This document shows, piece after piece, positions 1 through 64,000 of a stretch of 64,000 nucleotides of DNA (positions are counted from its first letter, which is position 1; each line of letters opens with the position of its first letter). The DNA comes from a phage: assembly GCA_018015315.1 (NCBI GenBank), contig GCA_018015315.1_3629.1; one strand, written 5' to 3'. The translations under genes were made by a program, and so were the position numbers. The notes under the pieces were generated by a model. It ran no database searches and had not been told where the DNA came from. It saw only the letters and a list, made by a program, of their open reading frames with translations.

Positions 1-114
1 AAACATAGTGTACTTTACATCGCTTTCAGTTTGCTGCTCTGCCTTTTCAGCCTTTGGAGATTTAACCTCTTGAGGCTTGTACAGGTCTTTTTCATCAACT
101 ATATTGCTTGGCAT
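1..114 (-). CDS. hypothetical protein, N-terminal 38 codons only (continues past window start)
   Basis: ATG at 112-114 (minus) preceded by GGAGAGG; open frame to window edge; directly downstream of tape-measure gene. Confidence 0.35.
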   Translation of the reverse strand, partial: MPSNIVDEKDLYKPQEVKSPKAEKAEQQTESDVKYTMF

Positions 115-181
115 AACCTCTCCAGGACACTCCGATACCATCTAAATATTGTATCATAAAATAGCCGTTTTTACAACACCG

Positions 182-208
182 ATAAAATAAAGGGGGCCGG
201 AGCCCCCC
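182..208 (-). terminator. rho-independent terminator after tape-measure gene
   Basis: GGGGGC-CGGA-GCCCCC hairpin followed on minus strand by TTTATTTTAT. Confidence 0.55.
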
Positions 209-219
209 TGCACAGTTTA

Positions 220-2556
220 TTACCAAAGGTCGGTAGACATGAAGTTGATATCTTTATTGTTCTCCCACTCAAGTTTTGCATCAAATATTTTGTTAAACTC
301 ACCCTCATCTATTGAAATCGTGATTTTCCCATCACTGATCTCTAAAGGTAGCATTTCCATAGTTCTTAATTGAGAAGCAAAACCAGGGCCACCCGGCAAC
401 GGAAGAGTCCCGCCAGGCAAGGTGTCCAAAGGATTAACAAACCCGTTACCTCCCGATATGATATCTTTGCGAATCATATCGCTGATAGTATCCAGCTGCT
501 GATTTCTTTCACTTAGTGGGTTGTAACGGTCATTAAATAATTCCCCGGCGCTTAGTATTGTACCGATAATACCCAGCTTACCGAGCAGACCAACTTTGCC
601 ACCAGGTGTCTTGAGGCCACCTCCACCTTTTCCTGCCGGAGCTCCACCACCAGACCCTTCTGTAGTAGCGGCACCCGCTGCTCCAGCTGCACCCCTTAGA
701 GAGTTAAGGAATTTAAAGGTTTTTACAAGCATGGATGCCATGACAAAACCTTTTGTTAGGGCGTTGACTACCAGCATGATGGCAGCAGCAAACCCTGCCC
801 ATTTAGCATAGCTAAAGGTGTCATGAAGCTCTTCAGAATATTCCTTCGTCTTAGCTGTTATGAATCCCCATTTAATCCCCCATTCAAGGAAAAACATGCG
901 GATCTTGACTATAGTGTTGTTTAGTTCACCAACTACCCAGTTAAGGCCTCTCACAAACCCGCTAACAAAATCACCAGAGGCATCCCACACAAATTGCAGA
1001 GTCTCACCAGTGCGGATTAGTGTATAATAGAACTCTGTTAGTTCGTCAGACCAACGGGTGAACAGTTTCTGACGAGTCAGTTCGATGAAGGTTTTCAGTC
1101 TGTTTTCTGCCAGCACGTTAGACTTCTGCATTCTTTCATAACCAGCTGCAGATGCCTCGTTCATGTACTTAGCCACATACTTCATGATCTTGGCTGTTTT
1201 AACCTCACCTTTCTTCATCATGTCCATGAACTGATCCATGGAGAGTTCAGAAAGACCAAAAGCCTCTTTGGTGGCCTTGATAAAAGGTTCGTATGCACCA
1301 GGCAATGCTTCAGCAAGTTGTTGCTTCAGTTCTTCGGACATTACTTGTCCCTTGCCAAGCATCTGTTGGATTGCCATAATACCGCGCTGGTATTTTACCT
1401 CATCGGCACCATAAGCAGCAGCATACTGGGAGTATGCAGAAAACAGCTCATGCACTTCCTGATTTGTCATCTGGTTTTTGGCGTTTACCGACATCTGGGC
1501 GTAACCTTGAAGACCAGATTTGAGATCAAAACCAAGACGCATAGCCTCTTGCTGGACAAACGCAACCTCACTGTTAGCTTTGTTTGGATCTCCAGTAACA
1601 GCTGTAAGAGCAGCACTTGCCCCCTCCATCATGTGACCGGATCTGTTAACCGCAGCAAATCCAGAAAAAGCCGTATACGCAGCTGTTGCATTAATAACAG
1701 ATCTACGTAGGTCTCTCATGGCATCGCCTAGTGTAAGCGTTTGGCTGGTGGCGCTTTTAAACCCAGACTGCAGCGCTGACAGGTGGGCGTTAAAGGTTGA
1801 CTTCTTCATCTCCCCGCGAGCAAACCTGGACTCTAACTCTGAGTATCCTGGCAAGCTTCCACGGAATCCGGCCCCATACTTGGCAGAAAGTCTTATCGCT
1901 GAGTTGTAGAGGTGGGTTCTCCTTGCCTCACGATCCGACATAAGCCTATTATCCATACCAGCTTTACTGTCTCTTCTTAGCTGTCTATGATAACGATTCA
2001 TAGCGGCTGTCTGAGCTTTCACAAGGTTAGGGTCGGAAGCCACACCACCCATATTAGGGTTACCGGGGATATATTTGAAAGATTTGGCATTAGCCAAAAC
2101 TCTTGCCTTAGGTGCCTTATAACCACCGTAAGACACTGGTGCAGATTTGGCAGCCTTTTTGGCCTCTTTAGCTTGCTGCTGGTAGAACTTACGCATCCTA
2201 GCCATTTCTGGATTTTTAGCGGTAAGATTACCTACAGCTTGTTTACGTCTCGCATTCTCCCTACGTTCTATTGCAGCCCTTACTGCAGCCTCTTTCTTGG
2301 CCTGTGCTACGCTCTCTCTGTGCAGTTTAGCATTTGCCTGAGATTGCTGTCTGGCAACCCTCTGCATTGTCTGCTGGGTTTTAACAGCTACCGCCTGCCA
2401 TCTACTCATGGGGTTGGATGAGTTAAAATCCTCGCCCAGTTTCCTGAACTCCCTCCCAATACTGCGAATTTTCTCTACAGCTTTTTTGTAGGAGGAGTTC
2501 TCTATCTCAAAGCCAATCTTGTTGACTGTTGTGGCAACTATTTTGTTTGTAGCCAT
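220..2556 (-). CDS. tail tape measure protein
   Basis: 778 aa; Ala/Lys/Gln-rich coiled-coil N-half, Gly-rich segment near C-terminus; sits after sheath, tube and chaperone genes. Confidence 0.6.
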   Translation of the reverse strand: MATNKIVATTVNKIGFEIENSSYKKAVEKIRSIGREFRKLGEDFNSSNPMSRWQAVAVKTQQTMQRVARQQSQANAKLHRESVAQAKKEAAVRAAIERRENARRKQAVGNLTAKNPEMARMRKFYQQQAKEAKKAAKSAPVSYGGYKAPKARVLANAKSFKYIPGNPNMGGVASDPNLVKAQTAAMNRYHRQLRRDSKAGMDNRLMSDREARRTHLYNSAIRLSAKYGAGFRGSLPGYSELESRFARGEMKKSTFNAHLSALQSGFKSATSQTLTLGDAMRDLRRSVINATAAYTAFSGFAAVNRSGHMMEGASAALTAVTGDPNKANSEVAFVQQEAMRLGFDLKSGLQGYAQMSVNAKNQMTNQEVHELFSAYSQYAAAYGADEVKYQRGIMAIQQMLGKGQVMSEELKQQLAEALPGAYEPFIKATKEAFGLSELSMDQFMDMMKKGEVKTAKIMKYVAKYMNEASAAGYERMQKSNVLAENRLKTFIELTRQKLFTRWSDELTEFYYTLIRTGETLQFVWDASGDFVSGFVRGLNWVVGELNNTIVKIRMFFLEWGIKWGFITAKTKEYSEELHDTFSYAKWAGFAAAIMLVVNALTKGFVMASMLVKTFKFLNSLRGAAGAAGAATTEGSGGGAPAGKGGGGLKTPGGKVGLLGKLGIIGTILSAGELFNDRYNPLSERNQQLDTISDMIRKDIISGGNGFVNPLDTLPGGTLPLPGGPGFASQLRTMEMLPLEISDGKITISIDEGEFNKIFDAKLEWENNKDINFMSTDLW

Positions 2557-2610
2557 GGTTTCCTCATAATAAAAAGGGCCAGATCCCAGAAAAGGAATCC
2601 GGCCCTTAGA

Positions 2611-2859
2611 TTATCCTCTCCTGCGCTTAGCTTTCGCAGCAGCTGCGGCAGCCTTCTGCTCCCGCTCCATTTCCCTGTTTTGGACGGTATCTAGGAATTC
2701 TTCAATATCAAGATACTCACAGAGCTTCAGGAAATACGCCATATCTGCAAGATTTAGCGATTCAAAATTTTCCCCTTTGAAATTCTTGAGCACCCTGCAC
2801 CAAAGAAAGTCGAACCAGTTGAGTGAACTGTTCTTGGCTGCCCACTCACTGGCCCTCAC
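2611..2859 (-). CDS. tail assembly chaperone extension ORF (possible -1 frameshift product)
   Basis: 82-codon frame, -1 relative to upstream 2871-3344 ORF and open across its stop; GTG start; position as lambda G/GT. Confidence 0.35.
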   Translation of the reverse strand: MRASEWAAKNSSLNWFDFLWCRVLKNFKGENFESLNLADMAYFLKLCEYLDIEEFLDTVQNREMEREQKAAAAAAKAKRRRG

Positions 2860-2870
2860 AACAACCTTGC

Positions 2871-3344
2871 TTATTCCTGCTCTTCCGGAGTCTGATCCAG
2901 GTTGTTCACCTGCTGAATCATACCCATCTGCTGTAACATCTCCAGAAGGCTTCCTAAACCGTCTTGTGTGAAAAAACAGCCGTAGTTAACCTCCAGAACC
3001 TTACCTGCCAGCTTAATCATCTCCAGCAGATGCCCCGCAAACACAACATCCGGGTTAAGCTTATCCACACCATCTACGGTAATATCTTCGAACAAGATTT
3101 TAAATAGCTCTTCAATAGAGTTATCATCAAGTTCTTGGAACAGGTAAGCCAGAGCAGTAGGAAGGACCTCTGCCATGTTCTGACCGCCTGAGATAATAGA
3201 TCCACCGATAGCACCTAGCGGGACAGCCACAATCTTACCGATTTTAGGCATGTTTTTCATTGCTTTCATCGGTCCCCAATGGGTGATCACAAAGTTGTGC
3301 CCTGCTAAATCAATCTCTGTTGTAGGTCTAAAGTTTATAGCCAT
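2871..3344 (-). CDS. putative tail assembly chaperone
   Basis: 157 aa acidic protein between tail tube and tape measure genes. Confidence 0.4.
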   Translation of the reverse strand: MAINFRPTTEIDLAGHNFVITHWGPMKAMKNMPKIGKIVAVPLGAIGGSIISGGQNMAEVLPTALAYLFQELDDNSIEELFKILFEDITVDGVDKLNPDVVFAGHLLEMIKLAGKVLEVNYGCFFTQDGLGSLLEMLQQMGMIQQVNNLDQTPEEQE

Positions 3345-3505
3345 TTTATAGCATCCTTATTAGTCATGTTGTGCACCATATTTGTGTATTTTACCATGAT
3401 TAGGGTGCATTGTCAATTTAACCTTTCAAGCAATTCAAGAACGTGTGTCAAAACCATAAAAGCAAAAAGCCCCACCCGAAGGTGAGGCTTATGCTAAAGT
3501 TGCCC

Positions 3506-3979
3506 TTAGATAATACCTGCAAGACCTGCTAGGCCAGTAAGAGCACCAGTGATGTTATCACGGTTGAGCCATGCATCCAGAATACCGATATCCCAGTCCA
3601 GTTGACCTACTTCGGTTCCGTAAGTCAGGTCAGGCTGTTTCTGGATCCAACCGATTGTGGAAATACCAGGACCCTGGCTACCTTCCAGCAGAACCGGGAA
3701 GAATACCAGACCAGTAATCGATGCCTGTTTCTGCCAGTCAGAAAGGTAAGCGTTCCATACAGAAGTGTTCTGCAAAGATACAGTCATAACACCAGATTGG
3801 TTACGAGACAGGGCCGCAGACATTTCGCCATCCACACCAACGTGAGGGTAGATGTTGTCTTCGTTTCTTGAAACAACGATCTTGGTGTCAGCAGCGAAGC
3901 CAGTGACACGCTGCTGCATCAGGTACAGTTTGACCTTTTTAGGATCATAAGCATAAGGAGTTAAAATTTGAGTTTCCAT
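3506..3979 (-). CDS. tail tube protein
   Basis: 157 aa ORF immediately downstream of sheath gene; high-expression codon usage. Confidence 0.5.
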   Translation of the reverse strand: METQILTPYAYDPKKVKLYLMQQRVTGFAADTKIVVSRNEDNIYPHVGVDGEMSAALSRNQSGVMTVSLQNTSVWNAYLSDWQKQASITGLVFFPVLLEGSQGPGISTIGWIQKQPDLTYGTEVGQLDWDIGILDAWLNRDNITGALTGLAGLAGII

Positions 3980-3989
3980 CTAGTCTTCC

Positions 3990-5366
3990 TTATTCAGTCA
4001 TTGCAACAGCATTGGTGGATTTAGAACCAACTTTGTCCAGAAGGACGTTGATCCGGATACGAACGAAGTGCAGGGCGTTGTTATACACCAGTTCTACTTT
4101 CACACCTTCCAGAACACGAGCAGCCAACTGATTGGTTGGAATCTCTGCACGTTTAGGAACTGTGATGATCGGGTCGTAGAACACATTGTTGTCTTCGTCA
4201 AAACCTGTCAGGATCGCACCATTCTTAATGCCAGTGTTGATTGGGTTGTTCATCAGGACAGACTTGATAACCGGAAGATCATCATCAGACATCTTCATGC
4301 TTAAACCCATGTTGGAGCGACGATGCATGTACCCAAACATAGATTCTTCAGATCTGAACTTGATCCAGTGTGCAAAACGAATAGCGTCTGCATACTGACC
4401 TGAAGCACACTTACCTTCCCAGAAAGCACCAACACCGTTAATCATTCTGTAGAAGTTAACGTGGTTTTCCCAAATAGCCATACGCTGAGTTAAAGTCAGA
4501 GACGGTGCAATCACACCTGGCATCTGTTTTAAGTGCAAGCTGTCGCCGTAAGACGGATCGTTGGATGCCATAGCACCTATGATACCACCCTCCGGGAAGT
4601 CCTTATCTGCACGAGGATCGTACATGCCGACACTGTCATATTGTGCAGCTTTCAGTTTGGTGGCGATGTTATTATCTTTACCCGTCACATCTTCTGCAGT
4701 AGAGTAGACATGCAGCTTGTAGTTAGCCTGAGCCCACTTAGCACATGCTTCAATGTCGGTGTGGTCTTCATGGCACAGGAAGTACCAATTGTCACGCTCA
4801 GCATTGATCTTATCAACTACTGTAGAAGGTTTTTCAGCATTGGCGATATTTTTGATTGTATAGTTACCAGTATGGTAACCAACAGTACAGTCACCAGTGA
4901 TGGTGAGAACACCTTCAGAAGCCTCTACAGTGATATCGTCCAAGTTATCATCTGCTTCGATTTTAGTCTTCATTGACTCTGCAATCTGAGTTGCAGCTGT
5001 TCCACCAGAGATAGGGACTATCAAAGAGGTATTGTAGCTACCTTTTGCAATAGTCATTACGACATCGGTATCAGCTGCGGCAGCAATACCTTTAAAATCT
5101 ACAGTGGTCTTTTCTTTGGCCTGTCTGCCGATCATAACGTATTGTGGAGGGAATACACCACCAAAAGCTTTTGCTGCAAACTCATACGCTGCAGAGCCTT
5201 GTGCGAAACCATCTTCCACCATCTGATCCAGCTCTGCATATACGCGAGCTCGCTCAGTAAAGTTGTTGTGGATAGCGATGAACAGGGGAGTTTCGAAACC
5301 TACAGTGTCAATAGGCTGGGTTCCGAGGTTAACTGTAACATCTACCACTTTATCTAAATATGGCAT
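3990..5366 (-). CDS. contractile tail sheath protein
   Basis: 458 aa; size and position (before tube, chaperones, tape measure); strongly biased codon usage. Confidence 0.6.
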   Translation of the reverse strand: MPYLDKVVDVTVNLGTQPIDTVGFETPLFIAIHNNFTERARVYAELDQMVEDGFAQGSAAYEFAAKAFGGVFPPQYVMIGRQAKEKTTVDFKGIAAAADTDVVMTIAKGSYNTSLIVPISGGTAATQIAESMKTKIEADDNLDDITVEASEGVLTITGDCTVGYHTGNYTIKNIANAEKPSTVVDKINAERDNWYFLCHEDHTDIEACAKWAQANYKLHVYSTAEDVTGKDNNIATKLKAAQYDSVGMYDPRADKDFPEGGIIGAMASNDPSYGDSLHLKQMPGVIAPSLTLTQRMAIWENHVNFYRMINGVGAFWEGKCASGQYADAIRFAHWIKFRSEESMFGYMHRRSNMGLSMKMSDDDLPVIKSVLMNNPINTGIKNGAILTGFDEDNNVFYDPIITVPKRAEIPTNQLAARVLEGVKVELVYNNALHFVRIRINVLLDKVGSKSTNAVAMTE

Positions 5367-5438
5367 TTGTTTCCTCTTAATATCTGTGCACGGATATCAA
5401 ACACGCAGTGTAATCATTACACTACACAATTATAACGA

Positions 5439-5990
5439 TTACTGACCACTGTCTGTAACCGCTTTACCAGAATTGGGTGAAGGGAAGTGTGTGGTTATTT
5501 CAGCCTTAATTCCCTGAAGATCCTCAAAAGCCCCAATGTCTGTTTCAACAAACCTTACGTTAAATGTCAGCATCACAGTGGCTCTATTTTCATACGTCTG
5601 CTTATTCAACGGCACTCTTTGAGGTGAGATTGTTGAATTGTTAGAGTAGGCAAAGCACGATCCCAGAGGGAAATACTTGTCATAAAACATTGGAAGGTTT
5701 ATTGCTTGCAATACTCTGCTAAGTGCAGCATATGCCCTGCCACGATAAGCTGTTAACAGATAAGTAACAGTGTAGCTGTGGGTGACGTAAGCATTACCCT
5801 CCGCATCTTGAAACTCATTATCTTCCCAAGTGGTGGGATTGATCGCCAAGGTTTGTAAAAGCACAAACTCACCTTCCGGCTTCGGTATGGTAGAGCTTTC
5901 TGCCAGAACTACAGTTCTTCCTGTGGCAACCTTGACAAGCTTAGCAATGATTGTTTCAAGATCAGAAAAAACTTTTTCGAAAGCTTCCAT
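5439..5990 (-). CDS. hypothetical virion protein (tail completion/terminator candidate)
   Basis: 183 aa ORF between head-tail genes and sheath. Confidence 0.4.
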   Translation of the reverse strand: MEAFEKVFSDLETIIAKLVKVATGRTVVLAESSTIPKPEGEFVLLQTLAINPTTWEDNEFQDAEGNAYVTHSYTVTYLLTAYRGRAYAALSRVLQAINLPMFYDKYFPLGSCFAYSNNSTISPQRVPLNKQTYENRATVMLTFNVRFVETDIGAFEDLQGIKAEITTHFPSPNSGKAVTDSGQ

Positions 5991-6415
5991 CAGTCTTCTC
6001 CTTCAGGCTCTTCTACCACAAAAAATCTATATCTCCCACCACCAGAGGTAACATATGCATCGCATTTTAAAACGGTAAACCATTTCAAGTCACCACGGAT
6101 GTCAGGCAGCTGAATTTGATCAGCCATTGCATATGTTCCTTCATCTGGACTATACAACTTGGTTGAGGAGTAGACTGTAAAAGCCTCGTACTGTCTGTCA
6201 CCTTCTGGATTTATTTGAGAGGAGTAATCTTTAGCTGCCCTTCCTGTCAACGGCTGCACAACACACTCTAAGACATCAAACTCTTCATACTCAAGTTCTA
6301 ACCCCTCGTTAGCAAAAGGACCACCAACTGTTTTGTTATACACTCTGTGGCGACCTTTGAATGTTTTACGGGGTATTAGCCTGTTCTTTCCTATCAGCTT
6401 ATAACCTGCTGCCAC
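5990..6415 (-). CDS. hypothetical virion protein (head-tail joining region)
   Basis: 141 aa ORF, start/stop overlap with neighbour. Confidence 0.4.
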   Translation of the reverse strand: MAAGYKLIGKNRLIPRKTFKGRHRVYNKTVGGPFANEGLELEYEEFDVLECVVQPLTGRAAKDYSSQINPEGDRQYEAFTVYSSTKLYSPDEGTYAMADQIQLPDIRGDLKWFTVLKCDAYVTSGGGRYRFFVVEEPEGED

Positions 6416-6424
6416 TCAACCCCC

Positions 6425-6901
6425 TTATTTTTGCTGTCCAATTTTAAAGGTTGCAGATTCCAGCAGCACATCGTAATGCCGCATAGCCTCGTTGAAGCCC
6501 TTCTCTTGTGCCCACTGCTCACTAACAGTAGGGTTACTAAACTGACCAGCCTCAATAACAAACTGGATAGCTTTGGCCCCTGTGTCCCCCATCTGCTTAA
6601 GAATAGCCTCTGCACTTGATCCTCTAGCCATAGCTCTCAACAATTTTTCTGTCAAGGTCTGTAGTTGAGTGCTGTGAAATGCAAAAGCTGTCTCCATGAA
6701 ATTGCGAACAGGCAGCCCGTTCCAACCGAAGTTGTGAATGGCTGCCAATGTTGCCATATTTAAGCCTGACGGGTGAGGTTCGTCATAAAAGCCGTAGGTT
6801 ATTGTTTTACTTTCAAGTCTCACAAGTTCTTTGTAGAAGCGATCTAAACGCTTTAGGTTGAACCTTGTTTGACATTTAACCTTTAGCATTATATCTCTCA
6901 C
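6425..6901 (-). CDS. hypothetical virion protein (head-tail joining region)
   Basis: 158 aa ORF in structural operon. Confidence 0.4.
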   Translation of the reverse strand: MRDIMLKVKCQTRFNLKRLDRFYKELVRLESKTITYGFYDEPHPSGLNMATLAAIHNFGWNGLPVRNFMETAFAFHSTQLQTLTEKLLRAMARGSSAEAILKQMGDTGAKAIQFVIEAGQFSNPTVSEQWAQEKGFNEAMRHYDVLLESATFKIGQQK

Positions 6902-6942
6902 TAATGTATTTTACCACAAAGATACATCAAAAGCAACAATTT

Positions 6943-7563
6943 TTAAAAACTGCGTTTGCGTCTTGGGTGGCGAGGAGGTTGGTTATTTAGACCGCTGATA
7001 GGTGTAATCCCCTGGACATCGAACGGTCCGTTGCTGTTTTCATTAAATTTAACCCGAATTCCTTCGTCTACACGAACACCACCAATGATAATCATTCTGC
7101 TGTAAGCATCTAGCTCAGAATCTACATAATCTGGGTGTGCCAGCAGCCAATCAAGAAAATCTTTCCACTGAGCGTAGGAAGATCCACCACGAATCTCTAT
7201 GGTCTCATCACCTATTTTTTCCAGACGAGAAGTTATACTTGCATTACCGCTGGAAACTTCCTGCATCATCAGCCACCGCACAAGCTGCACAAGCACATTG
7301 TACTTAAGCAGGGGTAGCTTATCAGGGTCTGCCGGATAATTTAGTTTCAACTTCTCCATGTCAAGGAATGTTTTAATTACCCCATCAGGGAGTGTTTCCT
7401 CATCAACATTTCCAAGCAATAACCTCATAATATCAATAAGAGGTTGGTCTGGATCAGGTTCTGGGGGCACAGGATCTTCTTTTGGTGGTTCTTCTGGGGT
7501 ATCGACTACACCATCATGGTTAGGCGGTGACGGGATAATCTCTTCATCTTCATACCATGCCAT
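6943..7563 (-). CDS. hypothetical virion protein, acidic Pro-rich N-terminus
   Basis: start moved to internal ATG (MAWYEDEE) with GAGG RBS, downstream of stop of 7623-8477. Confidence 0.4.
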   Translation of the reverse strand: MAWYEDEEIIPSPPNHDGVVDTPEEPPKEDPVPPEPDPDQPLIDIMRLLLGNVDEETLPDGVIKTFLDMEKLKLNYPADPDKLPLLKYNVLVQLVRWLMMQEVSSGNASITSRLEKIGDETIEIRGGSSYAQWKDFLDWLLAHPDYVDSELDAYSRMIIIGGVRVDEGIRVKFNENSNGPFDVQGITPISGLNNQPPRHPRRKRSF

Positions 7564-7579
7564 TTGAAAATACCTCGTA

Positions 7580-7612
7580 AAAATAAAGCCCCATTCCTGA
7601 TTTGGAAGGGGC
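7580..7612 (-). terminator. terminator-like hairpin
   Basis: GCCCC..GGGGC hairpin followed by TTTATTTT on minus strand. Confidence 0.35.
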
Positions 7613-7622
7613 CTTAACAAAA

Positions 7623-8477
7623 TTATGCCAGTGCAGCCTCAAAATCTTTCATCATATTTTGGAAAGTTTTTGCCTTACTTAAGGTAACACCGTGCTCTTT
7701 AGCGAAGGTTTGGAGTGCATCTTTCGAACCACTTTTGTCATCTTCGTTGTTAAGAGCTGCGGCTTGGTGCAGTATGGCATCAACATCGCCGTGAGAAGAT
7801 CTTGATTCTTGTGCCTGCTCAGGATCCTGTTCAGTACCTTCCGTACCCTCCTGTGCGGTCGGGCCTGGTGATTCCTCACTGCCACCACCAGGTTCAGTAG
7901 GGCCTACAGGTGGCTCCGGCTCTGGTTCAGGTTCTGGGGCTACTGTAGAAGTCAGCCCAAGATTTACAACCTGAGAACGTTTCTTAGGCCACTCAATGGT
8001 GAAAGTCTGGGTATCTTCTGCATAAGCAACATCGCATTGCTCATCGTTTATGGTCACTTTTTTGGGCATCCCTTCAGGGTCCCACAGATGGCCCTCTGCC
8101 ACTGAAACTTTGAAAGCGGCATCTACCTCTTTAAACACTGACGGGGTGAGTGTGATATTGACATCACCGCTTTGCAGTGTTAAAGTGCTTTCATCAAGGT
8201 TCTCTGTGAAGAACAGAAGAATAACACCCATACGGATAGTTGAGATACCAGTATCAATTGGCAGGCCTGTGTGTTTTGCAATCTTCTCGAAGAAGTCTAC
8301 AATCGTTCTGCATGGATAGTGAACACTTCCAATAACGAACTCTGTTGGTGGCAGCAGGGCTGATAAACCAACATTGATTTCTGGATTGTATTGTGCTAAA
8401 AATTGATAAAAACTTAACTGATTGTTGAAAACTCTTAATAGAGGATCATACTCGACTGGATATACAACTCTATTCAC
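7623..8477 (-). CDS. hypothetical structural protein with (PE)n linker
   Basis: 284 aa; central PEPEPEPEPP low-complexity linker; immediately after major capsid gene. Confidence 0.4.
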   Translation of the reverse strand: MNRVVYPVEYDPLLRVFNNQLSFYQFLAQYNPEINVGLSALLPPTEFVIGSVHYPCRTIVDFFEKIAKHTGLPIDTGISTIRMGVILLFFTENLDESTLTLQSGDVNITLTPSVFKEVDAAFKVSVAEGHLWDPEGMPKKVTINDEQCDVAYAEDTQTFTIEWPKKRSQVVNLGLTSTVAPEPEPEPEPPVGPTEPGGGSEESPGPTAQEGTEGTEQDPEQAQESRSSHGDVDAILHQAAALNNEDDKSGSKDALQTFAKEHGVTLSKAKTFQNMMKDFEAALA

Positions 8478-8498
8478 GGGACACTCCTGTTAAACCCT

Positions 8499-8534
8499 AA
8501 TAAATAAAAAGGGGAGGGGGAGAACCCCCTCCCC
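8499..8534 (-). terminator. strong rho-independent terminator after major capsid gene
   Basis: 10-bp perfect stem GGGGAGGGGG/CCCCCTCCCC, loop AGAA, followed by TTTTTATTTATT on minus strand. Confidence 0.7.
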
Positions 8535-8558
8535 ATATGGGATGAATCACCTTAGTGA

Positions 8559-9575
8559 TTAGTCACCACCTTTCAGAGTTGCTTTAACAACCAGCTCTGG
8601 ACGGGTGTTAACTGCCAGCATAGAGGTTTCAGATTCGATTTTCTGTTCTCTCAGGTAGGCAGAGTGTTTATACCACATATACAGCTCTTGAGCTGGGGTA
8701 TTTGCATCTTCCACAGTGTCAGCCGGGGCAAAGTGCAGCTGGAACATCTGATCGATACCCATAGGCATCAGGCGAGCCTCACCGTCCGGAATGTTGCCAG
8801 AAATATCTTCGATAAAGGTCATACCCTTGTGTTCAAACACACGGTAAATGCTTTGTTCGCCACCTGCACCCAGACGACGACGCAGCGGTTCCTGAGAAGA
8901 GCTGTAGTAGGTGTAGGCCAGCTCTACCAGTGGGTGATGAACCAGTGCAGAGAAGAATTTCGGAGAGCACAGCGCGATGATGTTATAAGCACCAGCGTTG
9001 TCACCAGCCTGCAGAGCAATGTGCAGACGTGCATCTTCGATTACTTCCATCGGGTCCTGTGCTGCATTTTTAGGATCGATTTCGATAGATTTCTGAGAAA
9101 CGCCCCACAGCGTGTAATAGTCATACTGGCAAGTTTTGTCACCAGGTGCATAGGATTTACCCAGAATTGCAGAAAAAAGAGCTTTTTCACGCAGGGTTTC
9201 GTGGCTCAGACGAATACGACGAACTACACGAGTAACCACGTCTTGCACAGTTTTCGGTGCATCTGGGGTGAAGTAGCGACGAAAGTTCTGAACGTCCGCA
9301 GCAGTAATGCCCTTATCCAGCGGGAAGAACGGGATGTTCAGGTTTTTGATCTGTGCACGTTCGCTATCAACGTAGTTACGTTCACCACCACGACGGCGAG
9401 CGGCGATATCACCAACCACTTCATCAACACGTTCGATCTGTGCGATTGTTGAGGTGCCGAGATGGGTTTCAAACAGATCCATACCAGTGATCAGGCGATA
9501 TTGGCGCGGAACCAGTTCAAGAGTAGCACCTAAATCAACAATACCAAAATCATCTTTACGCATTATTTTCTCCAA
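8559..9575 (-). CDS. major capsid protein
   Basis: 338 aa; last gene of portal-scaffold-decoration-capsid order; strong codon bias; strong terminator downstream. Confidence 0.6.
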   Translation of the reverse strand: MEKIMRKDDFGIVDLGATLELVPRQYRLITGMDLFETHLGTSTIAQIERVDEVVGDIAARRRGGERNYVDSERAQIKNLNIPFFPLDKGITAADVQNFRRYFTPDAPKTVQDVVTRVVRRIRLSHETLREKALFSAILGKSYAPGDKTCQYDYYTLWGVSQKSIEIDPKNAAQDPMEVIEDARLHIALQAGDNAGAYNIIALCSPKFFSALVHHPLVELAYTYYSSSQEPLRRRLGAGGEQSIYRVFEHKGMTFIEDISGNIPDGEARLMPMGIDQMFQLHFAPADTVEDANTPAQELYMWYKHSAYLREQKIESETSMLAVNTRPELVVKATLKGGD

Positions 9576-9609
9576 ATAACTTTAAAATTTGTTTCCCAAA
9601 GATCTAGGA

Positions 9610-9984
9610 TTATTCCTGAACTTTGTTGCCTTTGGCTTCGAGAGCTTCCAGAACTGCAGCAGGTGCAGCTTCGCCGCTGGCTACTTTCAGGTGTTTTTTA
9701 GCGAAAGTAACGCCACGAACAGCAACGACTAATTTGTATTTCTGACCCACAGTCAGAGGCTCTGCCAGATTAACTTTGCCAGCAGAGTCCGGCAGAAGTG
9801 CACGGTCAACCAGAACACCAAATGTGTCTGTACCATCTTTGTTAGCCAGAGTGCCAGTTTTGGTAACTACTGCGCCAGCAACGTGATCAGCAGTAAGGGT
9901 AATTTCAATCTCTTTAAAGTTGAAACCTGCATCGCTTGCATCTACTTTGCCGAGCACGATATCAGAATATTGAGTGGTGATCAT
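9610..9984 (-). CDS. putative head decoration protein
   Basis: 124 aa ORF between scaffold and capsid genes (lambda D position). Confidence 0.4.
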   Translation of the reverse strand: MITTQYSDIVLGKVDASDAGFNFKEIEITLTADHVAGAVVTKTGTLANKDGTDTFGVLVDRALLPDSAGKVNLAEPLTVGQKYKLVVAVRGVTFAKKHLKVASGEAAPAAVLEALEAKGNKVQE

Positions 9985-10005
9985 TATTTTCCCCTATTAA
10001 GCAGA

Positions 10006-10986
10006 TTATTTATTAGATTCTTTACGTGCACGAGCCAGAGCTTTAGCGACGTTTTCAGCAATAATATCTTCAGCAGATTTAGCAATGTCATCTACTACGA
10101 CATCACCATCTTTGCCTTGCTCGGTGGTTGCGAACTCTTCTTTAGCTTTTTCAACTTTAGCTTCCAGTTCAGCAATACGAGCTTGAGCTTTTTCCAGCAA
10201 TTCAACAACAGGAGCGTTAGCTTTATCCAGCATGAATTCGACCAGAGATGCGTGGTCTTCTTCAGTGGTGAAGCTTAACGCCTGAGCTTTTTCCAGCATT
10301 TTAGCTTTTTCAACTTCTACCTGAGCCTTGATGATTTCTTCAGCTTTTTCATTGGTAGCTTTCAGTTCTTCGAACTGTTTCAGCAGGTCCAGGTACTCTT
10401 GAGACTTGGTTACGTCTTCCACCGGATTCTCCTCGGTATTTGCGGATTTATCAACATTGTCCACAGCGTCTGTAACAACTTCTTCTGTGGTTTCCTGCGC
10501 CGCTTTAATAAGTTTCCCTTCTTCATCGAAGAGATCAGCGGTCATCTGCTCAAAAACTTGTTGGGTTTTCAACAGAGTGTATTGGTCAACAATACTTAAA
10601 TCTTTACCTTCTTTAGCAGCTTTGTGAATGGTTACGTTATCACAACGTTCTTCTAACCACTGCACACAAGCCTCTGCATCAGCCTGTGCCCACTCCCAAT
10701 CTGGGTGTTCTTTTGCCCAAGCTTCTTCCTCAATCTCGAACCCAAGCAGGTGAGCCAGTGCCTTAGCATCGTCATACCACATATCGAAAAAACGACGCAG
10801 GTATTCTTCAAAACTGAGCTCCACAGTAACTTGGCGAAGTGCCTTAACAATATCGTCTGTTAACTGCTCAGGCTTAAGATCGCTCTTCATTAAAAGAGAT
10901 ACAGGCCGATTGTTAGCGCTATAGCCTTGCGCCTTATGGCACAGGGCAATACCCTTCTCTTTAATAGTGATTGTTTTTTCAGACAT
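10006..10986 (-). CDS. putative scaffolding protein
   Basis: 326 aa, highly acidic, coiled-coil C-terminal half; between portal and capsid genes. Confidence 0.5.
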   Translation of the reverse strand: MSEKTITIKEKGIALCHKAQGYSANNRPVSLLMKSDLKPEQLTDDIVKALRQVTVELSFEEYLRRFFDMWYDDAKALAHLLGFEIEEEAWAKEHPDWEWAQADAEACVQWLEERCDNVTIHKAAKEGKDLSIVDQYTLLKTQQVFEQMTADLFDEEGKLIKAAQETTEEVVTDAVDNVDKSANTEENPVEDVTKSQEYLDLLKQFEELKATNEKAEEIIKAQVEVEKAKMLEKAQALSFTTEEDHASLVEFMLDKANAPVVELLEKAQARIAELEAKVEKAKEEFATTEQGKDGDVVVDDIAKSAEDIIAENVAKALARARKESNK

Positions 10987-11417
10987 TATTCATTGCCCTC
11001 TTCTACAACACTGATCCCGAAATTTACATTGGTAATTTCGCCCGTCTCTTCATCAACATTACCTGTTGCCTGAATGCTTAGGCCACCAACAATGCCAGCC
11101 TTCTTAGCTTCCCATAATTCAGGATTATTGTATTTAACTTTAGCAACCCAAGAGCCAGCCTTGATGACCTGCTCAGTACCAATTACTACAACATCAAACT
11201 CTTCTTGAATCCACGTCTTTTCAATAGTGAAAGCATCTGTAGAGGTCAAGTGGAAAAGGTTTTCAGAAACTAGGCCTGCGGCGTATGCTGCGTCCCAATT
11301 ATCTTTAGCCTTTTTGATGGTGTCTTTACTCATCCACTCACCGTGAGCGTCTTTAGTGTCCGGTTCGTAGATGATTTCGTAGGAAATCATTTCTTCCTGT
11401 GGCATCTTATTCCCCAT
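10986..11417 (-). CDS. hypothetical head morphogenesis protein
   Basis: ORF between portal and scaffold; start uncertain (track ORF overlaps portal 3-prime end, internal ATG chosen); no protease motif seen. Confidence 0.3.
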   Translation of the reverse strand: MGNKMPQEEMISYEIIYEPDTKDAHGEWMSKDTIKKAKDNWDAAYAAGLVSENLFHLTSTDAFTIEKTWIQEEFDVVVIGTEQVIKAGSWVAKVKYNNPELWEAKKAGIVGGLSIQATGNVDEETGEITNVNFGISVVEEGNE

Positions 11418-11472
11418 GTGGATTATTTTATCACGCCAAAGGAGGTTTTGCAACCCCCTGTGTTGATAATTT

Positions 11473-13029
11473 TTAATTTTCCATGTTGGATATGGAATTA
11501 TCTCTGGTTGATGACATCTTAGAAGTGCCGTTGCCAGCGGATCCTGCAGCCATTCCATCGCCAGCCCTACTGATGTCCTGGCCCAAGAGCTTCATTAGCT
11601 CTTCCTGATCCATGTCCTCGTCAAATCTTTCATCAAACCCACCTACTTCAAGAATCTTATTAATTACTGCAGGAGTTTTTGGCAAGTAACCTACAGCACC
11701 GATCCTCTGGACAAACTTGGAGAAGCTCTCCATGTCCACCTCTTCAATCAGGCCAGGTTTCAGTTTAGGCATATCATCATCTTCAAGGATGATACCATTC
11801 AATGCCAGAAGCTGTGGAATAAGATCTTTATTGAAGGCCTCAGTGATAATATCTATATCACGCTGAACAAAATGACCATGGATAGACTGTTTTGACTCAG
11901 ACAGAGAGAAGGATCCGACGTTATCGTTACCGAGGTTAATAAAGCCAGCACCGAAACGGTCAAGAATCGCCTTCTTACGGGCATCAATCAAATCTTTAGT
12001 TGAATACTGCTTGCCCATACCGTCAACCCCCTTCAGGGTCATGGAGTAAAGCTCTTTACCAGACTTATCTCTATCAGACGGAAGTATAAAGAAACTTTGC
12101 TCCCCACTATGGGCGTTTGCTGCGTCAAGCATAAGATCTGCAACCATTCTCCCTTCCATTGAATTCGGGTCAATACTGGCCTTGTTCAAAATATTGGAAG
12201 GAATTTTCAGCTCAAGCACACCACCAAGGTCTTTGGAACAGCCAACAACCTCAAGGTTTTCAATCAAAACTTTCTCACGGAAAGATCTGTAGCAACCTAT
12301 CATCGGTGACACACCTGCAGGGTTAGATTCTGTTCCTGACAGAGTCATGAGCATAAGCTTTTTAGCAGGGATGAAAATTTCAGGCTCATTAAAGCCTTTT
12401 GAAGGCATTGCAGCGAGAGGACCAGCCCAGCGTGCATTCTGCGTGTTTAGAAATGCATTAGGTGATTGATAAATACCTGTCAGTGTTCTACTATTCTTGT
12501 CAAAGACAAACGGCTCTGATCTGGACAAACTGGCCTGTGGTCGGAACGCAATCTTATCAATAAGAAGCATCCCGGCGTATTTACCTTCTTTCTCTCTGCG
12601 GTATACTTTCTCAAACAGTGAAAAACCATACTCGTTAAAGGTAGCTGCGCTTCTTGCAATATCTCGAAGAGTTTGTTGGTTTGCCAAATTACGCAAAGAA
12701 TACTCTATAAGCTCGGCAGCTTTCTTAGAGTCTTCACTTTTAACATTATAAAGGATCTTAAAATCATTAAATGCTTTCGTGATGAAAACATATTTTGTAT
12801 CTAAGGCAGTAGCAACTGTGGAATCACATTTCATAGTCTCCACTGTGGCAATCAGTTGAGGCCAACGCAATTCCTCAACCATCATAGATTGTGATTCTGC
12901 CATAATTTGGGAAAGTGCGCCAGAACCGATCTCACTCATACGAACATTATGAGTTGGTGCGCCTGCGTTCCCAGATTTATTCACAGTTTTGGCTGTGGCG
13001 TTGTGTTTCCTGCGGTTCTTTTTGGACAC
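11473..13029 (-). CDS. portal protein
   Basis: 518 aa ORF directly downstream of terminase large subunit; acidic C-terminus. Confidence 0.6.
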   Translation of the reverse strand: MSKKNRRKHNATAKTVNKSGNAGAPTHNVRMSEIGSGALSQIMAESQSMMVEELRWPQLIATVETMKCDSTVATALDTKYVFITKAFNDFKILYNVKSEDSKKAAELIEYSLRNLANQQTLRDIARSAATFNEYGFSLFEKVYRREKEGKYAGMLLIDKIAFRPQASLSRSEPFVFDKNSRTLTGIYQSPNAFLNTQNARWAGPLAAMPSKGFNEPEIFIPAKKLMLMTLSGTESNPAGVSPMIGCYRSFREKVLIENLEVVGCSKDLGGVLELKIPSNILNKASIDPNSMEGRMVADLMLDAANAHSGEQSFFILPSDRDKSGKELYSMTLKGVDGMGKQYSTKDLIDARKKAILDRFGAGFINLGNDNVGSFSLSESKQSIHGHFVQRDIDIITEAFNKDLIPQLLALNGIILEDDDMPKLKPGLIEEVDMESFSKFVQRIGAVGYLPKTPAVINKILEVGGFDERFDEDMDQEELMKLLGQDISRAGDGMAAGSAGNGTSKMSSTRDNSISNMEN

Positions 13030-13052
13030 AAGCTTTACCCCTCAAAACAGTA

Positions 13053-13081
13053 TAACAAAATAGCCCTCGTGTTAGAGGGCT
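13053..13081 (-). terminator. hairpin between terminase and portal genes (attenuator?)
   Basis: AGCCCTC-GTGTTA-GAGGGCT followed by weak U-tract on minus strand. Confidence 0.3.
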
Positions 13082-13131
13082 AGTATCTCCGATTAATCTA
13101 TTCTACCACATCTAATTAAGATTGGCAACAC

Positions 13132-14679
13132 TTAGATAAAACGCTTGAACATAGAAGGTGATGAGATTGATGGAATCACACAAGGAAGTGCTACCTCCTC
13201 TTTCTCCAGGAAATTAATTGCAGAAGCTACACAGTCAGCCCAGTCGTCTTTTCTGTTAAATGTTGATCTTTCCCCGTTGAATTTTTCAAGTTCGGTCAGA
13301 AATGCTTCCAGAGTATCAGGATGGAAACTGGATTTTACAATCCTCACCATCCCTTGTTGGGCAAGATTGGCAAAAGGTGAGAACCTTGTCAGTTTAGACT
13401 TGTTGGAAGGCATTGGGTCTTCTTCAACCCTGAACCCTTCTGCGAGCAAGGATCTGGATGAGGTTAAGAACTCACTCTTACCTGCCTGACCAGGGTCCAC
13501 AGAGAATACGATTATACAATCATCACCATCAAACTGCGCCTGTTTCCTGATGATCACATCTCGTTCACCAGCCTTTTTACAGAACTTGCCTTCCAGACCT
13601 GTGGAATACCTCCCGTCATCCACGTTTTCAGGACAATAATCCCCTGACAGGTAATAAAATCCGTCGCTATCTTTACTTACCTTAACACTGGCGGTAAAGT
13701 CAGGAAATTTATTACCGGAAGTTCTCTCGGTTCCTGCCTTATCCCATGCCCTGCAAGATACTGATCCAAGGGGTACTCTATCGGCATCACGAAGGAAAGA
13801 TCTTTGAAAATAGTTTGCACCCTCAGGCTTTGCAAACCAGTTACCATGGAGAAGCTGAGCTTTTTCCAGCTCTGGTAGACCTTCGAGGAAAGCAAGGTAT
13901 TCTGGGTTGTCTCTCAAACAGACAGGATTATCGAATATTGTTGCGCCTATGAACGAGAATGACAACGGTCTTGGCTTGATCTCCACACCCAGTCCGTTAA
14001 CCGTGGTGTATTTCTCTATCAACTCTTCCTTAGAGTCTCCCCAAATAAATTCACCGTCGCGTCGGATAAAATATCTTTTCTTACCACATTTCTCCGGATC
14101 TGGATACCCTTCATCGTCCAACCACCATCTAACCAGTTTGGCAAGCATGTGTTCTGAATCAGGGTTACAGCTGATAACCATCCTTGATGGATACTTTGAC
14201 TGAGATCGCAGACGAGACATCAGGTAGTCTATCTGCTCCCATTCGAACTGCGTGCCCTCATCGAAGCAAACCATGGTGTACTCAAGCCCCTGATGGTTAA
14301 GCTTATCTTGTACATACTCCATGTGGCAGTATTTTACAACAGCTCCCTTTTTGCTTCTATCCCACTTGCCAGTGCTCGGATCAAACCGTGGAAAAATGAA
14401 CTTATGATCCTTCTCTCTAAACTTTGGCTTAATGTTTTCAGGCAGATCACTATAAATAGCTACTGCTTTAGGCCATAGTCCACCCTCACCTTCCAACTGC
14501 GGGGTTGTTCTTCGGAACATAACCACAGAGCTGTGGGGGTCATCAATAATTTTAAGCGGCATCAACTGCAAGAGGAACGACTTGCCAGACCCTGCGGCAC
14601 CGCCGATTACCAAAATATCTGCATCGTTTTCGAGGATCATCTTCTGCTTTTCAGAACACGGTCCGTAAATCTTAGACAT
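13132..14679 (-). CDS. terminase large subunit
   Basis: 515 aa; Walker A GGAAGSGKS near N-terminus, Walker B-like VCFDEG, C-terminal nuclease-sized domain. Confidence 0.85.
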   Translation of the reverse strand: MSKIYGPCSEKQKMILENDADILVIGGAAGSGKSFLLQLMPLKIIDDPHSSVVMFRRTTPQLEGEGGLWPKAVAIYSDLPENIKPKFREKDHKFIFPRFDPSTGKWDRSKKGAVVKYCHMEYVQDKLNHQGLEYTMVCFDEGTQFEWEQIDYLMSRLRSQSKYPSRMVISCNPDSEHMLAKLVRWWLDDEGYPDPEKCGKKRYFIRRDGEFIWGDSKEELIEKYTTVNGLGVEIKPRPLSFSFIGATIFDNPVCLRDNPEYLAFLEGLPELEKAQLLHGNWFAKPEGANYFQRSFLRDADRVPLGSVSCRAWDKAGTERTSGNKFPDFTASVKVSKDSDGFYYLSGDYCPENVDDGRYSTGLEGKFCKKAGERDVIIRKQAQFDGDDCIIVFSVDPGQAGKSEFLTSSRSLLAEGFRVEEDPMPSNKSKLTRFSPFANLAQQGMVRIVKSSFHPDTLEAFLTELEKFNGERSTFNRKDDWADCVASAINFLEKEEVALPCVIPSISSPSMFKRFI

Positions 14680-14966
14680 TAACCTCTCTCCTTTGGAAAC
14701 AGTGTTCTAATATAGTCTTGCAAAATGATCAATTTAGCTCTATCATTGCTACAAGACAAATTATTATCCCTCATAATGCCAGAATTTACTGCATCTGGAG
14801 CACCTTTCTTCAAAGGCATAGCTTTAGCAGGTGGTTTCATGGCACCTTCCGGGGGTTTAACAATCAACCTTCCTACATCTGGAGGGTCAATCTTGTATTC
14901 TCTCTCAACGCTGGTTGCACACCCACATAATAACAAGCACACAATAAACAGTGTAGCAACTCTCAT
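14679..14966 (-). CDS. o-spanin-like outer-membrane lipoprotein (Rz1-like)
   Basis: 95 aa; signal peptide with lipobox LLLCGC; Pro-rich mature region; start overlaps stop of upstream gene. Confidence 0.55.
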   Translation of the reverse strand: MRVATLFIVCLLLCGCATSVEREYKIDPPDVGRLIVKPPEGAMKPPAKAMPLKKGAPDAVNSGIMRDNNLSCSNDRAKLIILQDYIRTLFPKERG

Positions 14967-15361
14967 CTACCCTCCTGATTAATACTCTCATTATAAATAT
15001 CTATAAGCTGATCAGGGAGTGTTGACTTCTTACCCTCAGGTGACTGGAGGTAAATAATCTGCTTTTCTTTACCTGCCTTCTCAGCCATATTTAATTTATC
15101 CTGTAGATCAGAAAGGGATTTTTCAAGGTTTTTAACCTCCTCTGCGTGGCCCATTTTAATTTTGTCGGCCTGCTTTTGTTGCTGATCAAGGATCCGTTCC
15201 CACTTTAACTCTGTTGCTGACACACCTTCTTGGTAGGCATCATTAAGCTTAGAGTTAAACCAATACACGGCCCCAAGATAAGCTGTACCTATCGCAGCTG
15301 CAAAAACTAAACCTTTTATGATCCCTCTATACCTGCTCAGCCATGTTAAAACTGAAATCAT
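14963..15361 (-). CDS. i-spanin-like protein (Rz-like)
   Basis: 132 aa; single N-terminal TM segment then coiled-coil periplasmic domain. Confidence 0.55.
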   Translation of the reverse strand: MISVLTWLSRYRGIIKGLVFAAAIGTAYLGAVYWFNSKLNDAYQEGVSATELKWERILDQQQKQADKIKMGHAEEVKNLEKSLSDLQDKLNMAEKAGKEKQIIYLQSPEGKKSTLPDQLIDIYNESINQEGR

Positions 15362-15378
15362 TTTAAGGCTCCAGAAAC

Positions 15379-15410
15379 GAAAAAACCCCGCAGCTATACA
15401 GCTAACGGGG
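15379..15410 (-). terminator. rho-independent terminator
   Basis: CCCCG..CGGGG hairpin followed by TTTTTTCG on minus strand. Confidence 0.4.
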
Positions 15411-15466
15411 CGGGTTAAAATTGAGTAACCTAAATAGATCGAAACTAACTAAAAGGAGACTAATAC

Positions 15467-15736
15467 TTATCGAGGCACTCGGTGGATGATTCTAACAGTA
15501 ACTGCATTTTCATTCATCAAGTATGCATCTACATCTCTGTAAATATAAAACTTCTGCTCACTATCAACAACACAAGCTACCGCCCCTTCAGAGTTGTCTT
15601 CAAAAAAGACCACCACTGCATCGCAGCTGAGTTCATGATATGACTCTCGAAGATTTACAGCCAGAGGATTGAAATCGTCACGAAAATCTACGGTATGGGT
15701 TGGATTTACACGCTCTACAATTTTAAGTGTATACAT
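15467..15736 (-). CDS. hypothetical protein
   Basis: start moved to internal ATG (MYTLKIV) with AAAGGAA RBS because track ORF would overlap tRNA-Pro. Confidence 0.4.
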   Translation of the reverse strand: MYTLKIVERVNPTHTVDFRDDFNPLAVNLRESYHELSCDAVVVFFEDNSEGAVACVVDSEQKFYIYRDVDAYLMNENAVTVRIIHRVPR

Positions 15737-15782
15737 TTTAAAGGTTCCTTTTGTTTGTATATGTTTAAAGTATAACTGAAAG

Positions 15783-15859
15783 TGGTCTCCACGGAGTGAT
15801 TCGAACACTCGACCTCCTGATCCCAAATCAGGCGCTCTACCAAGCTGAGCTACGCGGAG
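15783..15859 (-). tRNA. tRNA-Pro (anticodon TGG)
   Basis: cloverleaf by eye: 7-bp acceptor stem (one G-T), anticodon loop TTTGGGA, T-loop TTCGAAT, encoded CCA. Confidence 0.8.
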
Positions 15860-15870
15860 TATTTACTATT

Positions 15871-15945
15871 TGGTGGCCCTGGGTGGAATTGAACCACCGT
15901 CTGGCGATTATGAGTCGCTTGCTTGAACCTTCCAGCTACAGGGCC
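15871..15945 (-). tRNA. tRNA-Met (anticodon CAT; initiator, elongator or Ile-lysidine not distinguishable)
   Basis: perfect 7-bp acceptor GGCCCTG/CAGGGCC, loop CTCATAA, T-loop TTCAATT, encoded CCA. Confidence 0.8.
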
Positions 15946-15946
15946 T

Positions 15947-16022
15947 TGGTGCTGATGGCAGGACTTGAACCTGCAACATATTGATTACAAATCAATTGCA
16001 CTACCAATTGTGCTACATCAGC
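15947..16022 (-). tRNA. tRNA-Thr (anticodon TGT)
   Basis: acceptor GCTGATG/CATCAGC, anticodon loop TTTGTAA, T-loop TTCAAGT, encoded CCA. Confidence 0.8.
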
Positions 16023-16029
16023 AAAAAGG

Positions 16030-16126
16030 TGCTAGGTGATGGAATCGAACCATCTATGTATTCAACGACTACCTCGTCTATTTTCAGGATTAAAAATCCT
16101 CGCCCTTGCCAAAGGGCTTACCTAGC
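16030..16126 (-). tRNA. atypical type-II tRNA-like gene (Leu-like scaffold, apparent anticodon TTT)
   Basis: perfect acceptor GCTAGGT/ACCTAGC, D-arm, perfect T-arm GATGG-TTCGATT-CCATC, discriminator A; anticodon hairpin AGGATTTTTAATCCT; about 30-nt variable region with GACGA/TCGTT hairpin; CCA not encoded. Confidence 0.45.
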
Positions 16127-16224
16127 TCAGTATGTTGACCATGTTGCTAGTCGGCGATGACGACTGTAACATTTGATAATCCGGTTCTGCTTCCGGCTTT
16201 CGCTTAATTACAAGGTCAACAATG

Positions 16225-16315
16225 TGGCAGAGGATAATGGAATCGAACCATCATCGAGTCATCCTCAACGGGACGGTTTTCAAGACCGCTTGAGCACCAT
16301 TGCTCCCTACCCTCT
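16225..16315 (-). tRNA. tRNA-Ser (anticodon TGA)
   Basis: type-II: acceptor AGAGGGT/ATCCTCT, anticodon loop CTTGAAA, about 20-nt variable arm, discriminator G, encoded CCA. Confidence 0.7.
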
Positions 16316-16432
16316 TTTATTATAAACAATACTGATAATGACACTGATTTTCGAGCAGTTAGTGACTAGTATAAACGACGATAAATACCAATGCCATTAT
16401 CTGTATGATTTATGCATCTAAAAATATAAATT

Positions 16433-16519
16433 TGGTGGGGAGTGGTGGAGTCGAACCACCCGAGTCGCAATGACAATAGATTTACAGTCTACACCGCTAC
16501 CTCTACGGGATAACTCCCC
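16433..16519 (-). tRNA. tRNA-Tyr (anticodon GTA)
   Basis: type-II: acceptor GGGGAGT/ACTCCCC, anticodon loop CTGTAAA, long variable arm, discriminator A, encoded CCA. Confidence 0.8.
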
Positions 16520-16523
16520 AATT

Positions 16524-16598
16524 TGGCACCCCGTACTGGACTCGAACCAGTGTCAACGGCTTAGAAGGCCGCTGCTTTATCCACTAAGCTAACAGGGC
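16524..16598 (-). tRNA. tRNA-Arg (anticodon TCT)
   Basis: anticodon stem-loop GCGGC-CTTCTAA-GCCGT, T-arm ACTGG-TTCGAGT-CCAGT, acceptor with two G-T pairs, encoded CCA. Confidence 0.75.
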
Positions 16599-16694
16599 AC
16601 TGGGTGGCTTTCTTTTACACCTTAGCCGCCAGAAAAGGTGGGAGACCATGTTTACAATATTACACTGTTAAGCAAAGTTTGTCAAGAAAATATT

Positions 16695-17033
16695 TTAGCT
16701 ATTGCTAACAGGCTGTATTTCTGTGGTGAATGGCATAAAAGGTGCTGGTTTTTCAGCCTCTTCTACTACCACCTCTTCCTCTTCACCAAACATCTCATCA
16801 TATTCTTCCTGCATTCGGTCTGCCTTATCAAGAACATACTCTGCAATGCTTTGACGAATATTTTGTTTGGTTTTCGGGTCCAACATCAGCTCTCTTAGAA
16901 CTTTGTGAGCTTCTGGAACCATCGCTATAAAAGATTCCTTCATATCAAGGATGTTCTTCTCTAGCTGAATGGCGTTGGACTCCTCTTTCAGAGGTCTGCC
17001 TCTACGGCGACGCTTTTTAGTTGTATCCGCCAT
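16695..17033 (-). CDS. hypothetical protein (basic N-terminus, acidic C-terminus)
   Basis: start moved to internal ATG (MADTTKKRRRRGRP) with GGAGG RBS. Confidence 0.4.
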   Translation of the reverse strand: MADTTKKRRRRGRPLKEESNAIQLEKNILDMKESFIAMVPEAHKVLRELMLDPKTKQNIRQSIAEYVLDKADRMQEEYDEMFGEEEEVVVEEAEKPAPFMPFTTEIQPVSNS

Positions 17034-17377
17034 GTTTCCTCCATTATCACGTGATAGGTGGATTTTATCATAGCAAATACTGATTGTCAAGTTCGCCGCA
17101 GGGTGGTATTCCCTGCGACTTGTCCAGCGTCCTGGACCAGCAAGACCCAACAAGTGGGTTACCAGAGCCCATTACCGCGCTTTGGCTAGACCTTATTACA
17201 GGTTGGCTGGGGTCACATCGTCATGTGCTGGCTGCCCCTACCATTTTAAGTGTGGTGCACTATCAAGCTCTCTAAGGGGAACTCAGCCTTCTCCGAACCC
17301 TGTTTCAAAGCATCCGGAGATAAAGCCATCAAATTCATCTTTAAATTGGATATTCATCATGATACACGAAAACAACC

Positions 17378-17620
17378 TCATTGTAAAGCACAAATAAATA
17401 AAACATACTTAATTTGTTTGTTATCAGGCTCAGGGTAGAAGTAGAAGATCTTGCTATCACCGATCTGAACACCACCATCCCAACAGCATAGCCCATAACC
17501 CGTATTCATACAAGCTAAGTCGTTGGCAAAATCTATTGCATCATCCAGTGCACGAAATTCACCTTCATCTTCTAAATAATCCTCATTCATGGAACGAAAA
17601 ACGAGCTTAACCTTAAACAT
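17378..17620 (-). CDS. hypothetical protein
   Basis: 80 aa ORF in minus-strand gene run. Confidence 0.4.
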   Translation of the reverse strand: MFKVKLVFRSMNEDYLEDEGEFRALDDAIDFANDLACMNTGYGLCCWDGGVQIGDSKIFYFYPEPDNKQIKYVLFICALQ

Positions 17621-17696
17621 AGCATTACCTGTAGACCTCGTAAGTTAAAATTGTATCACATCATATTGCAGATCTTATCAGGTAACATTATTTTTG

Positions 17697-17885
17697 TCAA
17701 CAGATTCCGGCCTTATCTCGCCTGTCTGTGTATTCTTTAATCGCAACCTCATCTGCATTAGTGACCAGGTCTTCAAAGTAACTCTCAAGCTCCTCGTCAA
17801 TGTCAGGAGACCAGCCCTTTTTCCTGTCAGTGTGAATCGCAGACTTGTTAAACTTAGTACAGTTCTTTGCTACCGGATTGTTCAT
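17697..17885 (-). CDS. hypothetical protein
   Basis: internal ATG (MNNPVAKN) with GAGGGG RBS after stop of upstream gene. Confidence 0.3.
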   Translation of the reverse strand: MNNPVAKNCTKFNKSAIHTDRKKGWSPDIDEELESYFEDLVTNADEVAIKEYTDRRDKAGIC

Positions 17886-17895
17886 TAAGCACCCC

Positions 17896-18474
17896 TCAGC
17901 GTTCATAGTAAATCTTATTTAACATTACCTCATCCTTTGCAGAAAGGATATCTAGATATGCATCACCGAATCTACCTGCAACAACCTCTGCATGATACAT
18001 CACTTCGTTAATATCGTCAAGAGTGATAACTGGATGACCGTATCTCTCTGAGTATTGTCTCAGAGTGCGATGTAGGGAGTCATCATCATAGGCAGACTTT
18101 TTAATATCACAAACACGACGAATAGCCTTGATGTCGAAAAACCCTGTACGATACCAACCAAGAAAAAGGTTTCGTGCAGTGTCAACATCTACATCAATAC
18201 CATTAAGAACCTTATCTACAAGATAGCTGTCATCCTTTGGACCAGCTTCCTTAGTGCGAATGTAGTTGCCATCTTTTCCAGGTGACATCTCCTTCTCATC
18301 ACCAACCTGCATGCCATCATTTGGCGGTGTTAGCCACTTATCCGGATGCTTACGATCACGAGCGTTAGAATGATTACGCTGGAAACCAGGCTTCCACTTG
18401 AAAGTTTTCTCCATCTGTTCTTCATTCTGATAACGTTTTGCAATCTTTTCACGGTCATCTTTGCGTGAACCCAT
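17896..18474 (-). CDS. hypothetical protein
   Basis: 192 aa ORF; no recognisable motif. Confidence 0.45.
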   Translation of the reverse strand: MGSRKDDREKIAKRYQNEEQMEKTFKWKPGFQRNHSNARDRKHPDKWLTPPNDGMQVGDEKEMSPGKDGNYIRTKEAGPKDDSYLVDKVLNGIDVDVDTARNLFLGWYRTGFFDIKAIRRVCDIKKSAYDDDSLHRTLRQYSERYGHPVITLDDINEVMYHAEVVAGRFGDAYLDILSAKDEVMLNKIYYER

Positions 18475-18978
18475 AGCTGCCTCCTCTTCAAGTTATAGAA
18501 AAACTCACTGTATCACTTTGTAACGAGCTTTTCTATCAAACTGGTGCGATTGCATTACCTGGTATAGTTTATATAGCTGTGGAGCGATTTAGGGGCCTTC
18601 TTGTCAGTTTCCACACATAAACTTCATCCAAGCTCGCGCGGGAGACTCTCAACCGACTCCTTACGGCGCTGGCAAGCTTTCGTCGGTGGTCCACATCAGT
18701 GCTCGGCCTTTGGCCTGCGCTATCGCTTCGCTCCCACACATGTTAACAGACCTGCATGTATGCACTTCTGTTATTGTGTGCACCAAGGAGGCCCGGCATC
18801 TCGCCCATCGTAGGCGAGTGCCAATGAAGGGCCGACACTACCTATAGTAAGTAATAATTTTAAAACATGGTACTTAGGATCTAGTATATTCTACATAAGT
18901 TAAGTATATGTACTTAGTACCATAAGTACTAGATCTTTTATTTTTTATTATTTAGTTATTTTAGTTATATTCTTTATG

Positions 18979-19059
18979 TGTCCGTATCACGGACAGTTAG
19001 TGTCCGTATTACGGGCAGATGTGTCCGCGTGACGGACAGTAGTGTCCGTATCACGGACA
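18979..19059. repeat. four phased 17-bp palindromic sites TGTCCGT-nnn-ACGGACA
   Basis: sites at 18979-18995, 19001-19017, 19022-19038, 19043-19059; centre spacing 22/21/21 bp; flanked by AT-rich DNA. Confidence 0.8.
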
Positions 19060-19134
19060 GTTACTGACCTCTGTTCCAGAGCGAACATAAAACATACGAA
19101 TCCTTATAGTACAGATATTTAAGTTTTTACTGGT

Positions 19135-19485
19135 CTAACCAGTTGTTGACATTCGAATAACCTCTTCTGGTGGCAAAACTTTGGAAAATGTACATCTTTT
19201 ACCTCTCCCTTGTGTGGATATTTCAACCACTCCTGCACATTCTAAAGTTTTAACGCACGCTGCTGCTTTTGTTTTCTTTATCCCAACATCTGCTGCAATT
19301 TTCCTTGTGCTTGGTGTGAAGCGTGAATTTCCTCCAAGCTTATACCAGTTGTGCAGGTAGCAGTATACGATCTTGTCATATAAGTCAAGAACAACAACCT
19401 CCCCAGTTGTGTCATTCAAAACTTTTGACATAGACAGTATTTCAAGGGGGACTTTAAGATATAGCAGCTTATCCCCATCTTTCAT
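19135..19485 (-). CDS. putative winged-helix DNA-binding protein
   Basis: 116 aa; C-terminal segment resembles HTH/winged-helix; gene ends about 60 bp from palindrome array. Confidence 0.4.
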   Translation of the reverse strand: MKDGDKLLYLKVPLEILSMSKVLNDTTGEVVVLDLYDKIVYCYLHNWYKLGGNSRFTPSTRKIAADVGIKKTKAAACVKTLECAGVVEISTQGRGKRCTFSKVLPPEEVIRMSTTG

Positions 19486-19532
19486 ATCTCCTGATTCTCC
19501 TTGTGTGGCAATTTTCTTTAAAATAGCAGGGA

Positions 19533-20087
19533 TTACTCCCCGCTGTCAATAGCAAGACTCATTGCAATAAGGTATGCCTCTTCTAATGGTAAGAGTCTCC
19601 CCCACACATCCCAACCGACATCAAACTGCCTGCCAAACAACTGCTGTGTGGTTCCGTGAGCATGACCGAACAGTTGGACTGATCCGTGAGGCTTTCTGTT
19701 CCACTTTGCAAACTGGTAATGGCTCATACAGATCAAATTCTTGTTGTGGCGAAGCTCGTAATAATCTACAACCTCATGACCGAACTCTTTCATAATTCTG
19801 ACAGTCGTCCTTGTGTCATGGTTACCACGAACAAGAATAATATGTCCGTTCAACATATTTAGAACATCTGGGAGCAATTTGTTGATATTCTTATCATTAG
19901 TGCACGCAATATCTCCCAAGTGAAACACAGTGTCTGCAGGCGACACAACAGAGTTCCACTCGGCGATGATTCCCGCATTCATACTGTCAAGATTGTGATC
20001 ATACTGAGATCTGTGTTTTTGACATGAATCAAACTCCATGACCCGCTGGTGGAGAAAGTGTGTGTCGCTTGTTACAAAGTATTTCAT
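19533..20087 (-). CDS. calcineurin-like metallophosphoesterase
   Basis: motifs DTHF, GDIA, GNHD in order; start moved to ATG (MKYFVTSDTHF) with GAGGA RBS overlapping stop of kinase gene. Confidence 0.75.
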   Translation of the reverse strand: MKYFVTSDTHFLHQRVMEFDSCQKHRSQYDHNLDSMNAGIIAEWNSVVSPADTVFHLGDIACTNDKNINKLLPDVLNMLNGHIILVRGNHDTRTTVRIMKEFGHEVVDYYELRHNKNLICMSHYQFAKWNRKPHGSVQLFGHAHGTTQQLFGRQFDVGWDVWGRLLPLEEAYLIAMSLAIDSGE

Positions 20088-20094
20088 ACATTCC

Positions 20095-20505
20095 TCATTT
20101 AAGTTTAATGCAGTTTTTAAGCTGGCGTTCCATACGATCCACAACCTTGTCTGGAACATCATGAATGCTTTTATTACCGTGGCGGTTTTCAACCACGATC
20201 ACGGTATAACTATACCCATGACTGATTGCCATGTCAACATATTCCTGCACATGTTTTTCTTTTGTAAACGTATTACTTACCACGATACGGTCGTATCCCA
20301 TACGCATCATATCTTCTACGTTATCTTTGCACCATTTTGCTGCGAGTGTTACTTTACTTGCATCCCAGTTGTAATTGCCGTCATCGTCATACCAGAACAT
20401 ATCGTTCTCAAAATGTGGATACAGACCTTCTAAAGATAGCGCATTTGCCAGTGTTGATTTGCCAGACCCTGGCAGACCACGCACGATATATAGCATTTTA
20501 GACAT
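20095..20505 (-). CDS. P-loop kinase (polynucleotide-kinase-like)
   Basis: Walker A GLPGSGKST at N-terminus, about 135 aa; start at ATG (MSKMLYIV) with GGAGG RBS. Confidence 0.6.
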   Translation of the reverse strand: MSKMLYIVRGLPGSGKSTLANALSLEGLYPHFENDMFWYDDDGNYNWDASKVTLAAKWCKDNVEDMMRMGYDRIVVSNTFTKEKHVQEYVDMAISHGYSYTVIVVENRHGNKSIHDVPDKVVDRMERQLKNCIKLK

Positions 20506-20533
20506 AGCAATCCTCCGTTTTAATTTTAATGAT

Positions 20534-20562
20534 AGTATACCTAACTGTTTTGTTAATTTCAA
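20534..20562 (-). promoter_or_regulatory. sigma70-like promoter for kinase/phosphoesterase operon
   Basis: minus-strand TTGAAA-17 bp-TATACT upstream of RBS. Confidence 0.45.
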
Positions 20563-20623
20563 GTGTTGACACTAGGTTATTTGTGTGGCAGGATAGACTG
20601 ACAAAATGACAAATGAGGAACGT

Positions 20624-21541
20624 ATGATGAAGTATTTTAATGCAGATGACCTAGTAGACAAAGGTCTTGTAACCAGTCGGTATTATCCAGATCTTGGATT
20701 AAAGATCTATAAATATGCCAGAAAAGTATTCTACAACAATCTGTGGCATTTGTCTCCGCGTTTACTGGAGTGCCGAGGTATTGTTGTTGGCAATGAGGGG
20801 AATGTTGTGGCATGGCCTTTCACAAAAGTATTCAACTTAGGAGAAAACTCCACCAACCTACCGGACAGTAAACTTGTTACTGCGGTAGAGAAAAAGAACG
20901 GATTCCTCGGTGTGGTATCATCTCATAAAGGTGAACTATTGTTCTCAACAACCGGGTCTCTTGATTCTCCATATTGTAACCTTGCAAAGGAAACCATCCA
21001 AGAGCAATGTGGTAATTTAGATCTTATCAAGAAGGTTATGGGCAATGAAAACATGACATTCATGTTTGAAATTTGTCACCCTTCAGATCCGCATATTGTT
21101 CAAGAAGACCATGGCGCATATTTGATAGGTTGCAGATATAATGATTCTGGAATAATGCTACCAGAAGCAGCTTTAGATGGGATTGCCAAATACCTTGGTG
21201 CAAAACGTCCTCACACTGTGCGTGAAATCCCGTTCAGCTATGCAAAAGAATTAGCTGCAGAAACAAGGGGCGAAGGGTATATGATCCGTAAGCCTTACTA
21301 CCCTTATGACCTGCAGCTGAAGATCAAGTCTCCATACTATTTGGCACGGAAGGCCGTAATGAGAGGTAAAGCATGGAAGATTTGGGATGACGATATTTTT
21401 AAACGTGTTGACGAGGAGTTTTACGGTATGGTAAAATTTATTCGTAGCAACTATACAGAAGATGTGTGGAATTGCTTATTAGAGCAGGAGCGTCGCGAGA
21501 TACTGGACTGCTATTTCCACAACGAGGACTACATGAAATGA
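20624..21541 (+). CDS. RNA-ligase-like nucleotidyltransferase
   Basis: ligase motifs: I EKKNGF, III FMFEI, IV EGYMIRK, V LKIKSP; start taken at ATG 20624 after GAGGA (track start 20606). Confidence 0.5.
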   Translation: MMKYFNADDLVDKGLVTSRYYPDLGLKIYKYARKVFYNNLWHLSPRLLECRGIVVGNEGNVVAWPFTKVFNLGENSTNLPDSKLVTAVEKKNGFLGVVSSHKGELLFSTTGSLDSPYCNLAKETIQEQCGNLDLIKKVMGNENMTFMFEICHPSDPHIVQEDHGAYLIGCRYNDSGIMLPEAALDGIAKYLGAKRPHTVREIPFSYAKELAAETRGEGYMIRKPYYPYDLQLKIKSPYYLARKAVMRGKAWKIWDDDIFKRVDEEFYGMVKFIRSNYTEDVWNCLLEQERREILDCYFHNEDYMK

Positions 21542-21888
21542 AGAAGTGGATTGTGTGGCTTGATGATTTTAGAGATCCGTCAGATTATGGACTCCCAGAC
21601 GCTCTGTGGCTAAAGAATTCTTCTGAATTTATGGATTTTCTTAATGATAAGAGAAAGCTCTACAGACGCGTATCTGAATGGTATTTTGACAATGATCTAG
21701 GTGAAGTTCTTGAAGGGTACGACTGCTTCTCTGCGCTAGAGGAGAAACTTGTATTCGGAAAGCCACCACTTATTGACAACGTGATTATTTTCGTGCATAC
21801 TTCTAATCCATCGGCAGCTCGTAAATTTATGCTTGCTGCTGACTCATTCAAGAAGTTTGGAATAGAGATCAAACAAAACATCTACTGA
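21538..21888 (+). CDS. hypothetical protein coupled to Sir2-like gene
   Basis: 116 aa; ATG overlaps ligase stop (ATGA); ends 9 bp before Sir2-like start. Confidence 0.4.
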   Translation: MKKWIVWLDDFRDPSDYGLPDALWLKNSSEFMDFLNDKRKLYRRVSEWYFDNDLGEVLEGYDCFSALEEKLVFGKPPLIDNVIIFVHTSNPSAARKFMLAADSFKKFGIEIKQNIY

Positions 21889-21896
21889 GGACACTT

Positions 21897-22658
21897 ATGC
21901 GACGACTGATTATTATCTCCGGTGCTGGTTTGAGCGCTGAATCTGGTATTCCCACTTTCCGATCTGGTAGCACTGCAATGTGGGAGAATTTCAGCATCGA
22001 TGAGGTGTGCAACATCCACACCTTTGCCAAGAACTACTATAAGGTGCATGACTTTTACAATGCACGTCGTGTAGCTCTGGGCAGTGTTGATCCTAACCTT
22101 GCACATCTTCGGATCGCTGAGTGGTATTCCCGCTGGTCTGGTCGTGTGATCAACCTTACCACCAATGTAGATGATTTGCTGGAGCGTGCTGGTGTAAAAC
22201 ATGAAGATATTTTACATGTCCACGGGTATTTGCCTGAAATCACCTACGAAGATGCTGAAGGTAATGATGTAATTAAAAATATCGGATACACGGAGGTAGA
22301 TACAGGCAAGTATACCTGGGTTAAGCCCAATGTAGTGTTCTTCGGTGAGGTTGCTCCTAAGTATACAGACATGTATGACCTGTTGACATCTCTCACAAGC
22401 AATGATATGGTGATCCTAGTAGGTTGTTCTAACACAGTTATTAATTTTAACTGGGAATTGTTTCCTGCTACTTGTAAAGGCACAAAACTGCTGATTGTAA
22501 ACAAGTATGACTCGCAGAGTGCAGATGGAAGTGGCATTTCACGTAGCGACCTTTATCAATATGAGGATCGCGGGATCCCTGTATGGTTTAACGGTGCTGT
22601 TGACGCTTTCTCTGATAAAGCATTTATTGAAACTGTAGAAAACTTTATGGAACTTTAA
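21897..22658 (+). CDS. Sir2-family protein (no zinc ribbon)
   Basis: GAGLSAESGIPTFRS, TTNVDDL, catalytic HG, VVFFGE motifs; no CxxC pairs. Confidence 0.75.
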   Translation: MRRLIIISGAGLSAESGIPTFRSGSTAMWENFSIDEVCNIHTFAKNYYKVHDFYNARRVALGSVDPNLAHLRIAEWYSRWSGRVINLTTNVDDLLERAGVKHEDILHVHGYLPEITYEDAEGNDVIKNIGYTEVDTGKYTWVKPNVVFFGEVAPKYTDMYDLLTSLTSNDMVILVGCSNTVINFNWELFPATCKGTKLLIVNKYDSQSADGSGISRSDLYQYEDRGIPVWFNGAVDAFSDKAFIETVENFMEL

Positions 22659-22671
22659 AAGGAGACCTTTA

Positions 22672-23385
22672 ATGCTGAATACTAAACTGATCGACAACCT
22701 GGAAAAACTGTCTCAGCCTGAAAACTACCTTTGGTCTGCCAACTGGGTGGAAAACTGGAACCGTGTGGCAGCTAAAGTGAAAAAATCATACACACCATTC
22801 GAATTACAGCTTAGCTTCATTGAGGAAGAGTTCAATGAGGTTTTGGAAGAGCTGGAGAAAGGTGATGGTGGAGATCACCTGCTAAAAGAGGCCTGCGATC
22901 TTCACGTTGTCACAAGTTATGCCGCTTATCTTGTTAATGATAATCACGAAAAGTGGTCAAACCTGTTTGATAATCCACGAGGTCTTAAGTTCAAGATCGG
23001 TGAGTTCTATGATACACTGATCGCTGCGAAAAACACATCCAAGCAAAGAGCGTCAGCTTACCGCTTAGCGGAGTTGTCAACAGCTTTGCTGTTCCAGCTT
23101 CGCGGCGATGTGTGTGGGATGATGCGGAAGGTTCTCAAATCTAATGACAGTAAGTTTGCACGGATCAACCATCTACGATATTCTCACAGTGCCAGTGCAG
23201 ATATGTCTACTGAATTGCTCATAGAGTTAGAGATTGAAGATCTTGAGCGTCGTTTTGGTGGTCGCTACGAAGGTTTCGTTGCTAAAGAGGAGTTCTACAA
23301 CGGTAATAAAGTTATTATATTCCTTGACAGTAAAGGTAAGATTATGAAGCCTTCGAGCTTCAAGGATGTAACAGAGTATATTTAA
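22672..23385 (+). CDS. MazG-like nucleotide pyrophosphohydrolase domain protein
   Basis: N-terminal EEEFNEVLEELEKGD...KEACDLH resembles MazG EExxE/D motif. Confidence 0.4.
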   Translation: MLNTKLIDNLEKLSQPENYLWSANWVENWNRVAAKVKKSYTPFELQLSFIEEEFNEVLEELEKGDGGDHLLKEACDLHVVTSYAAYLVNDNHEKWSNLFDNPRGLKFKIGEFYDTLIAAKNTSKQRASAYRLAELSTALLFQLRGDVCGMMRKVLKSNDSKFARINHLRYSHSASADMSTELLIELEIEDLERRFGGRYEGFVAKEEFYNGNKVIIFLDSKGKIMKPSSFKDVTEYI

Positions 23386-23391
23386 CAACAT

Positions 23392-23418
23392 AGCCGGGAT
23401 TACCCGGCTTTACTTATT
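23392..23418 (+). terminator. rho-independent terminator
   Basis: AGCCGGG-ATTA-CCCGGCT followed by TTTACTTATT. Confidence 0.5.
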
Positions 23419-23447
23419 ATGGAAAGTATGCAGTGAGGTAGTTAGTT

Positions 23448-23756
23448 ATGTACAAGCATTCCAGAGATCTTGAAAAAGATGCTGTGTTTGGCGACCAGAT
23501 GAAGGAGCTGATCAAACTTATAGGTAGAATGGAAGATAAGTTTGACACTAAAATCTACATCGATAGCAAGATCTTCAACCACAAAATATGGACAAATGTG
23601 TGTGTTGGGCTACATGGTGATAAAGATATTGTAAATTTGGTTGTAATAAAGTTCATAGTGTGGCAGAATAGGACTATACGTTATTCCGATCCACACTTAC
23701 TTGTTTATCCTATAAAAGACCTACTACAGAAGGAGGACTGCAATGCCGTTATTTAA
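23448..23756 (+). CDS. hypothetical protein
   Basis: 102 aa ORF. Confidence 0.4.
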   Translation: MYKHSRDLEKDAVFGDQMKELIKLIGRMEDKFDTKIYIDSKIFNHKIWTNVCVGLHGDKDIVNLVVIKFIVWQNRTIRYSDPHLLVYPIKDLLQKEDCNAVI

Positions 23757-24012
23757 TCTTGCTAAACCTGTAGAAGCACACCAGTTTGATGGAAGCTCTT
23801 CATCAGTATCTGATCTGCAACGGTGGATTGATACAGGTGTGTTTACATCGTCACCTGTTCGGACCAGAGATATTCGTCGCATGTGTGAGCTTGTTGAGCC
23901 GTTTGGCAACTTGGTTTTGTACCAGGGAGATTGGTTAGTTGACTTTATGGGAGACTGGTCGGTAATGAGTAAAGAAGAGATGTTTAAAATTTTTAAGGAA
24001 GAGGCCGAGTAA
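23743..24012 (+). CDS. hypothetical protein
   Basis: 89 aa ORF overlapping neighbours. Confidence 0.4.
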   Translation: MPLFNLAKPVEAHQFDGSSSSVSDLQRWIDTGVFTSSPVRTRDIRRMCELVEPFGNLVLYQGDWLVDFMGDWSVMSKEEMFKIFKEEAE

Positions 24013-25295
24013 TGCATCAAATCAAAACAACACTGTACGCACTGAACAAAGATGGCAGCTACCAACAGTGGAAAGTATTCACTGATGGCGAAAAGGTTAT
24101 CGTAGAGTTTGGCAAGCTTGACGGTAAATTGCAGTACAAAGAGACGGTATGCACACCTAAAAACGTAGGTCGTGCCAACGAGACTACAGCTGAGCAACAG
24201 GCCGAGCTTGAGGCTATCAGCAAGTGGGAAAAACAAGTCCGTCTGGGGTATGTTGAAAACATGGAAGATTGCGAGCAGGGTGTTGATCTTTTACCTATGC
24301 TGGTGCATGACTACCTGAAGCGTGGCAAGGCACTTAAATTACCTTGCTGGATCTTGCGTAAGTTAGATGGCCTTCGTCTGCTTGTTGTTTTCCAAAATGG
24401 TGAGCCTAAATTTATTTCCCGTGGTAATAAGTCCTACCCTATTCAAGGAAAGCTTTTAGAGCAACTTCGTTCTTTCCATTCTACCACTGGGATTAAACAA
24501 CTTGATGGGGAACTATACATTCATGGTCTTCCTTTGCAGAAAATAGTGTCTCTTGCTAAACGGTGGCGCACACAGGAAGAGATTCAGGCCGAGATCGATA
24601 AAGACTATGAGGCAGATAAAAAACGCCGTCATGCAGCAATTAAGGCAGGCTTATCAACATACAAAAACTTCAACAAGGTAGATATTCCTGTCGATGTTGA
24701 GCCTGTTCGTGATGATTTGCGTTACGGTGGGTACTGTAGCTACGATCTGGAGTATCACATTTTTGATATTCCTAGCGACAAGGTGTGGTGGGATCCAGAA
24801 ACAGAGTCTGGACGCTGCAAGGATCTTATGGATGCAGAGGATACCGTTACCACTCTGATGCTTGATCATATCAAGGTTGTTGACGCAGAGCTTGCGTACA
24901 CAGTTGATCATTGCGAAGAATCTGTTGGTATATTCATGTCCGAAGGATATGAAGGTACTATCATGCGTAATTTCTGCGGTAAATATGAGTATGGTCAGCG
25001 AACATCTGAAGCATTGAAATGGAAAAAGTTCAACGACGCAGAGGTGAAAGTTATTGACGTTGAGAAAGATAAGAATGATGAAGGTGTTCTTATCTGTGTT
25101 GACAAGGAAGGTGTTGTTGTTAAAATGAAGATGAAAGGCACGCACGAGGAGCGTAGCTATGACAGGATGCAGGAAATGATCGGCAAGTTTGTCACCTTCA
25201 AATACCAAGCAAGGACAGAAGACAACAACTACCAATTCCCTGTCGGTATCTGCGTCCGAAATGTTAACCCAGACACTTGGGAGGTGCTTGAATGA
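24012..25295 (+). CDS. ATP-dependent DNA ligase
   Basis: 427 aa; motif I KLDGLR (KxDGxR) and downstream ligase-like motifs. Confidence 0.8.
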   Translation: MHQIKTTLYALNKDGSYQQWKVFTDGEKVIVEFGKLDGKLQYKETVCTPKNVGRANETTAEQQAELEAISKWEKQVRLGYVENMEDCEQGVDLLPMLVHDYLKRGKALKLPCWILRKLDGLRLLVVFQNGEPKFISRGNKSYPIQGKLLEQLRSFHSTTGIKQLDGELYIHGLPLQKIVSLAKRWRTQEEIQAEIDKDYEADKKRRHAAIKAGLSTYKNFNKVDIPVDVEPVRDDLRYGGYCSYDLEYHIFDIPSDKVWWDPETESGRCKDLMDAEDTVTTLMLDHIKVVDAELAYTVDHCEESVGIFMSEGYEGTIMRNFCGKYEYGQRTSEALKWKKFNDAEVKVIDVEKDKNDEGVLICVDKEGVVVKMKMKGTHEERSYDRMQEMIGKFVTFKYQARTEDNNYQFPVGICVRNVNPDTWEVLE

Positions 25296-25418
25296 TGTAG
25301 GAAGGTTCAGTAGGTAACGGTAGCCAATTGAATGATGGTTTTCAATCGGCACCTACATAACCACACTGTGTAGTGTTGTTGATCGTGTTAGTTATGAGTA
25401 AACTGGAGAGTATGAAAA

Positions 25419-25889
25419 ATGAAACTTGATAAAAATGTTCAACGAAAAGCTTTCTTGGACATGATCGCATATTCGGAAGGCACAGATAATGGTAGGCAAC
25501 CCACTAAGGATCGGGGATACGATGTCATAGTTGGTGGCAAGCTGTTTAGCGATTACAGCAAGCATCCAGGTGTGTACGTTAAGCTAAATGCTAAACTTAC
25601 CTCCTCCGCTGCTGGTCGTTACCAGGTTTTGGAGAAGTTTGCTAAACACTACATGGAACAGTTAGGATTGCCAGATTTTGGCCCTGCCAGTCAGGACAAG
25701 ATTGCGTTGCAACTGATCCGTGAGTGCAAGGCTCTCGCCGACATTGACGAAGGGCGTATCCACGAGGCTATCCATAAATGCCGTTCCCGCTGGGCTTCGT
25801 TACCTGGTGCTGGATATGGTCAGCATGAACAGAAGATCGAGAAGTTGATCGAGGTGTTTAAAAAGGCAGGCGGTGTTGTCCTTGATTGA
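25419..25889 (+). CDS. endolysin, lambda R-type lytic transglycosylase
   Basis: 156 aa; near-colinear similarity to lambda R from memory (QRKAFLDM..SEGTDNGRQ..GYDVIVGG..ASLPGAGYGQ). Confidence 0.9.
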   Translation: MKLDKNVQRKAFLDMIAYSEGTDNGRQPTKDRGYDVIVGGKLFSDYSKHPGVYVKLNAKLTSSAAGRYQVLEKFAKHYMEQLGLPDFGPASQDKIALQLIRECKALADIDEGRIHEAIHKCRSRWASLPGAGYGQHEQKIEKLIEVFKKAGGVVLD

Positions 25890-25952
25890 TCATTGACATA
25901 ACCACACGGACGTGGTATTGTTACCTCATAAAATGTTTAGGAGGGCTTAACC

Positions 25953-26159
25953 ATGAAAGATTTTCTGTTGGCAATTTTGTTCATGGCAGCATGTCTGGCC
26001 TGTGGTGTCGTGTTTGCAGGTGAAACAGCGTATCTTGTCGATGTATATCGGGACAATGGTAAACGTATTTGCCTTTATGAGACAAGTCAAGGTGAGCTCT
26101 ACGAGCTTGTGAAACAAGGCGAGGCTGGATCTTGTCCTCGCACCCATTTCTTTGAATGA
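25953..26159 (+). CDS. small secreted/lipoprotein-like protein after endolysin
   Basis: 68 aa; single N-terminal hydrophobic segment with Cys; not holin-like topology. Confidence 0.4.
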   Translation: MKDFLLAILFMAACLACGVVFAGETAYLVDVYRDNGKRICLYETSQGELYELVKQGEAGSCPRTHFFE

Positions 26160-26168
26160 GGAGAATAC

Positions 26169-26633
26169 GTGGAAGACGGACGTTTAATGAAGTCTGAACG
26201 CAGGCTTATTGTGCAACTGATCCCAGAAACAGCTTGGTATAATAACCTCCGAAACGCTGTGAAGAAGAGTGAGTGGGATAAGATCCGTAAGAAGTGCTAC
26301 AGAGAAGCAAACTACACTTGCGAGGTGTGCGGAGGTAAAGGCAGCAAACATCCAGTTGAGTGTCATGAACTTTACACTTTCGAAGAAGGAGTGATCCGGC
26401 TTGTCGGACTGATAGCGTTGTGCCCAGATTGTCACACATCGGTGCATCCTGGGTTAGCAAATATCCGTGGAAAGTATGCTCAGGCAGTTAATCAGTTGGC
26501 TAAGGTGAATAAGATCACCAAGGGTATGGCAGAGGCGTATTACCGAGACTGCTTTGCAGAGTGGCGTGAGCTTAGTAAAGTTCCAGAATGGAAGACTGAC
26601 TTTTCGTGGATAGAGGGTTACCTTGATGGCTAA
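26169..26633 (+). CDS. zinc-finger protein, HNH-like nuclease candidate
   Basis: CEVCGG...ECHELY...CPDCH cysteine/histidine pattern; GTG start after GAGGAG. Confidence 0.4.
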   Translation: MEDGRLMKSERRLIVQLIPETAWYNNLRNAVKKSEWDKIRKKCYREANYTCEVCGGKGSKHPVECHELYTFEEGVIRLVGLIALCPDCHTSVHPGLANIRGKYAQAVNQLAKVNKITKGMAEAYYRDCFAEWRELSKVPEWKTDFSWIEGYLDG

Positions 26634-26916
26634 GAAACCTGTAAAAGAGAAATTTGATAAGACAGCTTTTGTATTCGATACACCTTTGGACGATATCATC
26701 AGAGGTATGCAAGCCTTGTATCGGAAGTCTGAATCTGAGCAGCTGTCGGAATCAGAGCTTTACTGGTTGGGTTGGTGGGAGCTTAATCTACCTAAAGCTG
26801 AAAGCTCTGATCTAAAAACCGTTAAAACGTGTGCCCAAGAAAATGCTGCACTTGGAATTTACCACAAAAGAAAAAGATCAACAAAAAGCTCTCCAAGAAA
26901 GACTAAAAAGTCTTGA
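26626..26916 (+). CDS. hypothetical basic protein
   Basis: ATG overlapping upstream stop; Lys/Arg-rich C-terminus. Confidence 0.4.
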   Translation: MAKKPVKEKFDKTAFVFDTPLDDIIRGMQALYRKSESEQLSESELYWLGWWELNLPKAESSDLKTVKTCAQENAALGIYHKRKRSTKSSPRKTKKS

Positions 26917-26942
26917 CAAATGAGTCTCTGATCTGATATTAT
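26913..26942 (+). promoter_or_regulatory. sigma70-like promoter
   Basis: TTGACA-18 bp-TATTAT. Confidence 0.5.
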
Positions 26943-26975
26943 CAGTTAACTATTTATTAACTAGGAGAACTAGGT

Positions 26976-27284
26976 ATGCTTAAAATTTTTATTGTTGAAG
27001 ATAAAGATATCGTCCAGTTGTATGCAAACGAGAATCACAAAGGTATGATTCTGAAGAAGGCAAAAAACCTTCATGAAAACACAATTCAACCGGGCGATGT
27101 AATTAAGATCTGTGGTTATATGATACCAGACTCCTTGATGAAAATAACCCACCACTGGGGGTCTAATCCGTTCCTTTTTGAAAAGTATTGGGATGTTGAG
27201 TCACTTATTGCAGAGAGTGATGATGCATTTCATTACAGCATCCAACCATCTTGCAGAATAACTAACAGGAGGGGCTTTGAGTAG
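26976..27284 (+). CDS. hypothetical protein
   Basis: 102 aa; AGGAGAA RBS. Confidence 0.45.
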   Translation: MLKIFIVEDKDIVQLYANENHKGMILKKAKNLHENTIQPGDVIKICGYMIPDSLMKITHHWGSNPFLFEKYWDVESLIAESDDAFHYSIQPSCRITNRRGFE

Positions 27285-35778: not shown

Positions 35779-38090
35779 TCACCAAGGTAATTAAAAGCAA
35801 CGGATGTGAAGTGGCATTCGATCCAGAACGTTTAAATAAGGCAGCTATTTTCGGTGACGACGGTAACGGCAATTGGTCACACATTGCACTGGATGCATAC
35901 AAACGACTGTATGATGGATGTACAACTAAAGAAGTTAACCAAGCTATCATAGACTCCTGTGTTAGCCGTAAAGACGAAGAACATTCCCGTATGGCTGGTC
36001 GTGTTCTTATTGGTCAGATTTATAAAGAGGCTTTTGGAGGGTTTACAAAGATCCCTTCCTTACCATCATTTTACAATACCATGGTTGAGAAAGGGTATTG
36101 GGAGGATATGGGCTATAGCTTTACCGAGCTAAACACTTTAGACGCTGTTATTGACCACAGTAAAGATCTCGGTTATGGCTATGCAGTCCTTAAACAGTTT
36201 CGCGACAAATACGGGATCAAGGATACTCTTAAAGACACCTTGTTTGAATCTCCCCAGATGATGTTTATGGGGATAGCAATGGCTGTCATGAAGAATATGC
36301 CGAAAGAACGTCGTATCAACGATGTTGTAAAATTATACACTTATCTGTCCGACTTAAAGATCAATGCCCCGACACCGTACTTAAACGGGCTGCGCACAGG
36401 TAAGACAGGGTATGCATCTTGTTGTGTAATAAAAGCTGATGATACAGCAAAATCTATTGGTGTGGCACGTGAAGTTGCGTACACAATGACGGTTAACCAA
36501 GCAGGTATCGGCTACTATTTATCATCAAGATCTGCAGGCGATGGTGTTCGTGGTAACACTATTAAACACATGGGTAAGATTCCATATTATCGAGGTATTG
36601 ATGCTGGGGTTAAGGAGAACAGACAACAATCACGTGGCGGTTCTGCAACAGTATCATTCCTTGCACTAGACCCGCAGATTGATGAGCTAATCCGTTTGAG
36701 AAACCCTATGACTGTTGCTTCAAAAAGAATCAACACCATGGACTACTCTATAGGTATTAATAGATCGTTTATCAACCGTGTGGCTAAGAATTTAGATTGG
36801 ATGCTTGTTTCTTATAAGCACGCGCCTCAACTGCATGAAGGTATCTTCACCATGTCTATGGAGGAGTTTGATGCAGAGGTTGATCGTATCGCTAAAGATG
36901 ACAGTATTCCTAAAACATGGATCCGAGCTAGAGATCTTGCTGTTGAACTGCTCACGCAGCGTATTGAGGTTGGAAGGCTGTTCGTATACTGGACAGACGA
37001 GATGAATAGACATACACCTTTTAAAGATGTGATCTATTCAAGTAACCTGTGTGCAGAAATAGCCCTCCCGACAAAAGGCTATTCAGATATGCGTAATATC
37101 TTCAAGCACGATGTTGATGATGGCGAAGTTGCATTGTGCTTCCTGTCATCACTTGTAGCTGGAAGGGTTACCCCAGAGGAGTATGAGGATGTTGCATATT
37201 ACACGGTGCTTATGATTGACAATGTTATGGAAATCATGACATATCCGTATGAAAATATGGAGAGCACTGTTAAAAAACGCAGATCCATCGGAGTTGGCCT
37301 TACCAATGTTGCACATTTTATTGCCAGCCACAAGGTTACTTACGGATCTCCTGAAAGTAAACAGCTTGTTCACGATCTTGCAGAACTTCACAGCTACAGC
37401 TTGCATAAGGCAAGTTTACGATTGGCAAAAGAGCGTGGTGTCTGTGAGTGGATGCATAAAACAAAATACCCGGAGGGTTGGTTACCAATCGACACCTATA
37501 ACAAAGAGGTCGATAGCGTGGTGAAAGATCCTTCTCTTAAACAGGATTGGGAAGGGTTACGTAAAGAAATCATTGAAAATGGTGGGCTACGTAATAGCGT
37601 TCTTGAAGCATATATGCCTAATGAAAGCTCTTCGCTGGCAACAAACACCACTAACGGGGTTTATCCTGTCCGTGAGCACATTATCTTTAAAAAGTCGCCA
37701 CAAGGGCAGGTGCTATTTATCGTTCCTGACTATGATGAGTTGAAAAAGTATTACACTTCGGCTTGGGACGTTGATACTAACGACATGATCGATATGTATG
37801 CTGTGATTCAAAAATTCACAGGTCAGGCAATCAGCGCGGATTTATACATAGACTACACCAAGTTGAAAGATGGTAAAATTTCAATGAAGGAGCAGCTAGG
37901 GTACCTTATCCGTGCCACTAAATTCGGGATGAAGACATGGTATTATTTAAACTCTAGGGTTGGTGCTGGTGACTCCTTGGCAGAGGAACTTCATGCCAAG
38001 AAACAGGCTGAAGATGAAACCAGAAAGAACTACCCTTTGATTGCAGATAGTTCAGTTGAAGATCCGTATTGCGAAAGCTGTGCACTATAA
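35775..38090 (+). CDS. nrdA: ribonucleotide reductase class Ia alpha subunit
   Basis: 771 aa; N-terminal ATP-cone, active-site NLCAEIALP, C-terminal CESCAL tail. Confidence 0.95.
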   Translation: MITKVIKSNGCEVAFDPERLNKAAIFGDDGNGNWSHIALDAYKRLYDGCTTKEVNQAIIDSCVSRKDEEHSRMAGRVLIGQIYKEAFGGFTKIPSLPSFYNTMVEKGYWEDMGYSFTELNTLDAVIDHSKDLGYGYAVLKQFRDKYGIKDTLKDTLFESPQMMFMGIAMAVMKNMPKERRINDVVKLYTYLSDLKINAPTPYLNGLRTGKTGYASCCVIKADDTAKSIGVAREVAYTMTVNQAGIGYYLSSRSAGDGVRGNTIKHMGKIPYYRGIDAGVKENRQQSRGGSATVSFLALDPQIDELIRLRNPMTVASKRINTMDYSIGINRSFINRVAKNLDWMLVSYKHAPQLHEGIFTMSMEEFDAEVDRIAKDDSIPKTWIRARDLAVELLTQRIEVGRLFVYWTDEMNRHTPFKDVIYSSNLCAEIALPTKGYSDMRNIFKHDVDDGEVALCFLSSLVAGRVTPEEYEDVAYYTVLMIDNVMEIMTYPYENMESTVKKRRSIGVGLTNVAHFIASHKVTYGSPESKQLVHDLAELHSYSLHKASLRLAKERGVCEWMHKTKYPEGWLPIDTYNKEVDSVVKDPSLKQDWEGLRKEIIENGGLRNSVLEAYMPNESSSLATNTTNGVYPVREHIIFKKSPQGQVLFIVPDYDELKKYYTSAWDVDTNDMIDMYAVIQKFTGQAISADLYIDYTKLKDGKISMKEQLGYLIRATKFGMKTWYYLNSRVGAGDSLAEELHAKKQAEDETRKNYPLIADSSVEDPYCESCAL

Positions 38091-38097
38091 TTTTAAA

Positions 38098-38116
38098 GGG
38101 GCTTCGGCCCCATTTT
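38098..38116 (+). terminator. hairpin terminator/attenuator between nrdA and nrdB
   Basis: GGGGC-TTCG-GCCCC followed by ATTTT, 12 bp before nrdB start. Confidence 0.45.
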
Positions 38117-38128
38117 AGAGGTAGAATA

Positions 38129-39217
38129 ATGGCTGTATTTAATGCTGAGAACACCGCTCATAAAACTGGTGACTATCCGCTGTTTCTGGGACAGCAAATG
38201 GGTATGTACGACTCTATCAACAAAAAATATCCACAACTGTTCGAACTGTACAAAAAACAAAAAGAACAAGACTGGGCAGAGGATGAAGTGGATTTGTCGC
38301 AATCTATTTCAGATTTTGTAACATGCTCCAAGTCAACTTATGATGTGATGGTGCAGACCTTGATGTGGCAATGGGAGGCTGATAGCGTTGCGGCAAGATC
38401 GATCATCTGCCTCTTTTCACCATTCATCACTAATAGTGAGCTTTTCACTCTATTGATGAAACAGTCAGAGATTGAAGTTCTTCACGCACTAACTTACTCA
38501 GAGATTGTTAGACAATGCCTCCCCAATGCCCGTGAGATTATAGAAGAGATTCAGGAAAACCAAAACGTTCTGAGCAGATCTGGCGTTATTGTCAAATACA
38601 TGCAAGAGCTTGAGGTTATTGGTGCAAAATACCGACTGGATCCTTCTAGTGTTGAAGAGGATATTGTGCGGAAATGCATTCTTAGAGCGCTTTTTGCACT
38701 TTTAGCCCTGGAAAGTATTGAGTTTATTGCAAGTTTTGCATGCACTTTCGCAGTAGCTGAACAGGGTATTTTTGTTCAGGTGGCGCAGCTTGTTCAAAAA
38801 ATCATGCTTGACGAAATGCTACATTCGAAAGGTGATTTTGCCATCATTGATATCCTGCTTAATGATCCGGCATGGGAGAAAAGCTTCCTTGAGATAAAAG
38901 GGGAGTTAAAAGAGATTCTTGATGAAGTACGAACCAAAGAGTACGGTTGGAGTGACTACATTTTCAGCGAAGGAAGAGCGATTATAGGTCTTAACTCACC
39001 GTTGCTTAAAGAATGGGTTGACTATAACTGCTCACCGATTTATGATTACTACGGCATCGACAAAGACTTTGTGCCGCCAACAAAGGACCCTCTACCGTTT
39101 ATGCAGGTGTGGATGAAACCTTCATTGCAACAGACGGCGAACCAAGAAATGTCGAACACTGACTACCGCGTCAACACAACTGTTAATGACGCTGAAGAAG
39201 AAATTTGGGAGTTTTAA
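38129..39217 (+). CDS. nrdB: ribonucleotide reductase class Ia beta subunit
   Basis: start at MAVFNAENT with AGAGGTAG RBS; ferritin-like di-iron fold implied by size and context. Confidence 0.9.
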   Translation: MAVFNAENTAHKTGDYPLFLGQQMGMYDSINKKYPQLFELYKKQKEQDWAEDEVDLSQSISDFVTCSKSTYDVMVQTLMWQWEADSVAARSIICLFSPFITNSELFTLLMKQSEIEVLHALTYSEIVRQCLPNAREIIEEIQENQNVLSRSGVIVKYMQELEVIGAKYRLDPSSVEEDIVRKCILRALFALLALESIEFIASFACTFAVAEQGIFVQVAQLVQKIMLDEMLHSKGDFAIIDILLNDPAWEKSFLEIKGELKEILDEVRTKEYGWSDYIFSEGRAIIGLNSPLLKEWVDYNCSPIYDYYGIDKDFVPPTKDPLPFMQVWMKPSLQQTANQEMSNTDYRVNTTVNDAEEEIWEF

Positions 39218-39220
39218 TAC

Positions 39221-39499
39221 ATGAGCTGTGAAAAATCTTTTTTCTTTATTATTTACGGTAAAGATAACTGCCCACATTGTGTAAGAGCAAAAGAATTTGC
39301 AGTCAGTAAAGGTCTGCCTTTTGTATATAAGACACTTGGCGAGGGTTACACAAAAGAAGAGCTTATTGAGAAGTGCAGTCCAATCGTACCCAGAACGTTG
39401 CCGCAGATCTTCTTAGAAAGCAATCTTGAAAGTGTCCATATAGGCGGTGCCGACGATTTCATCTCTTTTGTTAAGAATGGTTTTGGAGAGAAAAAGTGA
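39221..39499 (+). CDS. glutaredoxin/NrdH-like redoxin
   Basis: 92 aa; CPHC active site near N-terminus; between nrdB and nrdD. Confidence 0.8.
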   Translation: MSCEKSFFFIIYGKDNCPHCVRAKEFAVSKGLPFVYKTLGEGYTKEELIEKCSPIVPRTLPQIFLESNLESVHIGGADDFISFVKNGFGEKK

Positions 39500-41619
39500 A
39501 AGTTGTAAAACGGGACGGTAGAGAAGAGGTCTATAACGGAATTAAGGTGATCAAGGCGGCAGAGTCCGCCTTACTTGAGTCTGGACATACTGAAGAAGAA
39601 GCTTACCGGATCGCCTGTGCGGTTAATGAAGTTGTTGCTAACAATCTACCAACCGATCAGTGCACGATCTCTGTAAAAAATATCCATATCCTTGTTGAAG
39701 ATGCTCTTATGGATATGGGTTTAAAATGTGCAGCCAGAGAATACATCCAGTATAGGCAGACAAGAGATAATAACAGAGAGGCAGGTGGAAAACTGCTTGC
39801 AGATATTAGTGGCTTCTTGGATCGCACTTGTGATGAATTTACAAAAGAAAACGCAAATAAGCCTACCAATCATGTACACACTCATCGTGACCTGCTTGCA
39901 GGCATCCTTAGCAAACACCTTGCATCAACACAGATCCTGCCAGACCGTGTCTCAGAAGAGCACAATAAAGGCTTCATCCATGTGCATGATCTTGACTACT
40001 TGATCAGTCCGTTAACAAACTGTTGTTTGGTAAATTATCCAGATATGTTGGAAAACGGATTCAACATTGGCAACGCCCATGTCAGTAAGCCGAAGTCAAT
40101 AGGGGTTGCAACAACAATCCTTAGCCAAATCTCTAGTGCAGTAGCTAGTGCTCAATATGGAGGTCAGACTATGAGCCATATTGATCATTATCTGGCACAG
40201 TATGCTGAGGCGACCTATGAGAAGAATCTTAAATTTTGCCAGGAACACTGGTTGCCAGATGCTGAGACTGTTGCAATGCAAATGACAGATAAAGACGTAT
40301 TTGACAGCATGCAGACTTTGCTCTATCAAATCAATACGTTAACCTCTGTCAACGGGCAAACTCCATTCATCACATTAAGTTTAGGACTGGATACCTCGGT
40401 CTTTGGTAGAATGATTACCAAAAACTACTTGAAAGTCCACAAAATGGGTCTTGGTGAAGAACGTATCACACCTGTGTTCCCTAAAGTGCTGTTCTTCCTA
40501 GAAGAGGGTGTCAACATGAGCCCTGGAGATCCCAACTATGATTTGAAACGATTAGCTCTGGAATGCTCTGCAGAGCGGATTTATCCTGACTTTGTTTCTG
40601 TTCCACTAAATCGTAAAGTGACAGGCTCGACAGATGGCAAAGTAACGAGCATGGGTTGCCGGAGTTTTCTTAGCAAATACAATGACTTGGAAACAGGCGA
40701 GGAGAAATACCTTGGTAGATTTAACTTAGGCGTTGTTAGCCTTAACCTGCCAATGATTGCGGCAAAAGCTAAAACGGAAGGTGTTGATTTCTTTGCAGTT
40801 CTTGACGAATACCTGGATCTTGCATACGAGGCTCACCTTGTAAGGGTTAACCGTCTAAAAGGAACAAAGGCAGGGCAGAACCCTATCATGTGGTGTGAAG
40901 GCGCTCTTGCTCGCCTGGATCCTGAAGAGAGTATTGATAAACTCTTCTATGACGGGTACGCTTCCATCAGTATTGGGTATATTGGTGTGTATGAAACCTG
41001 TCAGATTTTGGGCAGGGAGGGTGACAAGGCTTTAGCTCTTGGAATACTCCAGCACATGAGAGATGCTTGTGAGCGATACAAGAAGGAAAGTAGACTAGCG
41101 TTTAGCTTGTACGGCACCCCTTCTGAGAGTCTATGCTATAAAGCTGCAACCTGTCTGGATCGTGAATATCCTGAAGTGTTGAAGCACGAGCATGAATATC
41201 TCACCAACAGTTTCCATCAGCCAGTATGGATCAATAGCTCTCCTTTTGATAAGTGGGAGTATGAGGAAGGTTTTGCTATGATCTCCTCTGGTGGCAACAT
41301 CGGATACGTAGAGACACCAAATCTGAAAAACAACTTAGATGCTTTGGAAGCTCTTGTTGATTTCGGATATAAACACATTATGTATTTTGGTATCAACCAG
41401 CCTGTGGATAAATGTCTTAAGTGTGGTTTCTCTGGTGAGTTCAGTGCAACAGCTAAGGGATTCGTATGCCCAGAGTGTGGAAACCATGAAGAGGGAACGA
41501 TCAGTGTGATCAGACGTGTATCCGGGTACCTGTCTAGTCCAAACTCCCGTCCTTACAATAAAGGTAAGCAAGCGGAAGTTATAGAACGGGTTAAGCACTA
41601 CGGAAGTTGTGGTTGCTGA
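39496..41619 (+). CDS. nrdD: anaerobic ribonucleotide reductase class III
   Basis: 707 aa; N-terminal ATP-cone; C-terminal zinc site CLKCG...CPECG and glycyl-radical motif RRVSGYL. Confidence 0.9.
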   Translation: MKVVKRDGREEVYNGIKVIKAAESALLESGHTEEEAYRIACAVNEVVANNLPTDQCTISVKNIHILVEDALMDMGLKCAAREYIQYRQTRDNNREAGGKLLADISGFLDRTCDEFTKENANKPTNHVHTHRDLLAGILSKHLASTQILPDRVSEEHNKGFIHVHDLDYLISPLTNCCLVNYPDMLENGFNIGNAHVSKPKSIGVATTILSQISSAVASAQYGGQTMSHIDHYLAQYAEATYEKNLKFCQEHWLPDAETVAMQMTDKDVFDSMQTLLYQINTLTSVNGQTPFITLSLGLDTSVFGRMITKNYLKVHKMGLGEERITPVFPKVLFFLEEGVNMSPGDPNYDLKRLALECSAERIYPDFVSVPLNRKVTGSTDGKVTSMGCRSFLSKYNDLETGEEKYLGRFNLGVVSLNLPMIAAKAKTEGVDFFAVLDEYLDLAYEAHLVRVNRLKGTKAGQNPIMWCEGALARLDPEESIDKLFYDGYASISIGYIGVYETCQILGREGDKALALGILQHMRDACERYKKESRLAFSLYGTPSESLCYKAATCLDREYPEVLKHEHEYLTNSFHQPVWINSSPFDKWEYEEGFAMISSGGNIGYVETPNLKNNLDALEALVDFGYKHIMYFGINQPVDKCLKCGFSGEFSATAKGFVCPECGNHEEGTISVIRRVSGYLSSPNSRPYNKGKQAEVIERVKHYGSCGC

Positions 41620-41682
41620 TACTTGACAAAAGCCACAAGGATGTGGCATATTATTGACACACAGTGAGCTAGGAGGTACAGT

Positions 41683-41799
41683 ATGTCTACAGGTATTTAT
41701 AAAATTTGCAAGTGTGGTTGTCGTTGCAATCTTCGTTGGTGCAAGGCACTGGACGATTTTATTTGGCATTGCCCTAAATGTGATGCGGAGTATCTATGA
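41683..41799 (+). CDS. small Cys-rich zinc-ribbon-like protein (38 aa)
   Basis: AGGAGG RBS 7 bp upstream of ATG; 8 Cys in 38 aa; stop overlaps nrdG ATG. Confidence 0.4.
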   Translation: MSTGIYKICKCGCRCNLRWCKALDDFIWHCPKCDAEYL

Positions 41800-42269
41800 A
41801 TATTGCCGGATACACAGAAATATCTTACACCGAAGGGCCAGGTATTAGAACTGCCTTGTGGGTATCTGGGTGCCCACACGCTTGCCCTGGTTGCTTTAAT
41901 CAGGCATTTTGGTCAAAAGATAAGGGAAGGGAGTTTACTGAAGAAGACTTGCAAAAAATCTTGTCAGATTTAGATAACCCGTCTGTGTGCGGTATCTCTC
42001 TGCTGGGTGGAGAACCCTTAGCATACTATAATGAGCCAGATATTATTAGCCTGATGGAGAAAATTAAGGAAAAATTTGGTGACAAGAAAACTATTCTTGT
42101 ATATACTGGGTTCACATTTGACCATATCTCTAGTGATGTTCTTAAACTGGCTGATATCATCATTGACGGTAAGTATGTAAAAGATTTACCAACCAAGAAA
42201 CCGTTCCGAGGCAGTGATAACCAAAGAATGTTTAAAAAAGTATCAGGCGGTTGGGTTCAGGTAGACTAG
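41796..42269 (+). CDS. nrdG: anaerobic RNR activating enzyme (radical SAM)
   Basis: 157 aa; CPHACPGC cluster motif; follows nrdD. Confidence 0.85.
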   Translation: MNIAGYTEISYTEGPGIRTALWVSGCPHACPGCFNQAFWSKDKGREFTEEDLQKILSDLDNPSVCGISLLGGEPLAYYNEPDIISLMEKIKEKFGDKKTILVYTGFTFDHISSDVLKLADIIIDGKYVKDLPTKKPFRGSDNQRMFKKVSGGWVQVD

Positions 42270-42272
42270 CTG

Positions 42273-42302
42273 TTGACAAAGCTTTGTTTAGATAGGTATA
42301 GT
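42273..42302 (+). promoter_or_regulatory. sigma70-like promoter
   Basis: TTGACA-18 bp-TATAGT. Confidence 0.45.
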
Positions 42303-42333
42303 TATCGTAAAATGAAAGCAGAGGAGGTGCCAA

Positions 42334-42447
42334 ATGGCTAAAAAAGCCTTGAAGAAGGCGTACAAAAAAGAAATTGCGCTTGAGCTTAAGAAAAAACACA
42401 AGCGTGAAAAGAAACATCATGAGGATGAAGAGGTGGTGCAACAGTGA
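42334..42447 (+). CDS. small basic protein (37 aa)
   Basis: GAGGAGG RBS; Lys-rich; stop overlaps GTG start of next gene. Confidence 0.3.
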   Translation: MAKKALKKAYKKEIALELKKKHKREKKHHEDEEVVQQ

Positions 42448-42794
42448 CACAAGAACGTATCGATTTGGCTAATAAGTTTGTAGATCTCATTTTGCCACGG
42501 TTAGTTACTCAACATGCAGACGCTATTTCTACTAATCTTGATGGCTTACGCCTAATGCTGAATCGCACAGATGACCCTCGCATTCGGGCTGATTTAGAAG
42601 CCTCTGCCAACAAACTGGAAAAGTTCTTGCAAGTAGACACGCAAGAAGCCTTACACAAGATTATGGTGGAAGGTTTCTCTAAAGAATTTACCATTAAAGA
42701 GCTTAAGGAGCTGATCCACCAAGAAGAGATGAATATCCGAGTTCAGGCTGTTGCAAGCAGCATGGAAGAGGCTATTGAAAAACTGTTGCAGTAA
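42444..42794 (+). CDS. hypothetical protein
   Basis: 116 aa ORF. Confidence 0.4.
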   Translation: MTQERIDLANKFVDLILPRLVTQHADAISTNLDGLRLMLNRTDDPRIRADLEASANKLEKFLQVDTQEALHKIMVEGFSKEFTIKELKELIHQEEMNIRVQAVASSMEEAIEKLLQ

Positions 42795-42832
42795 AAGTAC
42801 TTGGCACATCTCAATCTAAAAGGAGTCCCAAC

Positions 42833-43621
42833 ATGGGTCGAGCTAAAGAAACAAAACGCATGCGTGATGAAGCTAGAGAGGCTCGCAAATCTGATCGCCT
42901 GCGTAAGGCTGCTGAGAAATTTGCTGACGAAAGAGAGTACACCGCTCCAGCTCTCCGACCAATGAATAAGAAGCAGCAAAAGTATCTTGATTATCTAGGG
43001 TCACGTAAGATTATCATTGTAAACGGTGTGTTTGGATCCGGTAAGACATTCATGGCATCTGCATATGCAGGTGATCTTCTGCGTAAGAACGAGATTGATA
43101 AGATCATTGTTGCACGTCCTTACGTTCAGACAGGAAAGACTTCAGGATTTAAACCTGGAAATGCAATGCAGAAACTGTGGCCCTATCTTCGAAGCATGAT
43201 GGACACGATTTGTCGTCGTGTTGGCAAAGGTGCTTTTGCCGCAATGCTGGGAGACGGTCAGAACAGCCGTATCGAGATTTGTGAGGTTGAAAGCATTCGT
43301 GGTCGTAGTTTCGATGAGCGATGCTTTGTCCTGATTGACGAGGCACAGCAAACTAACCCTGAAGAAATGTTGTCAATTATCACAAGGATCTCTGATCAGG
43401 CCACCCTTGTAATTATGGGCGATAATAGCCAACGTGACATCCCTGGTAAATCTGGCCTTGCATGGGTGACGGATTTCTTTACTCGTCATCCAGATCCTGA
43501 GGTTGGAATGATCAGCTTTGATAGTCCAGACGATGTTGTTCGTTCCGGGTTGGGTCGTCAGATTGCACTCAATCTTATTGAGGATCGTGCAAATCATATT
43601 TGGACCCCTGTTTCCGAGTAA
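42833..43621 (+). CDS. phoH: PhoH-like ATPase
   Basis: 262 aa; Walker A GVFGSGKTF, Walker B-like VLIDEAQ. Confidence 0.8.
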   Translation: MGRAKETKRMRDEAREARKSDRLRKAAEKFADEREYTAPALRPMNKKQQKYLDYLGSRKIIIVNGVFGSGKTFMASAYAGDLLRKNEIDKIIVARPYVQTGKTSGFKPGNAMQKLWPYLRSMMDTICRRVGKGAFAAMLGDGQNSRIEICEVESIRGRSFDERCFVLIDEAQQTNPEEMLSIITRISDQATLVIMGDNSQRDIPGKSGLAWVTDFFTRHPDPEVGMISFDSPDDVVRSGLGRQIALNLIEDRANHIWTPVSE

Positions 43622-43665
43622 TACAGAAGGGTGGTTATTCCACCCTTAGATATCTAAAACAGCTG

Positions 43666-43694
43666 TTGACAAACAGGTAAGATTTAGATATTAT
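43666..43694 (+). promoter_or_regulatory. sigma70-like promoter
   Basis: TTGACA-17 bp-TATTAT. Confidence 0.5.
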
Positions 43695-43724
43695 TACCGG
43701 ACAAGACAAGGAGAAGGAGATAGT

Positions 43725-44036
43725 ATGGCTACAATACAAGAGAGACTGAATAAAATATACTGCCTGTTTGTCTATAACGGCGAGACAATTTTGGCAAATA
43801 AAGGATCCAAGAATGTGTGGATCAAGGACAGTGGTGGTAATATAATCAACTTAGCGTTGCTACGTGAGCGCCGACACAGATTCTTTATCGAGTCTCGGAT
43901 TATTGAAAGCAGCACCTGCTACAGAACAGGCGATAAAGTAATTGTTGACAATGATACGTGGTATGTGGTAGACTGGCAATCATTGAGCTGTGATGCTTCT
44001 GACAATCGTAAGTATTCCCTAGTGATTGCTAAATAA
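43725..44036 (+). CDS. hypothetical protein
   Basis: 103 aa; AGGAGAAGGAG RBS. Confidence 0.45.
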   Translation: MATIQERLNKIYCLFVYNGETILANKGSKNVWIKDSGGNIINLALLRERRHRFFIESRIIESSTCYRTGDKVIVDNDTWYVVDWQSLSCDASDNRKYSLVIAK

Positions 44037-44096
44037 AGGTAAATGTGAATCAGGTTTAAATAAATAGCTTTCAACTTCCAATATTAAGGATTTCTC

Positions 44097-45146
44097 ATGA
44101 ATTTAACACCTCGCAGCACCATGGTACACGGCATGAAAGAAAAACAGAACGGTTTCGAACCTATGAGTAATAAAATGTTTGGTATGCCGGGTGGTATTAT
44201 GGAAACATACAGCTACCCAACACCTGTTGTTGACCACGTTCTTTATATCGACGATTTGGAAGACTTACAAGATCATATGTCTCGTCTGCAGACGATCCGT
44301 ATGGCTCAGCCGGAAGAAAGCATTCGGGTGATCATCAATAGCCCTGGGGGTTGCGTGCACATTGCAATGGCCTATCTGCAGGCATTCCGCGAGTCTCAGG
44401 CAAGCGTTGTTGCACATGCTGAAGGGATGTGCTGCTCTGCTGGAACAATCTTATGGCTTGGTTGTAAAGAACGTACTGTGGCTCCGGACACAGAGTTTAT
44501 GTTCCACTACTATCAAGGTGGCACTTATGGTAACGGTGTGAACATGAATACTCAGGTCAGCTACTGGAAAAAACGTTTTGAACGCCTGATCGAAAAATAC
44601 TACGGTGGGGTGCTGACAGAAGATGAGATCGCATCCATCACAGCTGGTGGCGAAGTGTGGTTGGACGGAGAAGAGCTGGCAGCACGCACTGGAGCTATTA
44701 TTCTGGATGAAGGCAACATACAACGCATCCAGAACGGACAAAAACCGAAAAAGCTTCTGGCAAAAGGTGATGAAGAAGGCGTGTTAGGTGAAGCAGGTCT
44801 TCCGGAGATTCACCAGTGCACATCTTTAGATGAGTTAGTTCATGCTGTTGAATCTGCAAAAGCGGGTGGTTCGAAAGGTGATGTTCACACTGTGTTCCTG
44901 AATCTGCAGATGGAGAGTGGCGAGACCGTCAGAATTGCCCTGGGTGAGATTACTTCAGAAGATCTGCAGAGATTCTCTGTCGTTGAACTTCAGGATATTC
45001 TGTCTCAATTGAAGACTACTCTGAACGGCGGTGAAGAGGTTAAGGTGAAAGATAAGACGCGCAAGCGTCTGGTGGACAATATTATTAAAACAGCAAAAGA
45101 GCTCAATGAAAAAATCCTGGGTGCAGGAATTGTCGAAGAAGCTTAA
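44097..45146 (+). CDS. ClpP-like serine peptidase with C-terminal extension
   Basis: INSPGG, MCCSAG (Ser), MFHYYQGG (His) match ClpP landmarks; about 130 aa extra C-terminal region. Confidence 0.65.
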   Translation: MNLTPRSTMVHGMKEKQNGFEPMSNKMFGMPGGIMETYSYPTPVVDHVLYIDDLEDLQDHMSRLQTIRMAQPEESIRVIINSPGGCVHIAMAYLQAFRESQASVVAHAEGMCCSAGTILWLGCKERTVAPDTEFMFHYYQGGTYGNGVNMNTQVSYWKKRFERLIEKYYGGVLTEDEIASITAGGEVWLDGEELAARTGAIILDEGNIQRIQNGQKPKKLLAKGDEEGVLGEAGLPEIHQCTSLDELVHAVESAKAGGSKGDVHTVFLNLQMESGETVRIALGEITSEDLQRFSVVELQDILSQLKTTLNGGEEVKVKDKTRKRLVDNIIKTAKELNEKILGAGIVEEA

Positions 45147-45158
45147 ACATTAATTCTA

Positions 45159-45182
45159 AAGCCCTCTTCGGAGGGCTTTTAT
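45159..45182 (+). terminator. rho-independent terminator
   Basis: AAGCCCTC-TTCG-GAGGGCTT followed by TT-rich run. Confidence 0.6.
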
Positions 45183-45197
45183 GATCTGGAGATTTGC

Positions 45198-45731
45198 ATG
45201 ACTTGTGCTAGAAAACCTGATGAACAACGTAACGCCTACGATGAGTATGTGACACCGGAGTGGTGTGCAGAAGGGCTGTATGACCTTATTCCGTTCCCAG
45301 AAGACTGGACCTACTTAGAGCCTTGCAGGAATAGTGCCTCAGGTGTGTTCTACTCCCGTATGCCGTTAGGATCTGCATGGGGAGAAATCCAAGAAGGTGT
45401 TGACTATCTGAATACAGAATACAACCATGTTGACTGTATTATCACCAACCCGCCGTACAGCCTGGCTCGTGAGTTTGTGGACAAGGCGTTGAAAGATGCC
45501 GACGTAGTTATTATGCTTTTGCGTCTTAATTTTCTGGAAAGCAAGGCCAGATTTGAATGGTGGCTTGATAATGCACCTACCACTGTGATCACAATATCTA
45601 AGCGCCCGTCATTCCAATCCAATGGTAGAACGGATGGGCAGGCATATGCATATTTTGTATGGGACAAGAAAAACCGTCTAAACTTGCCGCCATTTATGTG
45701 GTTGGCACCACCAGAGGCAGATTTGAAATGA
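45198..45731 (+). CDS. small DNA adenine methyltransferase-like protein
   Basis: 177 aa; catalytic IITNPPY motif. Confidence 0.6.
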   Translation: MTCARKPDEQRNAYDEYVTPEWCAEGLYDLIPFPEDWTYLEPCRNSASGVFYSRMPLGSAWGEIQEGVDYLNTEYNHVDCIITNPPYSLAREFVDKALKDADVVIMLLRLNFLESKARFEWWLDNAPTTVITISKRPSFQSNGRTDGQAYAYFVWDKKNRLNLPPFMWLAPPEADLK

Positions 45732-46012
45732 AAATGAGTGCTAAGGACAAGTTGCACCAGTTAGCGCTAAAACGTCCTGTAACGCTCCCTGACGAGCTTA
45801 ACTCCATTTATGATGCGATTGTAGGGGAGATACAAAATAAAGCGTTAGCAGGCTTTCTGGGATGCGGATTTTCGATAAATCTACCCTCACATCTCTCAGA
45901 TTACTTCCCGCATATTGTTGGGGATTTGAGGGCAGGAGGTCTGCAGGTAGATGTTGTTGGCATCTCTCCAGAGAAAAATAACACGGTTGCCTACTTGACA
46001 GTAACCTGGTAG
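45728..46012 (+). CDS. hypothetical protein
   Basis: ATG overlapping upstream stop. Confidence 0.4.
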   Translation: MKMSAKDKLHQLALKRPVTLPDELNSIYDAIVGEIQNKALAGFLGCGFSINLPSHLSDYFPHIVGDLRAGGLQVDVVGISPEKNNTVAYLTVTW

Positions 46013-46046
46013 TTATGTATTGTTGTTCTCAACAAGGGGGTCATTT

Positions 46047-46286
46047 ATGTACAAGTCATTTTCAATTTACTCAAGACAGGCGAAACACTACACAGAGATC
46101 CTGATTACTCAGAAAAAATCTGTAGAAGGTGAGTGGGAGTATCACCATAAAATGTTGCGCCCAGATTGGGTTTTTGATAGACTTATTGCTATGATCCCTC
46201 TTGGAGAAGTATACCCTCTGACAGGTCATAGGGATGCTTGGGATTTAATTGATTACATAGATTCATTTAAGGAGCCCAGTGTATGA
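46047..46286 (+). CDS. hypothetical protein
   Basis: ATG after AGGGGG RBS. Confidence 0.4.
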   Translation: MYKSFSIYSRQAKHYTEILITQKKSVEGEWEYHHKMLRPDWVFDRLIAMIPLGEVYPLTGHRDAWDLIDYIDSFKEPSV

Positions 46287-46681
46287 AGATTGAGATCACT
46301 AAAGAAGGTAAGAAAGTGTCTGGAGACTATGCAACAGTAATTCGAGATTTAATGTTTGAAACCACCAAGTTCGGCACATCTAAAGTTGGTCAAACGGTGA
46401 GTGTGCAAGGTAATATCACCTCAGGAGAGAAGATAATCATCGTGATCAAAGGACAAGATCCTGTGGAAGGAACAGTGGGCCGAGGAGGCTACCTGTGCAT
46501 TTCTGAAGAACCGCGCATGCTGGTCGCTGATGACTCCACAGGTAAAAAGCGGGTATGTAACACTGACGAGGTGATGATTATCTATCCAGTCAACCCAGAT
46601 GATCCTGCAACATGGATTGTGGGGAATGAAATCTTCTCTTTAGAAGAGTTATCCTTCCCAGCTCCGCGCTCTGTTCAGTAA
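46283..46681 (+). CDS. hypothetical protein
   Basis: 132 aa ORF. Confidence 0.4.
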   Translation: MKIEITKEGKKVSGDYATVIRDLMFETTKFGTSKVGQTVSVQGNITSGEKIIIVIKGQDPVEGTVGRGGYLCISEEPRMLVADDSTGKKRVCNTDEVMIIYPVNPDDPATWIVGNEIFSLEELSFPAPRSVQ

Positions 46682-46720
46682 TAATTTATCTTACCAGAGA
46701 CGGTAGAAGTAGGAGGTAGC

Positions 46721-46954
46721 ATGAAAGTTAAATTTCTTACAGATTTAGGGTACCCTTCCTTGGTTGACTGCGTTGGTAAAATTGTGGAAGCAAAACGACT
46801 ATCTGCAAACGATAATGTTGTCATGGTTAAGGGAAAAGATTTACTATCTGCAGGTGCAGAGTCTGGCAGGATCTCTCCTGACTATACGTATTACCTGTCT
46901 TTAAGTAATCTACCAGAACGAGGCGGCAAAGGCCTTGAAGTTGTGGAGGAGTGA
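46721..46954 (+). CDS. small acidic protein, MKVK paralog family
   Basis: MKVKFL N-terminus, VKGKDLLSAGA core, C-terminal LEVVEE. Confidence 0.5.
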   Translation: MKVKFLTDLGYPSLVDCVGKIVEAKRLSANDNVVMVKGKDLLSAGAESGRISPDYTYYLSLSNLPERGGKGLEVVEE

Positions 46955-47478
46955 CAGGTATGCTACTGGTTGATTGGAAAGATTTTTATGGCGATAAAGA
47001 CCCGAAAGCATTTATATATAAGCCTTGGAGATACTCAGAGAGTCAAATTGCTGCAATAAACCTTACAGCAAAGCGCCGAAAAATTATTGAAAGTAAATAT
47101 AGATACGCCCAGCTAGTGGCTGGTGTTTCTCCACAGGTAGAGGGTTTTGTACTTAAACTGTACGAAAAGTTTATGAATTACGATTTGTCATTCGTGAAGG
47201 TGGGCGAGGATTTATCCCCTGGTAACAACGTAACCCGTTGGAAAGTTTCGTGTGACAAAAAACTCCCGATCAGTATTGAGGTGTGTCGATACTGGGGGTA
47301 TCATGATTGTGGATTGTATGACTACCATGATGTGGAAATAAAGCCACGCAATCATCTAAGCGACCCAGAAAAAGATTACTTGAAGCATGTGATTCTTTCC
47401 ATGTTTGGAGGGTATATCACAGAGAAAAATAGCGAAGACAGAGTATCCTTTCTTAACAGTTTGAACCAGGAGATGTAA
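46951..47478 (+). CDS. hypothetical protein
   Basis: 175 aa ORF. Confidence 0.4.
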   Translation: MTGMLLVDWKDFYGDKDPKAFIYKPWRYSESQIAAINLTAKRRKIIESKYRYAQLVAGVSPQVEGFVLKLYEKFMNYDLSFVKVGEDLSPGNNVTRWKVSCDKKLPISIEVCRYWGYHDCGLYDYHDVEIKPRNHLSDPEKDYLKHVILSMFGGYITEKNSEDRVSFLNSLNQEM

Positions 47479-47479
47479 T

Positions 47480-47716
47480 ATGGCCATAGATACTGTGTTG
47501 GTTTGGTATTGCGCATTGACCTTTCTGACAATGGTTGTTTTAGCAACTCTTTGCATCATATCTTGTAGAAAAATTAAGTTTGACGACTTTATAACTATAA
47601 TCACTGCCGCACCTTTTTGGCCTGTCGTTCTCTTCATTGTTGTTATGTGCTTGGTAGATCACTGTAAAACCGTCAGAAAAATGAAGGAGGAAGATAAGAA
47701 TGGTAACAGTGACTGA
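47480..47716 (+). CDS. small membrane protein (holin-like topology)
   Basis: 78 aa; two hydrophobic segments and charged C-terminal tail. Confidence 0.35.
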   Translation: MAIDTVLVWYCALTFLTMVVLATLCIISCRKIKFDDFITIITAAPFWPVVLFIVVMCLVDHCKTVRKMKEEDKNGNSD

Positions 47717-47830
47717 AACTGTTTATACTGTTCTTAGGGAGATTGCATTCTATACAGACCTTAGTTCAGTATCTTCATGGGAAAAGAGTGTGTATTTAAA
47801 ATGGTGCGTGAAATTAGAGGGGACCTTCTA

Positions 47831-47950
47831 ATGTTTCAAGCCATGTTTATTGAAATGCTCTCCGGAGTATTACTGCTGGTAGCCATTTTGGGTGGTGCGG
47901 CACTAATGTATAATTATCTTGAAAAAGGGGACAGTAATGACAAAAAATAA
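47831..47950 (+). CDS. small hydrophobic peptide (39 aa)
   Basis: GAGGGGA RBS; single TM-like segment; below track size cutoff. Confidence 0.3.
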   Translation: MFQAMFIEMLSGVLLLVAILGGAALMYNYLEKGDSNDKK

Positions 47951-48122
47951 ATCCTTAGAACAGGCTGAAAACCTTCTCCACGAGCTGGTAAAGGAGTGGA
48001 AAGTCGAATACTCAGATTTTAATGCAAGAGAGGGTGAAGATTATTGGCCTACGGAGCGCTCAGAGGGAGAGTGGTATCAAGATTTCATAGAATGGTTATA
48101 TCAGACGTGTGATGAGGGGTGA
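47937..48122 (+). CDS. hypothetical acidic protein
   Basis: ATG after AGGGGA, overlapping upstream peptide. Confidence 0.35.
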   Translation: MTKNKSLEQAENLLHELVKEWKVEYSDFNAREGEDYWPTERSEGEWYQDFIEWLYQTCDEG

Positions 48123-48580
48123 CGATGTTTGTTAAATATGTAAAAACGTGCCTCAACAACCTTGGTAGAGAGCATTGGTACACCTTGCTTGAAAAAGGAG
48201 AAATTTTAACAAAATCTGGAAAGATAACTTTGATACCCTTGGATGATAAAGACCCGTCACTACTTGTCATAGATGATTACGTTACAGGTGTGTCGTACGA
48301 GGTCTCTGTGGAGAGGTTAATACGCAGATCTGGAGGGCCTTATGACCGAAGAGAGTATGTTTTCGATTCTGTTACAGAGAAGGAGGATCCGTCTCTAATG
48401 TTTAGGATGGTAATCAGGGATATGAAATCATCTATAAATAGGATCGTAAAGGACATTAAAGAGCCTTTTAGGGTAAAAGTTAAGAAGTTTTTTGATTCTA
48501 AGATTAACATACTCGCCGTTGTGCTAGGCGTAATTCAACTTCTGTTAATTTTGCACTATCTTGAACTGTTGTTCAAGTAG
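48119..48580 (+). CDS. hypothetical protein with C-terminal TM segment
   Basis: 153 aa; C-terminal hydrophobic stretch. Confidence 0.4.
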   Translation: MTMFVKYVKTCLNNLGREHWYTLLEKGEILTKSGKITLIPLDDKDPSLLVIDDYVTGVSYEVSVERLIRRSGGPYDRREYVFDSVTEKEDPSLMFRMVIRDMKSSINRIVKDIKEPFRVKVKKFFDSKINILAVVLGVIQLLLILHYLELLFK

Positions 48581-48640
48581 TGTGCAACAAGGCACAAAGG
48601 ATGTGCCATGATTAAATAAACTAAGAAAGAGGTAGAGAGA

Positions 48641-48988
48641 ATGCCAAAGATTAAGTCGGTATTAATGTGGGCAGCTGTTGTAGCTTTTGTAGGATACTGG
48701 ACTTGGGAAACTGAATTAAAAGATATCGGATATACCAGTCTTGAGAGCAAGGCATGCATTGGCATAACCGATGCATTCAGGCAAAATGCTATGGATCATG
48801 AATGTGTTGATGCAGATATAGATGAGAAACTGTCTAAGGACAAGGATTTTTACCATGGGCATGCTTTGCTTGATAGTGGTGACACTGTAGAGTTCTGGTC
48901 GTGGTTCCGTGAAGATGGAACAATAAAAACAGCAGTAAAGATCTCTAACAAAGAGTTAATGCTGTTGCAGCAGAAGGAGGCTCAATGA
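48641..48988 (+). CDS. hypothetical protein with N-terminal TM/signal segment
   Basis: 115 aa; AAGAGGTAGAGAG RBS. Confidence 0.45.
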   Translation: MPKIKSVLMWAAVVAFVGYWTWETELKDIGYTSLESKACIGITDAFRQNAMDHECVDADIDEKLSKDKDFYHGHALLDSGDTVEFWSWFREDGTIKTAVKISNKELMLLQQKEAQ

Positions 48989-49272
48989 TCTGGATATCCT
49001 ATACTGATGGCACCATGCTGTATACTGCAGGTACCCGATATGAGGTTCAGGAGGACGATAAAAAATTTATCGTAAAAACATTTGACAAGGACGACAACCT
49101 TTTGCTAGAATTGACTTACAAGGTTGGAGAGGTATCCGATATCCAATTGGATTGTGGTCATAAAGATAATCCACTCAAAAAACCTGGAATAGGCAAGGCT
49201 TCAGAAGAACGTTTGTCTCGTATTGCAGAAAGCGTTTCTCCCCAAAAATCTAAGAAGAGGAGTAGAAAATGA
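48985..49272 (+). CDS. hypothetical protein
   Basis: 95 aa ORF. Confidence 0.4.
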   Translation: MIWISYTDGTMLYTAGTRYEVQEDDKKFIVKTFDKDDNLLLELTYKVGEVSDIQLDCGHKDNPLKKPGIGKASEERLSRIAESVSPQKSKKRSRK

Positions 49273-49469
49273 GTGACAAAATTCTTAAATTTAATACCTA
49301 CTATGAGAATGATTTGAACGATCTGTATTATATAGTGCGTAGCGAAAACCCGAATGTAGTACTGTTTTGCCGAGAACCTTTCAAAGGAGAGGAGATTGAA
49401 TCTACCATGAATGTGGATCAGATTTCACACCTGCTGCTCCTTGGATCATTAAAAGAGGCAGTATTCTAA
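49269..49469 (+). CDS. hypothetical protein
   Basis: 66 aa ORF. Confidence 0.35.
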   Translation: MSDKILKFNTYYENDLNDLYYIVRSENPNVVLFCREPFKGEEIESTMNVDQISHLLLLGSLKEAVF

Positions 49470-49488
49470 ACCAGGATGGAGGGTTTTT

Positions 49489-49677
49489 ATGAAGCACTAT
49501 TGTCTGTCTGGTAGGATGGGTGCAGATTGTGATTGGGTTTTCTTAAAACTTGTCAGTATTCGAGAGTTCATTCCAGAGGAAGAGCAAGAAAGTGAGCTGA
49601 TGTCATGGATCAACCATTACGGTAACACTTTTCGGCATGTTAAGGTGGAAGAGTTGCCAAGCGAGGCTGAATTATGA
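49489..49677 (+). CDS. hypothetical protein
   Basis: 62 aa ORF. Confidence 0.35.
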   Translation: MKHYCLSGRMGADCDWVFLKLVSIREFIPEEEQESELMSWINHYGNTFRHVKVEELPSEAEL

Positions 49678-49967
49678 AACTTTTTGAGTGGTTTAAAAAG
49701 TTTAAATATAAAGCTGTAGCCATCGTGCCGTGGTCCATTCAGTGGGTGGACGATGATGGATTACCAATTCCAGGTGATAAAGACACGGGATACTGGATCA
49801 TGCTTGAGAACGGGTTCGGTAAACGGAAATATTCCTGCACGGATACCTCAGGAGCATCTTTTAGGAGAATTCCTGGGTATAAATGTATGATTGTGTGGAA
49901 GATGTCTGGTGTACCTCCGGCCAATGCACAATATCTTACTACCAATCCAACCACAGAAGAGGACTAG
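49674..49967 (+). CDS. hypothetical protein
   Basis: 97 aa ORF. Confidence 0.4.
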   Translation: MKLFEWFKKFKYKAVAIVPWSIQWVDDDGLPIPGDKDTGYWIMLENGFGKRKYSCTDTSGASFRRIPGYKCMIVWKMSGVPPANAQYLTTNPTTEED

Positions 49968-49969
49968 TA

Positions 49970-50251
49970 ATGAAAAAGATTTGCGATACAGATGTGGAGT
50001 TCAAGGTGTGTAGTAAGGAGACCTATTGGGAAGTGAGACAAAAGGTATATTTGTTTGGACTTATCCCATATTGGTCTAAATTCTACTGGGGAGCAGATGA
50101 ATTAGGGAGATATGCCACCAAAGCTATGGCGCTTATAGGTATAGCTGAATATATTGCTGCTAGGGACAGGGCTGGAAAAACCTGCTACTACACTGCTGAC
50201 GAGATTCGTAACAGTGTTTACGTCCCACAACCACCTGATGGAGACCGTTGA
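49970..50251 (+). CDS. hypothetical protein
   Basis: ATG after GAGGA RBS directly after upstream stop. Confidence 0.4.
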   Translation: MKKICDTDVEFKVCSKETYWEVRQKVYLFGLIPYWSKFYWGADELGRYATKAMALIGIAEYIAARDRAGKTCYYTADEIRNSVYVPQPPDGDR

Positions 50252-50475
50252 TGAAAGTTAAAGTTTTAGATTCAAGCTTCTATATTGGTCAGGAGCCTTT
50301 AGTAGGGAAAGTGTTTACTGCTGTCCCTAACGAAGATTACCCTGACCTTTTAAAAATAAAAGGGGCAGATCTTATTGCCGCTGGTGCATCTCAGGACTGC
50401 TTTGACAGCCAGTGGGACTACAACTTTGCCCTAGGTGAGGATGTAGAGATAGTGGAGGACGATCATGAAGGTTAA
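50248..50475 (+). CDS. small acidic protein, MKVK paralog family
   Basis: MKVKVLDSSFYIGQ, IKGADLIAAGA, C-terminal VEIVEDD. Confidence 0.5.
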   Translation: MMKVKVLDSSFYIGQEPLVGKVFTAVPNEDYPDLLKIKGADLIAAGASQDCFDSQWDYNFALGEDVEIVEDDHEG

Positions 50476-50719
50476 AATTCTTGATTCTAACGTCTACTTG
50501 GGGCAATCCTTCCTGAAAGGAAAGGTCGTCCCTGCGGTATACTTTGAAGGGTTGCCGTGGGATGATCCTGTGCGGCAACATCACAGTTATGTAGGCCACA
50601 ACGTGGTGTTTATTTTAGGATCAGACCTGATCACCGCTGGTGCACCTGAATATTATTTCGGGGAAGAGTCCTATTATGCCTTTGGGGTAGGGTCAGATGC
50701 AGATATTGTAGAGCTGTGA
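50465..50719 (+). CDS. small acidic protein, MKVK paralog family
   Basis: MKVKILDSNVYLGQ, ILGSDLITAGA, C-terminal DIVEL. Confidence 0.5.
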   Translation: MKVKILDSNVYLGQSFLKGKVVPAVYFEGLPWDDPVRQHHSYVGHNVVFILGSDLITAGAPEYYFGEESYYAFGVGSDADIVEL

Positions 50720-50731
50720 TGGGTAACCGTT

Positions 50732-51130
50732 GTGAAAAATAAACTGTTCAAAGTTACAATGAAAATTCGCGGAGCTTGGAGCGTAAAGCAAGGGCGTATC
50801 CCAGAATTTGAGAAAGACTTCTACGTAGTCTCCACCTCGGAGGAGGCTGCATGCTGGCAGGCTGGCTATGCCTATGCAAGAACCTGGTACGAAGGATACC
50901 AGACTGGGGGCTATGACGGAGAAATTGTCAGCAAGGGTGTAGAAGAAATTAATGTGTTGACAAGTGAAAAAGTTTTTGTTATAGTGCATCCAGATTCCAG
51001 AGTGAAGCATTACTGGAATGCCAGAACAAAAACTTGGACACCGTTTGCAGATTCTGCTACTCCACTTTTAAACCAGAAAGCTCTTGACTCTGCCCCAAGT
51101 TATGGGGTTGTTGAAGAAAAGCTAAACTGA
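50732..51130 (+). CDS. hypothetical protein (paralog of 52941-53336)
   Basis: shared segment HPDS..YWN..WTPF with 52941-53336 product. Confidence 0.45.
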   Translation: MKNKLFKVTMKIRGAWSVKQGRIPEFEKDFYVVSTSEEAACWQAGYAYARTWYEGYQTGGYDGEIVSKGVEEINVLTSEKVFVIVHPDSRVKHYWNARTKTWTPFADSATPLLNQKALDSAPSYGVVEEKLN

Positions 51131-51147
51131 AACAGTGAGGTGTCACC

Positions 51148-51438
51148 ATGATGGATTTAATTCTAAATATTGATAACGCAGGAGAGTTTAAAGACGATGG
51201 TGTAACAAGCATGGACAAACCCTGCTCTGCTAAGGTTGACTCAAAATGGACCTATAAGTTTGATGGAGAGATCTTCGCAAATGATGAGAAGGTTGTAGAT
51301 GCTGCAGCCATTTTGAACGCTCTAGGTTACGACCCTGTGAATTCTTTGATCAAGGATCCTGTTGAGTTTGCGGAGTATGTTCGAAAAATGGCAGATCTTG
51401 CTGTAGATATTTTAAAAACTATCGACAACAAGCTATAA
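51148..51438 (+). CDS. hypothetical protein
   Basis: 96 aa; GAGGTG RBS. Confidence 0.4.
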   Translation: MMDLILNIDNAGEFKDDGVTSMDKPCSAKVDSKWTYKFDGEIFANDEKVVDAAAILNALGYDPVNSLIKDPVEFAEYVRKMADLAVDILKTIDNKL

Positions 51439-51443
51439 AACTG

Positions 51444-51472
51444 TTGACACAATGCTTCAGCTATAGTATTAT
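51444..51472 (+). promoter_or_regulatory. sigma70-like promoter upstream of hpf-like gene
   Basis: TTGACA-17 bp-TATTAT, then leader hairpin AGAGAGA..TCTCTCT and AAAGGAG RBS. Confidence 0.5.
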
Positions 51473-51524
51473 TGTTTTCAAAGAGAGATGGTTGTTACTC
51501 TCTCTTCCTTAAAAGGAGCACGTT

Positions 51525-51842
51525 ATGCAAATTGAAATCACTGGCAACGTAGAAATCACTGAAGGTATGGTGTCTTTCATTTCCCACAAAATGTCTAAGC
51601 TGGAGCGTTTGCACCCATCTGCCAACTATGCACGTGTGAGTGTAAAAGTTGAAAATGATCACCAGGAAGTCATGGCGTTCATTTTTGACACTTCCGGAAA
51701 AGAAGTTATTGCCAAAGCTAAAGGCAGTGACGCTTACGAGGCAACTGACCGTATGGTAGATGTTGCAGCACGTCAGTTGGCTAAATGCGGTGGAAAGAAA
51801 GGTAAAGGGAAAGGCAAAGTAAAGATTGACTTTGGAGAATGA
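51525..51842 (+). CDS. hpf: ribosome hibernation promoting factor / RaiA-family homolog
   Basis: MQIEITGNVEITEGM closely matches E. coli HPF N-terminus MQLNITGNNVEITEA (from memory); about 100 aa; basic Gly/Lys tail. Confidence 0.7.
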   Translation: MQIEITGNVEITEGMVSFISHKMSKLERLHPSANYARVSVKVENDHQEVMAFIFDTSGKEVIAKAKGSDAYEATDRMVDVAARQLAKCGGKKGKGKGKVKIDFGE

Positions 51843-51979
51843 GGTGCTACAATGGGCGTGATTAAGAAATTAGTCCCAAATGTAGAGATTGCATGCTTTG
51901 AAATTATGTTTGCAATCGCAGTTGTAGTTAATGTGTTAGGTTACGGCTATTAATATCAAATAATTGAGGAGACCTCTAA

Positions 51980-52249
51980 ATGAAAATTAAATTATTCAAA
52001 ACTGAGCTGGCAGACAAAAACTGTGGACTGGTTGAAGGCATGATTGTTGAAGCACAACCAGTGGACTATATGAAAGTGGTTCGTGATGCCCTGGGTGAAG
52101 GTTTTGATCTGATGGAGCCAGCTCTGCGCGAAGATGTTATCGAGATGGCTAAAAAGCACACACCTGAAGGTTTGGTGGTGTTTGTTGCACCGGGTAACGG
52201 AGAAGAGTTGATTGTAACTCCTGATGTGTATGAGATTGTAGAGGAATAA
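51980..52249 (+). CDS. small acidic protein, paralog family (YEIVEE tail)
   Basis: MKIKLFK N-terminus, C-terminal PDVYEIVEE. Confidence 0.45.
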   Translation: MKIKLFKTELADKNCGLVEGMIVEAQPVDYMKVVRDALGEGFDLMEPALREDVIEMAKKHTPEGLVVFVAPGNGEELIVTPDVYEIVEE

Positions 52250-52340
52250 TCCTGCTTGGATTAGCATACTTACTCGATAAGGAAGATTTGTAATTATTTG
52301 TGGGAAAGGAATCCCAATCTCTTACCAGAGGTGATACTAT

Positions 52341-52604
52341 ATGATTGTTTATTTTAAAACTTCAGGTGGATACCCTGATTCTCAAAGCTTGATCGGGAAA
52401 ACGTGCACAGCATACTCACCTCTTGATGAAGAGGTAGGTGATATTCTACGAAATATGTATCGGATTGACCCCCAAGAAGCTTTTGATCAAAACCTTGTAT
52501 TTGTCAAGGGCTCAGACATGAAGTCTTTGGGAGCATTCCCTGAAGCAGATGATGATGCCGTTTATTCGTTCATGACCCCTTTTGAAGCTATGGTTGTTGG
52601 GTGA
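52341..52604 (+). CDS. small acidic protein, MKVK family relative
   Basis: VKGSDMKSLGA core. Confidence 0.45.
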   Translation: MIVYFKTSGGYPDSQSLIGKTCTAYSPLDEEVGDILRNMYRIDPQEAFDQNLVFVKGSDMKSLGAFPEADDDAVYSFMTPFEAMVVG

Positions 52605-52608
52605 TAAT

Positions 52609-52941
52609 ATGAAAGTACGCTTTATTGGTGAAACAATTCCTGTGCATCTCCGGTCGCCTGAAGATTCTGCAGATCTTGCATCTCAGAAGGCGAGAGGTTA
52701 TGATAAGAAAGTAATCTCAACCGATGTAGAACTTGAGGCTACTAGTCTACCTGACCCTGCTGCATTCTTTAATCATTATGGATACTATTTCAGCAATCTG
52801 ATGAATATCGGTGAGCTTGTGTTTATTAGTGGTGGAGAAATTGTTAGCAAGCTTGGCGGCGATCCGGATGTCTTTCATGAAACCTGTCCTTTTGCATTTG
52901 TGGTAGGTTCAGATGTGGAAGTTATTGAGGAGGTGCGGTAA
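52609..52941 (+). CDS. small acidic protein, MKVK paralog family
   Basis: MKVRFIGE, VVGSDVEVIEE tail; internal ATG chosen. Confidence 0.45.
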   Translation: MKVRFIGETIPVHLRSPEDSADLASQKARGYDKKVISTDVELEATSLPDPAAFFNHYGYYFSNLMNIGELVFISGGEIVSKLGGDPDVFHETCPFAFVVGSDVEVIEEVR

Positions 52942-53336
52942 TGGTAAGACTATACCGTGTTGAGTATAGCTCAGATACTGTATACAATGTAAGAAGCAAA
53001 GATCGCAGCGACAGAGTGCAAGAAATGTATGTTCTTGCCGACAGTCCGTTATCTGCAGCGTTCAAGGCAGGGTCTCTTGCATCTCGTTGGAAATTTGAAG
53101 GTGGATCTTTCTATGAAGAAACCCTTGAAGATTCTGTTGTTATTTCTTCTGCAGAGGTTTCAGATGACTACGAAGGGAAAAAGTTCGTAATGCGGCACCC
53201 ACACAGCAACATTGCGTACTACTGGGATGTTCTGAACAACGAGTGGACCCCAGATCTTCAGAAGGCCACTGTGCTAACACCGTTTTTGGCAGATAAGTTT
53301 CCACCAGAAGGTAATTTATCCGCACTGTTTCAGTAA
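52941..53336 (+). CDS. hypothetical protein (paralog of 50732-51130)
   Basis: RHPHS..YYWD..WTPD segment shared with 50732-51130. Confidence 0.45.
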   Translation: MVRLYRVEYSSDTVYNVRSKDRSDRVQEMYVLADSPLSAAFKAGSLASRWKFEGGSFYEETLEDSVVISSAEVSDDYEGKKFVMRHPHSNIAYYWDVLNNEWTPDLQKATVLTPFLADKFPPEGNLSALFQ

Positions 53337-53354
53337 TTTTCTTGCACACAGGTG

Positions 53355-53383
53355 TTGACAACGCCAACCCTGTGTGAAATAAT
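53355..53383 (+). promoter_or_regulatory. sigma70-like promoter (weak -10)
   Basis: TTGACA-17 bp-AATAAT. Confidence 0.35.
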
Positions 53384-53412
53384 ACCTTCATCTTAACAAG
53401 ACAGGAGACCGA

Positions 53413-53673
53413 TTGATGAAGATTAAATTGAAAAACCTTGAAACGGCAGAGATTCAGGACGGTGTGGATTTCCGTTCTAAAGATGGTGACATCTTAGAGG
53501 TAAATATTCCAACCTACGAGCTGATCAAAGGTTTTGGCAACGTCCCCGAGGAAGGTATCGCAGACGTTCTTCTAATGTTAATCGTTAGTGGGACAGTGTT
53601 CTTGGGGGAAGGTGAGAACGCTATTGCAATCCCAAGCCATTTTTATGAAGTAGTTGACGAAGAGGCGCTGTAA
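53413..53673 (+). CDS. small acidic protein, paralog family
   Basis: MMKIKLKNLE, C-terminal YEVVDEEAL. Confidence 0.45.
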   Translation: MMKIKLKNLETAEIQDGVDFRSKDGDILEVNIPTYELIKGFGNVPEEGIADVLLMLIVSGTVFLGEGENAIAIPSHFYEVVDEEAL

Positions 53674-54024
53674 ATGAAAGTAGAAATTACTGGTTTTGAT
53701 GTGAATGTGGTTCCGGAAGATATTTTAGCTAAACTCCCGGAAGGTTTTGGTAACGGTGTTGTGGTGGATGCTGTTCCTCCTACCAAAGACATTCTGCTGC
53801 AGTATGGTGTAGCAGAGGAAGATGTTGATAAAGTTCTTACAATGATGGCAATCGATCGTGTTGTCGTTGTTAAAGGTCTCGATAATTTTGAGAGTGATCC
53901 TCTGATTATTCGTGGAGATGACTACAAAATCATCGATAATGAAGGCCAAGAGTTCTATGAGCCTTGTGCAGAAGATATTCTTAACTTATTACTGGAAGCA
54001 GGCACCGAAGAGGAGGACGAATAA
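53674..54024 (+). CDS. small acidic protein
   Basis: MKVEITGFD N-terminus, acidic C-terminus EEEDE. Confidence 0.4.
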   Translation: MKVEITGFDVNVVPEDILAKLPEGFGNGVVVDAVPPTKDILLQYGVAEEDVDKVLTMMAIDRVVVVKGLDNFESDPLIIRGDDYKIIDNEGQEFYEPCAEDILNLLLEAGTEEEDE

Positions 54025-54353
54025 TGAAGATTGACCCGTTACTGAAGGCTCGTGCAGAAAAAGCGTACACCATTAAGCTGACCAACCTGGTTCCTACTTG
54101 TCATCCAGATGTAGGTTGGCCCGAAGGTTTGGTGGAGGGAACTGTAACAGCTGCATACCTTCCTAACATCAAATACCTCATGGAGATCTTAGAGATGGAT
54201 GAGGAAACTGCAGAACAGTTCCAGTTGGATATGAAACAGAGTGGGACTCTGGTTATTCACGGGTGGTATAATACTAAAGATGCAGAAGACCCTCTGGTAA
54301 CTTCTAATCTGGCATATGAAATCTTAGGGCCTTTGAACCTGGAGGAAGACTAA
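54024..54353 (+). CDS. small acidic protein
   Basis: 109 aa, ATGA-coupled to neighbours. Confidence 0.4.
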   Translation: MKIDPLLKARAEKAYTIKLTNLVPTCHPDVGWPEGLVEGTVTAAYLPNIKYLMEILEMDEETAEQFQLDMKQSGTLVIHGWYNTKDAEDPLVTSNLAYEILGPLNLEED

Positions 54354-54640
54354 TGAAAGATCTGGTTAAGATTAAGATTAAAGATACCAATGGGGAGCTC
54401 AGCCATTTTGGAATTAATGATGGTGACGAGCTGATCGCACACCTGCCTACCAAGGAGGTTGTAAGCAAAGCAGTTGCCGGAGAAGAAGCTGCAATGCAGG
54501 CTGCAGGTGTGGATGAAAACTATGTAGCTATGTGCATGTGCCGAGATCAGGTTGTTCTGTATAAAGCGTATCGACCAAACGGAGCCACGGAGTGGCTTGT
54601 ATTCCGACCCGAAGGATATGAAATCTTAGAGGCACTATGA
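54353..54640 (+). CDS. small acidic protein, paralog family
   Basis: KIKIKDTNGE, C-terminal EGYEILEAL. Confidence 0.45.
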   Translation: MKDLVKIKIKDTNGELSHFGINDGDELIAHLPTKEVVSKAVAGEEAAMQAAGVDENYVAMCMCRDQVVLYKAYRPNGATEWLVFRPEGYEILEAL

Positions 54641-54729
54641 TAAATCTTGCCAAGGTTGCAACGGCACTGTTAATTATTTGCTGGTCAGTAACCTTAACAC
54701 TGTGTCTTGTATTTCAGTGAGGTGCTTGT

Positions 54730-54993
54730 ATGAACATCCTGATGTGGGTTATAGCAGTGGCGTTTGTTGCATGTTTTTGCTGCTGGGTTGCGGTGAGGAT
54801 TTCTGTAGCTACCCTTCGGAAGTTGGGGTTCTCAGAATGGGATATTGATATCCTTTCTTTTCGCAATGAGACAATATCAGCCGCCCTGCTTTGTAAGAAA
54901 TTCAAGTGGGAACCTTGTGAGGTCATGAACTATCTAAGAACGGGAGATATCCCTGAAAGATTTAAAAAAGTTCTTGACGGTAAGGATAAATGA
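54730..54993 (+). CDS. small membrane protein
   Basis: 87 aa; N-terminal TM segment. Confidence 0.4.
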   Translation: MNILMWVIAVAFVACFCCWVAVRISVATLRKLGFSEWDIDILSFRNETISAALLCKKFKWEPCEVMNYLRTGDIPERFKKVLDGKDK

Positions 54994-55002
54994 TAGTATA
55001 GT
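54974..55002 (+). promoter_or_regulatory. sigma70-like promoter
   Basis: TTGACG-17 bp-TATAGT. Confidence 0.45.
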
Positions 55003-55021
55003 GACTAACAAGAGGTGAGGA

Positions 55022-55162
55022 ATGACAGATTTTACTGAAGCTTTAATGATGGCCTTGTCTGTTTTAGCGCTATCGGTGTGTTTTGGGGCGTTATTCACAT
55101 CTCTGGTTAAAGTTTTACATACAGTATTATTACCCAAGGAGCGCAGTAATGACGAAGATTGA
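55022..55162 (+). CDS. small hydrophobic peptide (46 aa)
   Basis: AGGTGAGGA RBS; hydrophobic core; below track size cutoff. Confidence 0.35.
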   Translation: MTDFTEALMMALSVLALSVCFGALFTSLVKVLHTVLLPKERSNDED

Positions 55163-55400
55163 CTTGAATGCTGGCGACCATGTTGTTGTCAAATGCATCG
55201 GAGATTATCTTGGATTCACAATCGGCAATACTTACGAGGCGGTAGTGGCGAAGGTTTATCATGATAAAGTCCTCAGTCTTGTATTTGACTGCGATGATGA
55301 TGGGGATGACCGATACGTCTGTGAGGTGCTGGCACGAGACGATAGTGAAGACCAGAAATTCCTGGTTATTGAACTGAACGGTATTTTTGTAGAACGTTAA
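55149..55400 (+). CDS. hypothetical protein
   Basis: ATG after AGGAGCG, overlapping upstream peptide. Confidence 0.4.
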   Translation: MTKIDLNAGDHVVVKCIGDYLGFTIGNTYEAVVAKVYHDKVLSLVFDCDDDGDDRYVCEVLARDDSEDQKFLVIELNGIFVER

Positions 55401-55428
55401 TTTAAAACAACATAAGGAGACTCTTACT

Positions 55429-55734
55429 ATGGCTAAATCTAAAGTTGAACTGTTCACCTCTCTTCCTTCTGACACTGCAGAGCGTGATCGCCTTCGCAAA
55501 ACAATCGAAGAACTGGTGGAACTCCAACTTCAGATTAAAGATCTGAAAGATGCCATCAAGGATATCATTCTTGTTGAGAAGCAGGATCATCTGTATTCTC
55601 CTAAATTCATCAAATCTCTGGTGGCTACCGAGTTCGATATTCGATATGAGGCTGAAAAACGTCGAGCTAAAATCGAAGAAGAGGTTGAGCACATGTCCGA
55701 GGCAGACATTCTGTTCAAACGCTCTGTAGAATAA
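55429..55734 (+). CDS. hypothetical coiled-coil protein
   Basis: 101 aa; AAGGAGA RBS; terminator downstream. Confidence 0.45.
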   Translation: MAKSKVELFTSLPSDTAERDRLRKTIEELVELQLQIKDLKDAIKDIILVEKQDHLYSPKFIKSLVATEFDIRYEAEKRRAKIEEEVEHMSEADILFKRSVE

Positions 55735-55742
55735 TGACAAAG

Positions 55743-55768
55743 AGAGGGGCTTGGGCCCCTCTTTTTAC
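55743..55768 (+). terminator. rho-independent terminator
   Basis: AGAGGGGC-TTGG-GCCCCTCT followed by TTTTTACT. Confidence 0.65.
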
Positions 55769-55789
55769 TATCTATGAAGGAGATTTGAG

Positions 55790-56116
55790 ATGGGTATACC
55801 GATCACTGTAAAAGAATTGAATGAACGTGATGCAGGTGGTCTATGGCCTGCACGAAAAATACGCTGCGTCTACATGAAAGAGAACCTTGAACATCTTGAT
55901 CAACAGATCAAGGTCGGTGATATTTTCGAGGTCTTCTATTCCAATCGTCGCAACTGGGAAACCATTCAGCCTTCTGGTTTTGTTCTTGCCAAACTTGACA
56001 CTGGAGAAGTGATTATCCCAGGGTTGGATATTGTCTTCGAAATTATCCAGGAGTGGGATCCGGATAAGATTAGATATGAAGAGTTATTCGGTGAAGGTAT
56101 TATCAAACCTGTGTGA
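55790..56116 (+). CDS. hypothetical protein
   Basis: 108 aa; GGAGA RBS. Confidence 0.45.
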   Translation: MGIPITVKELNERDAGGLWPARKIRCVYMKENLEHLDQQIKVGDIFEVFYSNRRNWETIQPSGFVLAKLDTGEVIIPGLDIVFEIIQEWDPDKIRYEELFGEGIIKPV

Positions 56117-56424
56117 GGTGGATTATGTCTACAAAGACGGCTAAATACTCCTACATGCCATCAACCTCTGCAGAGGTAGATTTTAGTTTCGATGTGTTTC
56201 CACTGTTTGAGGTGGTTCTGGCATACCCAACAATACTATCTACTCCGGAATCACTTGTGCCTGTTAAGTTGCAGAACGCCATGCATTCTATGCACTACAA
56301 CAATAAATGCAGGCACAGATGGTGTCAGGACGAGGAAAAAGATCTGGATAGTTTGAGAGATTTTGACAGTCACCTTTTGACACCTTTCAGCTACTCCAAC
56401 CTTGATAAGCCATCATGGGTATAG
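56113..56424 (+). CDS. hypothetical protein
   Basis: 103 aa; terminator downstream. Confidence 0.4.
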   Translation: MRWIMSTKTAKYSYMPSTSAEVDFSFDVFPLFEVVLAYPTILSTPESLVPVKLQNAMHSMHYNNKCRHRWCQDEEKDLDSLRDFDSHLLTPFSYSNLDKPSWV

Positions 56425-56448
56425 CAAAATATCAAATTTAAGACACCT

Positions 56449-56479
56449 AGGACGCTCTGTGGCGTCCTTTTCTTTATTT
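56449..56479 (+). terminator. rho-independent terminator
   Basis: AGGACGC-TCTGTG-GCGTCCT followed by TTTTCTTTATTT. Confidence 0.65.
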
Positions 56480-56637
56480 AGTGCACGATTGCATACCTTG
56501 GACAGATAATCTCATTACAGAGCGTTTAAGAGCTTCCTACAAACAACTCCATATTTCGAGCGTAGCGAGAACGCACGTCCGTTTTGACCCAAATCACCAT
56601 ACGCTCGGATTTTAACCAAACCCTCGCGGCGTTTCTG

Positions 56638-56666
56638 TTGACACATTATCGCTCCAGTGATAATAT
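56638..56666 (+). promoter_or_regulatory. sigma70-like promoter
   Basis: TTGACA-17 bp-TAATAT; lies inside track ORF 56584-56997. Confidence 0.5.
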
Positions 56667-56686
56667 CCACACATCATTTGGAGAAT

Positions 56687-56788
56687 ATGGAATACACAAT
56701 GAAAACACTGTCCGAAGTTTTGGTGGTGATCCTGATGATCATTACGTCCATAGCAGCTGTTGCCGGAATACTCACGGGTGGAACATGA
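56687..56788 (+). CDS. small hydrophobic peptide (33 aa)
   Basis: ATG after GGAGA (short spacing); single TM-like segment; stop overlaps next ATG. Confidence 0.3.
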   Translation: MEYTMKTLSEVLVVILMIITSIAAVAGILTGGT

Positions 56789-56997
56789 TCAACACACATG
56801 TATCTGAAGAGACATCCGAAGGAGTTACCATATGTCCATTGGCTGAGCCAGTGAAAGAGGAAAACTTCGATTCTGATGACTCTTCATCTTCGCTCCAGGT
56901 AGACCCTGAGGCTGATGACCTGACGTGGGAAGACATCGTAGATATCTGGTTCTCTATTATGCCTGAGCACGAAGAGTTCAGGGGCGGTAGACTATGA
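56785..56997 (+). CDS. small acidic protein
   Basis: 69 aa; C-terminal part of track ORF 56584-56997, restarted downstream of promoter. Confidence 0.4.
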   Translation: MINTHVSEETSEGVTICPLAEPVKEENFDSDDSSSSLQVDPEADDLTWEDIVDIWFSIMPEHEEFRGGRL

Positions 56998-57117
56998 AGC
57001 ACCGAGCCCACACAGGTTCCTCATGCTAAAGCATGGCCTGAAGAGGCAAACGTGCATAATTCCTGTGCATTGTGACGTATAAAACCCGTTCACACTCTCA
57101 TTTCCAGAGGAGATTTC

Positions 57118-57333
57118 ATGAAGATAGAAATATTTGGTGGAGTTGACAACACTCGTGGCCTGATTTACCTTGAATTCGATGAATCATACCTGCCAGAGGT
57201 GTTAAATATAGACTCTGTTGCTGAGGCTTTGGGAGTAAACCCTAAAGAACTCCACTCTTGTGCTGAGATCGATGGTTGGGAAGAGACCATGAACATTGAT
57301 TTCAGTGAAGTAGAGGATGAACCGCTGGACTGA
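57118..57333 (+). CDS. small acidic protein
   Basis: MKIEIFGG N-terminus like other family members; last plus-strand gene before non-coding region. Confidence 0.45.
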   Translation: MKIEIFGGVDNTRGLIYLEFDESYLPEVLNIDSVAEALGVNPKELHSCAEIDGWEETMNIDFSEVEDEPLD

Positions 57334-57683
57334 CACACAATTAGCTGCCAGGCTAAAGTGCTGGAAGCACCTATAACACATCTTTCAACTAAATTTCCTA
57401 CCACCACAATCACTTACCTCCCACACATGACTGTTTGCTTGTTTAGTGAGCAGTCATGCCTTGACATTCTTGCCTATCCTGATAAAATTAAGTTCTTCTC
57501 TTTTCTTTTACCGAGTAATTCGGGTTTTCTGTTCTCTTCGGTTTGAAGGGGTATGGAGATACACCTGAGTGAACAGGGTGAACAACCGAACATTTGGCTA
57601 TGGCATTAGCATGGCGAAGCGGACGGGTGACGAAAGAGGGGCCGGAGGACACCAGTCACTGCCATATGGTATATGGGTGATAA

Positions 57684-58224
57684 CCTGAAGAGTCTGAATA
57701 AGTGTTTAAGTACCAGTCAGAGGAAAAGGTGAATGGTAGCCGAAGGGGGAGGGGGGTTTCTTGTATCTTTAATTTGTATATTATGTATACACTTGTAAAC
57801 CAATCTCATTTGAATTTGTTTACCACACAAAGTGGATAGAGACAAATATTACCTATTAAACTTGAATTATTTATAGAAAATACCACAACACTACTTAAGT
57901 CTTTGATTTTACACACAAATCCTGCAGATATTCACCCTCCATATTTAACATACTTGTAACATATTCCATACTCTACCTGCCCGATCAATTCACCCAACTA
58001 CATCCCCATATTTTCCCTGTCTGTACTACCCCTGCCCCGCCGGGAGTCCCGTCATATCTGGCTTTCCAGCAAATATCACACCCACAAATATCATTGCCTG
58101 AAGAGGGTTTCATCCCATAGTACATGCCTTACCTGAAGAGCGCTTCATATACCCCGTAAATTTTTTAATTGACACCCTCCCCGCCGCCGGAGGGGGTTGG
58201 CTTTTCCCACACAGACCTGAAGAG
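57684..58224 (+). repeat. dispersed direct repeat CCTGAAGAG (4 copies)
   Basis: exact 9-mers at 57684, 58097, 58132, 58216 in non-coding DNA. Confidence 0.7.
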
Positions 58225-58785
58225 CCAGCCAGAAATATCTGAACAGGTCCAGCTATGCCACGATTTTGTGCTTGTCCTACAGGAGTGCTTCCCTGTCAGG
58301 AGCCGGTAGCGACTGGAGTGCTGCCAGGCGGACGAAATGGGAATACTTCTCATTCTTATAACAATTCTCAAATATCGAGGCAGTGAGACAAATTAATAGG
58401 CTTTGCCGTTCACACAATGGCACAACATTTGCAGCCTATCTTGTGGGGGGTGAATGAGAATACCTATCATTGCGAGAATAGTTATCATTACGGGCAATTT
58501 AACATAATACCCATTATGCGCACCACTGGCGATATATACAGGGGTTAATAACATGGTGGACTGTTTACGCACATTACAATTGCATTACTTATTATTTGTG
58601 TGGGATATAGTTAGCCACCAACAGATTGCATAATAACCTGCAGACTTCCAGCCGTCCAGACGCCTAAGCGCCTACACAATAAGGATTATACATACACAAC
58701 TGAATGTAAACAGGGCCGCAAAAATGCTACCATACAAGATTGTAAATTTTTCATGCAGCACTTGACAAAGAGGAGAAAAACTTGT

Positions 58786-58875
58786 CTGACATACTGGTGA
58801 CATAATATGACACTTTAGACACAATAGTGACATACTGGACACGATATGACACACTGGGCATAATTGACATACCTG
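58786..58875 (+). repeat. iteron-like array of (A/T)GACA(C/T)A motifs at 10-11 bp spacing
   Basis: about 8 copies, including TGACATACTGG twice and TGACACACTGG once. Confidence 0.7.
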
Positions 58876-58983
58876 ACTGTTTACGCTGTCACTATTCACT
58901 CGCTTACATGCTTAATAGACTACATGACTAATAGTTTACATAGCTAACTGTTCACGTATAGATTGTTTACTTAAAAATGATAA

Positions 58984-59264
58984 GCCATGCCATTCGTTTG
59001 CATGATAAAGATTAGCAAGTTAATAATCTTTCACTGGCTATGCCAGGTGACCTTTTGTCACCTCTTCGGGTGTTTCTATGACATAATATAAAAGCAGGGC
59101 AACTATTAGCAGATCTATAGTTGCCTTGCTTGTTATGTCATGATTAACTAAATACAAGGCAACTATGATCTGATTAATAGATTGCAGACAAACTATCACG
59201 GGGGTGATGGTTACTGCTTTTATATTATGTCGCGACTCCGTCGCGCCATGCCATTCGTTTGCAT
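58984..59264 (+). repeat. 20-bp perfect direct repeat GCCATGCCATTCGTTTGCAT (2 copies)
   Basis: copies at 58984-59003 and 59245-59264. Confidence 0.8.
59098..59125. repeat. palindrome GGCAACTAT-10 bp-ATAGTTGCC
   Basis: 9-bp inverted repeat; further half-site copies near 59160 and 59265. Confidence 0.75.
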
Positions 59265-59880
59265 AGTTGCCTTATTGTTACAGATAAAATAATTATATTG
59301 TTAATTATTTCTTATCTTTCTCTTAGTCATCTAATGATTCCAGTCAGTATAGTAATGTACAGTAAACATTAGACGACTAAAGATTTATCTGCTTATAATA
59401 ACTTACCGTGACAATTCCGGACTGTTTACGAAAAATGTTGACACCTGAGCTGATTTATGTTATGCAATTTACACGAATAATTATTTTATGCAGGTATTGA
59501 CTATTACGTTATTCTATGGTCGGAATAAATACTTAGCGGACTATAGAATGGTGACGCTACGTGAATTCTGGAATTTAGTGGCTATAGTTATACCCGATTT
59601 TTCACGTAGAACACGCTTTTGTGGTTATGTAAGTGTATGACTTATAAAGATTTTTAGTTGTTGACAAGGCACTGAAGATATGCATCAGGTTAAATTTTGT
59701 GCAATAGCTGCATTACGTGCAATTTTGGAAGGAAAAACGTGTAAAAATGGCCCTGCTACCACACAATGAAAGATTATGCAATAGCTATTTTACATGTATA
59801 TTTGTACAGTGTGTGGGATTGATGGCTAGTCAATTATTCCACTTGCCAGGCTGGGCCGTTTGTGGTAGGAGAAATACAGA

Positions 59881-59909
59881 CAAAAAGAAAGGGGCCTTTT
59901 AAAGCCCCT
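59881..59909 (-). terminator. rho-independent terminator
   Basis: GGGGC..GCCCC hairpin followed by U-tract on minus strand; 20 bp downstream of stop of 59928-60347. Confidence 0.6.
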
Positions 59910-59927
59910 GATAGTTTAGTTAAGAAA

Positions 59928-60347
59928 TTATAATGATTCGTATATTTGATAGATTCGATTTGCCAGGTCATTACGATAGCGGAATTTTTCATCACGCTTG
60001 ATCATCAGATCTTTGAAGCCATATTCTTTAAGCACTTCATTAACTTTATAGCGGCATACCTTCATATTATCTTGCGCGTCACCGATAAACTTGTTGCTAT
60101 GATGCATGGCTTTGATCTCTTCCTCCAGGACCAGGGCAACTACGCGGACCGGATCAAGCTGATATGCGGTAACATCAATGCGGCATTGTAAACGGCTTTT
60201 AACGTCTGCCACCGGATATACTGCAACCTCTTCCCCGTCAACATTCACAATAACCAGTTTACCATCAATTTCAAAACCTTTTGCGGCTGGGCCGTGACAA
60301 AAAGCGTTATCAAAGCTGTATGCGGGATTGTTAGATTTAATATTCAT
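59928..60347 (-). CDS. hypothetical protein
   Basis: 139 aa; own promoter and terminator. Confidence 0.5.
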   Translation of the reverse strand: MNIKSNNPAYSFDNAFCHGPAAKGFEIDGKLVIVNVDGEEVAVYPVADVKSRLQCRIDVTAYQLDPVRVVALVLEEEIKAMHHSNKFIGDAQDNMKVCRYKVNEVLKEYGFKDLMIKRDEKFRYRNDLANRIYQIYESL

Positions 60348-60393
60348 GGTGTTTACCTCTTAGATAATTTTCTTACAACTTCCCTTCAAAAAG

Positions 60394-60422
60394 AATATAG
60401 CAAAACTGCCGATCCCTGTCAA
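60394..60422 (-). promoter_or_regulatory. sigma70-like promoter
   Basis: minus-strand TTGACA-17 bp-TATATT. Confidence 0.5.
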
Positions 60423-60483
60423 CAAGGGATAGCATAATTTTTGTGTGGGCAATAGGGGCCGTAGCCCCTGGTTGTATCGCCTG

Positions 60484-60747
60484 TTATTTGTTATTCATCC
60501 AGTTTTCCCAAGATGCCTGATACTCGGCCTCACTGCGGCGGATCTCTTCTTGTTCTGCAAGGCGGATCTCTTCTTCCAGGTAGCCTAAGATGTCAGCTTT
60601 TTTGGTCTGGCGTAACATCCAATCGTCCTTTTTGCGAGTAAAGATTTTATATGCTTTCTCACAAACTTCTTTTTTGCTACCTTTCTGTACTTCAAGGATA
60701 CGGTAGGCCATGTATTGAACTAATTTAAGTTGGTCGATACGTTTCAT
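60484..60747 (-). CDS. hypothetical protein
   Basis: 87 aa ORF. Confidence 0.45.
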   Translation of the reverse strand: MKRIDQLKLVQYMAYRILEVQKGSKKEVCEKAYKIFTRKKDDWMLRQTKKADILGYLEEEIRLAEQEEIRRSEAEYQASWENWMNNK

Positions 60748-60806
60748 GATGTTTTCCTCTTTTGTGGTCTTGATTAGTGGGCCTTCCGGCCCGTGTCATT
60801 ATCTTA

Positions 60807-61079
60807 TTACTTACGGCGGCAGAATTCAAGGGTTTTTAATTGATAATCTTCCTCGGCCTGGAGTACAACCGCCTCGATCATTTCGTTGGCATTGTTGAAG
60901 CCATAACCTTTAGCGAACTCATCCGCACCACCTTTGTGATCATGTTCTGCGTTCATCGCTTCCACAAAATGGAATTCCAGATTGTTAAGGTATGGGCTTG
61001 ATGTTCCGTCCTCTTTTTCGATGAGATCCCAAATAGCATTAAAACGTGATTCGACTTCTTGATTAATCCAGCTTGACAT
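60807..61079 (-). CDS. hypothetical acidic protein
   Basis: 90 aa; GAGAGAGGAAAA RBS. Confidence 0.45.
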   Translation of the reverse strand: MSSWINQEVESRFNAIWDLIEKEDGTSSPYLNNLEFHFVEAMNAEHDHKGGADEFAKGYGFNNANEMIEAVVLQAEEDYQLKTLEFCRRK

Positions 61080-61244
61080 AATGTTTTCCTCTCTCCTGGT
61101 TGTTGTGTGGGCACCTTTGCCCCTTCAAGATAAATGTTAACTCACTTATCGAAAGGTGTCAACGGTTTTTATAGTTCTTATATGACAGGCAGGCCCGGTG
61201 ATTGTCTCCCCCCGTCGCCAGGTGCCTGCCGTATAATAAGTATA

Positions 61245-61276
61245 ACAAAAAACAGGACCATTGCAAGCCCTGTTTT
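61245..61276 (-). terminator. rho-independent terminator
   Basis: AACAGG..CCTGTT hairpin with T-runs on both strands. Confidence 0.5.
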
Positions 61277-61283
61277 GTAAAGA

Positions 61284-61487
61284 TTAGATGATCTGCATAT
61301 CCTCCACGATAATTTCTAATTTACAAACAAGATGATCTAAGCTCCCTGATAAAAATGATTCCGATACATAACCGCCATCGGATACTGTAGCAAGGATCTC
61401 TCCATTTGCTTGCTCTTTGATTTGAACGTCTAGGCGGTTAGCCTTTGCTTTGTTCAGGACGGCAATCAGGCGGTTAGCTGTAGTCAT
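61284..61487 (-). CDS. small protein, early-gene paralog group
   Basis: 67 aa; GGAAGG RBS; conserved leader GTAGGGCGGC upstream. Confidence 0.45.
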   Translation of the reverse strand: MTTANRLIAVLNKAKANRLDVQIKEQANGEILATVSDGGYVSESFLSGSLDHLVCKLEIIVEDMQII

Positions 61488-61570
61488 GGTTTTTCCTTCC
61501 AGTGGTTAGCGGCACCATTGCCGCCCTACAAAACACATCTTACACTATCCGGCACATCATGCAAGCTATT

Positions 61571-61762
61571 TTAAATCTTATCGCCAATATAATCTGATCT
61601 ATTCTTCTCTGTCATGCGTTTAAGCAATTCTTGCATATGGCTGATAGCTTGTAGCGTGTCTTCTTCCAGGCTTGAATCTACATAATCAGGATCGTCTATC
61701 ACCTTTCTATGATTATGATAACGCAGTACTGCTAATACCTTTCTGACTTGTTCAGTATTCAT
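61571..61762 (-). CDS. hypothetical protein
   Basis: 63 aa ORF. Confidence 0.4.
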   Translation of the reverse strand: MNTEQVRKVLAVLRYHNHRKVIDDPDYVDSSLEEDTLQAISHMQELLKRMTEKNRSDYIGDKI

Positions 61763-61778
61763 TTTACATCGCCCTTGC

Positions 61779-62069
61779 TTATTGTTGGCGGTTTACATAA
61801 GCTTTACCGTTTACCGTCATCGGCAGATCTTCCAGGTTTGGATCTTCCTTAAGGTCGCGCGCAAGCTCACCGCACCGGATACCCTCGAATCCGTAGTACT
61901 CTGTTGTACCGTCATTAAAAGTTTTAGCGGCAAGGCATAAGCGATAAGTAACCCCGATTTGATTGACGGCATGGATATCCGTTAGATCAACCTCTTTTGC
62001 CAGCTCTTTAGCCATTACAGGTGCGTTAAGTCCAACAACCAGGGCAACTACTGCGATCATCTTTTTCAT
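61779..62069 (-). CDS. secreted protein with signal peptide
   Basis: N-terminal MKKMIAVVALVVGLNAPVMA signal-like segment. Confidence 0.5.
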   Translation of the reverse strand: MKKMIAVVALVVGLNAPVMAKELAKEVDLTDIHAVNQIGVTYRLCLAAKTFNDGTTEYYGFEGIRCGELARDLKEDPNLEDLPMTVNGKAYVNRQQ

Positions 62070-62216
62070 TGTGTCTAGCCTCTTTCCGCTACGTTTAAGG
62101 CGGCGGTAACCGCCTGTTTATGCTTTGTTGGTTAATTTTCAGGTATCGCTATAAATTAAACTATGCTGTACGCTCAACTATAACAACGGTTTGGGGGATC
62201 TCACCTTCCACCACTA

Positions 62217-62375
62217 TCAAGGCTTTTTCTGCGTGATGGATATCTTTACCCGTTGCAGTGTGGCGGTGAAGTCTTTCATTTCGTCACGTGGTGTTTTAGT
62301 GCAATGCCAGATCTCAGGCTTACCTATTTGCAAGCCGCGTAAAAATTCTGTTTTGCCTGTTTTGTTAGTGATCAT
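62217..62375 (-). CDS. small protein (52 aa)
   Basis: minus-strand ORF with AAGGTG RBS; preferred over antisense track ORF 62191-62409. Confidence 0.3.
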   Translation of the reverse strand: MITNKTGKTEFLRGLQIGKPEIWHCTKTPRDEMKDFTATLQRVKISITQKKP

Positions 62376-62385
62376 TTGTTACACC

Positions 62386-62490
62386 TTAACCGATACCATT
62401 GGAAGATAGGATCATGTTAGCCAGAGTCGCAACCACTCCAACCGATAACACCAGGCCCACTATTACAACCGTGAAAATTTTCTCTAACAT
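62386..62490 (-). CDS. small hydrophobic peptide (34 aa)
   Basis: GAGGG RBS; single TM-like segment. Confidence 0.3.
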   Translation of the reverse strand: MLEKIFTVVIVGLVLSVGVVATLANMILSSNGIG

Positions 62491-62532
62491 GATTCTACCC
62501 TCATTGATGGGCGTTACTGCCCCGCTTATGGT

Positions 62533-62769
62533 TTATTGATTGATGTTATAATGAAAGTTATTTTCTTCAGTAGCTTTTAAAATAAAAGCCGTGATCGCTT
62601 TTGTGTCTACTTGTTCGAACGTATCAGAATAGCACCAATAATAATCATCCCCTACTTTCGGCGGGTAAACCTGGACAAGGAGATCGCCACCTGGTTGATC
62701 TATAATCTCAACATGCAAGCCGGATGATTCAGCGGTTTTAACGGCGGTTAATACTGTTGCAATACTCAT
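62533..62769 (-). CDS. small protein, early-gene paralog group
   Basis: 78 aa; conserved leader upstream. Confidence 0.45.
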   Translation of the reverse strand: MSIATVLTAVKTAESSGLHVEIIDQPGGDLLVQVYPPKVGDDYYWCYSDTFEQVDTKAITAFILKATEENNFHYNINQ

Positions 62770-62849
62770 AATCTTTTCCTTTCCGATGTGGGGGCGTTGC
62801 CTTATTGCCCCGCCCTACGAAATACATTCTATCAGATAACAAATTATCG

Positions 62850-62996
62850 TTAAGATTTATTTTTTACTTCCCAAACGGAAAATTCACTACCTATCGGGAG
62901 CATTCTTTTAATCTTGTTTGCTGCCGCTACCAGATCCACGGCTTGCACTGTAATAATATAACCAATTGTCGAGGCTGTTGCGTTGAAAGTTTTCAT
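62850..62996 (-). CDS. small protein
   Basis: internal ATG (MKTFNATAS) with AGAGGA RBS downstream of promoter. Confidence 0.4.
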   Translation of the reverse strand: MKTFNATASTIGYIITVQAVDLVAAANKIKRMLPIGSEFSVWEVKNKS

Positions 62997-63067
62997 TATA
63001 TTATCCTCTAATCCAGGCCGCCCTACGTGATACATCTTACACTATTTGAAAATGTTGTCAAACTATT

Positions 63068-63247
63068 TTAACGATAATCATCATATGCTTTATTTACCTG
63101 GCGAATATAACATTCAAAAGCCAGATCAATAGATTCATATTCACGGATATATTCACCATAGGAAACCACGTACATCTTTATAGCTTCCTCATATGCTAGG
63201 AGAATAGAATCTAACCCTACGATCTCAGTCTTTGCAATAATAGCCAT
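63068..63247 (-). CDS. small protein (59 aa)
   Basis: AGAGGA RBS; TTGACA-16-TAATAT promoter upstream. Confidence 0.4.
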   Translation of the reverse strand: MAIIAKTEIVGLDSILLAYEEAIKMYVVSYGEYIREYESIDLAFECYIRQVNKAYDDYR

Positions 63248-63322
63248 GATTTTTATCCTCTTTGTGGTTGGTGGGGCTTGTTGCCCCCTTTGATTTATAT
63301 ATTACAGTCTTATATGGTCATG

Positions 63323-63556
63323 TCAACTATTTTCAAAAAATTTTTCTGCTGTGATATTCTTCCCGGTGGGGTTCGCTACTTTTAAAATTTTATCATGCAC
63401 TGGACGCCCAAAAGAATAAGATCCGTATGCAGTAAACCAATAATCGCCGTCAGGCTGTACTATTACCGCCGCATATGGTACGCCTTTCTCGTTATTGCTC
63501 ACAAAATAGATCACATTGCCATTAATAGCCTCAGCGCGTTTAATTTGTTCCATCAT
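63323..63556 (-). CDS. hypothetical protein
   Basis: 77 aa; AAGAGG RBS. Confidence 0.45.
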   Translation of the reverse strand: MMEQIKRAEAINGNVIYFVSNNEKGVPYAAVIVQPDGDYWFTAYGSYSFGRPVHDKILKVANPTGKNITAEKFFENS

Positions 63557-63618
63557 GATAATTTACCTCTTTTTATTTTCATAATCTCAGGTTAGGGGCC
63601 TTATCGGCCCCTCCAGGC

Positions 63619-63903
63619 TTATTTATTGATAGCGTGCAGCGGGAAAGGTGCGCCAGGTTGATAAATAACTTTTACAACCTCATCAGGGCAAAAGAAGTTG
63701 CAGAACTCACCCCGATAAGCTTCCTCTTCTTTCAATTCGTCATCAACATACTCGAAAAAATAATCTACGCTTGGATAGTCCTGCCCGGGGTTGTAGTCAA
63801 CCATTGTAAGCACCAGTTCAAGATCATTGCGGATGATATGCATACCCGCTTTTAAATATTTTGCTTCCATTTTTACTACATCGCCAGCGGTAACAATAGC
63901 CAT
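63619..63903 (-). CDS. hypothetical acidic protein
   Basis: 94 aa; AGGAG RBS. Confidence 0.45.
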   Translation of the reverse strand: MAIVTAGDVVKMEAKYLKAGMHIIRNDLELVLTMVDYNPGQDYPSVDYFFEYVDDELKEEEAYRGEFCNFFCPDEVVKVIYQPGAPFPLHAINK

Positions 63904-64000
63904 GGTTTTAACTCCTGTTCAGGTTAATGATTGATTGGAGGCATCACCTCCTGACAACTCCTATTATCCACATTGTCAGGCTTGATGCAAGCAATTATTT

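What the first reader, a model, noticed from the sequence alone, without database searches (positions are those of the whole stretch)
58984..59278. 20-bp perfect direct repeat and GGCAACTAT palindromes
GCCATGCCATTCGTTTGCAT occurs twice 261 bp apart. Between the copies lie the palindrome GGCAACTAT-n10-ATAGTTGCC (59098-59125), extra half-sites near 59160 and 59265, and a GC palindrome CGCGAC-TCCG-TCGCG (59231-59246). GACTGTTTACG also recurs three times (near 58558, 58874, 59412). Dense, varied repeats suggest a multi-protein assembly site.
Basis: seen in the sequence. Interest (0 to 1): 0.55.

Follow-up and report, generated by a model that had tools for sequence, protein, structure and literature searches.

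The report
Conserved folded element beside phage terminus
The repeats are the arms and flanks of a roughly 150-base folded DNA/RNA element that sits about 750 bases from the physical left end of an rV5-like E. coli phage genome; related phages in at least five genera carry a counterpart in the same place, so it is probably a signal used when the genome ends are processed, although its function has never been tested.

Summary
The 20-mer occurs twice (58984, 59245). Four of the five GGCAACTAT copies in 64 kb lie within 59098-59271. The GC palindrome and the three GACTGTTTACG copies are real.

The window is an rV5-like phage (Vequintavirus). The finding lies in the genome's single roughly 2.6-kb ORF-free gap, between convergent gene blocks. 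Three independent records and one paper place a 458-460-bp direct terminal repeat (DTR) at window 58327-58786.

The motifs form a fold 294 bp inside the DTR. It has an 18-bp perfect closing stem (59080-97 / 59214-31), two inner hairpins and a following GC hairpin, with fold z-scores of -9 to -10. Stem-closed counterparts occur 525-920 bp from the left terminus in Mydovirus, Seunavirus, Justusliebigvirus and Phapecoctavirus. Their closing stems are always perfect and carry compensatory substitutions (12 of 68 pairs against 5.6±1.5 in shuffles). The + strand folds better than the - strand.

Rfam has no match and I found no paper describing the element. One phage record, FV3, lacks the segment exactly between the two 20-mers.

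Most likely this is a cis-acting part of the genome-end module, acting in terminase loading or DTR processing. A processed non-coding RNA or a single-strand priming signal remain live rivals.

The parts
58327..58786 (.). Direct terminal repeat (DTR) of the virion chromosome. The left physical end is at 58327 (GGCGGACGAAATGGG...). The right DTR boundary is ...AAAAACTTGTC|TGACATA.
   Evidence: The YN3 record carries an exact 458-bp repeat at both ends, which maps here. Gotham annotates repeat_region 1-459 and 136567-137025. bov11CS3 v2 starts at the same base. A 458-bp terminal redundancy is reported for EdH4/HdK5 in PMC6563267.
58787..58870 (+). Array A: TGACAYAnnn repeats with a period of about 10 bp. 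It starts exactly at the DTR boundary, and copy number differs between phages.
   Evidence: (D4, D6)
58869..58975 (+). Array B: (A/G)nTGTT(T/C)AC(A/G) repeats with a period of about 11 bp. It includes one GACTGTTTACG copy, varies in copy number, and is absent in V18.
   Evidence: (D1)
58984..59003 (+). 20-mer copy 1, GCCATGCCATTCGTTTGCAT
   Evidence: Conserved in relatives, with one C>A variant.
59004..59077 (+). Variable spacer. It holds TTAGCAAGTTAATAAT-type short duplications and an optional 32-bp GC-rich hairpin module (59043-59076).
   Evidence: Presence/absence among 18 phages.
59080..59097 (+). P1 5' arm, GACATAATATAAAAGCAG: one half of the 18-bp perfect closing stem.
   Evidence: (I2). 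No variable position in 17 phages.
59098..59185 (+). P2: a long hairpin built from GGCAACTAT sites S1 (59098-59106, +), S2 (59117-59125, -) and S3 (59158-59166, +). An alternative hairpin can form at 59092-59131, extendable to 59078-59141.
   Evidence: (I7, I15)
59191..59212 (+). P3 hairpin, AACTATCAC-GGGG-GTGATGGTT, with a T.G wobble on the + strand. It resembles P3 of BME3 and Mt1B1_P17.
59214..59231 (+). P1 3' arm, CTGCTTTTATATTATGTC
59231..59245 (+). P4: GC hairpin CGCGAC-TCC-GTCGCG directly after P1. The counterpart in BME3 and Mt1B1_P17 covaries.
59245..59264 (+). 20-mer copy 2. Its last two bases start site S4 (ATAGTTGCC, 59263-59271, -). It lies inside the near-invariant block 59198-59280.
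59420..59430 (+). Third exact GACTGTTTACG copy. The first exact copy, at 58559-58569, lies inside the DTR.

Best explanation
The window comes from an rV5-like myovirus whose virion DNA has a 460-bp direct terminal repeat at 58327-58786. That repeat sits in the only large non-coding gap of the genome.

- two arrays of phased 10-11-bp repeats (58787-58975);
- a 20-mer;
- a roughly 150-nt element closed by an 18-bp perfect stem, with two inner hairpins (P1-P2-P3, 59080-59231);
- a GC hairpin (P4);
- the second 20-mer.

Shown here: the position relative to the genome end, the fold, the conservation of the fold, and compensatory evolution of counterparts in four further genera.

Inferred: the element acts in cis during end-associated DNA transactions. 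The most likely role is as the recognition and loading platform (pacB-like) from which terminase and accessory proteins find and process the DTR in concatemers. In this reading the folded + strand or extruded stem, the four GGCAACTAT sites, the TGACATAA sites and the 20-mers serve as contacts.
For: Identity and ends:
- 120 Vequintavirus records match the region.
- The DTR was mapped from three independent records and one paper.
- rV5 authors show the region only as an ORF-free 'non-coding' box between convergent units.

Anatomy:
- Perfect 18-nt inverted repeat, unique in 64 kb.
- Fold z-scores of -9.2 to -10.4 on either strand, as DNA or RNA.
- GACATAATAT occurs exactly three times in 64 kb: once in array A and once in each P1 arm.

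Conservation within the genus:
- P1 arms and P3 stems have no variable position in 17 phages. 59198-59280 is near-invariant, while the sequence just upstream is indel-rich.

Same architecture elsewhere:
- KPP-1 has a 21-nt perfect inverted repeat 309 bp after its published DTR.
- BME3 has a 15-nt perfect inverted repeat 283 bp after its DTR.
- Mydo, GAP31, 4MG, PVP-SE1 and Mt1B1_P17 all have perfect P1 stems.
- The left-end motif TGCYA|GRCGGAC is conserved, and P1 lies 748-918 bp from it.

Pairing is selected:
- 12 of 68 pairs have double compensatory changes against 5.6±1.5 in shuffles (0 of 500 reach 12). Slid controls give 1-3.
- There are transversion swaps in P1 and P4 between BME3 and Mt1B1_P17.

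Field context:
- How exact DTR ends are made is poorly understood (PMC13595956).
Against: - No binding, cleavage or packaging data exist for any of these phages.
- The element is 294 bp from the nearer DTR boundary and 753 bp from the left end. By my recollection, that is farther than cosB or pacB lie from their cut sites in lambda, P1, SPP1 or T3.
- The FV3 record lacks the 241 bp between the two 20-mers. The element is therefore either dispensable in a viable phage or was lost during cloning or sequencing.
- The + strand folds better than the - strand: -78.8 against -64.9 kcal/mol, with a conserved T.G pair. That points to a single-stranded form (RNA or ssDNA) rather than duplex protein sites.
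- Perfect inverted repeats can also be kept perfect by template-switch correction without selection.
- Some papers call Vequintavirus circularly permuted or headful from default PhageTerm runs.
Confidence: 0.38

Rival explanations
1. It is a structured non-coding RNA of + polarity. The long perfect P1 duplex would be an RNase III-type processing stem that releases the 120-200-nt inner part from a longer transcript. The RNA would then act in packaging, regulation or anti-defence, for example as a decoy.
For: - Compensatory changes in several stems.
- The + strand is favoured, with G.U-type pairs conserved on that strand only.
- Very stable fold.
- In three genera an inner 3' segment is repeated just downstream of P1, which allows alternative pairing (I4, 75).
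- An rV5-like phage is known to express a non-coding repeat RNA that defeats ToxIN (PMC3475682).
- Dispensability in FV3 would fit an accessory RNA.
Against: - No Rfam family matches.
- No promoter-like site is consistently placed upstream and no terminator downstream in KPP-1, BME3 or PVP-SE1. Promoter-like counts there are not above shuffles. In the window only 9-10/12 matches lie upstream.
- The sequence just upstream of P1 is the least conserved part of the gap.
- P1 never contains a G.U pair in nine variants.
- I found no transcript data.
Confidence: 0.25
2. It is a single-strand initiation signal. When a DTR 3' end invades another copy and primes rightward synthesis, the displaced + strand folds into this structure about 300 nt past the DTR. 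The fold then recruits primase, primosome or RNA polymerase to start the complementary strand.
For: - Strand-specific folding of the + strand.
- A roughly constant position 200-330 bp inside the DTR's inner boundary across five genera.
- Such a signal would be helpful rather than essential, which fits the FV3 deletion.
- From general knowledge: phiX174, G4 and plasmid ssi signals are structure-dependent hairpin clusters of similar size.
Against: - This is purely inferential. The replication mode of these phages is unknown.
- No PriA or primase recognition motif was identified.
- The cumulative GC-skew maximum here marks a transcription or replication convergence point. That says nothing about recombination-primed forks.
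Confidence: 0.12
3. It is a bidirectional transcription terminator or insulator. It would stop the two convergent transcription units from running into the DTR.
For: - On the - strand, hairpin 59131-59092 is followed by TTTTATATT. Murica and Alma annotators call it a terminator.
- On the + strand, P3 followed by TTTTATATT is found by the scan.
- rV5 authors expected, but did not find, bidirectional terminators between genes 163 and 164.
Against: - A canonical terminator already ends the - block at 59909-59890, 660 bp away.
- The counterparts in KPP-1, BME3 and PVP-SE1 have no T-tracts after their stems.
- Terminators do not need 150-260-nt multi-branch folds, perfect 15-21-bp closing stems or near-invariant sequence.
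Confidence: 0.08
4. It is a duplex replication origin, with iteron-like repeats plus palindromes bound by an initiator.
For: - Dense phased repeats (arrays A and B) and multiple inverted sites.
- The region is non-coding.
Against: - The site is a cumulative GC-skew maximum at a convergence of transcription, not a minimum.
- The arrays vary freely in copy number and are missing in V18.
- Compensatory pairing and strand asymmetry are not expected for duplex iterons.
- FV3 lacks the core.
Confidence: 0.05
5. It is a selfish or neutral palindromic insertion, or a local duplication. The perfect arms would be kept by template-switch correction and the 20-mers would be a target duplication, with no function for the phage.
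For: - Flanking 20-bp direct repeats, with one genome (FV3) holding exactly one hybrid copy.
- Small hairpin modules come and go nearby.
- The core is more uniform than its flanks.
Against: - The element is kept in 119 of 120 records, and no deletion junction appears in metagenomes.
- Counterparts sit at the same position in five genera of two subfamilies with diverged sequence.
- Stems are conserved more than loops.
- Other genera have no flanking direct repeats, and no other copy of the core exists in the window.
Confidence: 0.05

Closest known systems
T7/T3 concatemer junction (terminal repeat flanked by short-repeat arrays SRL/SRR, pacB, and a palindrome-derived hairpin intermediate; Dunn & Studier 1983; Chung, Nardone & Hinkle 1990; recalled from memory, not re-read here)
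   Same: - An exact short DTR lies in a non-coding stretch.
- Arrays of short phased repeats start at the DTR boundary.
- A palindromic element lies a few hundred bp from the repeat.
- PhageTerm calls the Mydovirus relative T7-type.
   Different: - These are myoviruses with no phage RNA polymerase promoter at the junction.
- The DTR sits between convergent rather than co-directional genes.
- The structure is on the left-end side, is much larger, and is a stem-closed multi-hairpin.
- No sequence similarity.
Lambda cosB / SPP1 pacL-pacR / P1 pac (multi-site small-terminase platforms)
   Same: Several copies of a short motif occur in both orientations within about 200 bp, next to the place where the genome is cut.
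   Different: - Here the motif copies are mutually complementary and covary as stems.
- The distance to the cut sites is 294-753 bp.
- No TerS binding has been shown.
phi29 pRNA (Rfam RF00044)
   Same: A stem-closed three-way-junction fold of 120-170 nt is encoded within the first kilobase of the left genome end of a phage.
   Different: - No Rfam hit.
- No promoter evidence.
- The host phages use nuclease-type terminases and DTRs rather than protein-primed unit genomes.
- It has not been shown to be RNA.
T5 injection-stop-signal region (repeat- and palindrome-rich non-coding DNA at the inner edge of the terminal repeat; recalled from memory)
   Same: A non-coding block dense in direct repeats, inverted repeats and palindromes lies just inside a terminal repeat.
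   Different: - The T5 repeat is about 10 kb and carries pre-early genes.
- Two-step injection is not known for rV5-like phages.
- No sequence similarity was tested.
Single-strand initiation signals (phiX174 PAS, G4 oric, plasmid ssi/Frpo)
   Same: Strand-specific, structure-dependent hairpin clusters of 60-300 nt in non-coding DNA.
   Different: No recognised PriA or primase motifs, and the context is a dsDNA phage terminus.

Membership tests
Short-DTR (T7-type) genome-end module | Virion DNA ends at fixed positions with an exact direct terminal repeat | tested here: met
   - Records YN3 and Gotham carry identical 458/459-bp repeats at both ends, and three records start at the same base.
- A 458-bp redundancy is reported in PMC6563267.
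- This is by homology to relatives; no reads from this phage itself were available.
- Conflicting 'permuted' calls exist.
Short-DTR (T7-type) genome-end module | Short tandem repeat arrays abutting the repeat boundary | tested here: met
   Array A starts at 58787, the first base after the DTR. BME3 repeats start at base 343, right after its 342-bp DTR.
Terminase recognition site (pac/cosB-like) | Sequence-specific binding of the small terminase, and requirement in cis for packaging | not testable with these tools
   This needs EMSA or footprinting and plasmid-transduction or deletion assays. The FV3 deletion argues against strict essentiality, if it is real.
Structured RNA family (any Rfam family, including phi29 pRNA) | Match to a curated covariance model | tested here: not met
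   cmscan of 56500-61000 at E<=1 gave no hit in 58300-59800.
Structured RNA (generic) | Base pairs maintained by compensatory substitutions | tested here: met
   12 of 68 pairs carry double changes against 5.6±1.5 in shuffles, and slid controls give 1-3. There are further swaps in BME3 versus Mt1B1_P17. This is equally compatible with a folded DNA strand.
Structured RNA (generic) | The element is transcribed (promoter, terminator or a detected transcript) | tested here: inconclusive
   Only weak promoter-like sites were found, none consistently placed across genera. No transcriptome data were found.
Intrinsic (bidirectional) terminator | Compact GC-rich hairpin followed directly by a U-tract, conserved in relatives | tested here: not met
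   The feature is present in the window on both strands, but the counterparts in KPP-1, BME3 and PVP-SE1 lack T-tracts.
Iteron-type replication origin | Initiation of replication at the site; usually a skew minimum and an initiator gene nearby | tested here: inconclusive
   The site is a cumulative GC-skew maximum at convergent transcription. There is no initiator gene adjacent. Initiation itself is not testable here.
Mobile palindromic element / target-site duplication | Multiple copies at unrelated sites, with presence/absence polymorphism bounded by the duplication | tested here: not met
   The core is single-copy in the window. It has the same position in five genera. Only one empty site (FV3) occurs among 120 records, and none in metagenomes.

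The most novel reading that the evidence does not exclude
The element is a previously unrecognised phage non-coding RNA family, shared by Vequintavirinae and Stephanstirmvirinae. It would be a stem-closed multi-way-junction RNA encoded within the first kilobase of the genome's left end and excised at its perfect P1 duplex. It would work in trans, either in DNA packaging (a pRNA-like role in terminase-using myoviruses) or as an anti-defence decoy.
Probability: 0.2. Interest if true: 0.85.

Novelty: new variant of a known kind. Interest (0 to 1): 0.6.

Why it matters
How phages with exact short terminal repeats recognise, cut and duplicate their ends is poorly understood outside T7/T3 (PMC13595956). 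rV5-like and phi92-like phages are widely isolated and used as therapeutic and biocontrol candidates.

A conserved, covarying, positionally fixed element next to the DTR gives a concrete handle for several purposes:
- It defines where genome records should start.
- It is a candidate cis signal for packaging or end replication, which matters for transduction risk and for engineering these phages.
- If it is transcribed, it would be a new phage RNA family.
- It shows that the 'non-coding box' drawn in the rV5 map in 2013 is organised and under selection.

Tried and rejected
- Rfam scan of the gap: nothing.
- Literature searches for an origin, non-coding region, transcriptome or termini of Vequintavirus found no description of this element.
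- IMG/VR scan with the 20-mer gave only two relatives.
- A scan with the Fur-box-like DTR motif was too unspecific. Of 120 hits, two were useful.
- The flanking 87-aa protein is not conserved across genera, so it could not serve as an anchor.
Homology between genera therefore rests on position, architecture and 12/18 identity of the P1 arms.
- A promoter read from the 20-mer (TTGCAT-17-TAATAA) is too weak and its spacing is not conserved.
- Covariation inside Vequintavirus is uninformative because the core barely varies.
- The FV3-type deletion junction was searched for in phage records and in metagenomes and is unique to FV3.

Full report
**1. Observation**

- The 20-mer GCCATGCCATTCGTTTGCAT lies at 58984-59003 and 59245-59264. 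No other match exists in 64 kb even at 3 mismatches, and 0.01 matches are expected by chance.
- GGCAACTAT occurs five times in the window. Four copies lie within 174 bp: 59098 (+), 59117 (-), 59158 (+) and 59263 (-). The chance expectation is 0.65, and no shuffle reaches five.
- The GC palindrome is CGCGAC-TCC-GTCGCG at 59231-59245.
- GACTGTTTACG is exact at 58559, 58875 and 59420. These are the only matches in the window at up to 1 mismatch.

- An 18-nt perfect inverted repeat, 59080-59097 / 59214-59231. It is the largest perfect inverted repeat with a 20-250-nt spacer in the whole window.
- Two arrays of phased short repeats at 58787-58975.

**2. Where the region lies**

The region matches 120 phage records at 85-97% identity, all Vequintavirus (rV5-like myoviruses of about 136 kb).

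It lies in an ORF-free gap of about 2.6 kb between a + strand block ending at 57333 and a - strand block ending at 59928. The rV5 genome paper draws this gap as a grey 'non-coding' box. It notes a skew change there and gives no function. The window shows the same cumulative GC-skew maximum.

The physical genome ends map into this gap:

- Record vB_EcoM_YN3 carries an exact 458-bp repeat at both ends.
- vB_EcoM_Gotham annotates a 459-bp repeat_region at both ends.
- YN3, Gotham and bov11CS3 v2 all begin at the same base, which is window 58327 (GGCGGACGAAATGGG).
- Korf et al. report a 458-bp terminal redundancy for two Vequintaviruses (PMC6563267).

The direct terminal repeat (DTR) is therefore 58327-58786. 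The finding lies 200-500 bp inside the left end of the unique sequence. Two announcements call these phages permuted or headful from PhageTerm defaults. I consider the fixed, identical ends in independent records the stronger evidence.

**3. Anatomy**

Alignments of 10 and of 18 relatives show the following layout, reading rightward from the DTR:

- Array A (TGACAYA, period about 10 bp) begins at the first base after the DTR.
- Array B (TGTTTAC, period about 11 bp) follows. Both arrays vary in copy number between phages.
- 20-mer copy 1.
- A spacer with short duplications and an optional 32-bp hairpin module.
- From 59078, a core that barely varies. 59198-59280 is near-invariant.

Within 59080-59231, 19 of 152 positions vary among 17 phages. 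None of the variable positions lies in the P1 arms or the P3 stem.

The core folds into four parts:

- P1: an 18-bp perfect closing stem.
- P2: a long hairpin made from the GGCAACTAT copies, or alternatively hairpin 59092-59131.
- P3: 59191-59212.
- P4: the GC hairpin that follows P1.

As DNA or RNA, on either strand, the fold z-score is -9.2 to -10.4. Two T.G/G.T wobbles fall on the + strand.

GACATAATAT occurs exactly three times in 64 kb: once in array A and once in each P1 arm.

**4. Natural variants**

- FV3 has a single 20-mer with the left context of copy 1 and the right context of copy 2. That is a precise loss of the 241 bp between the repeats.
  - The junction is unique to FV3 among 120 records and absent from metagenome contigs.
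  - It shows that the direct repeats can mediate deletion of the palindrome.
  - It either shows the core is dispensable in culture or is a cloning/sequencing artefact. I cannot tell which.
- V18 lacks array B and 20-mer copy 1.
- rV5 and LL12 carry a 33-bp insert after hairpin 1.

**5. The same element in other genera**

- Klebsiella phage KPP-1 (Mydovirus). Its published 514-bp DTR (PMC9862379) also lies in a convergent non-coding gap. A 21-nt perfect inverted repeat enclosing 164 nt starts 309 bp after it. The fold z-score is -11.1.
- E. coli phage BME3 (Justusliebigvirus; 342-bp DTR, PMC12210895). Short repeats start at base 343. A 15-nt perfect inverted repeat enclosing 117 nt starts 283 bp after the DTR, with z = -8.7.
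- blastn with these regions reaches further genera. The structure is the best-conserved part, and many records start or end 500-700 bp from it.
  - Reached: Seunavirus (PVP-SE1, SSE121, GAP31, 4MG).
  - Reached: Cronobacter, Enterobacter and Erwinia phages.
  - Reached: Phapecoctavirus (phAPEC8, ESCO5, Mt1B1_P17).
- P1 is a perfect inverted repeat in every genome examined, although its sequence differs:
  - AGCGACACAATAACACGGGAG
  - CGACACAATAACACTAGGG
  - GCGACACAATAACACGGGG
  - GCGACACAATAACACGAGGG
  - GACACTATAACACGAGAG
  - GCTAATAATAACGCA
  - GCTAATAATAAGCCA
- The window's P1 arm, GACATAATATAAAAGCAG, shares 12 of 18 bases with the Mydovirus arm.
- The left-end sequence is conserved: TGCCA|GGCGGAC in Vequintavirus and TGCTA|GACGGAC in Mydovirus and Seunavirus. 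P1 lies 748-918 bp from it, and 525-625 bp in the phi92/phAPEC8 group.
- P3 (AACTATC...GATAGTT) and the post-P1 hairpin P4 are shared between the window and BME3/Mt1B1_P17. P4 covaries between the latter two: GCCTATG/CATAGGC versus CGCTATG/CATAGCG.

**6. Covariation and strand**

On six Mydovirus/Seunavirus sequences the consensus fold has 68 pairs. Twelve carry compensatory double changes, against 5.6±1.5 in column shuffles (0 of 500 reach 12). When partners are slid, the count is 1-3. With six sequences this is modest but consistent, and it is reinforced by the Stephanstirmvirinae swaps.

The + strand alignment folds to -78.8 kcal/mol with 68 pairs. The - strand folds to -64.9 kcal/mol with 60 pairs. 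The difference comes from conserved T.G pairs.

P1 itself never contains a wobble pair. Perfect arms could in part reflect template-switch correction, which itself requires hairpin formation.

**7. Interpretation**

Shown:

- That element is positionally fixed and pairing-constrained.
- It belongs to the genome-end module of short-DTR myoviruses in two subfamilies.

Inferred: what it does.

I rank a cis-acting role in end processing or packaging first, at about 0.38. The reasons are its fixed relation to the DTR, the motif it shares with the boundary array, and the multi-site layout. The weaknesses are the distance to the cut sites, the FV3 deletion and the strand asymmetry.

The rivals, in order:

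- A + strand non-coding RNA excised at P1, about 0.25. The structural evidence fits. However, no consistent promoter or terminator is found, there are no transcript data and there is no Rfam match.
- A single-strand initiation signal on the strand displaced by DTR-primed synthesis, about 0.12.
- A bidirectional terminator, about 0.08. The window has terminator-like features on both strands, but they are not conserved in other genera.
- A duplex origin, about 0.05.
- A neutral or selfish palindrome, about 0.05.

**8. Comparison with known systems**

The module resembles the T7/T3 concatemer junction: a short DTR, boundary repeat arrays and a nearby palindrome implicated in a hairpin intermediate. 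That comparison is from memory. The differences are gene orientation, side, size and form.

It is not a member of any Rfam family. The terminator definition fails across genera. Pac-site membership cannot be tested computationally.

**9. Verdict**

This is a real, non-random feature.

To my knowledge, and within the literature I could search, the element is undescribed. I rate it a new variant of a known kind (a cis element at a DTR terminus). There is roughly a 20% chance that it is a new phage RNA family.

Noticed in passing
window 57461-57750: A strong sigma70-like promoter (TTGACA-16-TAAAAT with TG, 57461-57488) is followed by the most conserved block of the whole non-coding gap. At 57500-57750 the majority fraction is 0.98-1.0 in 18 phages. 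The RNA fold z-score is only -1.8 and there is no Rfam hit. It may be an unannotated small RNA or a tiny ORF.
   Followed up: partly
window 16028-16126: ARAGORN reports a 99-nt tRNA-like gene with a four-base anticodon (atcc) inside the tRNA cluster at 15783-16598. It could be an intron-containing or frameshift-suppressor-like tRNA, or a pseudogene.
   Followed up: no
window 59043-59076; rV5 (L001) and LL12 (L024) insert after window 59132; YP-6 (L023) insert after about 59014: Small GC-rich hairpin modules (32-33 bp) are present or absent at different positions beside the core in different phages. Related sequences (CCTCGAGACGAAGGC...CCTGAG) are inserted at non-homologous sites. They behave like mini mobile hairpins.
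   Followed up: partly
window 58453-58493; L025 3414-3467; L026 40-76 and 235-271: Fur-box-like palindromes (AATGAGAATnnnTATCATT) lie inside the DTR of the window phage and in the DTRs of KPP-1 and BME3. They are candidate host-factor or terminase sites within the repeat.
   Followed up: partly
window 58768-58739 (- strand): A conserved promoter-like site (TTGTCA-18-TACAAT) at the right edge of the DTR points leftward into the repeat. The TTGACA at 58762 on the + strand is conserved in Mydovirus at the same boundary.
   Followed up: no
public records MG0656xx and CP057073.1: Eighteen 'Campylobacter phage' records marked UNVERIFIED, and a 137.6-kb E. coli 'plasmid' (CP057073.1, non-mobilizable), are Vequintavirus genomes. 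They are likely mislabelled, or phage DNA co-assembled with a host.
   Followed up: no
window 59263-59274; L025 4065-4082; L026 826-842: In three genera a segment identical or near-identical to an inner 3' strand of the structure is repeated 20-55 nt downstream of the closing stem. This would allow an alternative pairing or provide an extra protein site.
   Followed up: partly

Follow-up and report, generated by a model that had tools for sequence, protein, structure and literature searches.

The 64,000-nucleotide stretch of DNA analysed here (the window) belongs to an rV5-like Escherichia coli phage of the genus Vequintavirus, with 96% identity to MiataMamis and 247 related records. All ten genes of the block under study match PHROGs of function unknown, and three of them, read from the minus strand, are preceded by the same short element, namely a 67-aa gene (61284-61487; PHROG 14244), a 78-aa gene (62533-62769; PHROG 20600) and a 48-aa gene (62850-62996; PHROG 29854), whose elements are called copies 1, 2 and 3 in the following. 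The PHROG profiles cover residues 1-67, 1-78 and 1-45, respectively, which agrees with starts at 61487, 62769 and 62996. A first-pass annotation had described the element as a -10 hexamer (TAAGAT or TAGAAT) followed after 7 nt by a common motif, and this proved exact in all three copies: the pattern TA(A/G)(G/A)AT-N7-GTAGGGCGG occupies 61521-61542, 62810-62831 and 63018-63039 on the minus strand and is absent from the rest of the window, with the hexamers TAAGAT (61537-61542), TAGAAT (62826-62831) and TAAGAT (63034-63039) each lying exactly 7 nt before GTAGGGCGG (61521-61529, 62810-62818 and 63018-63026).

The simplest explanation of such a recurrence would be that GC-rich words happen to lie near AT-rich hexamers, and with one mismatch allowed the 9-mer is indeed not enriched (8 matches versus 4.9 expected). 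The exact word, in contrast, is found three times where shuffles lead one to expect 0.10 (0 of 100 shuffles reach three), and the window-wide search that the annotation had proposed returned these copies and none elsewhere. The extended 22-nt pattern TARRATGTNNNNNGTAGGGCGG has three matches against 0.00 expected, all three copies lie on the coding strand, between genes and at equal distance from the gene starts, and an independent repeat search ranked the three sites first among its direct-repeat families (29 nt, with identities of 86% and 69%). Taken with the conservation of the unit in hundreds of genomes, as seen by BLAST with a 42-nt unit, the exact and 22-nt counts rule out coincidence, to which we attach practically no probability.

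The hexamers form part of predicted sigma-70 promoters, as all copies combine a -35 and a -10 element at 16 bp, within the 16-18 bp that were accepted, and keep the A2 and T6 of the -10. Two consensus-like -35 boxes at 16-17 bp had been proposed, of which TTGACA of copy 3 (63056-63061) matches at 6/6 positions and TTGCAT of copy 1 (61559-61564) only at 3/6, with TTG kept, and both stand at 16 bp. The promoter of copy 3 (63034-63061) thereby reaches 10/12 and that of copy 1 7/12 (TTG and TA...T kept), the latter being preceded by the A-rich TTTAAAATAG. Copy 2 (62826-62853) has a weak -35, TTAACG (62848-62853), and an extended -10, TGATAGAAT (62826-62834). In the orthologous promoters of relatives the -35 is mostly TTGACA, including that corresponding to copy 2 in slur16 and naswa.

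Behind the -10 the motif had been taken for a box of its own that is followed by a separate GC hairpin. According to the fold predictions, this separation does not hold, since the GGCGG of GTAGGGCGG is the 5' arm of the hairpin itself, which would start about 4 nt past the predicted transcript start. In copy 1, GTAGGGCGG would comprise nt 1-9 of the transcript if the G at 61529 is +1, as we infer, and the hairpin GGCGGCA-ATGG-TGCCGCT (61508-61525; 7 pairs, -12 kcal/mol) would begin at transcript position 5. Copy 2 has a corresponding hairpin, GGGCG..GC......GC..CGCCC (62792-62815; -14.4 to -15 kcal/mol, z = -2.2). For copy 3, the proposed hairpin was not recovered: GTAGGGCGG at 63018-63026 continues as CC|TGGATTAGAGG, the 3' arm is missing, and folding found no GC hairpin there (best fold -3.3 kcal/mol, z = +0.3). 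Copy 3 is thus a truncated unit that has lost its 3' hairpin arm; slur16 and naswa carry an intact unit, ATAGCGCGGGAATACTTCCCGCC, in front of the same gene. MiataMamis is annotated with a longer ORF for this gene, which starts inside the -10; if our reading is correct, the unit would amend such gene starts, e.g. to 62996 instead of 63035.

The remainder of the block contains kindred and divergent arrangements. The annotation had set the other TTGACA-type promoters apart as separate elements, but three of them share the leader design with differing stems (all on the minus strand): 63273-63326, with TTGACA-16-TAATAT (63299-63326), AAAG and the hairpin GGGGC-AACAA-GCCCC (63273-63287); 61109-61162, with TTGACA-17-TAACAT (61134-61162), GAAG and GGGCA-AAGG-TGCCC (61109-61122); and 63937-63990, with TTGCAT-16-GATAAT (63963-63990), GTCA and GGAGGT-GAT-GCCTCC (63937-63951). 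The promoter TTGACA-17-TATATT with TG (60394-60422, minus strand) is a counter-example without a leader hairpin. GC hairpins without a promoter also occur, namely GGGGCC-GATAA-GGCCCC without T-run between two genes (63595-63611, minus strand), GCGGGGCAGTAACGCCC before the gene of the 34-aa MLEKIF protein (62509-62525, minus strand) and one after a stop codon at 62098-62115, while the GC hairpin at 60455-60468 precedes a promoter and GGGCC-GGAA-GGCCC (60779-60792, minus strand) stands right after a weak promoter-like site, TTGAAT-17-TAAGAT.

The view of the block as a clean array of single-gene units with terminators does not survive this inventory, as most intergenic hairpins lack a T-run and no promoter of their own was found for the genes starting at 62490, 62375 and 61762. 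Two sites only resemble intrinsic terminators on this strand of the block, namely 59890-59909 and, behind the copy 1 gene, the canonical 61249-61276 (11-bp stem and T-run). The leader hairpins do not, being followed by TAACCAC, CCACATC and similar sequences instead of a T-run, nor can they be efficient terminators, because their own transcripts would be aborted. Rfam returned no relevant family in 56000-64000, with two sub-threshold hits only, both at 59875-59943, where the terminator lies.

That the leader hairpins are placed relative to the promoter became clear from a promoter-anchored scan (TTGACA-N16-18-TAnnnT) in which the motif was not used. A GC hairpin follows 40 of the 106 distinct sites recovered, and it starts 6-14 nt past the -10 in 38 of these 40 and at exactly 10-11 nt in 26. 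The pairing itself is conserved as well. In a control with leaders of near-equal length, RNAalifold on a MAFFT alignment not fitted to structure gave 8 pairs, and at 6 of these the alignment shows double changes that compensate each other. With stems of unequal length plain MAFFT (alignment A2) misaligned the 3' arms, so that a hand-built structural alignment (A3) was used instead, which, N-padded and fitted to the structure by ourselves, pairs 90.5% of its cells and contains 31 cells with double changes. The covariation score is 0.291 as compared with 0.150 in shuffles (0/500 reach 0.291), and sliding the 3' partners by 1-3 columns lowers it to 0.03-0.10. A further alignment, base-anchored and comprising 31 hairpins, was left unscored because it is circular, and no covariance model was built, as the regular-expression and promoter-anchored scans had already recovered the family. 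In relatives, the orthologous leaders of the 94-aa gene (here 63937-63990) exchange GGAGG/CCTCC for GGGGG/CCCCC at unchanged position. We conclude from these compensatory changes that the structure of the stem, rather than its sequence, is under selection. The pair table of the alignment rows weakly favours the sense-strand RNA (15 G.U versus 7 C.A cells); single-sequence fold z-scores, at -1.1 to -2.2, are too weak to carry an argument.

The unit is by no means confined to this phage. BLAST with the 42-nt unit finds it at 9-14 places per Phapecoctavirus genome, it is present also in Asteriusvirus jumbo phages, and T5-like phages hold a remnant; its parts follow in the order A-rich tract, TTGACA, -10, CAC, R-TAG, hairpin, CA-rich spacer, Shine-Dalgarno sequence (SD) and ATG. 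Among 28 distinct copies in a motif-anchored listing, 26 have a hairpin of -11 to -17 kcal/mol from transcript position 4-5. For these comparisons the GenBank phage collection took the place of IMG/VR, scans of which gave only three relevant contigs. The 42-nt query, at its low sensitivity, had no match in 5,426 E. coli genomes, and 185,579 bacterial species genomes (GTDB) yielded chance matches only, plus one phage-like contig binned in a MAG. Among homologous genes in relatives, where absence of the motif was to have spoken against the annotation, the type of unit is kept but the exact 9-mer is not bound to particular genes. The core of the annotation, one conserved unit of sigma-70-type promoter and transcribed leader before different early genes, is supported by the comparisons, in which the architecture returns tens of times among related phages with a constant spacing of promoter and hairpin and with covarying stems; three of its details are corrected.

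Several other roles of the leader were considered. T5.009 is annotated from the ATG of the loop, which prompted the idea of an upstream ORF with AGGG as SD; many copies, however, have ATAG, ACGG, ATAC or CAA loops without AUG, and the idea was discarded. Pairing of the loop with the start codon (AUGGU with ACCAU) was likewise rejected, as it is found in few copies only, and so was a terminator for antisense transcription, since the reverse-complemented hairpin of copy 1 is followed by A-rich and not by T-rich sequence.

A more serious alternative is that a factor encoded by phage or host recognises R-UAG plus hairpin, or its DNA form from +1 to +25. It might be a repressor that binds an operator and switches early promoters off, an RNA-binding protein or nuclease similar to RegA/RegB that sets the timing of translation or decay of early mRNA, or else the site might be an antitermination signal of the nut/put type that acts on RNA polymerase. 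The conservation exceeds what a generic hairpin would need, with TAGGGCGG and a loop-flanking AAUGGU recurring across stem variants; the motif is specific to phages by the genome searches above, and its fixed place at the predicted start site would suit an operator. Moreover, copy 3, Seunavirus and about 200 T5-like genomes retain the 5' arm GTAGGGCGGCAATG where the full hairpin is lost, which hints at a sequence-level role of the arm outside the stability model. A binding sequence is difficult to reconcile with the promoter-anchored set, in which the tails vary (RTAG, ATCAAG, AAAG, GAAG, GTCA), as do the loops (ATGG, TAG, CAA, ACAAG, AACAA, GGAA), and with the replacement of whole stems in orthologous leaders; such variation fits selection on structure. 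No Rfam family matched and no candidate binding protein was found. Antitermination of the nut type in particular is out, as a boxA-like element occurs in 0 leaders and gave no match on the minus strand between 59.9 and 64 kb, and the loops are not GNRA-like pentaloops. We therefore regard a recognition site, together with the factors named, as an improbable reading.

The same units mark places where relatives differ in gene content. The block 61279-61568, i.e. promoter, leader and ORF of copy 1, is an indel relative to MiataMamis, where it is missing, while Phapecoctavirus-like contigs carry it with about 95% identity. In six relatives, 0, 1 or 2 additional cassettes occupy the slot between the 59-aa and MLEKIF genes, every one of them with a unit at its head, and three genomes are identical through GTAGGGCGG and diverge directly thereafter. 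Throughout these [promoter-leader-ORF] cassettes of Vequintavirus, the junctions fall inside the unit. The 78-aa gene is bracketed by the hairpins at 62792-62815 and 62509-62525, the latter marking the 3' junction of its cassette, which is joined at GCAACGCCC on either side; the hairpin of copy 2 looks chimeric between two hairpin types, with its junction in GCAACGCCC. From the sequence comparisons, the three genes thus appear to carry one portable unit of promoter and 5' hairpin leader that marks swap points of small genes. As DNA, the promoter and GC hairpin, both of them conserved, would offer short homologies for insertion, deletion and exchange of [promoter-leader-ORF] modules, and such exchange would account for the same 9-mer before three unrelated genes as well as for the truncated copy 3 and the chimeric copy 2.

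Alternatively, the hairpins might act for the gene upstream of them, attenuating its transcription or protecting its 3' end (a role proposed for the stem-loops of PeSL, i.e. promoter-early stem-loop, cassettes), or might be mainly recombination homology. The promoter would then just happen to lie beside them, and the copies would be alike from recent recombination only, with no function in their own transcript. The location of cassette junctions in hairpins is in keeping with this, as are the equivalent promoterless hairpins after stop codons (63595-63611, 62509-62525 and 62098-62115) and the one before a promoter at 60455-60468; in addition, PeSL hairpins that lack obvious T-runs were seen to attenuate transcription in reporter assays (PMC2839356). 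However, if an efficient terminator stood 4-25 nt past its own start, it would abort the transcripts of that promoter, and the hairpins lack a T-run. The distance from -10 to hairpin is held at 10-11 nt despite unrelated spacers and stems, a sharpness that neither an upstream-only function nor drift would maintain, and the design persists in another phage genus, where the Asteriusvirus homologue of the copy 1 gene (42-46% amino acid identity) keeps TTGACA-17-TATAAT followed by ATAGAGCGGGGGAATAGTTCTCCCGCC. We consider it unlikely that this alternative is the main explanation.

From our point of view, the evidence is best accommodated by a sigma-70 early promoter fused to a structured leader at the 5' end of its transcript, which would stabilise or insulate the mRNA while the unit as a whole would serve as recombination homology, and we hold this to be reasonably probable. 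The unit would comprise five parts, i.e. an A-rich tract, the sigma-70 -35/-10 elements, a short discriminator usually ending in CAC, a start purine with UAG behind it, and, directly adjoining, a hairpin rich in GC (7-10 bp) that leads through a CA-rich single-stranded spacer to the SD and ATG. Transcription by host RNA polymerase would begin about 8 nt past the -10 hexamer, presumably early in infection, and each primary transcript would open with about 3 unpaired nt and a stable stem-loop. Such a 5'-terminal structure may shield the 5' end from 5'-end-dependent decay by RNase E, insulate the ribosome-binding site from upstream sequence, or both, and would thereby have any small ORF behind the unit strongly expressed. 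That the leader protects or insulates its mRNA is probable in this model, as cleavage by RNase E is more than 10-fold faster when the 5' end is accessible than when it is base-paired (PMC3997798), even if RNase E can bypass simple stem-loops by scanning (PMC9943677). The predicted unpaired tail would measure 3 nt with the conserved purine as +1 and 5 nt with the A two positions before it, and either length lies at the edge of what protects from RNase E, stabilisers of the ompA type having no more than about 4 unpaired nt ahead of the stem-loop. Against the favoured reading stand the similar GC hairpins between genes without a promoter and some strong promoters without a hairpin, such as that at 60394-60422; the hairpin is thus neither confined to 5' ends nor obligatory.

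Parts of this design have precedents. In the leader of T7 gene 10, a phage promoter passes straight into a 5' stem-loop, behind which come an unstructured spacer and a strong SD, an arrangement that the present unit shares in its hairpin fused to the promoter, unstructured spacer and SD. Stabilising 5'-terminal stem-loops are further described for the E. coli ompA and papA mRNAs (Emory, Bouvet and Belasco 1992, as cited in PMC3997798), and these, too, combine a stable hairpin a few nt from the 5' end (predicted in our case) with freedom of sequence as long as pairing is kept. The unit differs from the ompA and T7 stabilisers in its borderline predicted tail of 3-5 nt, in the internal occurrence of the same hairpins, in being driven by host sigma-70 polymerase and in being multi-copy and mobile.

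The closest relatives in organisation are the PeSL cassettes that T4-type phages carry (Arbiol et al. 2010, PMC2839356; Comeau et al. 2014, PMC4122927). As found here, they pack into an intergenic unit of at most about 100 bp a strong early promoter of the sigma-70 kind with its AT-rich upstream tract, a GC-rich stem-loop, an SD and an ATG; they, too, occur in many copies where small ORFs of unknown function abound, and have the junctions of single-ORF indels and replacements inside the unit, stem-loop included. PeSL cassettes are further characterised by the excision of ORF plus unit as mini-circles. Their stem-loop, however, precedes the promoter or overlaps it (between -35 and -10, or on top of the -10) and has been interpreted as a terminator of upstream transcription (PMC2839356), whereas the present hairpin stands strictly downstream of the -10, at 10-11 nt, which is the predicted 5' end of its own transcript, and is hosted by Vequintavirinae, Stephanstirmvirinae and Asteriusvirus and not by T4-type phages. 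For Vequintavirinae, sigma-70-like early promoters with UP elements have been reported that cluster among small ORFs (rV5, PMC3606486; Certrevirus CB7/CR3, PMC7344957) and resemble the unit in -35/-10 consensus, A-rich upstream tract and their block of short hypothetical ORFs; these lists end about 7 nt past the -10 and mention no conserved transcribed motif or hairpin. Full-text literature searches found neither a description of the leader or of TAGGGCGG nor transcription start data for rV5, phAPEC8, PVP-SE1 or Vequintavirinae. The lambdoid nut (boxA plus boxB) and HK022 put sites are also promoter-proximal RNA hairpins in early transcripts of phages dependent on host RNA polymerase, but the present leaders have no boxA, no GNRA-like pentaloop (the loops being ATGG or 14 nt), no two-stem put structure and no N-like protein, and they stand at +4 rather than tens of nt downstream, one per gene instead of one per operon.

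It is tempting, although clearly speculative, to see in the R-UAG-GGCGG leader not just a generic stabiliser but an 'early transcript tag' and recombination adapter shared by unrelated virulent coliphage families, i.e. Vequintavirinae, Stephanstirmvirinae and Asteriusvirus, T5-like phages keeping a remnant in their pre-early region. If so, the adapter would let ORFan cassettes cross families ready for expression, and the tag may mark early mRNAs for selective survival, or for later shut-off, during the decay of host mRNA. In this context, Srd of phage T4 stimulates RNase E. A homologue of Srd has been reported in rV5 as gp11 (PMC3606486), which we take as a lead only.

Since sigma-70 early promoters, 5' stem-loops and shuffling of the PeSL type are all known already, the wider effect of these findings is moderate. 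The unit is nevertheless a compact natural promoter-plus-5'UTR part (about 75 bp) and a possible expression element. The present analysis also suggests that a GC hairpin at the extreme 5' end of early mRNAs is a recurrent design in phages that rely on host RNA polymerase. It extends the idea of mobile regulatory cassettes, hitherto that of T4-type phages, to other families with a different internal layout. If correct, it would provide a simple rule for interpreting the large stretches of small uncharacterised genes in the genomes of rV5-like phages, Phapecoctavirus and Asteriusvirus, where each unit would mark both a transcription start and the boundary of an exchangeable cassette.

The 4 kb around the finding match 247 phage records, headed by Escherichia phage MiataMamis (96% identity) and then by many Vequintavirus (rV5-like) genomes at ~90%. 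Here, 13 small genes (34-139 aa) form one run on the minus strand at 59.9-64 kb, and all ten that were tested fall into PHROG families without known function. In rV5 (PMC3606486) and Certrevirus (PMC7344957), sigma-70-like promoters with an A-rich upstream tract cluster in such small-gene blocks and are regarded as early; neither paper mentions a conserved leader, and the rV5 promoter table (PMC3606486) stops 7 nt past the -10. Twenty-two records titled 'Campylobacter phage' (e.g., C15, A12a, C5) are also ~90% identical to the rV5-like early region and are probably mislabelled or derived from contaminating coliphages. The downstream end of the early block adjoins a stretch with few ORFs and many repeats (57400-59900), which carries a GACTGTTTACG-like 17-mer six times over, inverted repeats (several) centred on GGCAACTAT, an exact 20-nt repeat with copies 261 bp apart and, at the end away from the block, plus-strand promoter-like sites. 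It could be an origin or regulatory region; for rV5, a 'non-coding' box is reported. Far from the block, among seven tRNA genes (15783-16598), ARAGORN calls a 99-nt tRNA whose type it leaves undetermined and whose anticodon has four bases (atcc; 16028-16126, minus strand); this may be a pseudo-tRNA, intron-containing or frameshift-suppressor-like.

The 64 kb contain exactly three copies of the 9-mer GTAGGGCGG, always on the minus strand (0.10 expected from shuffles), and likewise three of the 22-nt pattern TARRATGTNNNNNGTAGGGCGG (0.00 expected); a repeat search placed these sites first among its direct-repeat families, with a length of 29 nt. The recurrence of one element before three genes, as proposed in the first-pass annotation, is hence real and far beyond chance, and the gene starts set there (61487, 62769 and 62996) are consistent with PHROG profiles. 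Copy 1 (61521-61529) has the promoter TTGCAT-16-TAAGAT, copy 3 (63018-63026) TTGACA-16-TAAGAT, and copy 2 (62810-62818) TTAACG-16-TGATAGAAT, in which an extended -10 compensates for the weak -35. The GC hairpin postulated behind each motif is predicted for copies 1 and 2 (-12 and ~-15 kcal/mol), beginning at position 4-5 of the predicted transcript, but not for copy 3 (-3.3 kcal/mol, z = +0.3). In MiataMamis (PP925834, 35725-35910), the copy 3 gene is annotated as 61 aa from an ATG in the -10 region (TAAGATG), corresponding to 62850-63035 in the window; the PHROG 29854 profile (45 positions) fits the 48 aa that begin at 62996, so that the longer frame is probably annotated from the wrong start.

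The same unit recurs many times in two Phapecoctavirus-like contigs of ~150 kb each, one of which is 96% identical to phiWec179 (genus Phapecoctavirus). It reads aaaa, TTGACA, N16-17, TAnnnT, (g)tatCAC, R, TAGGGCGG, followed by caatggtg, CCGC(C/T), cacaac, SD and ATG, with GGCGG forming the 5' arm of the hairpin. A 42-nt unit used as BLAST query matched each Phapecoctavirus genome at 9-14 places and each Vequintavirus genome at 1-4, and in 26 of 28 distinct motif-bearing copies the hairpin (-11 to -17 kcal/mol) begins at position 4-5. To remove the ascertainment bias of this motif-anchored listing, the window, MiataMamis and related loci were scanned for promoters only (exact TTGACA, 16-18 bp, TAnnnT with at least 4/6). 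A GC hairpin lies behind 40 of 106 distinct sites, starting 6-14 nt past the -10 in 38 of these and at exactly 10-11 nt in 26. GTAGGGCGG is merely the commonest member of a leader family, in which the tail may also be ATAGAGCGG, ATCAAGGCGG, ATAGGGGCG, AAAGGGGGC or GAAGGGGC, and in which stems and loops differ too. The minus-strand promoters at 63299-63326, 61134-61162 and 63963-63990, which had been set apart as a separate kind, share the design with different stem sequences; the promoter at 60394-60422 is without such a leader hairpin. The central idea of the promoter-plus-leader interpretation is right, whereas certain details are wrong.

The 3' parts of the leaders at 60745-60768, 61077-61100 and 63245-63268 form a repeat family of their own, ACCACAAAAGAGGAAAACATCATG-like, comprising CA-rich spacer, SD and ATG, so that the ribosome-binding part recurs independently of the GTAGGGCGG type. 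On the plus strand, 51444-51530 holds a promoter-like TTGACA-17-TATTAT, a hairpin 10 nt later and then SD and ATG; this is the geometry found elsewhere in the genome, except that the stem (GAGAGATGGT-tgtt-ACTCTCTCTT) is rich in GA instead of GC.

RNAalifold, run on 14 leaders close to one another in length and aligned with MAFFT in the ordinary way, predicted an 8-bp hairpin with compensatory double changes in 6 of 8 pairs. A structural alignment of 25 distinct leaders, which leans towards structure because it was hand-built and N-padded, has 90.5% of cells paired and double changes in 5 of 11 pairs (31 cells). Its covariation score of 0.291, compared with 0.150 in shuffles, was reached in 0 of 500 of them and dropped to 0.03-0.10 when partners were slid by 1-3 columns. 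Single-sequence fold z-scores were weak and were given no weight. The most telling case for selection on pairing is an orthologous one, the leader of the 94-aa gene: behind one and the same promoter and at an unchanged position, the window and MiataMamis have GGAGG..CCTCC, and six other Vequintavirus genomes have GGGGG..CCCCC.

Cassette junctions in the DNA clearly fall at these units. The copy 1 promoter, leader and 67-aa ORF as far as the terminator (61279-61568) are ~95% identical in the Phapecoctavirus-like contigs, and MiataMamis has 8 bp in their place. Overlapping this terminator is a minus-strand promoter-like site with TG (TTGCAA-16-TATACT, 61239-61266), behind which lies a long imperfect hairpin (GGCAGGCACCTGG...CCGGGCCTGCC, 61188-61230); Phapecoctavirus-like loci align with a similar stretch, the MiataMamis equivalent is annotated as a 40-aa ORF, and one could imagine a small RNA here. 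Between the 59-aa gene (63068-63247) and the 34-aa MLEKIF gene (62386-62490) lies a hyperplastic slot (region 62386-63247), which contains, among six Vequintavirus genomes, no extra small-gene cassette (O157 typing phage 14, a single unit), one (slur16, BP9) or two different ones (naswa, Mangalyan, the window), each headed by the promoter-leader unit. From the stop codon to the end of GTAGGGCGG, no difference separates typing phage 14, BP9 and naswa; directly beyond it, the three diverge. As slur16 and naswa have an intact unit (ATAGCGCGGGAATACTTCCCGCC) before the copy 3 gene, the window copy 3 (GTAGGGCGGCC joined to TGGATTAG) is a truncated recombinant. The copy 2 promoter is orthologous to the MLEKIF promoter of the relatives, and the 78-aa gene that follows it in the window (62533-62769) is preceded in Phapecoctavirus only by a promoterless hairpin, GGGGCGGCAACGCCCC; in the window, both of its joins lie within (G)CAACGCCC and leave a second hairpin (62509-62525) ahead of MLEKIF. 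Where relatives have an additional gene ahead of the 87-aa gene, the break lies immediately next to the hairpin.

Three further groups have the unit or part of it. In Asteriusvirus, the jumbo phage vB_Ec-M-J carries the design in its terminal repeat (TTGACA-16-TATAAT-agtttAC-ATCAAG-GGGAGAA-TAG-TTCTCCCC-..CTAACAAAGAGAG), and ahead of its homologue of the copy 1 gene, 42-46% identical at the amino-acid level, stand TTGACA-17-TATAAT and ATAGAGCGGGGGAATAGTTCTCCCGCC. In Seunavirus the stem is shortened and the sequence reads GTAGGGCGGCAATGGTGCC. T5 and about 200 T5-like genomes have, upstream of T5.009 (AY543070, 5020-5080) in the terminal repeat of the first-step-transfer (pre-early) DNA, the sequence TTGCGC-N18-TATTAT-ttatc(a/t)c-GTAGGGCGGCAATG; the matching 3' hairpin arm is absent at this site, no promoter is marked there in the record, and the ATG from which T5.009 is annotated lies within the GTAGGGCGGCAATG motif. 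The motif is no host sequence: the 42-nt query, of low sensitivity, gave 0 matches in 5,426 E. coli genomes, and GTDB genomes gave chance hits only, plus one phage-like contig in a MAG.

The data show that promoter and structured leader are inherited and selected as a single unit of fixed geometry. Host sigma-70 polymerase would start at the conserved purine, 8 nt past the -10 and preceded by a pyrimidine, so that R-U-A, ahead of a stable stem-loop, would form the beginning of the transcripts. The leader most likely acts at the RNA level, where the hairpin could guard against attack that depends on the 5' end and/or, in transcripts reading through from upstream, keep preceding sequence away from the neighbouring CA-rich spacer and SD. 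Base pairing of the 5' end lowers RNase E activity >10-fold (PMC3997798), and the ompA and papA mRNAs are cited as being stabilised by 5' stem-loops. However, the predicted tail of 3-5 nt is borderline for such protection, simple stem-loops can be bypassed by RNase E (PMC9943677), equivalent hairpins also occupy internal positions, and the 5' arm persists where the hairpin is lost. This last point leaves room for a sequence-specific role as an operator, a binding site or through an initial-transcribed-sequence effect. Efficient termination can be dismissed, as RNA from the unit's own promoter would be aborted, and neither the terminator scan nor the sequence revealed a T-run after the leader hairpins; identity with an intrinsic terminator, a nut/put site (by its features) or an Rfam family was rejected.

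Among described systems, the PeSL cassette of T4-type phages (PMC2839356, PMC4122927) comes closest, being alike in its components, in the genomic regions it occupies and in its part in modular shuffling. Its stem-loop, a terminator, lies between -35 and -10 or over the -10; because this defining layout differs, we do not class the unit as a PeSL. In its way of working, it may be likened to a 5' stabiliser stem-loop and to the T7 gene 10 leader. Overall, the element, undescribed in the searchable literature, is an unsurprising variation on a kind of regulatory cassette already known from phages; its distribution across families, together with the T5 remnant, provides the most intriguing loose ends.
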